Part shown: in pieces, positions 1-64,000 of the stretch
How the letters are laid out: every line of letters starts with the position of its first letter
Numbering within the stretch: the stretch's first letter is position 1
Assembly: GCA_001599295.1 (NCBI GenBank)
Contig: BCGN01000007.1
Span: 832,470 to 896,469, forward strand
Length of the DNA: 64,000 bases
Direction of reading: 5' to 3'
DNA from: Sporopachydermia quercuum
Taxonomy: Eukaryota
Translations under genes and position numbers: made by a program
Notes under the pieces: model-generated
Database searches by the model: none
What the model was told of the DNA's origin: nothing
Seen by the model: the letters and a program-made list of their open reading frames with translations, nothing else

Positions 1-1147
1 GTTAGCTGTGCCACATTTGATGAAGCTTAAGGATAATAACCTATTATCATTCTTAAAGCAGTATCACTTGCTATCTACATTTTCAGATAAACTGCCTGAG
101 ATCCTTTCGATGAATGTTGAAGGATTAAGTGATAATATAGAAGACAATGTGAATACAAACTCGGAAAAACCATCAGAACATATCTCTCCTACTTTCGAGA
201 ATTCTAACGTTCCATTATCATCACCATCGTCAGTAGCAGAAATTCAGGCTCAAATCGAACCGTACATCAACATCCTCATTGATGCCAAACATGAACTTAT
301 ACCTAGTAAAGCCATAGAAATTCTTCAGTCAGCAAGCAAAAAAGATCATAAGTATCATGCTCTGTTGTATATTTACATTGAAAAGCTCTCTAAAGTGGAG
401 CCTTTTTTAACAAGAGGCTTAGGAAATCTGCAACTACAATTATACGCTGAATTCAATCGCCAGAAGCTTTTGGAATTCATCAAACGTGGAAATGTATATT
501 TTGACATCGAACAGGCTATCAAAGTATGCGAAAAGAACCATTTCACACAAGAGTTAGTATATCTTTTAGGCAAAGTAGGTCAGAATAAAAAAGCTCTAAT
601 GCTGATTATAGATGAACTTGGCGATCCTGAGCAAGCTATTGCGTTTGCTCATAACCAGAAGGATAAAGACTTATGGCAAGATTTAATAAGTTACAGTATG
701 GACAAACCTAAGTTTATTAAAGCATTGATTGATCATGCTGGTGGAGGGATTGATGCTCTTGAAGTAATCAATGGTATTCAAGACGGCCAAGAGATTCCTG
801 GACTGAAAAGCACCTTGCAAGAAATTTGTCAGAAGTATGAATTAGAGCTTAATACTAATAGTACTATTTTACAAGTAATCAAAACAGATGTACTAGCAAT
901 AGGACAAGAACTAAGATCTATCAGGCAGAAAGGATTCAGTTTTGACGAGGAAAAATGGATTAATGAATATGGAGAAGATGANACTGTTGTCAAGGACTCT
1001 TCAGGNAATGAGATGACAGAAATGGCATTGCTAGGTGAGAATTATGTGTGGAATAAAGGAGAAGTAAGAGACAGAGACAATTTAGGATATAAAATTCAGC
1101 ATCTAAAGTACTTGATTGAAAGGTTGAATGTTACGAAAGGAAGGTAG
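1..1147 (+). CDS. VPS41: HOPS subunit Vps41, C-terminal part (5' end lies outside the window)
   Basis: Clathrin-repeat-like segment LQLYAEFNRQKLLEFIK...ELVYLLGKVGQNKKALMLIIDELGDPEQAIAFA...DLWQDLISYSMDKPKFIKAL is typical of Vps41; stop TAG at 1145-1147. Confidence 0.88.
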   Translation, partial: LAVPHLMKLKDNNLLSFLKQYHLLSTFSDKLPEILSMNVEGLSDNIEDNVNTNSEKPSEHISPTFENSNVPLSSPSSVAEIQAQIEPYINILIDAKHELIPSKAIEILQSASKKDHKYHALLYIYIEKLSKVEPFLTRGLGNLQLQLYAEFNRQKLLEFIKRGNVYFDIEQAIKVCEKNHFTQELVYLLGKVGQNKKALMLIIDELGDPEQAIAFAHNQKDKDLWQDLISYSMDKPKFIKALIDHAGGGIDALEVINGIQDGQEIPGLKSTLQEICQKYELELNTNSTILQVIKTDVLAIGQELRSIRQKGFSFDEEKWINEYGEDXTVVKDSSXNEMTEMALLGENYVWNKGEVRDRDNLGYKIQHLKYLIERLNVTKGR

Positions 1148-1280
1148 ATAATATAATAGTTTCAAACTAATATAAATATTAGTATAGGTAGCCTTAGGAT
1201 GTAAAAACGTAATAGTAACAGAACTTCTCAGGTCTCTGCAGGACCCATCCATCACCCATTACATAAAAATTCCTACAATC

Positions 1281-1301
1281 AAAAAAAAAAAAAAAAAAAA
1301 A
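1281..1301. repeat. poly(dA) tract, 21 nt
   Basis: Seen directly, between the convergent VPS41 and RTG3 3' ends. Confidence 0.95.
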
Positions 1302-2478
1302 CCAGAATTACCAAACATATTATAGATAAACTCATATATTAACTATACGGAGTCCATATTTCTATTCCTAATAATTAAACATAGTATATATAAAGAAAAT
1401 TTCATCTAATATAATAAATAAACCAGAGATCACATCATACATTATCAATACAACTCACATCATCTAATTGGTTTCTTTGAATAAGTATAGTTGAACAGAA
1501 AAAAGGGAATTTCGTTAAATGAATGAGAATCAAGCTTTTAAGAAGATAACTATTGATTTGAGCTGATTAGAATGATGAAAGTAAGATCTCATGCAAGAAC
1601 TGGTAGAGCCTCTAGTAAAACATAAGTCTAATAGCAATGAGAACACTATCACCCATTGAACCTTTAATCATTAGATGTATCACAGAGCAAGACATCAGAA
1701 AAGAATCAAATGAGTAACCTCAAAACATCAAACTTCGCTAGTTAAGCATTTATTCTCTTCATATAAAATCTTGCTTAAATATATGATAATATATTGGTAA
1801 TCAGCAATAGCTCAGACGTACTAATAGCAATCAAACATGTTGTAATCTAATCATAGATATATCACCAAATACCAAAGAATCAGATACCTCTAACATAGTT
1901 AATGTTGCATATGAAAAATACAATTAGTAATAGTGCGACTCTTAGAATGAACAACTTAAAAGCTTCTAGTATGCAAACAGCCTTCAACGGTTCGTCGCGA
2001 TAACAATCTTAAAAGACGGTGCACAATATCAACTTCGTTTTGACATATAGTAATTTGATTTCCGGTCAGGTATGCATCCGCTAATATTCAGGCTTCTCTG
2101 CAATAATGTATCTAATAGAACTGACCAACTAGAGATTTCTATAAAAAATAGAAAATACCTCATTTCTTTAACTTCAGTATATAAACAAACCAGAAATCTT
2201 TTCCTCTCCCTGATTTCAAATCTGGAAATCAAATACAATAATTTCGCACTGGAGCTCCTTCCCTGATACTCCTTCCTAACATCTCCTCCTTTCTTTCATC
2301 AACTCAATTCGTATCATTTCTTTGATTCCCACTCAATATCTTCCTAGTATCTTCCCAAAATCCTTATATCTATTCATTTCAGTACTGTATCGCCTCATTC
2401 AAACAATAAAAAAACACTACCACCTATTATTACACGAACTATTCATTATTCTTCCATACAATCCACATAAAAACCTGC

Positions 2479-4278
2479 TCATAGATTACCAGAATCACCA
2501 TTATAGTTATCAACTGACAATGCAGGCGGCACATCAGAAAAATCTAATAAATCATCAATGAAAAAATCATTTCCTTGTCCAGTACTTCCAACTGGTGATG
2601 CTCCTGCATCTAGTGTGCTGTAATTAGGTGATCCAAAGTCGGAGAAATTCGATCTATAGAATTCATCATCCTCTGGAGCTCTACCATATTGATATGGTGA
2701 TATTATAGGATTAGGATCAATGTCAGAACCAAACATAGTAGCACCACGTTTATCCTGGACAGGAATTGGTTGGCTAACAGCGTTATTAGTAGTAATGGTG
2801 TTGGTGATACTATTAGGATTATTATTAGGAGTAGATGAATAGTTGGTATAAATCTGAGGGATAATGTTCGTATCAGAAAGCATAGAACCTACTGAATTTC
2901 TGTCAAGAGGTTCATTTGTATAGAGATTTTGGCGTTGAGGTTGGACCATTTCGTTCTTATATCCAGTGGTTATAGGAGACGTGGCATTTGAATTGCTGGT
3001 AATGTTATCACTAGCAGTATTAGCAGGATTTGCTCTGGTTGTATCAGAACTTCCAGTAAGAGTTTTCAACTCTTCCTCCAGAGATTCGACGCTGCATCTC
3101 TGTTGATCAGCCACATACAGCAAATGACGCATATAATCTACTGTTTTGTTCAAAATCGTGGATTTATTTGGCTTGCCATCTTTACCTAATGTTGGACCAT
3201 TAGGATCATCAAACTGATCGAAAAAATCATCTCCACCAATAAGAGATCGATCAACATGAGTATATCCCATCAACAAAGCTTCAGGGACCAGCTCGCCTAA
3301 TTGTTTGATTCTTAATTTGATATTATCACGTCGTCTTTGTTCAACAGCGTTGTGAAATTCTCTTCTACGCCGTAGCTTTTCTTCCTTTGTAAGCTTCCTA
3401 ACAGAAGCGTCACCTTTCGGTATCCGAGATGGTGATAACTTATCCGATAAGTCGGCCCCATCTTTTGAAAGTGAACCCCGGTTAGAACCAGAAGTTGCAT
3501 TATTAATCGCAAGAGGTTCTGTTTTGACGTTTCTGGGTGGAGATTGCTCTCGTTTCATTGTGTTTATATTGATAGCATTCTGATTGGGATTCGGGTTAAT
3601 CTCAGTGAACTGGGTCCCTGCGGCAGAAGCTAATGAGTTGAGAATGGGGTTATTGCGCGGAGGTGAGAAGTATGTTGGTGAGTGAACCCGTTGTAACATT
3701 TGTCCATTATAAACAGGAGGAAAATTGAGTAATTGGTTATCCAATGTATTTGTAGATATGGGAGAGGTCACTTTGGTAAGGATATTATCATCCAGGTCTA
3801 AATTATCACCGGCATACATAGTATCAATGTTTGACCCCGGTCCTGAATCATTTAAATTTGGCGAGCGCATATATGCACCTGGTCCATTAGGTCCCGGAAC
3901 AGGATAAGCATATGGCGAAGAAGGAGGAGCCTGCTTTCTATTGCGAATAACATGGGAATGATATTGATTAGAAGATGGTGGAGAAGATACAGCCGAGCCT
4001 GAATAATTTCGGAGATTATTATTATTGTTATTATTTCCGTTATAACCAACATTTATCGGCCTCCCTTGCTCCTGATAGAATTCAAAAGGTGGTGGACCTT
4101 GGTTGTTCATATTTGGTGGACTGTTCAATTGATTCATTCTCATATTGTAAGCCGAATTAGCAACCTGACGTGAATCTGATTCTTCTAAGTATCGCAAATA
4201 TTCAGGCGAGTTATTGTCAATCCCAGGTGCTGATTGTGGTTGTTGTGGCGCCTGTGAGTTGTAGTATATATTGTCCAT
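2479..4278 (-). CDS. RTG3: bHLH-Zip retrograde-response transcription factor, Rtg3-like
   Basis: RRREFHNAVEQRRRDNIKLRIKQLGELVP...KPNKSTILNKTVDYMRHL matches the Rtg3/MiT-TFE bHLH; divergent from SFT2 as in S. cerevisiae (YBL103C/YBL102W). Confidence 0.82.
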   Translation of the reverse strand: MDNIYYNSQAPQQPQSAPGIDNNSPEYLRYLEESDSRQVANSAYNMRMNQLNSPPNMNNQGPPPFEFYQEQGRPINVGYNGNNNNNNNLRNYSGSAVSSPPSSNQYHSHVIRNRKQAPPSSPYAYPVPGPNGPGAYMRSPNLNDSGPGSNIDTMYAGDNLDLDDNILTKVTSPISTNTLDNQLLNFPPVYNGQMLQRVHSPTYFSPPRNNPILNSLASAAGTQFTEINPNPNQNAININTMKREQSPPRNVKTEPLAINNATSGSNRGSLSKDGADLSDKLSPSRIPKGDASVRKLTKEEKLRRRREFHNAVEQRRRDNIKLRIKQLGELVPEALLMGYTHVDRSLIGGDDFFDQFDDPNGPTLGKDGKPNKSTILNKTVDYMRHLLYVADQQRCSVESLEEELKTLTGSSDTTRANPANTASDNITSNSNATSPITTGYKNEMVQPQRQNLYTNEPLDRNSVGSMLSDTNIIPQIYTNYSSTPNNNPNSITNTITTNNAVSQPIPVQDKRGATMFGSDIDPNPIISPYQYGRAPEDDEFYRSNFSDFGSPNYSTLDAGASPVGSTGQGNDFFIDDLLDFSDVPPALSVDNYNGDSGNL

Positions 4279-4908
4279 TTCTGTGGATTATAATGCTACT
4301 ATTATATATGTAGTTCGTACCTCATAGATACACACTCATCTATAGTAATTTCGAGCAGTTTTTAAATGAGGATTCGTGACTTGAAGCTGTATTTCTCTTG
4401 CTGTGTTTTCATTTGTTTATCCTGGTTAATTGCTTTTTCCTANTTATGTGAGAGATAACATTTATTTGACAATGAGACAAGTAAAAAATGGTTGGCTGGT
4501 AATCAAGGGGGAATTCTTACCATTGAGATGAGGTTAGGTCTGAAACTAGACCCTGTAGATAGATCTCCGAGAATAAAATGAGAGTCTAGACCTTTATGGA
4601 TATGACAAGTGAGGAGTCTGCAATTGTTACCCTATCGCGTGGATTAGTTTTATTATGACAGGTTCACGGGGGTGTTCGGGAGATGATAATATCAGTAGTG
4701 TCAAGCTTCTGGAGATATTGCCGAGATGAGGCAACAGGTAATAGGGATAACATCGGACTTCGGTATCGACATGTTGGTATTATTACTATGCCTGATATAA
4801 TGTATCAGATATGGACAAGCAGGAAATATTTATCAGAACTGTTTCATGAACTGATTCTGTTCAAGAGGNTAGGCTAGTTGTATTTCTTATTAGAGGTTGT
4901 AGTTCCAA

Positions 4909-5756
4909 ATGGCAGGAACCAGTTTCAGAGACCAATTGTCTCGAATCACAGATTCACGCACACCTGGTATACCTTCAGAGTCAGCAAACACATCATTCTT
5001 ATCATCATGGAAAACATCGCTACAGAGCGTGAATCCTTTCACGAACGGTAGAATTCAACTGCCAACTACAGAGCCTGTTGGAAATAGTGCAAATCCTGTT
5101 GAGAACGTACCTGCTGCAGAAGAACCTGAATGGTTTACTTGTAAGTATATGTTGATGGGTTGATATTCTGTCACAACCAATCTGATGTACTAACGAACGA
5201 TCAACTGCAGTATCGCGATGGGACAGATTATTGGTTTTTGGCATCTGTATTGCTGGCTCGCTAGCCTGCTTTTTCATTGGCTTTCTCTTATTTCCTGTAC
5301 TTGCAATAAAACCAAGAAAGTTTGTTTTAATATGGACTTTAGGAGGTTTACTTTTTGTTATATCTTTCGGTGTATTGCAAGGACCAGTCAATTATCTACA
5401 ACATTTGGTTTCACCTCAAAGACTTCCATTTAGCTTGTTTTTCTTTGGTTCAAGCATCATGACGTTGATTGCATCTTTAGTGGTATGTTTTTTGTTTACT
5501 GGTCCGTGAATGATGTTCAGATTAAGGGCCTAAAAAAAGAAAGAAATGACTGTCAATTTCGTCGGTTTATTTTTCCTTGCATATTTCTAACTATCATTAT
5601 TAGTTAAAATCAACAATATTGACTATATTGTTCGGTGTTTTAGAAGTAATATCCGTTATCTATTATACGGTGTCATATTTCCCTATGGGTACTCAGAGCN
5701 TCCGGTTTGCTTCAAGGATCGGTACAAGGCAAGTTACGTCATGGATTAATTCTTGA
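4909..5756 (+). CDS. SFT2: Sft2/Got1-family Golgi membrane protein; exons 4909-5140, 5211-5482, 5604-5756
   Basis: Intron 1 GTAAGT(5141)..TACTAAC(5188)..CAG(5210); intron 2 GTATGT(5483)..TTCTAAC(5585)..TAG(5603). Splicing yields WFTLSRWDRLLVFG...KPRKFVLIWTLG...RLPFS...LKSTILT...SYFPMG. Confidence 0.93.
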
Positions 5757-5911
5757 GTACTGTGATTGCAAGTTTGAAAGAAATCGAGATTAGAAGGTAG
5801 AGATCGTATTAAGAAGTACGGGATACGACATAACGTGTAAATACTTGCTGATTAATAGAATGATATGTTATTGCTTATTAACGTGCCCGAGGGATCAAGG
5901 AAGGCGCATAA

Positions 5912-5920
5912 ATGACTCAT
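5912..5920. promoter_or_regulatory. Perfect Gcn4/AP-1-type site ATGACTCAT
   Basis: Exact consensus about 950 bp upstream of HNT1; function not shown. Confidence 0.35.
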
Positions 5921-6871
5921 TTTTTACACGAGGATTTGAAATCAATTATCAATGAATTGCTGGATACTATTGTTCGAAGAATCATGATGTAAACCACCGC
6001 TGTCGGACATCGTTTTGAGAGAGGAAAGATAGAAAGTAGCAACCTTCATAATAGTTAACTAGAATGGATATAATGAAATACAATTTATACGAATATTGAG
6101 AGATTCAATAGAATTTACTACCGAATTTTNAAAGCTTTTGTTCAAAGATCATTATAATATTGTCTATTTGCTCATTCAATCATCTGTATTATTATTTCGT
6201 ACTGGAACCCAACTGAGCACAAAAACACATTCACCTTTCCTCTAGGCATATTCTCTTCCACATTCACAATAGAGCTTCATGAGATAAGTACATCACAACC
6301 GACTGTCTCATCAACAAGACAGCATTCCATGTTTTTGTATATTTATTTATTAACCATTAGTTTAATAGTATTTCCTTCTTCTTCAACCATCGACCCGTTA
6401 ACTTTCCATTACACCTACTTCTTATCAGTTTTTTACCCTACCGAAGCTGATTTCGGAAACTATGTCTCCAACCATAAATATGATAACCTCCGATATTTTA
6501 AGTCTCCACTATTCAACCCCACCAACTACGAATCCACTTCACCCCTCCTCTTATTACACAATTGCCCTTTGTCCTTCCGTAGCATATGATCCTACCTTTT
6601 GTCCATAATAACTCCTTCCCTTCCCTTATATACATACTATTTGTCTTCCTATTTCTCCCCCTTATCATCTACGNTATTAACAGTAGGGAAAATGATAGNA
6701 ATAACAAGAAGAACATTCTNGCTGTTTTATTGAGACCATTTAACAAGGAAGAATACGATAATCTGAGCAATTGAGTTCTATATCATTACTTCATTATACC
6801 AGCTCATCGTACTACAAAAACACTTCACATAGTGAACTACAGAATTCTACAGCTATAGGAACGTATCAACA

Positions 6872-7524
6872 ATGACTTCTTCTGCTACCTGTGTGTTTTG
6901 CAAAATCATCAAGGGTATGTATATATACATTTTACAAAGGTGGGGTTAAAAGGATTGGAAATGGAAGTCAGAAGTATAAGCTGGTTGACTCAATTATCAC
7001 CATGTACTGATACTAGTGGATTTAATAGTTACTGCATTATGATCAAGGACGCCCATAATTACGCTCACATCCTATTTATTTCTCTGCAAATAACTAACTT
7101 AGCAATGTTAGGTGAAATTCCCTCATTCAAACTCTATGAAACAGCGAAGTCTTACGCTTTCTTAGATATCTCACCAACTGCCACAGGTCATGCTCTAGTT
7201 ATTCCTAAGTACCATGGTGCCAAACTTCACAACATCCCTGATGACTATTTAGCCGACATCCTTCCTGTAGCTAAGAAGATTGCCCTGGTATCAGATGTTG
7301 GAATAGATAAAGAAGACGAAACCGATTTGTCTGGCCCTGGTTACAACATTCTACAAAACAACGCAGCTATTGCTCACCAAGTTGTTCCTCATGTCCATTT
7401 CCATTTCATGCCTAAGAGAGATGAAGAAACTGGTTTAGTTGTTGGATGGCCTCAACCGGGAAGCGACATGGACAAGTTGAAAGCTTTACATGCTGAACTT
7501 GTCGAGAAAATCAGTAAATTGTGA
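6872..7524 (+). CDS. HNT1: HIT-family adenosine monophosphoramidase Hnt1; exons 6872-6914, 7112-7524
   Basis: MTSSATCVFCKIIKG|EIPSFKL after removing GTATGT(6915)..AACTAAC(7092)..TAG(7111); GHALVIPKYHGAKLH and histidine triad HQVVPHVHFH. Confidence 0.95.
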
Positions 7525-7714
7525 TTCAGTCATCAGTATTAGAATTATNCATTATATATAATCAGTACATACAGAAATTGTTTATTTAGTTTTTATGACT
7601 CTATGAGACAAGAAGTGTTCTTATCCAATTTTTCTTAGAATACGTCAGTAATCTTACCCAAATACACTTACTTAAACAGCTTACTTTCAAACCTTTACAC
7701 CTTTCTTATTGCTT

Positions 7715-7745
7715 GTTCAGATAGTTCAGATAGTTCAGATAGTTC
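7715..7745. repeat. 9-bp tandem repeat (GTTCAGATA) x3 plus partial
   Basis: gttcagata gttcagata gttcagata gttc seen directly. Confidence 0.9.
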
Positions 7746-7817
7746 GCTAATTACCACTACTTTAACACATTACGAAGCATGCCTTTGAAATATCACCATG
7801 TTTTCATAATGAACCAT

Positions 7818-8935
7818 TTACTCTTTCTTGGCTTGTCTAGCAGCCTTTTTCAAAGCTCTCTTGCGGATATCTAAGTGCATGTCATGATTGATTTTCACAG
7901 TGATTTTACTGAAAACGCCAACAGTGTTTTCTATCCACCAATTCATAAGAGCGTGTGACCAGTAAGGTGTAATTGATGCATAGCGGCTTTGAGCACCACA
8001 TCGTCTTCCTATGTTTCGTAAAGTAGAACCAACAAATGCCTTGGGATTAGGGATTAGAGCAGAGGTTCTCTTGATCTTAGACATAGCCGAGGTAACCAAG
8101 TAAGAAATCACGAGTTCAACATCAACCTTTGGTGATAGTTCCTGAGCCAAAGCAGAACTCCAGTTCTGCAAAAATGCTTTAGAACCAGAATATGTAGCCA
8201 GATAAGGAGTAGGAATTAGACCAGAGAAAGAGCCCATGGTAAGAATGAGGGATTTACCAGTAGCAGTCTTCAAATAAGGTATCAACAACTGAGTGATCTT
8301 TAATGTAACCAGATTATTCATTATAACGATGGTTTCCAATTCACTCTGAGAAGTTTCTTCGAATGACACGGGTACTGAATGAGAAGTACCGACATTGTTG
8401 ATCAAAACACTGACCTTATTGGTAAGCTCTGGTGTATCTAAAACATCCTTGATAGCTTTGTAGTTGGATTCATTGTCAGTTGATAAATCAGCAGCCAAAA
8501 ACTTGGTTTCAACGTTGTATTTGTCATGAATAGTATTGGCTAATTCAACAAGCTTGGATTCAGTTCTGGAGATCAAAAAAACATTGAAGCCTTTCTTTGC
8601 CAATTGGGAAGAAAACTCTTTACCAATACCATCAGATGCTCCTGTGATGACAGCCCAATTGCCTTTCTTTGCCCCATACTTCTTCAACTAAAGGTTCGTC
8701 AGTTTAACAGTTCATCAATGAACTACATTATTTCCCCGGAGGGTCATGAGTATTTAATCAGGTTCAAAAAACAACTTACATTCACNGGTGGTAAAAAGAA
8801 CAAATCCAACAACATAGCACTGTAACTCAATACAAGATGAGTTACTTTAAGAATACCGGCTGCGACCACCCCATAGTAAACGAATTTACCAAACTGAGAG
8901 TCTAGCACTGAGTTAAGAATTGCATAGTCCACCAT
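7818..8935 (-). CDS. IFA38: Very-long-chain 3-ketoacyl-CoA reductase (SDR); exons 8935-8780, 8687-7818
   Basis: Minus-strand intron GTAAGT(8779)..AACTGAC..TAG(8688), phase 0; WAVITGASDGIGKEF, LINNVG, catalytic YSGSK, C-terminal ER-retrieval-like AKKE. Confidence 0.93.
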
Positions 8936-10410
8936 GATTGATATTTGAACGGATTGAAGCTCTATAACAATAGTAGTGTCTGATATTGCTTTGAATGTCA
9001 ATAACGATGAACTCCAAATAGATTTATTGATTGTATCCAATGAAAGGAACATTCACAACATATTAACAGCGATTAATTAATTTACTAAGTCGTTAATTTA
9101 ATTACGGACGCGAAATGGGTTACAAGGGTGTTCGAGATACAATTAAGAAATAAAATATCACATAATCACTATATGGTTATCGAATTTCTGCTTCCTCTCA
9201 ACAGAATAGCATAGAATTTAAGCACTGAAAATAAATCAATTTAGCCAGAAGATCTTGATATTAACAGTTATGCAGCGCAATGCAACTCAAGCCAATAATC
9301 TCCTTTCTGAAATATTGTGCTTACCGTTATTTTCATCGTCATCAACATCTCACCATATCTTACCATATCTTACCCTCCTAACACTTTATGTCACCTATAA
9401 CACATCTCATCTCATCTCATCTCATAATATTATTCTGTCCCATTTCACTTCCCTCAACTTTGCCTCAACCCTCACATAGGACTTTTTCTATAATAACTTT
9501 AACCTTACCAGCCGGAGCCGAAACTTATATCCCAAATTGTGGTTTTTCACCCCGCAATTTTCTTCTGATCGTTTTCCTGAAAAACAAAAACCAAAGACAA
9601 TGGCCTTGTTATTACTGTGTGATTACCATTGTTGTATGCTATAAGAGATCATAAATACCGCATTGACTAAGCGAGAAAGAAGACAGCCGGTATACTTGAT
9701 TTGATTGAGGCAGTTCAGTTTAATGAGAAACATTTGAGTGTACTAGCGGATCTATTGATTATAGAACAATAGCTTTGTCTTCTGATGAGTATAGTAATTG
9801 AGAGTAACTGTTAGTCATCAGCAGTGGATTACTATCGGAATAATTTCTGATAGGAAGAGTAGAAGAGATTTAATAATAAAACTGGGAGAAAACAATAATA
9901 CTGGAGAGTTTTTGCGATTCTAAATCATTAGTTGCAGTGTTTGACTTTATCCGATTAGTTGGCTTACTATTTCTTGCTCACGCTACTTCACGGGATTATT
10001 ACCACTTCTAAGGGCAACGAGAAACCAGTCGTTTTTGCTGTGTTAACCTGATTTCGTTTTTTGTTGGAAGCTTAGTTCAACAGTTTTCATTATATAAATA
10101 AAAGAATTAGTGGNTCTTGTTTGAGTGCCTGAGTCATTCATCTGATTATTATACTGTTCTTTTATTTTACTACTAAAACAGGTCATTCATTCATTGAAGA
10201 TACTTAAGAGTCAATCAAGAACGACAAATAATACATTCAAATCAATCATTTATGTCAACATTCGTAATCCCGGCTTTTTGTTCACACGCTAGATATTTAG
10301 AATCCACATACATTACTGCTCGAACCTTAATATCAATCAATGAAATATTCAATTAATTGGATTTCTGTTCACAACATCATATAGACCTTTCATGACAACA
10401 CTCACACGCT

Positions 10411-13400
10411 ATGGATAATAGATTCGATGAAATAAATAAACTGGAATTATCAACTAATTATAAAGACCACCATCATGATTACAATTCCTCGAACGACCAT
10501 ATAGCAGGAATCTCCTACTACACACATTTATTCAATCCAGGAACTTTCAATGGTGTTTCTACGGGTGCTCATGAGCATTCTACTGCAGGAGTTTCTACCA
10601 ATGTGTCTGTATCTTTACCAGCCCAGCAGCTCTCTAATTCTAGCACTAATCCGTTCATGATGCAGTCTATATCCACTGTTCCAGTTCCCGTGGGCGTTCC
10701 AGTTCCAGTCCCAGTCCCAGTTCCAGTGCATAGTATGCAGCCTTATTACGCATATTCGCAGCCTATTCTTCACAAGGCTCCTGCAAGGAAAGTGAAAAAG
10801 CAGTATAAACCAAGAAAGCTTGATAAAGAAAGCATTTCCAGAAGAACAGAAGCTTCAAAAACGCTAGGAATATCAGGCAAAGGATCAGGCAAAGGATCAG
10901 GCAAAGGATCAGGCAAAGGATCAGGCAAAGGATCGGGCAGTTTATTCTACCATTCAAGCTCACCAGATGATCTTTTTGACCCCTCAAATTCAATAGGCTC
11001 TCTTTCTACTTCCCTCTCCCTTATTTCTCTTCCGAAACATATTCTATTCAACATCCTTTCACACCCATCTCTTCGCCTTATTGACTATATCTCCTTATTA
11101 TATTCATCTCAGCATCTTAGGACTGTCGTCCTTGAATATTTAAGGTATCATTTGTTCTCCAATACATATCCAGGGATCAACTACGACAAGCTGAGCTCTA
11201 ATCAAAAGCAAGAGCTTGAAGAAGAGTTCAAGGCTCACTACGATATTCACAAGAGAAGGAAAGCTACTAAGAAGAAGTTTGATAAAACGCTTGAATCTGA
11301 TATCATATACTCTGAGCATTCAATGAAGGATCTGGGAACCATTAGCAATAATTATAATAATATCAGGAACAACAACAATAGTATTTCCAGTAGCAGCAGT
11401 ACTAATACCATTAGTAATAATAGCAAGAATACTGATACTGGTGCCTGTCTCAATACTAGTACTGTTTCTGCTGCTGGTAGCAATAACAGTTATCCATTTA
11501 CTGCTGATTCTAACGAAATTAAAGCTATGAGACTATTGAACAGAATTCTGTTCGAATCTCCTTCTCCACACAGTCTTTTCACGGCTCTCCAACACGATGA
11601 GCCTTCATTTTCGCTCATTTCAAAGTTGGAGATATACAATCCTTTGTCAATTGATTTCCTGTTTTTACTAGCAAACCAATGCAGCCAATTAACAGAACTC
11701 TACTTGAGTTTTGGTCAATCGTTGATGTTATTTTTGCTTAACGAAGAAAACGGTGGAGCCATTGATGATTCCATGTTCCATACTAGTGATAATGACAATG
11801 AGAATATTGACAATATTAATAATATCAGTATCAATAATACAACAAGCATAGTCGATTCTATTGACAACAATACTAGTAATAATTCGAGTACNAATAATAA
11901 TATCAATACTGTTGATAGCATTTACTCCACTACAAATGCTTCTGGTACCTCTGGAAAAGCACACAACCCACAATCATCACTATCAACATCGATATCAGAT
12001 AATCGACCAAAACTATCTTCATCAACAGCACATTCAGGACTTTTTGGATTCCAATTTCTACTCTATCTTGACTCAATTCAAGCATCAAAACCTTTGTCCT
12101 ATTACTCAGTGGAATTTCTACAGGAACTCTACCCTTCAAAAGCTCCAACATCCTTTCAAGACTTACCCCCGCTTCCAAAAACCGTTCGAACGTTCCGTTT
12201 ACCATTTTTAACACATTTGAAGTTTGCTAGAAGCTCTGGATTGTATGAAGTGTTGAATGAGAGTTTTTTGATGGGCCTGCTTAATGGTTGTAAAGATAAC
12301 CTGACATACTTGGATATTCGTGAATGGGTGCTTGATAATTACGAGAAACCTTTCGAAAATACTTTTTATGCAACTCTGGAGGCTCTCAAAAGTCTCCAAA
12401 CGCTGATTTTTGTAGATACTGTGAATCTTAACTTGAAATACGTGTTTTTGGGCACAGAAAAACTAACTACCTTGCACTCATTAGTACTAGGAGGAAATAC
12501 TACGTACACAGCAGACAACCTGAGAAATGGGACTTTCCAGTTGGATTCCTTTTACTTCAATAATGTCAGCAGGTCTAAGGCTATTAAACTATGGAGGACG
12601 GAAACAGAGGAACAATCAGGATTACTGGAAGAACACACAAAAGCAGGACAGCTGTGCTTCAATCGGTTTTTCAAAGCTGTGGCGCGAAATCCAAGGATGT
12701 TCAGTTTTGTATTGAAAGTACTAGGAAGATTACGCAGGCTTTATATCTGGAAAGCAGTCAATTTGAAAGTTGAGACCGTTGTAGAGCTTTTGCCTTACTG
12801 CTGTCGGTTACAAGAGCTGGAGATGATGATGTGTGGCATCAGTGAAGAAGAGACTAATAGTAAGTCTGAAATAGAAACAAATATTACAGCAAGCTCTACC
12901 GGAGCATCGAATTCAGAATTATCTCCAACAGCTATAACTCCTTCTTCAACCATATCTGATTATGACATTTCTGATATATCTGTTGTGAGTATATTTGAAG
13001 CCTGTCCAAGGTTAACGAGGCTAAGAATGAGATTCTTTGGTTATGAAGTGAGCAGCGGCCATATTCAAAGGATCAGACATTCTGGTTTCATAAAGACGAG
13101 CAAAACCATCCAATTTGAAGTAGAAAATAGTGACGGCATAGTTGATGGAACAGGAGTAAGTAATGATGAGTCTATCAGTAATAATATCGGTGGTAGTAAT
13201 GGCTCCGGTACCGGAATTACCACGCGTGGTAAATCTGGGAAACGAGTAAGTTTAGGAGATTTGTTCTTATCTAGCACAGAATCTGCAACCGTAAATTCTA
13301 CTATCCCTTCGACTGATAGTCCTCCTGTGATTATTGAGAGAATGAGATCAAAACAACCATATGTATTTTCCATACGGTTTCGTGGGTTTAGATCCAGATC

Positions 13401-13563
13401 ACTTTTCAACCAGTTAATCCAATCGCAAGCTGGTGAAAATATAAACAGGAAAGATAAGTTAGGCTACTGGCTAACGAAGAGACAAGAATGGAATCCTTTC
13501 TTGAAGATCGTTAGTTATAGAGAGAACGATGATGTTGAATTTTTAGCATCTACGTTTAGATAA
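10411..13563 (+). CDS. 1050-aa putative F-box / LRR-like protein with N/S-rich low-complexity inserts
   Basis: Long ORF; F-box-like LISLPKHILFNILSHPSLRLIDYISLLYSSQHLR; LRR-like units CSQLTELYLS, NLTYLDI, SLQTLIF, LRRLYIW, CCRLQELEM, CPRLTRLRM. Confidence 0.6.
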   Translation: MDNRFDEINKLELSTNYKDHHHDYNSSNDHIAGISYYTHLFNPGTFNGVSTGAHEHSTAGVSTNVSVSLPAQQLSNSSTNPFMMQSISTVPVPVGVPVPVPVPVPVHSMQPYYAYSQPILHKAPARKVKKQYKPRKLDKESISRRTEASKTLGISGKGSGKGSGKGSGKGSGKGSGSLFYHSSSPDDLFDPSNSIGSLSTSLSLISLPKHILFNILSHPSLRLIDYISLLYSSQHLRTVVLEYLRYHLFSNTYPGINYDKLSSNQKQELEEEFKAHYDIHKRRKATKKKFDKTLESDIIYSEHSMKDLGTISNNYNNIRNNNNSISSSSSTNTISNNSKNTDTGACLNTSTVSAAGSNNSYPFTADSNEIKAMRLLNRILFESPSPHSLFTALQHDEPSFSLISKLEIYNPLSIDFLFLLANQCSQLTELYLSFGQSLMLFLLNEENGGAIDDSMFHTSDNDNENIDNINNISINNTTSIVDSIDNNTSNNSSXNNNINTVDSIYSTTNASGTSGKAHNPQSSLSTSISDNRPKLSSSTAHSGLFGFQFLLYLDSIQASKPLSYYSVEFLQELYPSKAPTSFQDLPPLPKTVRTFRLPFLTHLKFARSSGLYEVLNESFLMGLLNGCKDNLTYLDIREWVLDNYEKPFENTFYATLEALKSLQTLIFVDTVNLNLKYVFLGTEKLTTLHSLVLGGNTTYTADNLRNGTFQLDSFYFNNVSRSKAIKLWRTETEEQSGLLEEHTKAGQLCFNRFFKAVARNPRMFSFVLKVLGRLRRLYIWKAVNLKVETVVELLPYCCRLQELEMMMCGISEEETNSKSEIETNITASSTGASNSELSPTAITPSSTISDYDISDISVVSIFEACPRLTRLRMRFFGYEVSSGHIQRIRHSGFIKTSKTIQFEVENSDGIVDGTGVSNDESISNNIGGSNGSGTGITTRGKSGKRVSLGDLFLSSTESATVNSTIPSTDSPPVIIERMRSKQPYVFSIRFRGFRSRSLFNQLIQSQAGENINRKDKLGYWLTKRQEWNPFLKIVSYRENDDVEFLASTFR
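10872..10939 (+). repeat. 12-bp coding minisatellite (ATCAGGCAAAGG) x5 plus partial, encoding (SGKG)n
   Basis: Five identical units seen directly. Confidence 0.95.
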
Positions 13564-14086
13564 GCAGTTTGGTTTTCTTATCAGCAGTTATTTAGGATTA
13601 GGATATAAGCAGTAGAAGGATTCATGTTAATTGATCGAATCATGGTGGTATTATGTGCCTGTAATGAGTATTATATACTGGAGGTGAGAATTTAATTCCA
13701 TCAATTATTGTCCCGATTGTTCCTGTAGAATTGAGAAGCGATCTCATTTGGACTGACAAGTACTTATGGCTTGATATATCAAGCTAAAACTAGTACTAGC
13801 TAGGTGAATGCTATTCCTGCTTGTGGGCGAGCCTTTCTACTAAACTATAATCGAATTCATATTCACTACAATTACTCCGTTTTGAATAGTTATTATACTT
13901 ATCATTATTACCATACAAGTGAAGTATCGTACTATATTCTACCAGATTTTATTCCAAAGATAACCAGATCACATATAACCCCAATTCTTAACTCTTTCAG
14001 ATTCCCATCAACTAGCTCTCTGCTAAAAATACATAATCTTTTTCCAAATCATCATTCAAGTATGATACTCACAACCTCAAGCAATC

Positions 14087-15253
14087 TCACATTCGAATAT
14101 CAACCCTTATCGACTCATGGAAAGACTGACGAAGATTGTAAGCCTTTTCATGCTTATTAACCAAATTTAATGGTCTGAAAGTGAATGAGTCGTTTTCTAT
14201 ATTATTCTTCGAGCTGTAAACCTGCGGTGGAAGCTGCTGTTGATACTTATACTGATATTTCTCGCCAGGAGGAATATGATTTTCTGAGTCCACTGTTGTC
14301 GTAGTATTGACTGAACCGTAAGATGAGATAGTAGATTGAGAGTCCGAAGACACCAACGACGGCATAGAAGGCACCGAAGAGTTTGAGAAGTTTCGAGGTG
14401 GCTGTGGAAGAATAGGTAAGGATGGCTTTCTTTTTGATAGAATAGGAGAAGCTAGTTCTTCGGGGATAGGAGCGACAGCTAATGATGAGAATGATCGATA
14501 GGATGACGCAATAGGACCTCTAGTAGGGATAGGATTAGTAATAGTCGTATTACTGTTGTTATTATTACTTTCTCTTAGCTTTGGTAACGTTAATGATGAT
14601 GTAGATTGTTTGATTGTCTTNCACTGTTGCTGCTGTTGCTGAACAGAGCTAGGTAGATTTCGCTTGATGGTTTCGTTCTTCTTGATCTTCAATTGTTGTT
14701 TGATTGGAATAATAAAGAAACTCAAGGCATCAACCAGCTCAGTATTNGTTACTTTTAGGTTCCAGTTCAATAAAAACAATAGTTGACGTTCCATCAAATT
14801 AATCTCGTGAATTGAGAATAACCCATCAGTATACTTACACCAATGCTTGTTCATTGGTGAGCTATCATTCAGATTTTTAGCTGACAGTATCAAACAAGCA
14901 AGGAAAATACGATGATATGTGCATTTCATACCTTTCGCTTGTGGCGACAATCTTTTCCTCAATCGAATGAGATACACAATTGTAGTCATCAGTGTAGGAG
15001 TTTGGACATTAGAGTATCTGATCAATGCTTTAATAAAGCTTTTCAACGATACGGTATCATCATCTGATAGCTTTTCGATTGGAGATGCTGGTGGTGAAGG
15101 ATAGGATGTATTGGTATTAGTTTTCCTATTATCGGAACCATCGTCAATTCTTATAACTGATTTGGCTGTAGCAACTAACATATCTACCATATCATTGCTC
15201 ACAGGAGTTCTGACGAAAGCNTTCAATGCTTCCTTATCTAATGCTGATATCAT
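14087..15253 (-). CDS. PCL2: Pho85 cyclin of the Pcl1/Pcl2 subfamily
   Basis: Cyclin box [18 protein letters not shown]...[25 protein letters not shown]...[17 protein letters not shown]; tandem downstream of VCX1 as for S. cerevisiae VCX1/PCL2 (YDL128W/YDL127W). PCL1 vs PCL2/PCL9 is decided by synteny only. Confidence 0.8.
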
Positions 15254-16490
15254 TTTGAGAAAGTGAAGAGTATTAGTATTGATTATCGTAAGTTGAAAAT
15301 TGGTTTGAATCAGTTATCTGTTGTTTCTATGCAAATATTATCAAAAGTCTTAAAGGTCTTCATTTGCTATAGTAGGGTAGCTCTCTGTTTGATTCAATGC
15401 TGTATTTCGATTCGTTTGATTTTATCAAACTTATTTAAAAGCTCAATAAAACAGTCAGAATGCTTGGTATCTAGATATAACGTATAAAAAAGGTGAATCA
15501 AAAGCTGTCAAGCTGCACTTCCAAAATAGAAAATGCGTAGATGGGTGGTAATATTACACNTCTATTNGATGCAACTTGCAGTCTATAGAAAGAATGCTTG
15601 CGATGCAATAATGATTGAATGCTAGGCTGCTTAAATTAATTGTCGTTTGATGTTGGCAACATATAGATAGCCAGAATACATAGCTAGAATAAANGAGAAG
15701 TTAGGAAGTTTTTGAAAGAAAGGGAAGAAAAAGATTAGTTAGCAGTTCAAAGGTATATATCAACAGTTCAAGATGACAAGGAGGAAGGTGAAGAAGTGAG
15801 AAAAGAAAACAACAAGAGAGAGANGTTAAATCTTTAACAAGCAGGACAAGTACTTCTCCAAGTTTGGTAATTATTCATAATGTTAAATAGTTTGTTTCAC
15901 TAAAGAAACACGTCTTCAGAATGGAATGGGAACGCAATGAGAATGAGAATGAGAANTACAATGAAAAGAGTAAGTATGGTTGATGGTGGGTCAGGTACTA
16001 ATCGCCTAATGAGGAATAAATGTATTAAACCTAAACCGTGGTTTAAGTAGCCATTAACTAAAACGGTATTTTCTAAATTCGAGTAAAATCTTACTAACTT
16101 TTATAGAGATTTCTGCTGGAGAGAGTAGGGAATATAGTATGTAAAAGTGCTGGATAAGCGGGTTCAAGGCGAGTTTTCATGAATAGAAGAAGTTTTTCGA
16201 AATTGAGTGCGATAAACCTTAATAAGGTTTAGTTAAAGCCAATCAAAGTTAATCAGGATGTCAAGAGCAAGAGTGTAAGGGGTTTCTGGATCGAAATACT
16301 AGTAGATTATAGTCAATAAAACACAAAGTAAAAGCAGTAGACAATTACTTAATTTGCATCTCTTATTTTCATTTTTCACGTAATATACTAACCTATTTCA
16401 AGTGTATGTATGTACTCTATATCATTTTGCTCAAAATAACAATATTATTTCATTCCTTCCTCATGCATGATATTCTCCTTTCGTTGATTT

Positions 16491-16877
16491 CACGCGCCGT
16501 CATAATGAACCTGTTTTCATGTTTTCAAAAGAGTACCACAATTTCAATTTACTATTCCAATCCAATACCAGCTTGAAATACCAGACTAAGAGATTGCTGT
16601 AATAGCTGATAATTATCATCTCTTGAAAAATTTCCATTGCTCGACGCGTTCAAATTTTCCTGTTTAAGAATCATGCTTAAATGGCTGGCTAGTTAAATTA
16701 GATTTTAGTAGAAAATTTCATCTAAAGGCTGGTGAAAACCACTACCTTTTATTTAAGGTCTGCATTATAATATTACAGTTTGCACTAATTCCTTTGAAAC
16801 GCGAAAGAATCTTAAACGTTATTATTTTAGGAAGGAGAATCGATAAACGTTATTTCCTTTAATGCAGCTTTTTCGTG
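16491..16877. promoter_or_regulatory. Cluster of MCB/SCB-like G1/S elements upstream of the cyclin gene
   Basis: CACGCG 16491, ACGCGT 16644-16649, CGCGAAA 16800-16806, TTTCGTG (reverse of CACGAAA) 16871-16877 in otherwise CpG-poor DNA. Confidence 0.5.
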
Positions 16878-18362
16878 TCAGCTTTTTGATGGTTTAATGA
16901 AAAATTAGTATACGTTTCGTAGATAAATGATTCAAACGATTATTAATACAGCTTTTCAATATAAGAGAAGCTTGGAGTCTTGTGGTAACCACACAGGACT
17001 AATTTGTAGAGAAGACTCAATTTCAAGCATTCATTGCAGTAAAATCGACTGCCCCACCAGCTGTAATAATCAGCCCAGTATCTAAATATTCTGCTAAGGA
17101 TGTTTGCTGGTTGGTTAGTGGTTTTTGATGAATGTTACCGTATATTAAACTAGCAATTTGACACTTATTGTTTGACTGCTATTGCTTTTCTGGGTAATCA
17201 CATATCGAATAAATTGGTTTTCATTTTATATTTTTTCTGTATCGATAGTTATTCAGGATGACGGTAGCCTCACACTTTCTTCAAATAATACTTAGAATTG
17301 CTAAATAGCTGGTCCGTTATGTCAATCTGGAATATAGCTAGGATCACTCGACATTTGACATTTTGATATGACAGCTTGCTTTAATTACATGCCTTGTCTA
17401 GTAATAATTGGTTGACAGGTTATTATTATTTTATTTTAGTTTGTTTTCATAGTGTCACATTTCGTCACTGACATGGTACACTAGAAGTATCATCACAAGC
17501 GAACAACAGCCATACGGTGAGAATGATCAATGAAAAGCAAGCTTCTTTTGCAGAACCAAAGACAAACAATGAGACCAAACTTTTTAATAGAAAAGTGCAA
17601 AATAGATAAGCTTTGATAAATTTTGTTTTAAAATTTACCTATGGAATCTTTCATACTTGTATGATAAGCATATGTGCCAACTGGTATGTTGAATAGNAGG
17701 CTTNTTGATATTTATCTTATCAATTGGCTGTTATGGGGCCTAATTTAATAGCTTACAAATAAANTGTTTCTAAATAGTATCATAGAATACTATGAAGCTT
17801 CTCATATTCACATAAAATTTTCTAATAGAAGTAGCATCCATTAGTAATGGCTGTGTATTTCACTCATTTACAGTATCTATAGAACAATCGACATAGTAAC
17901 AATGACTATGATGAATCAGAAGATATTACTACCATTCATAGGAATAGATCGAAAGAATCAATAGATTAAGACATCGTTAAACTATTATTCCGATTCTACG
18001 ATTCCGGTGATGCTGACACTCATTCAATTCGTTATATGTAACTCAGTCTATAACTCTAATACACCTTCGAGAACAGGGAAGTATGCAGGGTCGGGTCCTT
18101 TCCTGATGGAAATGAGATCTCAAAATGCTACATATTTATACCTGAATGCTAAATTCCTACCATAAGAATAGTGCCATTATACTTATCCTTGTTTTTAATC
18201 AGACGGTAGTATAATACTACTATACATGTGGTCCATCTGTCGCTCTGAACTTTCAGATCCATGTCTTACTCTTATTCAATTTCACAATACACATTCCATA
18301 TTAATTTCGCTAAATATTTCGCATACCATATGTTTTAAAACTACATATAACTCCATCCGTCC

Positions 18363-19565
18363 TTAAACTGAAGTCTCAGGATAATAGTATAAGGCAATTG
18401 CAATGATAATATAAGTACCAATCAACATTGCACCCTCTAGCCAATTTGATTCACCATCCAAAATCAAATAATTGCAAATGAAAACAGAAACAAATAAAAC
18501 GGCTGTTTCAAATGTTGAGAAAAATAAACTCATTGGTTCATCCACAATCCAACCAAGGATTACCAAGAATGGAGTTAAGAATAAGGCAATTTGCATCGAA
18601 GAACCAATTGATACTCCGATTGCAAGATCCATCTTGTCTTTCATAGCAACTAGAACAGCAGTTACATGCTCAGCAGCATTTCCAACAATTGGAATCAAAA
18701 TCAAACCGATAAATGTCTTAGATAACGTGGTTTTCGCTACAACGTCATCAATAGATCCTACCAAATATTCTGCACATACAGCAACAATAATAGTAATCAC
18801 CAGTAGTAATACAAGGGATCTTGGTACGGACAAATGACATTCAGGTTCAGAGAGACTTTCACCGTCGTTAGCGGCTACTTCGCTTTCAGTAGCCTCAAAA
18901 ATTGATGCATGTGTTTTAAGCTGGAAATAAAGGTATAAGACATAGATGACTAATAGAACAATTGCGGTACCTCTTGATAGATCTAAAATCTTCGTGTCAC
19001 CATCACCACTTGCTGATTTTGGAATTGATGCATGGAAAGCAGCAGGAATAAGCAAACTGGAACAAGAAACTGCCATCAAGGAGCTCATTGTTTGGGCAAT
19101 CGTTTGATTGAAATGTTGTTGGAGACGATTATAACCACCCGCTATAAAACAGCAGCCGAGAACTAATAAAAGGTTTGATAGAATGGAACCAAGCATTGAT
19201 GCTTGGACAATTCTAATCTCACCTCTCATTAAAGCAACAATTGATACAATTAGTTCAACGGCATTTCCGAAAGTTGCATTCAATAATCCACCAATGGTTT
19301 CTCCTACATGAACAGAAATTTCTTCAGTTGCAAACGATAGCAGTGATGCTAATGGTATGATAGACACGAAGTTCAGTATGAATGTTAGGTTTGCTCCCCA
19401 CTGCAAGTAGCCAGAGAGAATACCAAATGGAACGAACAAAAGAAATACGTTTATGTAGGAACTGAAAAGAATTTCTTTCAACCCTACGGCCTTCGATTCA
19501 AATACTACCAAGCTGGTGACCCTTCTTCTGGGCATTAGCGGGCTTCTTTCTGATGAGAATGACAT
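18363..19565 (-). CDS. VCX1: Vacuolar Ca2+/H+ exchanger
   Basis: CAX alpha repeats [16 protein letters not shown] and [18 protein letters not shown] 19565 gives [11 protein letters not shown] with an acidic-dileucine-like sorting motif. Confidence 0.93.
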
Positions 19566-20921
19566 AATGAACGATGAGAATTCAACTAGGATAAGATCTT
19601 CAAAGTTGGTACTAATTGGAATTGCTGGACTTCTTTCGTTGCAATGGAAAACAATCACTCAAAGTAGTAGTAAGTAGGAGAAGCGGATGCTTTTAAATCC
19701 AGCGTTTAACCTCTGGTGTTTGAGAGCTTAGTTTCAATGTGTCTGGGATGTCGTATTGAATGTCTATGCATCTACCTTATACCCACATCAGTTACACTTG
19801 GGAGCTGTTGTTTGACGTATGTTTAGTTAGCAATTGGCCATGCTTCAATCTGAACTTATCATTGAGGTCAAAATAACAGCTATAACTATCAATCAACACG
19901 CTAATTAGATATATATCTACAATAAATGACTGAATTTACCGTTAGCAAACATGGCCGTTTGGAAGAAAGGAAGGGAAAAGGTGGAAGGCTTCTTGCAAAT
20001 TTCGACCACAAGAAATGGCTTTTTTCGAAACCGAACTTCCAATGGTTCCGCAAAAAGTTATAAGGTTTGAAAAATAAAGTAAGGTTCACATACTTGCATA
20101 CTTTTACATAAAACATCGAACTTTAATTTNTAGGACTTATTGATTGGAAATAGTTGTAGATAAATTTCGACCGGTCATTGACAACCATAAAATAATATGT
20201 AAACTGTATTTAATGAATCAAGGTACCGTATTTAGTAGAATACTTTTTCTGGTATTTGCTTTCAGGTTTCACTCTTATTATCATCGATCAAACTTCTTCT
20301 CCTCACAATATTAAGATTTCTATAGAATGCTTATTTTGCTCGATGAGGTTTCTTCCTTTCCTAGTTAGGCTCCTTCCAGCATTACATCGTGAATTTTAGT
20401 GTAGTACATCTTATTACATCAGTTATTTTCTTCTTTTTGAACCAGCTTTATACGTCAGTAAGCCAAGCAAAACCCTGATTCTCTGGCTAATAAGTCAAGT
20501 ACTCTGCTCCTAGAAAGACTTTTCGCAAACCAAAATTTACTTATTTCTATAAAGTCACCAATTAATTCGCTTGACATCTCAGAATAAGGTTTCCCTTTTA
20601 TGAACCTTAATACAAAAAGAAGGCAGTGCTGGACCCAAAGTTTCCTTAAACAGTAACTTTTGAGTCATGTTGACACTGTGTTCCAGTAGGATGACTCATT
20701 GGCCCTTGTCAGTGGATTTCACAACAGGAAAACAATCAGGTCTAGAGTTGATTGTGATGAGAACATAATCACGGAAAAGCTTGCGGAAAAAATAAAGTTA
20801 ATACGACCCCAATGGCTTAGAGAAAGGCAGGAGAAATTTGTGGAAAGAAGATTGATTATGCAGTAGAAAACATAGAGATGAAGATGCTTCGATTTGCATA
20901 CTGTCAATCTACGAAAGGCTT

Positions 20922-20958
20922 GGTTAAAGTCTAGGTTAGAGTCTAGGTTAAAGTCTAG
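20922..20958. repeat. 12-bp tandem repeat GGTTARAGTCTA x3
   Basis: ggttaaagtcta ggttagagtcta ggttaaagtcta just downstream of the SREBP stop codon. Confidence 0.85.
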
Positions 20959-21045
20959 TCGATGATTGGTTTAAAGAATTAATTAACTAATAATAAAATA
21001 ATAATAAACTATACAATACAAATGGAAATATTAAGAAACAAATAT

Positions 21046-24000
21046 CTAATCAAACCCGCCGATACGTTTACCAAATTCAACAGTCTTTTCAACAACGTCA
21101 CTTCTCACAACGTCTGGTAGTCCTGCCTTTAACCCCATTTCACCACCAACCCAAACTCTGCAAACAGCATTCACACCTTGTAAATTTTCCCCATCAACAT
21201 TGTCATCATGCAATGCATATTGTAAAGTAGTATAAAGAGCACTGAATCCAATCAGGTCAATTGATTGTAAATTTTCCAATTCAGTCTCATTTCTAGTTAA
21301 TAGATTCCTGATTAATTGATTGGCTTTTTCATACTGTCCACTCCTCATTCTTAACATGATACAAGCAGTACCTAATAGTATTGAAATCTCCCGTGATACT
21401 GATTTCAAACTAGCCTTAACCATAACTACTTTTGGTTCCCACCTTTCCATTTTCACACTTTGAATGTTTGGTGGTAATTCATAATCAAGTTCATTACCAG
21501 AAAGTGTCGTACTGGATCCACTGTTGGCACTATCACTGTCTTCTGCAAAATCATTATCCAGTTTATTGCTTAATGATGATTGGCTCAATTCTTCATCGGC
21601 GAAAACGTCTTCAAGATCCTCATCAACATATTCAAAAGGCGCAATAACGGGAACTTCGATAGCGCCGGCTTCAACTTGCTTCTTAATTTCGCTGAAAGCT
21701 TCAGCAACTCTTGCTTCAGAGTCTTTCTTATCGAAAAGACAGGCCAATAAAGCACGCGAAGTGATATATCGTTTATGAACTTGTGACTCTGGTACTGCAA
21801 TACTTCCAGCAATCTCATACAAAGAAAGAACATCATCTTGATAAGACTTATTCTTATTCTCTGTTGAAACAATATCAATCCATAAAAGACGCATTAGATA
21901 ATTGGAATAGATATTTCTCAATACATCAATTACTGTAGTTAAGGTAGCATCTTCGTAAACAGATTGATATCCTTCATCTGTTTCATCAGATCTCTGATGG
22001 AAAGCAAGGTTGTGTAATCGGTGGCTGACATCAGAAGTTCCTAAAACATCTTCAAATGATAAATCCATTAATCCTTTAGTGACACTTCCTTCTTTATCGC
22101 GTGGTTTTCCATCGCTGAACTTTCTTTGAGCACTCTTCCATAAATATTCACCTAAAGGCCTTAAACATATCCTTATCAATCCATTTGAATTGGAGATGAG
22201 TAATTGTGTGATGGTTGCTTCTGTAATTAATCTGTCAACGTTATCTTCAAAAGTCATGAGTTTTAGTAATGAAAAGAACAATCTCGCATTGGATATTGAT
22301 TCATCACCACCTGTTAATTGTGAATCAACTACTCTATCCCATGTGGTTTCATAAACATCTCTTGACTCATCAGCTTGAAGAACACCAACCAGTTTCTTCT
22401 TAACGATTTGCATAACAAGTATTATATATGATGATAAATAGTGCAGCCATTCACTAAGACCAATAGATGAGTTTGCAGTAACAGGGAATGCCCCTGAGGA
22501 TGTTAGGGAGAATATTTTGTTGGCTCTTAAAACTAACTCATAGTGTGTTTCTAAGATATCGGCAATTTTCTGCTTTTCTAATTGGATTTGCTTGTTACTT
22601 CTGTTAATGCTGCTGATAGAAGATGTGAAGAGTGAAATCAAGTAACTTGGAGACACAACATAAGCAACAGCTGTGAATACAAGCATTAACCTGAATAATC
22701 CAAACAACGATGCATATGATACTGAAGGTCCCGTTCCAGCCCCAAAGCCAAACACTGGTAGAGCAAACAAACCTCGATCGTTTCCATAATCATTTATTAA
22801 TCCTGTGCCAATAACGCCAGCCATAGATGCCATTAAAACTCTCTGAGGAATGTTCCGAGCCATGTACATGTAATCGTTACCGTATTCGTTAGCATTCGAT
22901 CGTTGAGCTGCTCCTGGTGGAGGAGGAGGTACCATTGAATTAGGAGATCCATTACCAACTACTTGTTGGGGAGGGATTTGGTTATTGAACGTGTTTAATC
23001 CATGGTTAGATGGGCGAGCTTGTGATTGGCCTTGAGGTTGAGGTTGTCTATGGGATTGCTGCTGTTGTTGGAAATAGAAAGATCTTTTTAACTCTTCGTT
23101 TTCTTTTGCCAAGATAGAGTTCCGGCTTTCTAAATGACGAATATACTCAGTAGCTTTCGTTAAAACGGTGGCCTTGTTGAGTTTTGAGGCTGGTGTTAAT
23201 CCATCTAAATCAACCTCTTCAGCATTACCAGTAACAACAACTCTTAAAGAAGGNACACAGTCCCTTAAGGCAAGAATCTTATCGTTGATGTTTGTTCGAT
23301 ATTTCTTTTCAATCATATTATGACTGGTCTTTTCTTTCCGAGGTTTGGATACTTTATTCTGTTTTGTGGAAGCAGACAAAAAATCATTCTTATTTCCAGG
23401 TGAGGNTTCTGATCCTGGTGAAGATGACTCAGACCTCAACTCTCCTTTAACTCCTTCGTCAAAAGATGATCTATGGNTAGAACCTCTATTATTGTGGTTA
23501 GTATNACCACTAATAGCATCGTGAATTTTGCTAGCAGCAGAAATAGAATTAACATTTGATTGCTGCCTGTCCAAAANAATCTTTGAATTNATTTCTAGCT
23601 TTTCCTCAATAGGGGAAAAATAAGGGTCTGAGTAGGAAGATACTGACGTAGACTTGGAGAAGGTATTAACATCATCATTCAAAGAGTCAACCGGTGATTG
23701 ATGACTACTTGAGGATGCTCCAGATGAAGGCATTACAGTAGTAGCACCAAGGTTTAATCCACCTCCATATTGAACTGTGGTAGTTGTTGGTGATATTCCC
23801 ATAGTGCTGTTGTTGCTGTTTATACTATTTCCTTTATTGTTGCCTTGATGAGCAATTCCAACAGATGTGGCATCGTTACNATTTGGCCCTAAGTTTGATA
23901 GATTCACAGATGTCAACTGAGATCTATTGGGAGGATCCAAAGGAAAATTCAGATCATTCAACGGATCAACAGGTCCTCGAACATTTCCTAAAAATGACAA

Positions 24001-24099
24001 TCCGGGGCCTGTTTCAGCGTCGTTGTTGATTGAATCTAAAAATGAATCGCAATCAGCCAGGTTAAAACTGAACTGGTCTCTTGGCATATGCGTTCCCAT
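21046..24099 (-). CDS. SREBP-family bHLH transcription factor with transmembrane region and DUF2014-like C-terminal domain (Sre1/SrbA/Cph2 family)
   Basis: Basic region SHNMIEKKYRTNINDKI carries the SREBP-diagnostic Tyr; KLNKATVLTKATEYIRHL; hydrophobic segments RVLMASMAGVIG / GLFALP / LFGLFRLMLVFTAVAYVV; WDRVVDSQLTGGD resembles DUF2014. Confidence 0.88.
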   Translation of the reverse strand: MGTHMPRDQFSFNLADCDSFLDSINNDAETGPGLSFLGNVRGPVDPLNDLNFPLDPPNRSQLTSVNLSNLGPNXNDATSVGIAHQGNNKGNSINSNNSTMGISPTTTTVQYGGGLNLGATTVMPSSGASSSSHQSPVDSLNDDVNTFSKSTSVSSYSDPYFSPIEEKLEXNSKIXLDRQQSNVNSISAASKIHDAISGXTNHNNRGSXHRSSFDEGVKGELRSESSSPGSEXSPGNKNDFLSASTKQNKVSKPRKEKTSHNMIEKKYRTNINDKILALRDCXPSLRVVVTGNAEEVDLDGLTPASKLNKATVLTKATEYIRHLESRNSILAKENEELKRSFYFQQQQQSHRQPQPQGQSQARPSNHGLNTFNNQIPPQQVVGNGSPNSMVPPPPPGAAQRSNANEYGNDYMYMARNIPQRVLMASMAGVIGTGLINDYGNDRGLFALPVFGFGAGTGPSVSYASLFGLFRLMLVFTAVAYVVSPSYLISLFTSSISSINRSNKQIQLEKQKIADILETHYELVLRANKIFSLTSSGAFPVTANSSIGLSEWLHYLSSYIILVMQIVKKKLVGVLQADESRDVYETTWDRVVDSQLTGGDESISNARLFFSLLKLMTFEDNVDRLITEATITQLLISNSNGLIRICLRPLGEYLWKSAQRKFSDGKPRDKEGSVTKGLMDLSFEDVLGTSDVSHRLHNLAFHQRSDETDEGYQSVYEDATLTTVIDVLRNIYSNYLMRLLWIDIVSTENKNKSYQDDVLSLYEIAGSIAVPESQVHKRYITSRALLACLFDKKDSEARVAEAFSEIKKQVEAGAIEVPVIAPFEYVDEDLEDVFADEELSQSSLSNKLDNDFAEDSDSANSGSSTTLSGNELDYELPPNIQSVKMERWEPKVVMVKASLKSVSREISILLGTACIMLRMRSGQYEKANQLIRNLLTRNETELENLQSIDLIGFSALYTTLQYALHDDNVDGENLQGVNAVCRVWVGGEMGLKAGLPDVVRSDVVEKTVEFGKRIGGFD

Positions 24100-26769
24100 C
24101 GTAGATTATTAGTTAGTGGATNTAAAACTTGGGTATGTCTCTAGTGGTTCTGCTGGTATGTTATAATTGGTTGCTCAATACAAAGTAAAGATTGTTAGCA
24201 ATAGCAGTAAGCTTAAAGCTATTTGAACTGTTTGGTGATACTAAACACCACAGTTAAAGTAATGGACGTGGTTTCTGTTTCTGTTGTGAGAATGTTACTT
24301 CTAGATTCAGGTTTTGTTGTAATTTGATCCTGCTTGAGATGTCGAAAATATATCTTGCAGGGAAACGTGGGTGAGCCTGAGCCTGTGTCAAAATGCTTTT
24401 GAGCAATTAAACTAATAGAGCGTCTTAGATGAATATGAATAAAAGATATAGACCCTACTTTAATAAGTGTTGAAACCTCTAACAGAGAATGATAACCGAA
24501 GAATACTGTCTGATCCGCAGAGATATCAGAAAAATTGATAGAGAAAATAAGTAAAAGAAGAGAAGAAAGCTGGAAAGCTGGAAGGGCAAGGAACTATTGA
24601 TCAATTAGGTAAAAATATGGGTTTTCGATTAGGTAATCGCGAAGATTGTGAGTTTGGCTTCATGGGGTAGTCATAAATGGGAACTAAGTTGGCACTTTAA
24701 TCTTAAGTGTGACATGTACATACAAATGATGGTAGAATTAAGTTTGAGATTTCTTGTAGTTTCACATATCTTAACTCTAATCAGCCACCGTCATGGGATA
24801 GCAAAGATGATTGGAATATTGTCCGATTTATCAATAGATNTAGAATAGACTCCNCACTGAAATTATGGGAAAAAAAGCTGATTTTGATATCCAAATACGT
24901 TTTACCGGACAAATAATATATAATGGAACCCTCATTCCTTCTTATTGAATGAATATGGAAGCTTTTAACGATGAAGAAAAATCTGACCCCAGAAAGTGAA
25001 ATGGAGATAGATAACAGATCTAAGACAAAACAAAATAGAGACTATATATATATATATTCAACTGAGATGGAATTATTCGGAAGGTCTCTGAAATAACAGG
25101 CATTACAAAAGCAACAACAGATGACTGTAGGATCAAACTGAATAACTTCATAGGTTGAAATCTAATANAATGAGATATTGAGAAGACAGAGGTAAAGACG
25201 TGCCCATGAAGATGGAGCAAGCACTCTGACTGAAATGCTAGGGATCTTGGACGAACTTCTCATAATATTCTATGGATGATTTCCTTGGAAACATACTCAT
25301 TTTCAACCACTATATATATAACACATATTATAGATCCCATTCATCACAAGTTCTACTGATAATTACATGTGAATTGAGTTACTCATTCAATGCAGTGATA
25401 GATCAACCAGAGCTAACCCGTCAAAATGTGGCACTGTATGTCCTGAACAAGTTGTTGACTTGAGTCAAAATCTGAATTGGAAAATTAGGTTGAGAAATAA
25501 GCCCAGAACTTGGAACTTTAAAATGTTTTCTATTTTGACAATGTGATTTAGATTCGAACTAAATGAAAAAAGTGGTCTTATTTCTCAAGTTTCTAACTTT
25601 CTCTTCAAAGCTTATTGATATTTTTGGCAGTTACAGTGATGTTTTGGGAATGCTAAGTCTAATTAGCTAAACCTTATTATTACTAATATTGATTTCTCAT
25701 TTGTTTCATTCAATATGTTACTATAATTATTGTTTTTCAATGAGAGGAGGTATGAATAAAATAATTAGAAATTGAATAGGTATTCACACTTATTGTCGTA
25801 GTAGTTGGTGATTAAAAGCATGGAGTTAGTGCAATGTCCGTGGTTGAATTGCTGTCAAATTGTCTTGAGGTAGTAGATCTAGTAGAATTGGTAGGGATGA
25901 AATGAGAACTGGGGCATGACTTGAAACCAAGGTTCAACACAACAGCTTTCAGATAATATGTAGAACGGAAATCCCAATCTCAATACTGAGGAAAAAATTA
26001 AAGCTTACTAGACGCTACTGTGCGTTGAAAATAATTATTTTTATGCAAGTGAAAAGTTAGGATTGATTTGAATCTCTTATCCGTAGGAAATGCTGTCTTT
26101 TTGTCTGTTACCCAGCATTCTGATGGCAAACCTAATTGCCATGGCTCAATGCATTCTTTCCAAGTACCGAGTGAGATGATTATTTCATTGACACATTCGC
26201 GTTCACTTTTGTTCATATTTCGTGCTATTTTTCTTACAGATTCCATTCAAAACTTCCAGGAGCCACAGTCATCTCTTTCTTGATTGGGCGTAGCTCACTA
26301 TTCATTTGAACTTCGCTACATTCCTCATCCCAGTATAAGTTCTTTTTTCCTGTAGCATGGCACAATGACTTAACTTGCACGTTCGAAAGCCGCCTATGGA
26401 ACATCGCATTATCTCTCTATCTTTCTTATCTACTATTAAGCTTTTATGATTTAAAAGAGACTACCTCCTATTTGCATAAGTTTTAGTCTTTCTAGAACTA
26501 AATGTCCCTTTACCCATATCCTCTCATTATCCCGGAGATAATAACTTGTATAGTTTCCATAATATACACGTGATATATTANTACCCANTTAGTACAGATT
26601 TCTTATTCAAAGATGAACTTCTTTCATTTACTATACATATTATCCCTATCAATTGCTTACTTTCCTTAGCCATTAGCTAACTCTATCACTCCATCGTTGG
26701 AAATCTATCCTTTGCTGCATCAATTTCTATGGAAAATGATCTTGAAGTTGTTTAAGAACTAGCTAGTCA

Positions 26770-28239
26770 ATGTCAACAAAATTAGAAAAAGAACTGTTTG
26801 TATCAGGCCTAACTGGAGGCTCTGTAGAAGAGATCTACAAAGTAACATCAGTAGCCTTAGCTGGTTATTTACTATGGTCCTGGGCAAGATATATCGGAAT
26901 CAAGAGCAAGTCCAAGCTGGATCCAGTCAGTGAATTTCTACTTGATTTGTTTCTCAACTGGATAGCCTTGTTGCTATCTATCACACTATATGCTTCAGCT
27001 ACCTCCATAATATACATGTCATTTGTTCCGTTGATCATAATAATCTATCTTAGTTATCCAGCAAATACAGATGACAAATCAAAGAAAGAACCCAAGGAAT
27101 CGAAGCCAAGTAAATCTGCAGAATCTTCAAAATGGTCAAAAATATCAAGTAATACAAATGATTCATCGAACTTTAAACCTTTTCTTACTATCTACAGATC
27201 AGGTATGATGGTAGTAACCTGTATTGCCATCTTAGCAGTAGATTTCCCTATCTTCCCAAGAAGATTTGCCAAAGTTGAAACTTGGGGCACTTCTCTCATG
27301 GATCTTGGGGTAGGCTCTTTCGTCTTTTCTATGGGAATCGTATCTGCTAGAAGTTCACCCTGGTTCAATAAATCCTCTGCATCAACTGCTACTACTGAGG
27401 CTAGAACAAAATCATCTTTTGTCAATCAGTTGATAACATCACTTAAGTCTTCAGCTATTCTTTTAGCCCTAGGTGTTATAAGAGTGATTGTAGTTAAACT
27501 ACTGGATTATCAAGAACATGTGACAGAATATGGAGTTCACTGGAATTTCTTTATTACTCTTGGTTTGCTACCACCGTTTGTTACTGTTTTTACAAGATTG
27601 GTTCCTCCTTTCTTTACTGCAATTGCTGTGATAGTCGCTTATGAACTAGCATTAAATAACGTGGAATTACGGACATATATTCTAACTGCGGAAAGGGTTG
27701 ACCTTCTATCTGCTAATAGAGAAGGTATTTTATCATTTTTTGGCTATTTATCGTTGTTTTTGCTAGGTCAATCAACGGGGTTGATTGTATTGAGACCAGG
27801 AGTAACATATGGTATGATTATCACCCGATTGTTGAGTCTTGCGTTAGTGTTGGGTCTTATTTCCCAGTATGTCAGTAGCCACTATCAGTTTTCAGTATCA
27901 AGAAGATTAGCGAATATGCCCTACTGTCTAATGGTCGCCACATACAATGCTGTATTTCTATCTGGTTATGCCATAGTTGATTGGTTCTTTTTCCAAAGAA
28001 CTAGTTTTATGCTCCAGGAAGGATATAAAGCTGTTGTACCATATAGTTTAGAAGTAGTCAATAGAAACAGTATAGTAGTGTTTCTACTGGCTAATATTTC
28101 TACTGGGTTAGTTAATACTTTTATTGATACGTTGAATGCAACTAACGGGCAAGCTTTAGTTGTATTGATGATATACCTGGGTGTAATTTATTTAGCTGCT
28201 CATTTGCTGTATGTTAATGATGTGAGAGTTAAAATATAG
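26770..28239 (+). CDS. GWT1: GPI inositol acyltransferase Gwt1 (PIG-W)
   Basis: KELFVSGLTGGS, AILAVDFPIFPRRFAKVETWGTSLMDLGVGSFVFS, YQEHVTEYGVHWNFFITL, VSRRLANMPY. Confidence 0.97.
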   Translation: MSTKLEKELFVSGLTGGSVEEIYKVTSVALAGYLLWSWARYIGIKSKSKLDPVSEFLLDLFLNWIALLLSITLYASATSIIYMSFVPLIIIIYLSYPANTDDKSKKEPKESKPSKSAESSKWSKISSNTNDSSNFKPFLTIYRSGMMVVTCIAILAVDFPIFPRRFAKVETWGTSLMDLGVGSFVFSMGIVSARSSPWFNKSSASTATTEARTKSSFVNQLITSLKSSAILLALGVIRVIVVKLLDYQEHVTEYGVHWNFFITLGLLPPFVTVFTRLVPPFFTAIAVIVAYELALNNVELRTYILTAERVDLLSANREGILSFFGYLSLFLLGQSTGLIVLRPGVTYGMIITRLLSLALVLGLISQYVSSHYQFSVSRRLANMPYCLMVATYNAVFLSGYAIVDWFFFQRTSFMLQEGYKAVVPYSLEVVNRNSIVVFLLANISTGLVNTFIDTLNATNGQALVVLMIYLGVIYLAAHLLYVNDVRVKI

Positions 28240-29070
28240 AAAGAGGAATAGAAGAAATAGAAGACAGTGTGATGTCTAGGTGAAGCTACCAGTTCTTAGA
28301 GAAAGCATTTAAAAAAGATCTATTATGCATTGATTCAAGGAGAATCTTTATGGTTATATGGTGGGACAAAAAAAGAGGCATTACTGCAATGACATCAGAT
28401 TTAACTAATAGTTGTAATTCATTCAAGTGAGATGAGAAAATACTGAATTGCATGGTAAAAAATACCAGATTGTTCTATTTTCTTTTCGTTAGTCTCTAAC
28501 AGATGTCTATTCATTTCTCTGGTTATCTTCCTTTGAATACTACAAACATACGGAACAATTGATTATCATGCAGTCCGATTCTTCCGGGATCAAATACTGG
28601 ACGCAAAATATCTTTTTGGCGTTGATGGTCACTGGGAAATGAATGAGATGAAAAGTATATAGTAAGCTATGATTATTTACCTGGTTATCAATAATGACAA
28701 TTCTTTATGATTCTCACCTTTTTGGAACAATTAGATAAAAGATTTCCTTTAATGCTGATCCGGAAATTTCACCAGAGAGCAATTACTTGATATCCGCAAG
28801 TGAACCTATGATTTCCATGAATTCAAGCAATTGTAAGAAAGTTGTTAGCTTCCAAGCTACTGAAATAAAATATATATACAAATTCATTTACATTATTTAT
28901 TCTCAAATTGATTGGCATCTTGCGTCTTCAGTTAACTCCCTCTTGGTCTAACTAGGTATCTCTAAATAAACCGGACCTCAAAACACATACACAGAGAATC
29001 CGGCTGCCGGATCATTATCTAAATGTCAATATCCGAGTCTGGTGACCGTGTCATTCGAAATTTGTAACTG

Positions 29071-29157
29071 TCGGCAATAGTTTAGTGGCTAGAATTTCCG
29101 CCTGTCAGAACGATGTTCAGCGCGCGGGGGACCGGGGTTCAATTCCCCGTTGCCGAG
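29071..29157 (+). tRNA. tRNA-Asp(GTC) with 15-nt intron (29108-29122)
   Basis: Acceptor stem TCGGCAA/TTGCCGA, D arm GTTT..GAAT, anticodon stem TCCGC/GCGGG with CT-GTC-A (anticodon 29104-29106), T arm CGGGG TTCAATT CCCCG, discriminator G, then an oligo-T Pol III terminator. Confidence 0.95.
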
Positions 29158-29570
29158 TTTTTTACTTCCTACTTTTTCTTTTTATTGTTTTATTTTTATT
29201 AATGTTCCCTTTTATTTAAAAGGATGAAGCAAAGAATAAGTACATGGAGATTGTTATTGATTGTTATTTATAGTAATAATAATTAATTTGTCATATATAT
29301 TGTTTCCTTATTTTGTTGGCTACAGTAACATATATTCTATATAGGTAGTATGCTTCCTGTACAGCAGTGTTCAGAACCGATTGATGTCAACCTCTTTTCT
29401 ACCCAGTATAATATTAGACAGAATCTCACTACCATGTCGTAGAAATCTCTCGAAAACTATGAAATATCGCCCCAAGATAATGAATGATATAACTGATCAT
29501 ATATATTGACCTAGTTCTTAGAGTATTCCATTGCATTATTTTAATACGGACAAAGATATCAATTGTTTCT

Positions 29571-32500
29571 TTATATCAACACCAGCTTTGCCTTTCGCTT
29601 ACCAGTCACAATATCCTTTATACTTTCAACTCTTACGTGTACTTTATCAAATACAGAAACATCTCTTCTCTCTCTCTTTCCGTCCTCGTCATTTCTATCA
29701 AACATTAATGTAAACTCATCTTCATTGAACTCAACATTCTCGCCAATTTCTTCAATTCTAATCAATCCTTCAACACCAAACTTAGGAACTAGTACTACCA
29801 TACCATTGCTGAATACTTTAATAACAAATCCTTCATTCTCACTCACNTGCTGTTTCATAACTTGTCCAACATAATACTCAATACTTGCTCTACCAGCAAA
29901 CTGAGCATTTCTATGCCTTTTGTTGATATTACTAGTAATATTATCCATTAGATTCTTATCCCTATGGGAAATGTCTAACTGCTCATAGTCAATAGCTGCT
30001 GCTAATTGTCTATGAGCAACAACATCAGCATATCTACGAATTGGTGATGTGAAATGGGTATAAATATCAACGGCAAGACCATAATGACGGAATTCGCTGA
30101 ATGAGAAGTTCCCTGCTGCAAAATACTCAGCTGCCATCATACATCTAGTACTCATAATACGCACTAATGTGTTGAAATAAGGCTCATTCTTATCAATACA
30201 AGCATCCAATGAACTAGCTAATGCTTTGGAAGACTCTAATGATATATGCATGTTTTTCCTTACTTGCAACTGCTTGTTTAACATCTCAAAGTTTACTGCG
30301 GGTGGAGCTGCATGTCTTCGTAGCATTGCAGTTTGAGGAAAGGCTTCATATATCTTATATGCGACAGATATATTGGCAAGCAGCATGAATTCTTCAACCA
30401 ATGAATTTGTAGCTAATAGTTTCTTGATTTCAACTTCTGATGGGTCGGCTGTTTCACTATCCATGTATACTTTAACCTCAGGCGAAGCCAGATTCAAAGC
30501 TCCAGCATCCAAACGTTTCTGCTTTAACAGCTTTGAAAGTTTCAGCAGAATTCTCATAGATTTTGTCAAATCGCTATTATCACTAGCATCGTCAATTTTA
30601 TTTTGAGCCTGTTCATAAGAGAAAGCAGCTCTTGATTGAATGATAGACTTGGTAAAGTCAACAGAAATGATTTCTGCATTTTCATCCAATGTCCATATTA
30701 CAGAAAAGGCATAACGATCAACATATGGTTTCAAGGAACATAGATCAGTGCCAAGCATCATTGGAAGCATATCAATACGTCTATCAACTAAGTAAACAGA
30801 GGTACCTCTTGACGCACCTTCCTCATCTAGTGGCGTACCTGGCTTAACGAAATGTGTAACGTCAGCGATATGAACACCAATTTCATAATTACCGTTAGGT
30901 AATTCAACAGCATGGAGAGCATCATCAATATCCACACATCCAGGTGGATCAATACTGCAAACTAAACGGTCACGCAGGTCCCTTCGTTTAGGTAGCAAAG
31001 AATCCTTTTGCGCCGCTGCTGTGAGATCCTCAGGCACTTTCCAGTCATGGCCTTCAGCAGGCAAGCATTTCAGCACCTTAGAAGAGAAAGGACGATACTC
31101 TATATCGTGCTCCAGTAAAAGCGCTTCTGTTTCAGCTTCTTCTGACTCAATGGCCCCTAAAGCGCGAGCGAAATGACCCTCAGGATGTTTGGAAGTAGCA
31201 GGCCAGTCATCAACAGCTACAACTATACGCTGTCCCAATAGTTCTTTTGCCCTACGAGTTCTAATGCGAATATGAGGTAGAGATCGATCCATAGGCATGA
31301 AGAAGACAGATTTGGGAGCGTTTCCAGATACACCAGTAACAGACTGAGGAACAATTTGACCAACATAAAATCTCCAGTTGCGTTTTAATACTCCTACTAC
31401 TTTAGCAGTTGGGGTAGGAGAAGCAGTGGAAATAATATTGCTCCCATTGTTGTCATCAGTCAGACTGTCATCATCTAGATTATCATCTTCAGTTAAAGAC
31501 TTCGTAATATTATCTTCTTCTCGAATAATCTTTTCAGATGGTTGCCTCCATTGATCTTCAGGTAGTAGTTCAACGACTACTTGATCGCCATTGAAAGCTC
31601 TGTTCATATTCTCTCTACCTAAGATAAGCAGAGGTTTAGGGTAATTAGGACTTGAAACTGTAGCCTCTAAGTAGTTGTACGTGCTGACAGAAAGATTTCC
31701 CTTGAAAAGAGTTTTGGAATCAATTCCAGCTCTAATTCTGCCTTCTTCGTAATAATCCTGGTAAAACTTTTGGCTAGTTGGTTGAGCCTTTTTGGCTAAC
31801 GTGCTGTGTTCACTACTATTCAAACTAACATCTTCCTCTTCGTCTTTCTGAGCTTCTGATGGCAATAGATCCCATAGCTCTTCACCGTTAGGTAACAGAG
31901 ATAGGTATTTGTATAAAGAATAGGACTTTATACCATCAGCAGACGCTTTAGCTCTACAGTCTCTGTCATTAGATATGAATACAATCTCAGGGGCAGTACC
32001 ATCAGAAGTGTTTGCCGCCAAGTGACTAGTATACCACTGACAACACTTATAAATAGCTCTATCATTTCTATCGTTAATACTTTCTCCTTTTCTTCGCTGC
32101 TCGTATGTATCATATCTAAATTCATTATGAAAGACATAAAATCTCTTTATGTCATTAGAACCAGTAGTTAAAGCTCGAAGCCTGGTATAAACAGGAATTG
32201 ATTTATTTCTCACTTCTTCCAGCACTGTCTGAGTAACAATTACATCATAGAACACTTTCTCGCTTTCTAGGAGATCCATAGCTATTAATGCAACATTGGT
32301 ATCAATTAACAGATAATGAGGCTTATTGCTCACAGCATTCACCCTGATGGGGTCATCTGATAGAACAGGCGCCTTAAATGTACCTGTTGAGTCCAAAGGT
32401 GGATTCTCGTAGCATTTCACGCATTTTTGACTGCCGCACAAAATATCATCTCGTAGATAATGTTCTCTGACTACTTTTGTTGCTTTACCATTTCTTGATC

Positions 32501-32573
32501 TGACAAATACCTTTTGAGTTACAGTTCTATCTTTCAAGCCAAATCTCGGACTTGGATCAACAACAGCCTCCAT
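29571..32573 (-). CDS. DIS3: Exosome catalytic subunit Dis3/Rrp44
   Basis: [21 protein letters not shown] (CR3), [42 protein letters not shown]; start placed at MEAVVD (32573). Confidence 0.97.
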
Positions 32574-33538
32574 TTTAATACCGAAACTCAAGGGTATTTT
32601 ATGCATGGTATACTTCCTATGAAAAATAGTGTAATGCAATTGCAGTTCCGATAGATTTCTATAAAAATATGCTGAATACTGTAGAAACAGCAGAAAGAAT
32701 TATGTTAGTTTTTACACAGGAAGAAATATTNTGTTAACCTAGTATCGGCAAAACTTTCGGAAAAGATAAAAAACCTTGAAATGTGAGAAGGAAATAAATA
32801 CACCTAAACACCGGAGATGATGATTGTAATGAGATGTAAAGAATTGGCTGAGTTATCTGAACCGGCTCGTTTGACCCGGCTATTGGATAGAGGATCGGAT
32901 CATAGGGAACTAATTAATAGGTGATAGGTGATAAGGTGAAATAAGGTAGGATTGTATCGGTATAATAGTAAAACCCTTTAGGATTTATAATTAAATAGCT
33001 GATGTTTGGAATATGAAGATGTTTTGAAGGTTATTATTACTGTTTTGTTCACTTATTTATGCTGATAGTTCTGAGTGATCTTTGAGTGAACAGGGGCTAC
33101 AGGGAAAAGACTTATTGCTTTTGTTATGATCAGGTAAATGATCTATTGAGTTCTGCCAATAAATTAGGCAATTGCTGAAAAATCTGGAAACTTGATTTAG
33201 GCAGTTGAAGGAAAAGGAAATATTTCTCAATTTTTTTCTTTCTTGGCAGCTTCAATCTTAGTATATTGATTGAAATGCCGTTATAGATTCAAAGCCAGTC
33301 ACAGCTACAGTACCTCTCACCGACCGTAGTCATCAGAAACAAGCAGAGTCAGCAAAACTAATAACGGATGATCTTGAAGTTGAAAAAGAGAATAAGTCAA
33401 ATACCACAGAAGTCTACTTCTATTTTTTTAAACTATCCCGATTATGTTCGTTAAATATACGTCTACGTATTTCTCTATAATGCATTCAATAGCCAGTTAG
33501 CTTCAGTCCTATCTATTTATCCACATTAAAGATATCCA

Positions 33539-35950
33539 TTACTTTCCAAAAACTGTCAGTTCCAGCAACTTCAATTGTTCAAACGCTATAGAAAACACAT
33601 TCTGTTCACCATTATCAGAATTAACTTTGCTACCGATTATCCATTTATAATTATCAAACATCTCCTTGAATATCTCCCATTCATAAACCTCTTTGTTCTT
33701 TTTGTCTCTGCCTTTCCAGTACATTATAACAGAAAATGATCCTATTATGACAATACNATACACACAGAAGTTCACCCATAGTTCTTCTTTATCCCTCATA
33801 TCAGCGATGAATTCAACTGCATCCTCGAATATTTCTTTCTCTCTATTTATGATCTCTTCATCGGGTTCATCGAGCAGTCTATACGCAGCAATCTTCGCAC
33901 AATATGCACATAACTTAACTAGCACAGTTGTTCTCTTGCTCTCATCAATTCTACTGATCGTATCATTAACAAAGGTTTCAAGGCCAGTCTCTTTCTTTTC
34001 AGCTCTTTCTCTCATTGCTTTGAATGAATATTTACCCAGGACATCTTTCAGTATATGAGTTAGCTCTANAAGCTCTAGAAAGCCAGTACGACCTAACTTT
34101 TCATCTTCTGTATCGTCATCAGGGAAATCTTTTGGATCTAACGTTTCTATCAACCAGTTATTACTAGTAATTCTGGGAGAACGTCCTAATGATAACGCCA
34201 ACCAGTTATCCTGTATATATACCCACCAAGCTAGGCGTCTCCTTAATGATTTCTCCCATGAAGGTAAATACCATTGTTCACAAGGTAACCCTAAGCCCAG
34301 CTCTTCAGCAGCTGCTAAAACTTGAGCAAATAGTACCCAGTTTCCCTGATTTATCGGTTTGCATTGAAGTAGAAGTAATCCTGCTTGAACCGTTGAAAGT
34401 TTAGGCTTATGAGACGATTGGACGAAACTTTTGTATGCTAAAGATGTTAATCTCAATTCAATATCCGGTGATAGTTTTGTTTTCATTGGGTTACTTGTTT
34501 GGTTGATTGCTGAAAAGCCTAATGAGTACACTGCTGCTAGTAGACTCGGCGAAAACTCTCTAACGGTTCTGTCGTATTTCTCATGAAATATTGATTTGTG
34601 AAGTATAGGTATCGTCGGATGAATATATTCAAAGTAAGCATTAATAAGATCTCTGCCATATGGAGTCACCAGCTTTTCAATCTCGTCGCATTTATGAATT
34701 GTTTGTTTGAATATTTCGTTAGAAAAATCCGTCTCCAATGAGAAATAGACAGAGGGGGTAAGTTTTCTAATTGATATATCAGATGTGGTGTTGATTATAC
34801 GTGAATTATCATAAAATTCAAATATTCTGGGATCCAATATTGATGTTGGACCTATGTAGAAAGACGATCTAGGATATTGTAGAGACAGTGTTTCTTTCAA
34901 TAATGAAGTAGGGAATTGTTTGCTAGAAGGAATAGAGGTACTAGTTGTTGTAGTATTATTAGGACTTGTACCGCTAGCGCTACTATTATTATTCACACCG
35001 TTTGAGTTATTTAAACTGTTCTCAGTGGTATACCCATGTGTATAACCAAGAGAACTATTTGGCGACGTTTCACTCAGTTCAAAGCTGCAATCAACACCTC
35101 TTGAAATGCAAGTCATACATTTGACTGATGTGGGTGAAATAAGACATTTGGATCTTCTTTTCTGGCATTGCTCGCAAGGCTTGATTCTTCTATGAGTAGT
35201 TTTCTTTCTTTCATGTTCTTTAGTAGTAGTATTGATACTGTTATCTTTGTTGCTGACATCCCTGTCCTTGCCAAAAGTATTGTTCATAACTCTTTCCACG
35301 TCCTTGTTGATATCATCGTCATAATCATCTCTTTCTCGTTTACTCCTTTTTCTCAAATCCATAAAAGAAAAATTCTCTGGTGATAATGGCGAGGGAGAAG
35401 TCATCATTTGTCCATTTGGTGAAGATCCTGCCATAAAAGGACCAAACTGAGTATTGGCTATACCATTAGGACTATTATTCAGTAGTAAAGCACTTGGGTA
35501 GTACATTTGGCTCATTTGTTGTTGAACAGAGGAAGGCACCGGCACATTCAATTGATTTATTTGATGATTTGACCTATTTGGATCNTATTCGACATAAGGA
35601 CTATTTGGAATGAACATAGAACTTGATTCCAATGATTCAAACTGAAATAGATCTGGAGGTGAAGTCACATTAGGATAACTAGGTGGTAATGGTTGANCTT
35701 GGCCCTGACCTTGACTTTGAGAGAAACTTGGAACTTTTGGTGCTTCTTGATTTGAATGGTAAAACGGACTTGTTGACTCTGAATATGACCCAATATGTGC
35801 CTGTTGGTTTATACTGGCAGGTAATCCAGGATGATTGATGTTACTACTACTGCTGCCTCGATCATTAACATCAGAAGAACCAGAGTAATTGTTATCGAAA
35901 TTAAAATCCGTGACTACATTTTTGAATGTAGGATCATTTGTAAAATCCAT
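33539..35950 (-). CDS. DAL81: Zn(II)2Cys6 transcription factor with fungal TF middle domain, Dal81/TamA-like
   Basis: PCEQCQKRRSKC...KCMTCISRGVDCSF; LLKETLSLQYPRSSFYIGPTS; KPKLSTVQAGLLLLQC; WEKSLRRRLAW. Confidence 0.75.
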   Translation of the reverse strand: MDFTNDPTFKNVVTDFNFDNNYSGSSDVNDRGSSSSNINHPGLPASINQQAHIGSYSESTSPFYHSNQEAPKVPSFSQSQGQGQXQPLPPSYPNVTSPPDLFQFESLESSSMFIPNSPYVEXDPNRSNHQINQLNVPVPSSVQQQMSQMYYPSALLLNNSPNGIANTQFGPFMAGSSPNGQMMTSPSPLSPENFSFMDLRKRSKRERDDYDDDINKDVERVMNNTFGKDRDVSNKDNSINTTTKEHERKKTTHRRIKPCEQCQKRRSKCLISPTSVKCMTCISRGVDCSFELSETSPNSSLGYTHGYTTENSLNNSNGVNNNSSASGTSPNNTTTTSTSIPSSKQFPTSLLKETLSLQYPRSSFYIGPTSILDPRIFEFYDNSRIINTTSDISIRKLTPSVYFSLETDFSNEIFKQTIHKCDEIEKLVTPYGRDLINAYFEYIHPTIPILHKSIFHEKYDRTVREFSPSLLAAVYSLGFSAINQTSNPMKTKLSPDIELRLTSLAYKSFVQSSHKPKLSTVQAGLLLLQCKPINQGNWVLFAQVLAAAEELGLGLPCEQWYLPSWEKSLRRRLAWWVYIQDNWLALSLGRSPRITSNNWLIETLDPKDFPDDDTEDEKLGRTGFLELXELTHILKDVLGKYSFKAMRERAEKKETGLETFVNDTISRIDESKRTTVLVKLCAYCAKIAAYRLLDEPDEEIINREKEIFEDAVEFIADMRDKEELWVNFCVYXIVIIGSFSVIMYWKGRDKKNKEVYEWEIFKEMFDNYKWIIGSKVNSDNGEQNVFSIAFEQLKLLELTVFGK

Positions 35951-37073
35951 TCTTCAGAAATTAAGTTGTTTTGATGAGTTTCTAGGTGTTCTGATAAATG
36001 GTTATGGGGCATGTCATANGTATGAAGATCTGAGAAGTAGATGCTAGAGGTACCAGTAGATATATGCCATAGATAAGACCATTAAACTGACATTTTGCTA
36101 CGTACATTCCAAGCTGATATGGCCAAAAGAATATACTTCGACTCAATTGACATAATTAAAGAGACTTATTCTTGTACAATATATGGTAGAATAGTTAAGA
36201 AAGNAGAGTATTTGTCTTATTATGTTTTTCTCCCATTTTTCACTATCTATCGTTGAGGATGCTTCATGCAAATGGATGCAATATTTATGTAATATTTGAG
36301 ATAAGGTTAACAGATTCTCCTGATTGATCAAGAAGCAAGTGAGTGACTCCTGAGAAGTAAAAACAAAGAATAAAGAACAAAGTCACATGTTTTAATTATT
36401 AGATATTGAATTTTAGAATAATGGCTTCTAAAATGAAATAGGTTTTATGTATACATACCTACTGTAGGTGGAAAAGAAAGTGAGAAATAGTGGGTGAGAT
36501 TATAGATTGATAAGAAATGGTTTTAGCATAATCATGCATGCAAACTTAAAACCTTTTTTGTAAATTTCGGAAAATATACGAGAAATGGGTTAAGAAGGAA
36601 GATATTATGAGACTCTGAGGAGCCGTTTTAGTTATTGGCTTTTTATTAGTGTGAATTTATGCTGATTATACTTATAGATTTAAAGAGCAGATATTCTAAT
36701 AGTACTATATAAATTTCATGCTAATCACTCACTATCTTGTATTATCTCGCAATCACAAGCTCCAAATTACGGAGATGATGGGAACTTGTTTCTTCANAGG
36801 ATGTAGTTCACCTTCCTAATCAGGAAATTTATAATATTCAAATGATTGAGTTCATTTCAGAGTTTAATAAATCACAATACATTTCGCTAGTAAGATAGTG
36901 GTAAAGTACCTTTTAACTAGACACAAAAAANTGTTATCAAAAAAATCACTACTCTAATTCCCTTACTACCTAATCTGTCCTAAATTTCTCTACATTTCCT
37001 TATCTTCTGACCATATCTTTGTCCCTCAAATGATTCCCAGATTCTATGCTAATCTTGCAACTTCCCCCACCAC

Positions 37074-37113
37074 CTAATGTTAGTCACGTGGTATATCACG
37101 TGACTAACATTAG
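37074..37113. promoter_or_regulatory. Perfect 17-bp inverted repeat with two RTCACGTG boxes
   Basis: CTAATGTTAGTCACGTG-gtatat-CACGTGACTAACATTAG, about 200 bp upstream of the UBP6 ATG. Confidence 0.75.
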
Positions 37114-37317
37114 CCACATTTTTTCTACTCCCATAAACTTATTGTGTTTACTACATCGCTATCGCCACTTCATCAAAACAATAATCATTGTCTTAAATAT
37201 CAGATCAATTCCAACGTGAACAATAACTTTTTAAACCTATCATTGTATTATTTACCTACCATACGTTTACTAACAGAAACGACATTTATTTTCATTTTGT
37301 TGTATATTCTAATCACG

Positions 37318-38694
37318 ATGTCAAAAATCCCAGTGAAAGTTCAATTGGGCACGAAGTCATTCCCAATTGACATTGATCTATCAGAAACAGAGACTGGTGA
37401 TGTGTTCAGATTGCAAGTTTATTCATTAACAGGAGTACCACCAGATCGTCAAAAGCTTTTAACAAAAGCTGGACTTATCAAAGATGACACTGTTATGAGC
37501 AAGCTGAATCTAAAACCTAACCAAGTCATAAGGCTAATTGGCACCCCAGAATCAGTATTAGCAACATTGAAGTCAACTCCAGCTGAAAAACCGAAGTTCA
37601 TCGAAGACTTATCGAAGACTGAACTAGCTAAGCTCAATTCCCTTGAGTTTCCGCCTGCTGGTATCAAGAATTTAGGCAACACTTGTTATCTTAACTCCTC
37701 TCTACAGGCGCTAAGGATTGTACCCGAACTCAGACCAGCATTAACAGAGAACAGTAGTTCTAATGCGTTGGTAACTAATCTAAAGAATGTTTTAACCTCT
37801 TTGGATTCCACTACTGAAGCTTATTATCCTGTATCCTTTTTGTCTACTTTGAGATCATTGTTCCCTCAGTTTGGTGAAAGGGATACAGCTCATGGAGGTA
37901 TTTATAAACAACAAGATGCAGAAGAAGCATTATCTCAAATTTTAACTTCATTAAAATCATCATTACCTAATAAAACAGTTGAGAAACTCTTTGGAATTGA
38001 TTTTAAATGTTACTCTCATTTGGCAATTCCTGTTGGTGATAGNAAAGATGAGAAAATTACTTATGAATCAAGCTTGAAGCTTGACTGTCATATTACTATT
38101 CAGACAAACTTCTTACAAGATGGAATTCGTACATCTTTGGTTGATGAGATAGAAAAGAATAGTGAAATCGTTGGTGGTAATGCAAACTATGTTATTGAAA
38201 AAAGAATCATCAAACTACCAAAATATTTGATAGTTCATTTTGTGCGATTCTTTTGGAAAAGAGAAACTCAAAAGAAGTCAAAGATTATGAGAAAAGTGTC
38301 ATTTCCTTTCCAATTAGATGTCACATCGTACTGCGACGAAGACTTGAAATCTCAAGTTATTCCTGTACGAGAAAAAATTATGGCTTTTGAAAAAGATCAT
38401 CCAAAAGCTAGTGAGAATGAAACGGAGGAATTTGGGAAAGAATTAAAATCTGCCTTTTCCGAAGGGGAGTTGGTTTCTCCTTTGTACAAACTAAACGCAG
38501 TTATAACACATCAAGGTGCTTCAGCAGACTCAGGACATTATCAGTGTTTTGCACTGAATAAAAATAAATGGTGGAGATTTGATGATGATAAGGTAACATC
38601 AGTTACTGAAGAAAAAATTGAAACATTATCAGGTGGAGGTGAGTCTGATTCCGCACTGATTCTCGTCTATAAAACAAATGATTATCAAAAGTAG
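37318..38694 (+). CDS. UBP6: Proteasome-associated deubiquitinase Ubp6 (USP14)
   Basis: N-terminal Ubl (VYSLTGVPPDRQK), Cys box GIKNLGNTCYLNSSLQ, QQDAEE, His box THQGASADSGHY; start at MSKIPV. Confidence 0.96.
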   Translation: MSKIPVKVQLGTKSFPIDIDLSETETGDVFRLQVYSLTGVPPDRQKLLTKAGLIKDDTVMSKLNLKPNQVIRLIGTPESVLATLKSTPAEKPKFIEDLSKTELAKLNSLEFPPAGIKNLGNTCYLNSSLQALRIVPELRPALTENSSSNALVTNLKNVLTSLDSTTEAYYPVSFLSTLRSLFPQFGERDTAHGGIYKQQDAEEALSQILTSLKSSLPNKTVEKLFGIDFKCYSHLAIPVGDXKDEKITYESSLKLDCHITIQTNFLQDGIRTSLVDEIEKNSEIVGGNANYVIEKRIIKLPKYLIVHFVRFFWKRETQKKSKIMRKVSFPFQLDVTSYCDEDLKSQVIPVREKIMAFEKDHPKASENETEEFGKELKSAFSEGELVSPLYKLNAVITHQGASADSGHYQCFALNKNKWWRFDDDKVTSVTEEKIETLSGGGESDSALILVYKTNDYQK

Positions 38695-39172
38695 AATACT
38701 GTTAAAACAACTAATAGGTTTAGATGTACAAATAATATCAGTTATGCAGTAGCTACAATATAGAAGATAAGGGTTCAAAATGGATTATGAGGTTCAATGT
38801 GTGTGTAAGTTGCACATAATGCTGATTCAGCCGGTTTTAATAGTTCATAACATAAACAGTAAAGTATAAAAAGTATATCTAATGAGATGATAATTATATT
38901 ACTCGTCATGTCAATAAGAACAAGACAAAAGGTACTCTCTGACTATGCAATGTCAAAGTACTTTGTTAGATAAAAGTGATACTCTAGTAGACCTTTCTAG
39001 GTCAACAGCCAGAAAGACAAACAGAAATAAATGCAACTTTCATTGTTCTAGTGTTTATGTATCAACCCTATTCTCAAACACTCGTTCATAAATCCATACA
39101 GCTCTTCTTCCTTCTTATCTCATTTCTGTTATAATTGTTCGATGCATCAAACTTCAATGATTACCCAATCAT

Positions 39173-39777
39173 TCAATACTTCTCAACAAGTTTCTTAAAC
39201 TCTTGAACTTCATCCCAACAAACCAACACTTTTTCATTCTTTTTCAGGCATTCCAATACTTTTTCCTTGGCTGCTAAAACTCCAGATTCAGGTGCAATGC
39301 TCTTGGGACCATTTGACAATTTGTCTTTCAATTGGCTCACTAACTCACTCAGTCCACTGCTGGTTAGTGCGTTCTCATCATCTGTTTTCAATACCAATTT
39401 TTCCTTCTGGGCGGCTAATTTGGTTTCTTCTTCATTCAGTAGACGTGACAATTTTTCGGAGACCTTATCGTTTATGTATTTCTCGGTATATTGTAATCTG
39501 GTGTAATCAGACTATTCATAGTTAGTATCACTTATAGTTCATGTAGATGTCTCATGAAGTATTCCACTTTGAGGACTGCAATACACACAAAAATAGGAAC
39601 CACTGCAGCTTTCGCGTTTGAATTACCAAGAGAAGTTCAAATCACTTTAATAGTTTTGCTTTTCATCATAATACATACCTCTTTGCTTTTCTCCAGATCA
39701 GAGACTAGCTTCTGTGATAGTTTCACGTCCTCTGGGACGAAAACTTTGTTATCTGTTTTTGATGCACTTGAACCCAT
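39173..39777 (-). CDS. MIC19: MICOS subunit Mic19 (DUF1690), 145 aa; exons 39777-39679, 39511-39173
   Basis: Minus-strand intron GTATGT(39678)..TACTAAC(39527-39521)..TAG(39512); MGSSAS myristoylation-type N-terminus, SDYTRLQYTEKYI, C-terminal CLKKN...CWDEVQEFKKLV; convergent with UBP6 as in YFR010W/YFR011C. Confidence 0.9.
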
Positions 39778-41375
39778 ATTGTCCACCAATTGCCTAAAAT
39801 GCCTAAATGTAAATGAATATTGGTAGTCTACTGCTAGCTTTGTTGCATATATAATTATATCCTGCCTATCATTTTGACTATATTCCATGATTTAATCCAG
39901 ATAGTAATGTAGTTGCTTCTTCTCGGGCACTACAGGATGGATAGGATAGGTACGGGTGAAAGGGTGTGAAACTGGAGTAGGGATAGTCATGTGATTTTGT
40001 GAAGCAAGATGAGACGTCATGTCAAGATACGATGAGAATTGTGACATTCAGGACACCTATTATTGGACTAAAGAAAGAAAGCTAAAGAAGAGAGAAAAAT
40101 GAGCAATAAAGTGGATAGGAAAATGACATTGGATAGTCTAGCTTGTTGGGAATATAGTAGNTGGTATTTAGAAGACGATTTTAGCGAATTGGATTTTTGT
40201 TGGAGCTCATATAGTAGCTTCTACGTTGAGGATCGCTGAGCCTCGTGTTGAATGTAGCTGAGAGAATGGAACGAACTATCATAGTGGATAAGGGATTTAT
40301 TATTTAGTATTTTTAGGATTGTAGCTACTGGGAATAGGACACTTTATTATTGGTTGAACGAGTTGTTCAAACTTGTATAGTTTTTACGGCTTTCAATAGA
40401 TTTTCTAGCCCTATCTTTTATTGTGAAGGGCATACGCTTCTTAGTTCCCGTTGTATCAGCCTATGGCAGATAACTTCTGGTTCATGCAAAAAAACATTTG
40501 GTTTCTGAGTGAAATAAAGGTTTCCCCTGATGGCATTAATTACCGCTATGTAAAATTAGTATTTACTATAAAACGAATCTCGTCGTCACATATTATTCCT
40601 TACCTAACATAACTTCCATCATAACTCACATTAAAAACAAACTTCGAAAAATTTCACTCACATATGAAACAGAAATATGACTCCTAACAGCATCAGAACA
40701 TTCACTCAATTTCATATCATCTAACATCAAACCTTGTGAACTATCTATATTAGTTCATAAGAACAAATTATATGCAGCGATCCATACTATAAGAATATAA
40801 TAAAGCAGATTAATACGACATTCGATAGTAATCTGTAGGATCAAAGATCCTTACTGCGCAGTCTCAAAACAGGTTCTTGTTTATCTCCAAACTCTTCATT
40901 GCCTATCTTTTCAGTAACCCTCCTATCAAAACAAAAAAAAGACTACCAATTGCTATTGTATCTACATACATAGTGTCTCAAAGCTACTTTCAATATCCAG
41001 TTCACACCTAATACCTCTTTTAGTTTTCATCCTTCTCAATCCCTTTCTCCATTCTCTCCCCGATGTCATTTCTTCAATCTCCTGTCGTACCCCCCAAGAA
41101 AGACCGTTATCTTCACAACACCCCCTGTATATTCCCCTTCCATATCGGGTAATATGAGAACATAGCACGTGCATATCATCAAAGTTTATTTGTCATGAGA
41201 CAATTTATTCAAATATTTATTCTTTATTGCNTATTGCCTGCTACTCATTCTGTTACTCATTCCTCTTCTCTTCTTTGCTGTTACAATAGAATCAACAATT
41301 ATCTAACAATTGAAGCTCGTTTCTGTCATATTTCCAGCATATAAACCATGGAGAAACAACGATAATCAAATAACA

Positions 41376-42896
41376 ATGAAATACGGATCCGTGAAAGACG
41401 ATTCCCAAGATCAGGACTCTACAGTCCGGGAGATCCCTGCTGATGGCTATGATTACCATTATTACTATGACTCAGAGGGAAAAAAACATCCAAAGTTAGG
41501 TGTTTTTCCTACTACAATGCTAATAATCAACAAAATGATAGGAACTGGTGTTTTCAGTACTCCAGCAACTATATATGCTTATACGCAGTCAATTCCCCAT
41601 ACACTTATCCTATGGCTCTTGGGAGGAATTATATCATTTACTGGCTTAGGAGTATATCTTGAATTTGGCCTTGCTATCCCTAAATCNGGCGGAGAATTGA
41701 ACTATTTGGAGCGGGTTTACCGCTCTCCCAAGCATCTGGTGTCTTGCATTTACGCTTTCCAGATGGTTCTACTAGGATTCTCATCCGGCAATTCCTTTGC
41801 CTTTGGAAAGTACCTATTATTCCCATTTATTGAGGAACCATCTGACTGGGCTGTCAGAACTGTTGCAGTTGGTTGTATTACTTTCTGCTGTACAATCCAT
41901 GCATTTGCCCCTTATTTTGGCAGAACGCTGTTTTCTCTACTAGGAGTTATCAAAGTAGTCGTTCTACTATCATTAGTACTATTGGGAGCACTAGCCATTA
42001 CTGGTTTGATCCCAGGTACAAGCATTAACGGAAACTATCGTGTAACTCAACAGCCATTGAACTTTTCATGGAAATCAGTTTTTCAATTGAGTGCTAGTCC
42101 ATATAACTATGCTCTAGCGTTATTACAAGTGATCTACTCATACAAAGGCTGGGAGAATGCTAACTACGTCCTGGACGAAATTAAAGCTCCTCAACGAACA
42201 CTGAAAATAGCTGGTGCCACTGCAATTTCTGCCGTTACAGCTTTATACATTCTATGCAACATAGCATATTTTTCTGTCATACCAGAGTCGGAAATCTCTT
42301 CTAGTGGAGTTATAATTGCTGGTGAATTCTGTAGAAGAATTCTTGGTACTTCATTCGCTGCAACCGTATTACCATTATTGATATCTGTTTCAAACATCGG
42401 TAATGTTCTCGTCGTTAGTTATGCCCATGCAAGAGTGAACGCTCAGTTTGCTAATCGCCATTTACTGCCATTTTCTTCTTATTTCTCTAAATTTATCAAT
42501 GGTGCTCCAAGACCTGCTTTATTATTACATTGGGCTGTCACTGTAATAGTATTAATAGTTCCTCCTCCAGGAGAGATCTACTCACTAATAATCAATCTAT
42601 ATGCATATCCTGGTACCTGGATCAATTCTTTTGTATGCATCGGATTATACTATCTACAGGTCAATTGGATTAAAGAGAAATGGTACTCTAAAGGTCACGA
42701 GTCTCATAATATTCTTACAGGTATATTTTTGATTGCTAATTTGTTTTTAGCAGTTGTTCCTTTCATTCCACCTAGTGAGAATGTTTCAGAGTATCCATAC
42801 TATTTGGTGCCATTGATAGGGGTAATAGTATTGATATCAGGAGCTGTTTATTGGGGGTATCTGAAGGTCGCCAGTTGGGAGTTTCATAACGATTAG
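41376..42896 (+). CDS. LAT/APC-family amino-acid permease, Mup1/Mup3 (methionine) type
   Basis: LIINKMIGTGVFSTP, VYLEFGLAIPKxGGELNYL, YSYKGWENANYVLDEIKAP, many hydrophobic segments; FGKY motif leans to MUP3-like. Confidence 0.85.
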   Translation: MKYGSVKDDSQDQDSTVREIPADGYDYHYYYDSEGKKHPKLGVFPTTMLIINKMIGTGVFSTPATIYAYTQSIPHTLILWLLGGIISFTGLGVYLEFGLAIPKXGGELNYLERVYRSPKHLVSCIYAFQMVLLGFSSGNSFAFGKYLLFPFIEEPSDWAVRTVAVGCITFCCTIHAFAPYFGRTLFSLLGVIKVVVLLSLVLLGALAITGLIPGTSINGNYRVTQQPLNFSWKSVFQLSASPYNYALALLQVIYSYKGWENANYVLDEIKAPQRTLKIAGATAISAVTALYILCNIAYFSVIPESEISSSGVIIAGEFCRRILGTSFAATVLPLLISVSNIGNVLVVSYAHARVNAQFANRHLLPFSSYFSKFINGAPRPALLLHWAVTVIVLIVPPPGEIYSLIINLYAYPGTWINSFVCIGLYYLQVNWIKEKWYSKGHESHNILTGIFLIANLFLAVVPFIPPSENVSEYPYYLVPLIGVIVLISGAVYWGYLKVASWEFHND

Positions 42897-43429
42897 AATA
42901 AAAACCGAGAAACGAGAGAAGGAGAAAATAAAGACGAAGGAGAAAGAGAAAGACGTTGCATGTGTATTGTATTGAGATGCATAGGAAGTTAGGTTAAGGA
43001 ATAGGGATAATATATAGTACGAATAGTTTTGACAGTATGATATATTGAGGAAGTGTCTATGATAAAGGATATGTGGGCTTTCTGTGTGCTGTCAGCAAAC
43101 AGACAAAGAGATGAACATGCAAGTGATATGAATAGTTATGATAGAACGGGGTTAAAAGGGGTTAAAGGATATTGGAATTTGAATTCTTTGGTATGGGAAT
43201 TGTATGGGAATTAGTCAGGAAATCGATATGGAATTATAGTATCATAATCATAAGAATTAGCATAGCAATTAGCATAGAAATTAGCATTTTTATCTGCATT
43301 ATTATCTAGTAAAAAATGATTGAGGCTTGATGATTTGTATAATGAGCTATCCTTCAATATGAGTTATTGCATTATTTATTTTTGCTTGGACATTTAAAAG
43401 AAAAGAAATGTAGATTCATCTTAAATTCA

Positions 43430-43475
43430 ATTATTACTATTACTATTACTATTATTATTACTATTATTATTATTA
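43430..43475. repeat. (ATT)/(ATTACT) microsatellite
   Basis: attattactattactattactattattattactattattattatta seen directly. Confidence 0.9.
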
Positions 43476-44788
43476 GAATAACTAATATGATCTCATCTAG
43501 CTATATAGATGGAATTCAGTCCTATATTTTCTGGTATGTTATTCCATGCATTGTTTATTATATTGTATATGATGACGTATTTCACTTATAGTATATAAAC
43601 TATCCAATCTTATAGGTTATGATCAAGCTCAAAGTATAGTATAGTATAGGTTATGGTGTCATATTTTACCAGTATTGTAGAACAAACCCATATAATAGCA
43701 TGCAATAATTATTGGTACTAAGAACTGTTGTATAACTAACTATTCTAGAATATACGCTACAGAAGTATCATGAAATAAGAACATCAGTTTAATACAATTA
43801 GTATTTCTATCAAATGATAGTAACCTTGGTAATCTTTTCTATCAACGGATCATACTATTGCAAGAAACCAACGAAAAGAAACCTCCATCAGTTGTGCTCT
43901 GTCACCATTGGCACCTAACTGGTGTAGTATTCTACTTACACTAAAGGTCAACCAGATATATATGAATATATTTGAAAATATATATGTAAAAAGTAACTGA
44001 ATACATATATCAGTATGAACAGTGAATCTTCCTAATGTACCTACCTGCCTATCTATTCCTCGGTACTATGCAAAACTTATCTCCTAAATCTTAATCTTTC
44101 TTGCTCTTTTCTATCTTCTACCTCCTATATGGGTTCTTCTGCTATTGCTATTAGATTTATTGTAGGCATATCAAATAGATGTTAAATAAGGAAACTTCTT
44201 TCTCCTCCCTTGTAGGGTAGGGGCTAGGAAATTCCGATGTTGTAGTTGATCATTGCCAATCAATTTAATAGTTGAAACGTTTAGCAGTTATTCTTTGACA
44301 TATAATGAGCCGTTTATACCAATTGGACTATTGTAACTGATTTCATTTGAGGAATAAAGCAACAGAATGCCGTGAAACCAGATATTCTTCGAGAACCTTC
44401 GAAATCTTCTAAGAAACTAATATATGCTGTACATTGACCGTCTTACTCAGTATAACTATTATCAAGTTCATTGCACTGATTGAATATTTCCTTTCCTCCA
44501 ATACCTGTGAATAATGAATTAATCCAGAAAGCTGCGGCTCAAACCGCTAATATTATATGAATGATTATTAGAATCAATATCGGAAATCATGATGGGTATG
44601 GATCTTAAACCCGGAGACTATATGGCTAATATTATCGCTAAATCGGAACTAATACCACAAAATCTTCATATACGGAAATGATATTATATATCTTTTCCGT
44701 TTTACATCAACCAGTTTGGAAAAATTATCTTTACAAAACTAATTGGCTACTTTTTCANTTAACTTGATCACAATATTCCCATTCCCAC

Positions 44789-47700
44789 TTACTCCACTTG
44801 CTCCTCTTTTAACCATTCATCTTCAAGAATATTCTTCATAGAAGGCCTCAACTTAATATCTCGGCTTAAAATCCTCTTAATCAACTTCAAACATTTCCCA
44901 TCACCCGTCACCCACGGAACCCTCAACTCTCCATCTATTATCTCATCCACATTATAAAAAGGATTCTCTCGATAGACTAATGTATACAGCAAAATGCCCA
45001 TTGCCCAAACATCTTGTGGTTTACCTTCGTACGGCTTACCATTCAATACTTCGGGTGCTGCATAATCAATAGTCCCTACAAACACATCAAATGGGCCTTT
45101 CTTAGTAAATGCAGCTGATCCATAATCAATCAGCTTCACAAGCCCTTCTTTATCAATAATAATGTTCTCATCTTTAATATCACGATGAACAACTCCTTTA
45201 CTATGGAGGTAATACACTGCTTGAGCTGTTTGCCGATAAATGCTTTTGATCTCTTCTTCCGACATGCTTTGCTGCATTTCAATAGCATCAAACAAATCTA
45301 CGCTTGGTGATAAGTTTGGATCTCCATGAGGCTCTGTTTCTATGTAGTAATAATCATCATCTTCGAAGAAATCAACCAAACGGAGAATATTCGGATGCGG
45401 GCAGTCATTCAAAAACGCCAGCACTTGGATCTCGGAAGGAATTGTTCCCAACTTCCGGTCTCTGACCCAGGTATCCACCAAAATACGCTTTTTGATTACC
45501 AATTTGATAACCACAAGATATTTCGGGTCGACAACAAGTTCAGCAAGAACAACTTTCCCGTAAGCGCCTTCACCCATATGTTTTATTACTTTGAAGTCAT
45601 GGAATTTCTTCTTATGTCTCTCTTTTCCGATCTCAATATTGGAGAAGACGTCGGAAGGAGAGTTAGGGCTGGACAATCTAAGGTTCAGTTTGACTGATTT
45701 GGGCGACTTAGGGGAGGCAATTTCCTCCTGAGAGGAATCGGAAGTATGCAACGATTTTCGTTTTAATTGGTCTAAGATATCTTTTCCCATCTCAACGACT
45801 TCCAGCTCGGGGAATTCAACTTCCAAGGAAGCTTCTGCAGAATCTTCCTGGCGCACAGAGTTAAGGGAAACATCAGAAATATCACGATGGCCAGGAATTG
45901 TAGCGTTATTCTCAATACTGCCGATAGTAGTATCACCATTACTGCTGCTGTTACCCATACTAACCGAAGGAGTCATCTTAAAGCTGCAAATATCTTTTGA
46001 CTGTGTTCCCGGAAGCGACAAAGATCTAGACCGGCTCTTAACGGAATCAGATCTAGAATCGGCAAGGGTTTCTTCTTTCAGCAGTTTAAGCTGTGAAGGT
46101 ACGCTTATATCGAAGTATTTGTCATTATACTCTAACTTGCCGTATAACGGAACTTCGGTATCGGAAGAAGCCGCAGACGAATGTACTGAGGAAGTCGAAC
46201 TAGACCCGGAACCGGAGCCTAAACCTGATTCGAGGCTTGACCCAGGTTCTTCCGGTTTATTTGTTTTATGGCTTTTATGATGAGATAATCTTCCATGGAT
46301 ATTTCTGGAATACGTAATCCATAGAATAATTAACCCCCCAGGAGCAATTCTCGCTTGCGCGTCTATTCTCAATTGAGTCTTATCCCTATGTATTCCGTCG
46401 ATTCCTGACGCAGACAAGAACAACGTATACGGGTCATCTGCATAATGGGTTTCCGTTTCTAATACGGGAAATAATGTCTCATTTCCAATGTCTTCNGACT
46501 TACCCCCCTCCGCCGCTATACGGCGTAAACGAGATTCCCGATTATCCTTAACAATCACCCGGGCCCACAACTTCCGAAACCAATGCTCGGGCAAAACTAA
46601 CCCGGGAACCAACCCGCAGTTTTCTTCTTTATCCTGTAGAAACGTGGACATATGAGGTATAAAACTATCAATGTGATCTCGGTACACGTCTCCTGCTCCG
46701 AACAGATTCTTCATGAAAGCCCGATTATAACTAACTATGGTGAAATCTTTGCTATTGACGATAACCATGCCGGAAATATATGGTGCTGAATTTATCCGTA
46801 CGTTCAATTTCCTTTGCCCGTGGATGATTATTTCGTTTGAACCAATAGCACCGGGAATTCGCACTCGGTCTGCGTCTACTGACGTGAAAAACCGTAATTG
46901 GTTTGTTGCCTCAGCGTCCAGTTCTCCAGTAGCAGTAAATGGCAACGTTGGCAGTAAATTCTGCAGGCTTGTTCGATTAGGAATGATTTCCAGCCCAGAA
47001 AACAGAATGCTTGATTGGCTGTCCACTGTTTCTACCACACAATCTCCTTTTTCCGGTCTGGGAACTACTAAGACCTCCACATGCTCGTTGAGCACCTGGT
47101 CGAACATAAATATGAATAAATCACCCTTTCGTTTTACGTAAACGCTGGCATAGGATTTCTGGCCCGTGGCTTTTAAAATGCCCATTATTTCGCCAGAGAC
47201 AACAACATCTGCGTCCCAAAGATGATCCCTGTACAGGGAGTTGATATTCTTGTCACCCGCGCTGTCAAAGACGTCCCTGATGCGAACCACAGTGTTTCCG
47301 GACGGTTTATTCTCCTGGTTGCGTCCGTGGCGTTCTATAGCAGACTGCAGCTTTGTCGAAAGGTAGATTTTATAGTCCGGAGGGAGAAACTCCAGTATGG
47401 ATTTCTTTTTGCCGCCAAATAAGTCTCGGTTGCTTAAACCAAATACAAGGAACGCCATGTCGTTCGCCGCAAGGATGTTCCAGGGCTGGTCAATCGTTGT
47501 GGTGAAGACCGCTTGTAGCGCAGGGCCAAATTTAGACGTAGATGCGTTGTGGAAAGGTGCAAGAGCAATCCTGTGTGCGTTATCTGAAAGCTGCTGTTGT
47601 TGCTGCTGCACGTTGTGGCTCAAGGAGTTCAGTGCATAGGTAGAAGTGGACCGCGTGAGGTAATTTGGTAACGGGCTAGCAGCGTTTTCAATAAAAGGAG

Positions 47701-49150
47701 TAGCCAGAGCGTTGATAAGTCTGATTTGAACCACCATATCTTCATCATAGTCCCGACTGTCCGGAAGACCAGTTGTAGTCAGCGACAGGGAAGATTTGGA
47801 AGAGGAATCAGATATTTCAGCGGAAGCCAGCGAAAGATCGTGGAGATTTGAAGCCACTGAGCTGAATTTGTTGGCGGAAGTCGGGATATCGAAGATATTA
47901 TCGGCGGAAGGGCTTTTCAAAGGCGCGAAATGAGTTTTTGGGGGGCTCGGATGAGGTGCGGGTCGATGGGAGACATGCGGGGAATGGAGTCCATTCTGCA
48001 GGGAACTTGCAGTAGGGTCTTCCGAGTTTTGTGGGGGAGGACTTGCAGTTGTGGCTGCCTTCNTAGGCTCGAAGCTTGTAGAGCCAGCGGAGGCCAAATT
48101 GAATTTACTGAGCTTTTCCTGCTCGGGCCCCGTGAACCCTGTACCGGAATTCCCCTGCTGGCTGAAACTACCTTGTGGGGAACCATCTCCAGGAAGCAGC
48201 GAAACGTTGTGTAGCAGATTAACAATAGCCTTGAGATCATCTTGCATGGGTATTCTTAAAGATGCTGCCCCGCCAGAACGGGAATTGCGTGTAGATGCTG
48301 CTCTCGGAGTATCAATGCCCCTGGAGGATCCAGGGAAAGAATAAATATTAAATCGGTCNGGAGAATTGACTGCTGAAGCGTTCGTGCTGGTTCCTGGCCC
48401 AGCAGGTGATCCAGGTGCTGTATTGGAGTTGAAGAAAGCGTTTAAAGCCGCTTGCGAAGGTGTCCTGGAAAGGGCTTCACTCCTAGCGTTGTCAAACAGC
48501 AGTGAACTAGGTCTTCGTTCGGGTATTCTTCGCGCAGCCCCTGTACCAGAAACCACCGAACCAGTATGCGAATTTGGTCCCGAAGACCCCGGAGGCCCCT
48601 GAGTCCCTGCTGTCCCTGGGGGAACAACCCCTAGGAAATTAGATACNTTGCGAGAAATGTCTATTTCTGAAGTATTGACTGTCGATAGTGACGTTCTCCG
48701 TTGTAGCTCTGATATAGAAGAGGCAGGCTTGTTCAGTAAACCAGGCGAGTCCTTTAAAAGCTGTAGCGACCGTTTGAGAATATTCAGCCGGAGGGTCAAT
48801 GAATTAGGAGAAAGCTGTTTGTATGAGTACGCATGGGGAGATTCTATGGGAAACCGCAGTAAATCATTTTCAGACTTAATAGCCCACGAAGGGTTTGACA
48901 CTGATGTGAAAGAGCCCGCCGTGNTAACGTTGGTACTACTAGTGTTCCGTGATCGCACCGAAGGCCGTGGAAACCCTGTAGTAGGATCCGTTAGGCTGTT
49001 GCCAGTATGAACTGATGCACCAGGTGTAATTGGTGTGATTGGCGAGACATCGAAGGCATCGTATTCTTCAGTATCAGTTACCGTAGGCACCACTGTAGGT
49101 TTCAAGTTCACATCCAGATTGCCTATGGGGTCCGTTAGATCAGCATCCAT
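44789..49150 (-). CDS. PSK1: PAS kinase (Psk1/Psk2 orthologue)
   Basis: LLRFPIESPHAYSY..LSPNSLTLRLNILKRSL, PWNILAANDMAFLVFG (PAS), kinase MGEGAYGKV..KKRILVDTWVRDRKLGTIPSEIQ, HRDIKDEN; first ATG at 49150. Confidence 0.92.
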   Translation of the reverse strand: MDADLTDPIGNLDVNLKPTVVPTVTDTEEYDAFDVSPITPITPGASVHTGNSLTDPTTGFPRPSVRSRNTSSTNVXTAGSFTSVSNPSWAIKSENDLLRFPIESPHAYSYKQLSPNSLTLRLNILKRSLQLLKDSPGLLNKPASSISELQRRTSLSTVNTSEIDISRXVSNFLGVVPPGTAGTQGPPGSSGPNSHTGSVVSGTGAARRIPERRPSSLLFDNARSEALSRTPSQAALNAFFNSNTAPGSPAGPGTSTNASAVNSXDRFNIYSFPGSSRGIDTPRAASTRNSRSGGAASLRIPMQDDLKAIVNLLHNVSLLPGDGSPQGSFSQQGNSGTGFTGPEQEKLSKFNLASAGSTSFEPXKAATTASPPPQNSEDPTASSLQNGLHSPHVSHRPAPHPSPPKTHFAPLKSPSADNIFDIPTSANKFSSVASNLHDLSLASAEISDSSSKSSLSLTTTGLPDSRDYDEDMVVQIRLINALATPFIENAASPLPNYLTRSTSTYALNSLSHNVQQQQQQLSDNAHRIALAPFHNASTSKFGPALQAVFTTTIDQPWNILAANDMAFLVFGLSNRDLFGGKKKSILEFLPPDYKIYLSTKLQSAIERHGRNQENKPSGNTVVRIRDVFDSAGDKNINSLYRDHLWDADVVVSGEIMGILKATGQKSYASVYVKRKGDLFIFMFDQVLNEHVEVLVVPRPEKGDCVVETVDSQSSILFSGLEIIPNRTSLQNLLPTLPFTATGELDAEATNQLRFFTSVDADRVRIPGAIGSNEIIIHGQRKLNVRINSAPYISGMVIVNSKDFTIVSYNRAFMKNLFGAGDVYRDHIDSFIPHMSTFLQDKEENCGLVPGLVLPEHWFRKLWARVIVKDNRESRLRRIAAEGGKXEDIGNETLFPVLETETHYADDPYTLFLSASGIDGIHRDKTQLRIDAQARIAPGGLIILWITYSRNIHGRLSHHKSHKTNKPEEPGSSLESGLGSGSGSSSTSSVHSSAASSDTEVPLYGKLEYNDKYFDISVPSQLKLLKEETLADSRSDSVKSRSRSLSLPGTQSKDICSFKMTPSVSMGNSSSNGDTTIGSIENNATIPGHRDISDVSLNSVRQEDSAEASLEVEFPELEVVEMGKDILDQLKRKSLHTSDSSQEEIASPKSPKSVKLNLRLSSPNSPSDVFSNIEIGKERHKKKFHDFKVIKHMGEGAYGKVVLAELVVDPKYLVVIKLVIKKRILVDTWVRDRKLGTIPSEIQVLAFLNDCPHPNILRLVDFFEDDDYYYIETEPHGDPNLSPSVDLFDAIEMQQSMSEEEIKSIYRQTAQAVYYLHSKGVVHRDIKDENIIIDKEGLVKLIDYGSAAFTKKGPFDVFVGTIDYAAPEVLNGKPYEGKPQDVWAMGILLYTLVYRENPFYNVDEIIDGELRVPWVTGDGKCLKLIKRILSRDIKLRPSMKNILEDEWLKEEQVE

Positions 49151-50476
49151 CGGATGAGGTTGTGCGTGAATTTGAGGGTTAATGCAAGCGTTAACGTGAA
49201 TTTGGGGGTAAATGTAATTGTAAATATAAATGTGGATGCAAAACAGTAAAACTTGAATATGCCGTTGGCCGATGGACGTGTAGCTACTTTGATTGCAAAT
49301 GTGAACACTGAACAATCGAAATACAGATAAGACTTTTCAAGGGCGAGCTCCTAGTAATTCTGGCAACAAATTATGAGATTCTCAAACCCCAATATAGAAA
49401 AATACGTTTGAAGTTGAATACAAGCACCAAATTCTCTCAAAGTATTCTTTTCGTTGATTTTCCCTTATAAATAGTTGTGTGATGTTGTGAAGTAATACAA
49501 ATAGGTACTAGGTACTAAAGCATCCCTTGATGAAACACGGAACAAACTAGCGAGAAATCAACAATATTTGAAATTCTAAATGTAAGAAATACGCTGAATT
49601 GTCCGTGAAAGTTTCTGAGAGTTTTTAACTAATATTAATTGATATTTTCAACTGTTTATCATAGATAATTCTCTTGCTACATGAACAAGCAAATTTACAG
49701 ATGGCTTCCTTCCTTGGCCAACGGTGATTTGAGCAACAGATAGTTTGGTCTTGCGTATATCCCCGGTGGGAATGAAGTCTTCAATACACCTGGCAGAATG
49801 ATCTGAGTCAGGAGGAGACGCGAAGTTTGAGAAGGAGGAAGATTTGGTATTAGAGTTGCTGTGGTCATGTGAAAAGAGTAATTGTTTTTGTACCCGATAA
49901 AATAAAGTGTAGGCCGGATTGGGAAAAAGGAGGAGGGGAAAGGCAAGAGGGGTATTCTGGTGATTGCGAGAGGAAAGACGGGTGACAATAGGTGGAAGAG
50001 GTTGAAGAAAAGGAGGAGAAATGGTGGGAATTTGTGATTTTAGTTACAGAATCAGTGCAATTAGAGCGTTTGTTCATGATGTCGTCGTGGTTTTCTTTGT
50101 ATACATTTTTTCTTCAGAAGCACTGTACTATTGAACTAGAACTGAATTTCTTTATTTCTGATTACATCATCTTTAATCACTATCAAAGTTTGTTCTCCAG
50201 TGCAATTCATGCCCCATTTTGTACCACGCACTTATTTGGGTCTCACCATATTTCGATTGTTTCTTGCTTTCCCAACTTTCATTCAGAACAAATAGCAGGT
50301 GAATTCGAGAGTAAATCAGAAGAAAACAGAAGAAATCAAGGATAAAAAGCAGCAAATGGAAATTTGACTGAAAACTGATAATATAGCTTGTATGACTATT
50401 GACTCTGTGTATTTTCAGTTCCATCACCAACAGCAGCTCGTCATCTCTCTGAAAGCTACTGCTATAAGTCATCGAT

Positions 50477-51280
50477 ATGTCTCGGAACATTGCCCCTCAT
50501 CAACAGGGGCCGAACTGGAGAAACACGGTCTCCAGTGAGGAAAGAAGACGGTTTATATTGCTATTGTATGTATTTCGATATCGCATCTTGTTGTTTCGTG
50601 GTATTCCTTTATGTCTTGATGGTTGAATGGTTATGGAAATGGGCTTGTGGCTTGAGAGATAAGGTTTGAGGTGATTTTCAATATGCATGATCATCCATAC
50701 AAAATAAGATTTTGTATTGGGATCGTGCATGAAGATGTATAAGGAGTGCATAATCTCGGAGAATAGTGCATGAATATCGCATGATATATGCATAAAAGCT
50801 GTGTGGTAGATGCATAATTTCTGCATTGTGGAGAATGAGCTTATAAATCCTAACACCAGAGTTACTACGGGCATCGGGAAGATCTTCTACAGTAACCAAG
50901 AACAAGTNTTTTAACTCATTCATATTAATCGATCTTCAAATTACTAACAGATATGTTTTAGTGCAAACGCTTTGAATCCTAACCCTNCGGCTGACATGCA
51001 ATTAGATCAAGAAAAAACTAAGAATGCAGAAAAGCTTGAAAACTTTGCCTACACCGTTGCCGGCTCTAAAGTAAGTATCTATATCTATTCACACCCGTGG
51101 AGCGTGTTTTCTTAACGAAATATAGTCATGTATATAATGGTGTTCTAACAAATGTTCCAGGAGGAGTATTTCAACGTTTGCCGACGGAAGATAATGGAAA
51201 TACGAGGCAGTTCCATGAACCGCAACCAACAAGCGATGAACCCAGGTCAGCAACCACAACAACAAACCCAACAGCAGTCT

Positions 51281-51322
<42 letters not shown>

Positions 51323-51382
51323 TTCAACCAAAACATGGGCATGAACTCTCAAATACCTCAGAACAGGCAGCAGCAACTGATG

Positions 51383-51414
<32 letters not shown>

Positions 51415-54400
51415 ACAACAAGGCAATGCTATAAACAACGGAAACACTCAGCAGAAGCCAATGGGAAGATCGAAGCTTGATATATCGCTGGCAAATCTAC
51501 CTATTCCTGCTGTAATTCTAAAGAACATACCTAACTTACCTCCCAATATCAACACTTGGCCCCAAATATTTGATCTTATCAATAAGAAAATAATTCCACC
51601 CAACCAAATAGAACAAATCAAAAAACTTCACCAATACCACATGAGCCAAATAATCAATCCACGTATCCAGAAGCAATTAGCTATGCGAGCGCAGCAGAAC
51701 CAAGCACAGGAACAGGCCAACCGTGGCAATAATCAGACACAGCCTCAGCCGCAAGGTCAACCACAGGGACAGCCTTCTATGCAAATGAAAATGGGCGGTC
51801 AGCAACCTCAGCCACAACAACAACGTGGAATACCTGTTGGAGGAACCAATGCCCAGTACTCTAATCAAATGGGCGGCCAAATGAGTCAAATGGGAGGTCA
51901 AATGAATAACCAAATGAACAACCAAATGAATAACCAGATGAATATGGGAAACCAAATGGGCAATCAATTAAATGGTATGGACAACCAAATGGGCAATCAA
52001 ATGAACCAAATGGGAGGTCAAATGAATAATCCAATGAACAATCAAATGGGCCCAATGAACCCAATGTCCCAAATGCCTCAAAACAAACCCAACAACTTAG
52101 CCTCAGATTCAGCCTCCTCCGCAAACGATAACGGACAAATGAATATGAATATGAACATGTCTGCCCCAGGAAACAACCTGAAAACACTGTTGACAAATCT
52201 CAGATTACCCCCGGAGGTAGAACAGAATCATATCCGCATGGGTGAATCTATCCGTCAGAAACTCATTCGAGAAGGACGCTTGAAGAAAACGGACGCTATG
52301 TACAACCGGGACACGTTTTTAATGAAGTTTATCGTCCACCAGGAGAAACAGAAAAAGGAAAAAGCTATGGCCGCCGCCGCTACTGCTTCCGCCACCGGGG
52401 GAACAGGGAACANTGGGGGTAGTGTAGGNGCTGGAAACATGCCGGGTAATAACCCATTGAACAGATCACCGGCTATGAATCAGAACCAAAATCAGAACCA
52501 AAGCCAAAACCAGAACATGCGCATGGTTTCAAACCACATGAAACAGTCACCGTATGGTCAAATGGCTGGTAACCAAATGCAAGCCAACTCTACGTCCCCT
52601 ATCCCCGTGCCAATACAACCTCAGCAGCTCCCGCAAGGCCCTCAGGGTCAAAACTTGCAATCTGGTATGCAAAATAGACAGCAACCAGGTTTGCCAATGC
52701 AGCAAGGAATGAACACTTCTCCTGTCGTAGTAAACAAATCTCCCATTCTAAGTTCGCCCCTGATGAACCACAACTTCATCCCCGGACAACCAAATACCAA
52801 CAATGCCAACATAAACAATTCCAATAATAATACCATGGCCAATAACCAGTTTGGGGCCCCAACTGTCCCGTACGGCAATCAAAACATACCCCAGATGATT
52901 TCCCCACACATGAAGAACGTTGGCATGACAGGTCAGCAGCAGCAACAGCAACAGCAACAACAGACCAGTCAGTCCCAACGTCCAGAAATGTCTAGCTCGC
53001 CGTACGCTTTCTTCCAAACGCTGCCTGAGGAGGAGAAAAAGAGAGTAAAAGATTTAATGGAGTCATGCGCAATAATCAGTGCCAGTCTCACTGATATCTC
53101 TTCAAAACTCACCGATAAACAGAAGGAACAATTTGGGGCAATCCTCAGAAACTTCTCCCAGTACTTCGCGGGCATGGAACCTGTGCTACAAGCTATTTAT
53201 GTTACTACTAAGAACCTGGAATCAACAAGAAGAATCATCCAACTGCGTTACCTCTATAGAGACATTGAAAAAGGATATAAAAACGGAAGATATCTGTGTT
53301 CGTTGGAGTTCTTGCAGAAAATTGGAAACCAAGCCCAGCAGTGTCATAAAATGGCCAAGGATCAGTGGGTTGCTTATATTCGGAAGAACAGTAAATCTGG
53401 AGGCAGCTCAACTGCAGCGGGCATTGGAGGAACCTCAGGCACTCAGCAAGTACCGGTGCAGCCTTCTATGCTTCAGCAGCAGCAGCAGCAGTTTTCTTTG
53501 AACCAGCAACAGCAGCAACAGCAGCAACAACAACAAATGCGCTTAGACCCCCAGAGGGCTCAGATCGACGCTCAAGCAAGGATGCGCATGGAAGCTGCTC
53601 GGGCTCAAACGACAGCTGGCGGCATGGACCCATTGCAGCTACAAAAGCAACGCCTGGCACAGGCGCAGGCCACNCAGGCAGCCCAAGCAGCCCATGTTGC
53701 TCAAGCGCAAGCGCAGGCTCTACAACAACAACAGCAAATGATGGGCCAGGTTCCTGTACCAGTACAGGGACCAGTTCCAGGAGTGCCCCCACAAGGAATG
53801 GGTCCTCAGGGAGTGGTCCCACCGCAAGGAATGCCGATGCCAATGCCAATGGTGCCCACAATGGCTAGCCAGGTGCCTCCGGGACCGCAAGGAGTCCCCG
53901 GTATGCCAAACCTCATGGCNCCCCAACAAGTTGTTACTGCAAAAGGGAAACCAAAGGGCAAAGGAAAAGCAGCTTCTGGAACACCAACCGCTTCCGGTAC
54001 AGTGTCCTCTCCTTCACCAAAAAAAGGCAAAGATGCCAAAAAACCCCAGGAGAAAAAACCCGACGGAAGACGGAAAAACAGCAAAGCAACCACCCCAGGA
54101 GCTACCCCTGGCAGCACAGCTGGTGCTGGATCTACTACAGGATCAGGAGCAGGCGGTGCCAGAGGTAGAAAGAACCTTGTTCAAGCGAAGGAGAAACCCA
54201 GTACTGCTTCTGGTACAGGAATTGGTACTCCGCGATCTCTGGAGGCTATTAATGAGAAAAACGAAGACCGCATAAAAGGCCTTGGTGGTAGGAAAAGCGT
54301 GGTCAAGAAAGAAGGTGAAGAGGAAGAAATGGAAAGCGAAGAAGCACTATTCAGACGCAAGGAGTTCCAAAGAAGACAAAACAGGGTGCAGCTTCTGGCG

Positions 54401-55114
54401 TTGGATGGAAGTAAATACTTCCTGGCTTGTTTAGCCAATGTTTTGGATGTTTCAGACGAAGAAATGACAGCTATAGAAGAAGAGGTTGAACGCAGCAAAA
54501 CCAAAGGCTTATCCCCAGAATTATCGCCAAAGGAAGTCAAGAGGAATGGTAATAATGTCAATGTTCATATTATGAATGGTGGCTTGTCTATTGGAGCTAA
54601 TGCTAGCCTTGTACCTGGTGTTCGTAAATCAAACAGGCCCTGGAGAGCTAAAGTGGATCCTCAGGCGCTGAGCAATTTCTTCAAGAGTTTTGACGTGACG
54701 TTCGACACAAGATTGCCTTCAATGCTTACACCACCGGATGATGGAGACTTTACCCACCCAAGAGCCTATCTAGAGCAGCAGCAACTGCAAGGAAGAAAGA
54801 GAAGACAAAGCGTAGAACAAGGAGTATCTCTAGGAAATGCGAATGTCAAGGAGGAGTCGGCAAGCGATACCAAGAGGTTTAAAGACGGGTTTATGACGAA
54901 GACTAATATATGGGATTATGATGAAATGGTGAGGAAATGTGTTCCTAAGAAAGCAAACGGTAACGACGGTAGGGGTAATGGTATTATTAATAATACTATC
55001 AGTAACAGTAAGGACGGTGTTACAGGTAACAAGTTTCCATTTTTCAGTATGATTGACGATCCAACAGATGAATATAATCAGTATATTTATAATGAGTTTT
55101 GGACATTTGAATAG
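50477..55114 (+). CDS. MED15: Mediator tail subunit Med15/Gal11; exons 50477-50565, 50962-51070, 51161-55114
   Basis: Introns GTATGT(50566)..TACTAAC(50942)..TAG(50961) and GTAAGT(51071)..TTCTAAC(51143)..CAG(51160) rebuild a KIX-like N-terminus (NWRNTVSSEERRRF...AEKLENFAY...SKEEYFNVCRRKI); LPPNINTWPQIFDL is Gal11-like; polyQ tracts. Confidence 0.85.
51248..51421 (+). repeat. CAG/CAA polyglutamine tracts in MED15
   Basis: Runs of cagcaa seen directly; further runs near 52934-52963 and 53474-53536. Confidence 0.9.
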
Positions 55115-55753
55115 AGACAATTTTGGAGAAAAACGTTATTAAAATAGAGAAGTGTTTTGGAATTCCTATCATTAGTTGTAATCAGTGAACAATGGGACAG
55201 GTGACAGAGGAAGTGTTCTAGCAAGACAAGGAAGCACTTGGATTGTGCCACTTTCTCCTAGAAGAACCTTTTTGCTATTCTCATTGCTACGAGCACTGTT
55301 ATTAGTATGGTTACCATTATCATTTCTCAATTATCTGTTCTCATTTGATGGTCTTTCAATACTAGAAGTTCAACCTACAAGTTCGTTGGTGATTCGACCA
55401 ACAGAACGTGTTTTCAACTGAAGATTTCAACATAACCAATACTGGATAGTACTTCAATACTTATGACAACCAAGTTCACAGCCCTTAGATTATGTATGAA
55501 ATCAACTCATCTTCGGCTTCAGCTTCAAATCAAATCAAATCAGATTAATTTATTTCATTTTCGTTAATTCCTTTCGATTCAATTCGATTAGATTCAATTC
55601 TATTCATTTTCTGTCGATATACAGATATTGGGCAGTTTTTGACACTTCTCAGTGTGTAATTTATTCGTGTAATATACATATCAATTAACTAATACATTTT
55701 CAATAATGATATAATAATAATATAATTGTAGTAACTATATTATTGATAGAATG

Positions 55754-55876
55754 ACGCGTCCGAATAAAGTATATGATATGACATATTAGCAGATAAAATG
55801 ATGTACTGTATTGTTGATACTAACGGGTCTTCTGTTCTTGAAATGCAGGCGATGATCTGCAGCTGTATAGTCGCGT
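55754..55876. promoter_or_regulatory. MCB-like elements upstream of RAD16
   Basis: ACGCGT 55754-55759 and TCGCGT 55871-55876. Confidence 0.35.
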
Positions 55877-56475
55877 TTTCTTCATGCAATCAAACGGATG
55901 AAACCAAGTAAATNAAGTAAATCGAGCAAAGATTCTAACATCGACTGATCTCTCTTGGATGTGAAATGCATTACATTATCGCTAATAATATCAGCAATAG
56001 CTTGTACTTTTCTTCATTTCTCTCAAATGCCGGGCTGGAAGGGTTTCAAATGATATAAGGTTGACAAGATAGAACATATCGGAAACTATGAGAAACTATG
56101 AGAACTGTAATTATGGTGAGCGCATGAAATAAGCACTAGAAACTGATGATAATTTCGCTACTAGCATCAAACTTTAATCTCCAAACTTTAATGCCGGAAA
56201 TAATACTTTAATCAGGCAATTTTGACTTTAGCCCAAAATTACGGCATTTGGCTTATCGTCTCCGAAATTTACCTCATTTGCCTTCCTCGATCTTTCTCGC
56301 CTTTTCTTTCTTATCTTCTTTCTTCAAATACTACGTGAACTAAAAATGCTGTATTGTGCTTCGTAGAATTGCTTTTTATCGCCCACCTTCTAAGATTTAT
56401 TATTTCCNATATCGCTTGTAGTCCCTCTTGTTATTAGTATTCTCCTAACGCCGAAATCATTCATCGTACGTTGCT

Positions 56476-59232
56476 ATGACGAGAAGAACCAGCTCAAGTG
56501 TTAACTATTACGAAAGCGGAAACGATTCCGACGAAGGGGGATTTCTCATTGAGGATGAAGAACCGGTGAAACGGGCAAGAACTGNTCGTTCCCACACTCG
56601 AAAGGCTAAAGGCGCTGCCGAGCCGGAGCCACNTACTAATGGTAATATTATGCGTTCTCTGCGGAGTAGCAGCAAGAAGTATTTAACGGACTTTGGGCCG
56701 ATGACAGAAGATGAGTTGCGGCTAAATGGGCTTATTCCGGAAGAATTTGGAAGCAGCAACAGCGGAATCAATACTGGAGTAAACACCGGAGTCAATAGCG
56801 GAAATGATACACCTGTTATTGAGCTTATTGATGACGATGAAGATGATATAGCGTTGGATTTGTTTAATGAAGCTAAGCAGCAAAGAAATGGAAATAATAT
56901 GANAAAATCGGCTCGGAGAAGCACTCGGAACAGTTCTGGGAGCAATTCGCGGGCCTCCCGAGCGTCTCGGAAACAGAGGATTGACAGTTCCGACGAAGAT
57001 TATGTCGATAACGGAAATGATAGCGGCTACGAGAGTGGAGAAGATGGTGATTACGTCATTGACCTGACCAAGGAAGAAAACGGAAATCCCAGACCGAAAT
57101 TGACTCGGAAATCTACAAAGCCCAAGCCGAGAACTAGGAGCAAAACCGGAAACCCCGCGAAACAACGGAAATCATCCGCTAAAAGCTCCGCCGCTAAAGG
57201 ACCTAAATTAACGCCCCGCGAACGCAGAACTAATCGCCTCTACGAATTTCACCCGGAACTGAAAAATACGCTTGCCTCTATCACTTCCGCACCCGCCATA
57301 ACCCCCACCGAAAGGCCACAGCCTGACGGCCTGTCAATTAACCTCCTGCCGTTCCAACTGGAAGGCCTCGACTGGCTCATCAAACAGGAAAATGGCCCTT
57401 ACAACGGTGGCATCCTCGCCGACGAAATGGGTATGGGGAAAACCATCCAGACAATCGCCCTCCTGGCGTCCGACCCNGCCAAGGCCCCAAACCTCATTAT
57501 TGCCCCCACGGTGGCCCTGATGCAGTGGAAAACAGAAATTGAACAGCACACCAATGGCAAATTTTCCGTCTTTCTGTTTTACGATCAGGGCAGAAAAGCC
57601 AGTGCCAAAGAACTCGCAAAGCACCATATCGTGCTGACTACGTACGCCGTGCTCGAATCCTGCTTCAGGAAACAGCACACGGGGTTTAAACGGAAGAACG
57701 GTGTGCATAAGGAGAAAAGCCCGTTACACCAGACGCATTTCCACCGAGTCATTCTCGACGAGGCCCACAATATCAAAGACCGGACTTGCAACACTGCTAA
57801 AGCCGCGTTCGGCTTATCTACCGAGAAAAAGCTCTGTTTGTCAGGAACCCCGCTGCAGAACCGAATCGGGGAACTGTATTCCCTTATCCGGTTCCTCCAA
57901 ATCGAGCCGTTTTGCAACTACTACTGCACCGCCTGCGACTGCGCCTCCTCCCAGTGGCTTTTCAGCGATTATTCCCATTGCGACATCTGCAACCACCGGC
58001 CTATGCAACATACAAACTATTTCAACCATTTCATACTGAAACAGATCCAAAACGAGGGAATCGACGAGGGAAACGGCAAGGAATCGTTTGAGTATTTAAA
58101 AGGGTTGCTTTCTCATATCATGCTGCGGAGAACGAAGCTAGAACGGGCCGACGATTTAGGACTCCCACCCCGGATCGTTGAAATCCGGAGAGATTTCTTT
58201 AACGAGGAGGAAAAAGACCTGTACGCATCTATTTATTCTGACGTCAACCGGAGATTTAACACCTATGTTGACCAGGGTGTTGTTTTGAACAATTATGCAA
58301 ATATATTCACATTAATTACGCGGATGCGGCAGATGGCCGATCATCCGGATTTGATTTTAAAGCGAGGGCTTTTGGGTGAGCTTATGGGCAATGGGCATAG
58401 CGGAAGTAATGGCGGAAGCGGGGCCGGAAATAATACTGTGTGTAATCTGTGCGACGACCAAGCGGAAGACGCCATTGAGTCTAAATGTCATCACATGTTC
58501 TGCCGATTGTGTATTCGGGAGTACATGGAAAGCTTCGACGGCAAGGAGAACGAACTGGAATGTCCCGTCTGCCATATCGGCCTGAGCATCGATTTGAGTG
58601 CCCCTGCCATAAACGGTGACTACGGCGATGGCAACGGAATTGGAAACGGCAACGGCAACGGCAACGGCAACTCAATCCTCAGTAAAATCCAGATGGACCA
58701 ATGGAAAAGCTCCACCAAAATCGAAGCTTTGGTCGAAGAATTGTACAATTTACGCAGCGACCGCCAAACCATTAAATCCATCGTTTTCTCCCAATTCACG
58801 TCTATGCTCGATTTGATCCAATGGCGGCTCAACAGGGCTGGATTCCAGACGGTCAAACTACAGGGAAATATGTCTCCAGTGCAACGGGACAACACAATTA
58901 AGTACTTCATGAATAATCCCCAAGTAGAAGTGTTTTTGGTGTCCCTCAAAGCGGGCGGGGTAGCGTTGAATTTATGTGAAGCGTCTCAGGTGTTTATTAT
59001 GGATCCGTGGTGGAATCCGAGTGTTGAATGGCAAAGCGGAGACCGGGTTCATCGGATCGGGCAGCACCGACCGGTTAAAATTACCCGGTTTTGTATAGAG
59101 GATAGCATTGAGTCTCGGATCATCGAGCTGCAGTATAAGAAAGCGGATATGATCCATGCTACGATCGGGGCAGACGAAAGCGCGATCAACCGGCTTACTC
59201 CGGCCGATTTGCAGTTTTTGTTCATGAATTAG
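56476..59232 (+). CDS. RAD16: Snf2-family ATPase / RING E3 for global-genome NER
   Basis: [90 protein letters not shown]. Confidence 0.97.
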
Positions 59233-60592
59233 CGAAAATTGCGAAACAGCGATGCGGAGAAGCGGAGAAGATGGAAATATGGTTTTAGCGAGAACTGATT
59301 CCGGAAAACATGTGGAGATGAGTTGGAATAAATTGGAATCAATGGCGTTTAATGGGGATGCTCCGCTAAGGAATAGACAGAAAATATCCTTTCGCTTAGA
59401 AAATTAACCCGAAGACCGGTNCGAAAGCCGGATCTTTAAATCTATCCGGGAACAACACAGTATTATCCACTATCCATTTGGATGATATCTCGGCTAAGTT
59501 ACTGGNTTTGCATATACTTAATACCTTTTCTATTTGCTGTTTTTTTTGTTTTTTTGTTAATTGCTTTACTAGAAAATACTAAATAGTAATTATAAAGAAT
59601 ANTATTGTTATATGAACATTAAATGAACGAGTTCTTTCTCTTGGATTGCCGGTATTTTTCGGTTAGGAATAGAATCGACACGATCCGATCCGACCGAAGC
59701 TGAATCCAAGCATTTTATGTCAATTGGGACGACGGAATAATTAAACGAAAAATGATATCGGGTTGGATTCAAGTAATTCTGGAAATAATAACGGCCTATT
59801 GAGTTCCGGGAGTAGAAGAGATTGTAGTTTATGTTTACGTAATGTTTTATTATTGGAAGATATTTCGGAAATAATGCATATCTACTCTCAAACTTCAAAC
59901 AGAATGGAATTTGTTGCATTCTGCTGAATCTCAATTTATACTTTTATATGAGTTGCATAATACTTGATTGCTTCTTTTTTTGGGTTTTAATTATAAGTTT
60001 CGGCTTGAATTTTGGCTTAATTCAGTTACTTCTTNCTATTGGCTTTATACAGGTATTGTCTCCGATATTTCCACATTTCTCCATTATTTTTGTTGTGAAT
60101 ATTTCCTGATTTGGGACACAACCCAGTTCACTTTTCCCTTAATTTTCGGGTCGTTTCCACCTTTTCCTCTGGGTCATTGCCCCATAATGCTCCATATTAC
60201 TGCTCTTATCATCTTATGGTTCTTATCGTTTTTTTAATAATTTTAAGAGAATCAACTGCTAAAACTCAACGGAAGAATCAATCTCAATTTGCAAGGTTGC
60301 TGTCCATTTATTACTTTTTGGAGCGTGAATTGACATCTCGCATATCATATAAGAATAATCGAAATACATCAACAAGATATCAATCACCAGTAAAGCTGCA
60401 CAGTGTCTTTCTGTCAAGCTATAGATATGTATTCTGTATATCAGCTAGTGGTTATATCGAAGATATTCTGCATTCCATTCCTAGAATAATCCAAGCATAA
60501 TTATTAACAATTCACCTACAAATCTCTGGGTTTATAAGTCTAACGTTTATTCAATTCTGTCTAATATTTCTTTCTTTCCTTCCAATCCTAAT

Positions 60593-63500
60593 TTAATTCT
60601 TTCCTCCTCTACCACCAATTCCTTTCTCTAATACTTCAATTGCTTCTTGAGAAACTTCTACAGCTGGAAACTTCAATTCTCCTTCTTGTAAAGGTTTATC
60701 CAAGAAGCCAATTGCTATCAAATAGCTCAAATAAACACCCAGAGTTTTCTCATCAACTCCTCGGCCTTTGCTCAAGTCAACTCCTGTCCATTTCTCATCG
60801 GCCTTCAAACATTCTCGTGCATTAGAATCATCTAATTCTGGGGCTTTAGTGTTCTGGGGTAAATCGTCTAGTACAAAATGCAATAACGGATATAATGCGT
60901 TATCTTTAGCTTCCACCATAACGTATTTCTCCAGGGCAATTCGCCACGGAATATAATCGGTAATCTCGGCATTATAGCCGTATTTGCTTAAAGAGCCGAA
61001 GAACTCATTGAATCTCTGTCTCGGGTGAGACGTCACGTGCACAACAGATAAATTGCTGTCTTTTACAACCGAAGGCGCATTGAACGCACTAGCAGTGACA
61101 ATTCTTGCCACGTGATCAACCGGGACCATATTAATACTATTATATATATCCGGAACCTTTCCTAATTGCACACAGCCTTTCATCATCCGGACAATATAAT
61201 CATCAGTATTTGAATAACCGTTATAACTATCACCAGTGACATAGCCGGGTCGAACAATAGAGCCTTTTAAGCCCCGTTTGCCGGCCTCACGGAGAATATG
61301 CTCGGCAGCCCATTTGGACTGTCCGTAGCCGGTAGGAAGTCCCGATTTGGATTTGAGCAAATCGTCACTTTCGGGGATTCCAGGCTTACCCTGNGACACC
61401 AAAAGGTCGGAGTATTCAATGAATTCATTGCTATCGACTGTCGAAGTAGTGGAAACAAAAGAATAGTATTTTGGCTTGCCAACCGCGCACAGGTCAATCA
61501 AGTTAACGGTTCCAATGACATTGGGGCCCCGCAATCTACTGTACGGATAAATCCAATGGACCAAAGCTCCATTATGGATAATAATGTCGATTTGGTCGGC
61601 CAAATGGTTGAAATCGGCATCGGAAAGCCCGAAATGCGGCTGTTCCAGATCTCCCACAAATGCAGTGATAGCATCGGCAAAACTGTCTTTCCAGCACCCG
61701 TAGCCGATGGAAGAGTTCTTAATTCTCTGGAATCCGCTTTCGGCGTCTTTCGCCCGAACATGGGCTACAATTCTTATTTGAGAACTATCTCCGCGGCTTA
61801 AAAGGTCTTTGAGGATAAAAGACCCAAGAAATCCGGTGGCCCCGGTCAGGAAGACTGTAATTGGGTCATTCACACTGAACGGAGCGTCACGTGAAGGATA
61901 TTTCTCCTGTAACCGCGCGGAAATAAGCTTTTGGGCGTCGCCATAGTAATCGGGCACATTATTTCCACTATCGGTACTATCATCTCCGGACTCCTCAGAC
62001 TTGGCAACCCCATCTCCGGAATTGTCCACTAAATCATCATCAGACACTTTTTCAACTTCTCTAGCAAACGCTTTGATTGTCGGGTACTTGAAAATAGTCC
62101 CCAAAGGTAAATCGATCGCCATTTTGTTCCGAAGCTCGAAAATCATTCGGGTAGCTAAAATACTGTGCCCTCCGAGGTCAAAGAAATTGTCTGCGGGTGA
62201 ACCAATAACCGGACGAGTAGGCAGAATATCCAGCCACAAATCGCGGATTTTGGCTTCCATTTCACTGAATTCCGCTTCCGATTCGCTTTTCCGGGTCAAT
62301 TTAGCCACTAGGGACAACTGAACTGTATCCGGGAACGGCAACGCGGGCTTATCCACTTTTCCGTTCGGATTCAAAGGCATTTTCGTCAGCGGAACTATAA
62401 CTGTCGGAATCGCATAGGAAGAAAGTCTCTTTTTAAGGAAATCCCGGATATCTTTGATCAGATTCTGATGCTTCACAAGTCCTTTAACTAACGGATCTGC
62501 AGGGGCGTCCGGGTCAGCAGTAGAAGGACCCGGGTCCTTCGGAACAATATAAGATATCAAAACTGGCTCTTCGTCCTTATCTCTGCGCACCAAAGTAACG
62601 TTTTCTCTAACCATTGGATGCTGGCTCAAGTGAGTATCGATTTCCCCGAGCTCGATTCTGAAACCCCGGATTTTCACTTGATCGTCAGCCCGGCCACAAC
62701 ATTCAGTGTTCCCGTCCGGAAGATACCGACCCAAATCTCCAGTTCTATAAAGCCGATCCCGAATTCCAAACCAGTATTTTTTCCATGCTTCAACCGGAGT
62801 TTTGGTGATTGTCGGGTTGTTTCCCGCGGAATCATCCACGTCATCTTTCCATTCCGAATCCGCAGTATACCAATTATTCACGAACTTCTTCGCTGTAAGC
62901 TCGGGAAGCTTCAAATAGCCCTCGGCAAGGCCGCCCGCCCGCACGTAAATCTCCCCAACTTCCCCCACCGCGCAGGATTGACTGGTATCGTGCCGGTTCA
63001 CAATAATTAACTGAACGTCTAACATTCCTTTTCCTGCAGGAATAATATCCTTCTGAGAGTCCAGGAAAGACGGATCAGCACTTCGGGGCGGAATCAGGAA
63101 ATAGGAAACCGATCTCTGAGTTTCCGTAGTGCCGTACATGTTCACAATACTACAATTATTAGCTAATCCTTGTAATCGGACGCAGTCTCGCTTGGTGAGA
63201 ATATCCCCCACGAAAAAAGCATGGTGGAGATGGGAAATCTTGTGCGAAGCTTGCGCCGAAAGCAGTTGTCCCATTGCCGGTGTCAAATGCGTAACGGTAG
63301 CTTTATGTTCATCCATCCATTCGGCAAGTCTTCCGGGAGTTCCGATATCGTCACTGGTGGGCACCAATAGCTGTGCCCCGAGAAATAGCGGAGTGAAAAT
63401 GTCCCNTTGAATAGGATCATGGGCAATTCCGCTAAGCATTGTGAATCTATCCTCGCTCGAAAGGTTGAATTCTTGAGACATCCAAGGGAAATAATAGGTG

Positions 63501-64000
63501 AGGGAGAAATGTCGACCTTTAACGCCTTTCGGAATGCCCTCGGAGCCGGAAGTGAAGGATAAGGTAGGATTGGCGTCTGGGCCGACAATCACACCAGTAG
63601 GAGTTGATTTGCGCGAGTAAAAAGACTGTAAAGGGTTTTCCGTAGTTCCCGAACTAGAACCAAAACTGGTAATTGTGCCGTCGTCTGCTAATTCCAAGCC
63701 GTCAATTCGGGCCAAAAGTTCCAATTCCTTGGAAATGTACTCCTCGACTAAGCCATCGATTATTCCGGCTTTCTTAATCACTATTAAGGCCTTAGGACGT
63801 GCTACCGATAAATAAATATTCTGTCGGGCCGGCGGATAAGCAGGATCAATAACCGAGAAAGTTGCCCCGGCTTTTAAAACTCCCATCACAGCTACCACCA
63901 AATCGACGCCTCTGTAAGCGTAAATCATAACCACATCACCGATTTTGATACCCTGGTTAATCAAATAATGAGCTACAACATTGCTGCTTTCGTCAATCTG
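60593..64000 (-). CDS. LYS2: Alpha-aminoadipate reductase (A-T-R domains); 5' part lies outside the window
   Basis: [23 protein letters not shown], phosphopantetheine site [12 protein letters not shown], reductase LTGATGFLG and GYGQSKW; convergent with RAD16 as in YBR114W/YBR115C. Confidence 0.97.

Follow-up and report, generated by a model that had tools for sequence, protein, structure and literature searches.

Two tandem sets of intron-like signals in the spacer upstream of a Pho85-type cyclin gene of Sporopachydermia quercuum and their probable origin by chance

In the long spacer upstream of a cyclin gene of Sporopachydermia quercuum, two complete sets of intron signals follow one another on the plus strand and, once spliced out, would leave an open frame of 70 codons. 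With a confidence somewhat better than even, we read these sets as unselected splice-like motifs that arose by chance and that are spliced, at most, in the way known from Saccharomyces protointrons. It is most likely that no conserved gene underlies them and that the open 70-aa frame is an accident of T-rich DNA. The window, by which we mean the whole stretch of DNA analysed, is 64,000 nt long, has a GC content of 38% and resembles a piece of budding-yeast chromosome. It contains 76 isolated Ns, with a density of 0.98 per kb within genes and 1.53 per kb between genes; the pattern would fit heterozygous or ambiguous base calls that were masked, rather than gaps.

The spacer is AT-rich, 3.1 kb in length (15254-18362) and bordered by the cyclin gene on one side and by the 3' end of a VCX1-like gene on the other. 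The candidate unit is divergent from the cyclin and begins some 700 nt away from the ATG of the cyclin. The features of the locus, in window coordinates, are the following:

14087-15253, minus strand: Pho85-type (Pcl1/2/9-like) cyclin gene (Pfam Cyclin_N 1.8e-16, Cyclin 3.8e-13)
15754-15760, alike on both strands: TATATAT, read from the sequence
15961-15969, plus strand: coding part of putative exon 1, ATG AAA AGA (sequence and translation)
15970-16106, plus strand: putative intron A, 137 nt (GTAAGT at 15970, TACTAAC at 16092, TAG ending at 16106)
16107-16136, plus strand: putative exon 2, 30 nt, open in the 70-aa frame
16137-16402, plus strand: putative intron B, 266 nt (GTATGT at 16137, TACTAAC at 16386, AAG ending at 16402)
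16403-16576, plus strand: putative exon 3, 57 open codons and a stop (no homologue in the searches given below; codon make-up not gene-like)
16492-16877: motifs that we take to be MCB/SCB-like (ACGCG at 16492, ACGCGT at 16644, CGCGAAA at 16800, TTTCGTG at 16871)
18363-19565, minus strand: VCX1-like vacuolar Ca2+/H+ exchanger gene (Pfam Na_Ca_ex 3.4e-47; homologues named Vcx1)

The relatives of the cyclin bear the source names PHO85 cyclin-1/-9, PCL2 or Pcl1p. A neighbouring ORF of 1050 aa (10411-13563, plus strand), which adjoins the cyclin gene, has no Pfam family and contains a perfect 12-nt tandem repeat (10872-10939).

The two signal sets had been proposed in a first-pass annotation as a cryptic unit encoding either a membrane microprotein or a spliced lncRNA, and every coordinate claimed for them proved correct in the sequence. 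The ATG at 15961 has an A at -3 as described, and joining the exons by their coordinates reproduced exactly the 70-aa frame, with both introns in phase 0. From branch A to AG, intron A measures 9 nt and intron B 11 nt. Upstream, further ATGs in frame (15937, 15943 and 15949) lengthen the frame to 78 aa; the ATG at 15921, out of frame and in a strong context (A at -3, G at +4), opens a different spliced ORF of 48 aa, and further short ORFs begin at 15773 and 15880. The extra GTATGT at 16404 and 16408, pointed out earlier as a possible sign of a microexon, are also present. The spacer has no plus-strand CTAAC beyond 16388, so these two donors have no canonical partner, and additional plus-strand introns downstream were rejected on the same ground. 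GTAnGT occurs six times on the plus strand of the spacer and never on the minus strand; two of the six copies overlap within one GTATGTATGT run.

Six introns verified in four genes of the window served as the local standard for intron signals. They are listed here with the evidence for each:

5141-5210 and 5483-5603, plus strand: introns of an SFT2-like gene (exon 2 matches Got1/Sft2, 1.4e-23)
6915-7111, plus strand: intron of an HNT1-like gene (frame continuity; HIT domain)
39678-39512, minus strand: intron of a MIC19/DUF1690 gene (DUF1690, 7.6e-21)
50566-50961 and 51071-51160, plus strand: 5' introns of MED15 (frame continuity)

The SFT2-like gene region extends over 4900-5760 (plus strand), the HNT1-like gene over 6873-7524 (plus strand) and the MIC19/DUF1690 gene over 39173-39777 (minus strand). 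The MED15 (Gal11-like) gene matches its family with Med15_fungi at 1.5e-16 and starts at 50477 instead of at the long-ORF ATG at 51152; its small 5' exons read like what we presume to be the N-terminal KIX region, and its branch sites are TACTAAC in the first intron and TTCTAAC in the second. Among the six introns, the donors are GTAAGT (two) and GTATGT (four), the branch sites are TACTAAC (three), TTCTAAC (two) and AACTAAC (one), and the branch A lies 10-17 nt from the AG. The earlier statement that the candidate signals look like those of the real introns of the window therefore stands: donors and branch site are the same, and the spacings of 9 and 11 nt compare with 10-17 nt, the value of 9 falling just below the range. 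Judged on these motifs, the candidate signals are as good as the real ones, and splicing would be plausible given transcription of the plus strand.

The two genes of the window with two introns each offer the closest comparison. The SFT2-like gene and MED15 share with the candidate the GTAAGT and GTATGT donors, an identical or near-identical branch site and a short distance from branch to AG. Their exons, in contrast, have family matches or gene-like codon use, whereas those of the candidate have neither, and their internal exons measure 109 and 272 nt, respectively, against 30 nt in the candidate. In all, four genes of the window are split (MED15, SFT2, HNT1 and MIC19), as counted from 17 long ORFs plus the SFT2-like and MIC19 genes. 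In the account given in PMC5499181, split genes make up 3-5% in Saccharomycetaceae, 6-7% in the CTG clade, 10-15% in methylotrophs and more in some basal lineages, and the distance from branch to 3' splice site is described as often short in budding yeasts. The genome is at the intron-richer end for a budding yeast, and small multi-intron genes are plausible in it, which counts against a chance origin of the candidate. The genes of the window thus hold more introns than ORF scanning implies, and they can be used as a local standard for intron signals. The window also contains a class II tRNA of 87 nt (29071-29157, plus strand) with the anticodon CAG, which ARAGORN assigns to Leu on the anticodon alone; following the description of CUN decoding in PMC5499181, this anticodon points away from Saccharomycetaceae.

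The next question is how often such signals arise by chance. Perfect TACTAAC had been called otherwise rare in the window, which needs qualifying: the two strands together hold 10 copies of the motif, 300 order-2 Markov shuffles gave 7.35 +/- 2.69, and it is not in excess. Three copies are located in verified introns, three in ORFs and four elsewhere (16092, 16386, 37268 and 55818). These four compare with 5.03 expected in simulated intergenic DNA, an expectation somewhat inflated because the DNA used to train the model included real introns. The copies at 37268 and 55818 are intergenic and on the plus strand, one of them 50 nt ahead of the UBP6 ATG, and there is no GTAWGT donor within 1 kb of either; they are due either to chance or to 5'UTR introns with unusual donors.

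When a strict full set was defined as a donor, a TACTAAC and a nearby AG, chance produced 2.80 +/- 1.71 sets per window in the shuffles and 1.38 per intergenic equivalent in the simulations. Since 1.4-2.8 sets are expected by chance, two unexplained sets are ordinary, and only their adjacency is unusual. Of the 300 order-2 Markov windows, 5 contained tandem strict sets; the 2000 simulations gave a rate of 0.0095 per intergenic equivalent, and 607,797 nt of 80 metagenome loci contained none. By chance, the tandem arrangement is uncommon, not extreme.

The rest of the picture has to be added to this figure. At least 57 open codons follow 3.5% of the intergenic positions of the window, and at least 10 follow 51% of them. 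By arithmetic, the whole picture is expected by chance about 3e-5 times per window if taken strictly, and about 6.5e-4 times if any frame or isoform is accepted. This low joint chance speaks against pure chance. Three observations likewise count against the chance reading: all six motifs are full consensus with spacing like that of the verified introns, both introns are in phase 0 with the frame staying open, and the strand asymmetry of GTAnGT is 6 to 0. In a newborn gene or transcript, too, both sets would have had to arise by chance, so that their rarity argues mainly for an old and selected unit, and such a unit is the very thing that the remaining tests fail to find.

Coding potential was judged by a codon log-odds score, for which 15 long ORFs of the window were the training set and its intergenic DNA the contrast. 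Exon 3 scored -0.20 per codon, whereas 57-codon chunks of real genes, membrane proteins included, scored 0.229 +/- 0.127 and never below -0.067 (15 training ORFs). Among the 35 intergenic ORFs of 45-75 aa, exon 3 ranked 32nd. With a synonymous-only score, which separates coding from non-coding DNA weakly in this genome, it came among the lowest 7% when compared with 206 real chunks and at percentile 27 when compared with 157 open segments of non-coding DNA. Its composition is 39% T and 10% G, and G occupies the first codon position in 9% of codons, against 29% in genes. Part of the peptide is hydrophobic, its Kyte-Doolittle means over 19 residues reaching 1.9. The first-pass annotation had cautioned that AT-rich DNA easily gives hydrophobic ORFs; with 39% T and 10% G in exon 3, its peptide is the hydrophobic product that T-rich DNA yields. 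The exon-3 peptide was compared with 1.84 billion representatives of any length, and no homologue reached E <= 0.001; it also had no word-sharing candidate, and Pfam gave no family for it at E <= 1. Its Atlas recognition was 1028, well below the 2300 attained by known families, and the best Atlas score was 0.85, a level that shuffled proteins attain a third of the time.

These results bear on the proposal of a lineage-specific gene or proto-gene, born from T-rich non-coding DNA, for a membrane microprotein of 70-78 aa starting at one of the ATGs between 15937 and 15961. The frame remains open for 70 codons across both junctions, in a genome region where so few intergenic positions (the 3.5% given above) reach 57 or more; the hydrophobic stretch of exon 3 would suit a membrane peptide, and emerging membrane proteins have been described as originating from T-rich intergenic DNA (PMC7005711). 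Against it stand a codon score beneath that of every gene chunk tested, the low synonymous-only score and the lack of homologues, family or Atlas lead in the searches above. Moreover, the ATGs at 15773, 15880 and 15921 would capture scanning ribosomes unless transcription began at about 15927-15936, and a de novo gene still requires that both intron sets originated by chance. The microprotein half of the earlier interpretation thus found no backing and met some counter-evidence, including the strong out-of-frame ATG upstream; it appears disfavoured, and we regard such a gene as distinctly unlikely.

No other coding-like segment was found in the spacer. It had been described as ORF-less, and its longest ORF starting with ATG is indeed at most 56 aa. 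The best open segment of the spacer scores at most 9.6 bits by coding likeness, and the top Pfam match among 11 spacer segments (E 0.0046, 17.1 bits) is under its cut-off of 27; a hidden multi-exon gene was rejected on these two results. A local duplication or mobile element was also discarded, the region 15900-16600 belonging to no repeat family.

Multi-intron snoRNA host genes occur in Candida and other yeasts, and the ORF-poor architecture with two introns is typical of such hosts, so a non-coding host gene whose introns would each contain a snoRNA or another structured RNA was considered. The scan of both introns for snoRNAs proposed beforehand was negative on all counts. At gathering scores, Rfam gave one tRNA and nothing else in the whole window; at E <= 10 it gave three weak matches in the spacer (E 4.2-8.2), none overlapping 15961-16576. 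The box D motif CTGA and the box C motif TGATGA are absent throughout 15900-16600, which excludes a box C/D snoRNA there. The folding of the introns did not exceed that of shuffled sequences (z -0.34 for A and +1.47 for B). An intronic snoRNA host gene was rejected on these three grounds, with the box C/D type largely refuted and a novel H/ACA RNA formally possible; overall, we give a host gene very little credence.

Telomerase RNAs whose 3' end is made by spliceosomal cleavage carry a U-rich Sm site directly before the 5' splice site of a long non-coding RNA. A 3' end of this type was rejected as well: purine-rich AAAAGA and AATATA precede the donors, with no AU(4-6)G-like site, and the distance of only about 700 nt from the cyclin ATG to donor A was noted against this reading.

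A functional spliced non-coding RNA requires no coding signal and was the other half of the earlier interpretation. Such an RNA would start near 15800-15950, divergently from the core promoter of the cyclin, and would run through the motifs at 16492-16877, damping or timing the cyclin by transcriptional interference. The improbability of tandem consensus signals by chance (p about 0.01-0.017) favours it, as does the position of the unit, which has TATATAT on one side and the motif cluster, into which it points, on the other. TATATAT is the only TATA-like element between the candidate unit and the cyclin ATG, and any assignment of it to one strand would be an inference. The motif cluster is unusually distant from the cyclin ATG (1.24-1.62 kb upstream), which leaves room for the unit; on the other hand, it is thin, with about three sites where roughly one is expected by arithmetic. 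The tests described above found neither a structured nor a known RNA, and to our knowledge hardly any two-intron lncRNAs that lack snoRNAs have been described from budding yeasts. An intron in the 5'UTR of the cyclin itself was also sought and discarded: TCCTAAC, a pyrimidine tract and TAG are found near 15697-15675 on the minus strand, but they have no canonical donor, and the minus strand of the whole spacer lacks both GTAWGT and GTGAGT.

The relatives at hand for a test of conservation are distant. VCX1 relatives are at most 70% identical in the collections and 65% in metagenome contigs, and cyclin relatives at most 57% over about half of the protein. A metagenome scan with the cyclin gave 592 pattern matches and no confirmed relative. 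With VCX1, 80 loci were obtained, three of which also encode the cyclin and two of which (L018 and L001) keep the order VCX1 then cyclin, with spacers of 2.4 and 1.7 kb. Neither of the two, whose cyclins are 47-49% identical, carries a donor-branch-acceptor set on the strand opposite to the cyclin, even with relaxed patterns, and their spacers could not be aligned with ours (best blastn E 0.13). The conservation of splice signals in the VCX1-cyclin interval, suggested beforehand as a check, was not found in either of these distant loci. This absence would be weak counter-evidence to an old conserved unit; it also weighs against the spliced lncRNA, a similar unit being absent from both syntenic but distant loci. 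Taken together, we hold the functional spliced RNA to be unlikely. As a separate observation, the region 11674-12241 of L001, a yeast contig, has two ACGCGT about 1.1 kb upstream of the cyclin ATG and, between this pair and the ATG, GTAAGT..ACCTAAC..AG sets on the cyclin strand, a possible 5'UTR intron.

The chance-born reading, which we prefer, can be put as a sequence of steps. Divergent firing is common among yeast promoters. The cyclin promoter may fire divergently and give rise to a plus-strand transcript, which would hold two copies each of the consensus 5' splice site, branch site and 3' splice site. That transcript would then probably be spliced as Saccharomyces protointrons are, with no product being required. 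The case of greater interest, a young lineage-specific two-intron unit in the control region of a G1 cyclin, efficiently spliced and acting through transcription across the MCB/SCB-like elements or through a membrane peptide of 70-78 aa, we consider a quite improbable one. The weight that remains goes to something unrecognised.

A real unit would be a rare example, within a budding-yeast cell-cycle promoter, of two introns in a unit that is either non-coding or newborn and coding, and it would bear on the de novo origin of introns and genes and on the control of G1 cyclins by lncRNAs. Were a newborn unit to prove true, a budding yeast would show gene birth de novo together with two new introns. 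Under the chance-born reading, full-consensus splice signals can occur in AT-rich yeast spacers even in tandem and with an open frame, and annotating such finds first requires evidence from RNA or from close relatives.

Comparison with known systems places the candidate among several precedents. SRG1-SER3 and IRT1-IME1 of S. cerevisiae are regulatory lncRNAs that overlap promoters, are unspliced and run towards the gene they regulate. With the lncRNA reading they have in common transcription across the upstream activating region of a neighbour; they differ in that the candidate is predicted to be spliced twice and runs away from the cyclin ORF. Emerging membrane proto-genes are reportedly single-exon ORFs with evidence of translation, whereas the candidate would require two introns and is predicted from sequence. 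Thymine-rich DNA is the described origin of such proto-genes (Vakirlis et al., 2020, PMC7005711), and the candidate resembles them in its frame with 39% T and its hydrophobic peptide, rich in Ile, Leu and Phe and without homologues in the searches above. In Saccharomyces, more than 150 intron-like sites that are non-conserved and rarely spliced, some of them in non-coding RNAs, have been described as protointrons (Talkish et al., 2019, PMC6726248). As presented in that report, what defines a protointron is splicing that has been observed and is rare, and its sites are less constrained, while the candidate has full-consensus signals in tandem and is predicted from sequence. Both are intron-like, lie outside known genes and have no understood role according to the same description, and the location of the candidate is ORF-poor and may be non-conserved.
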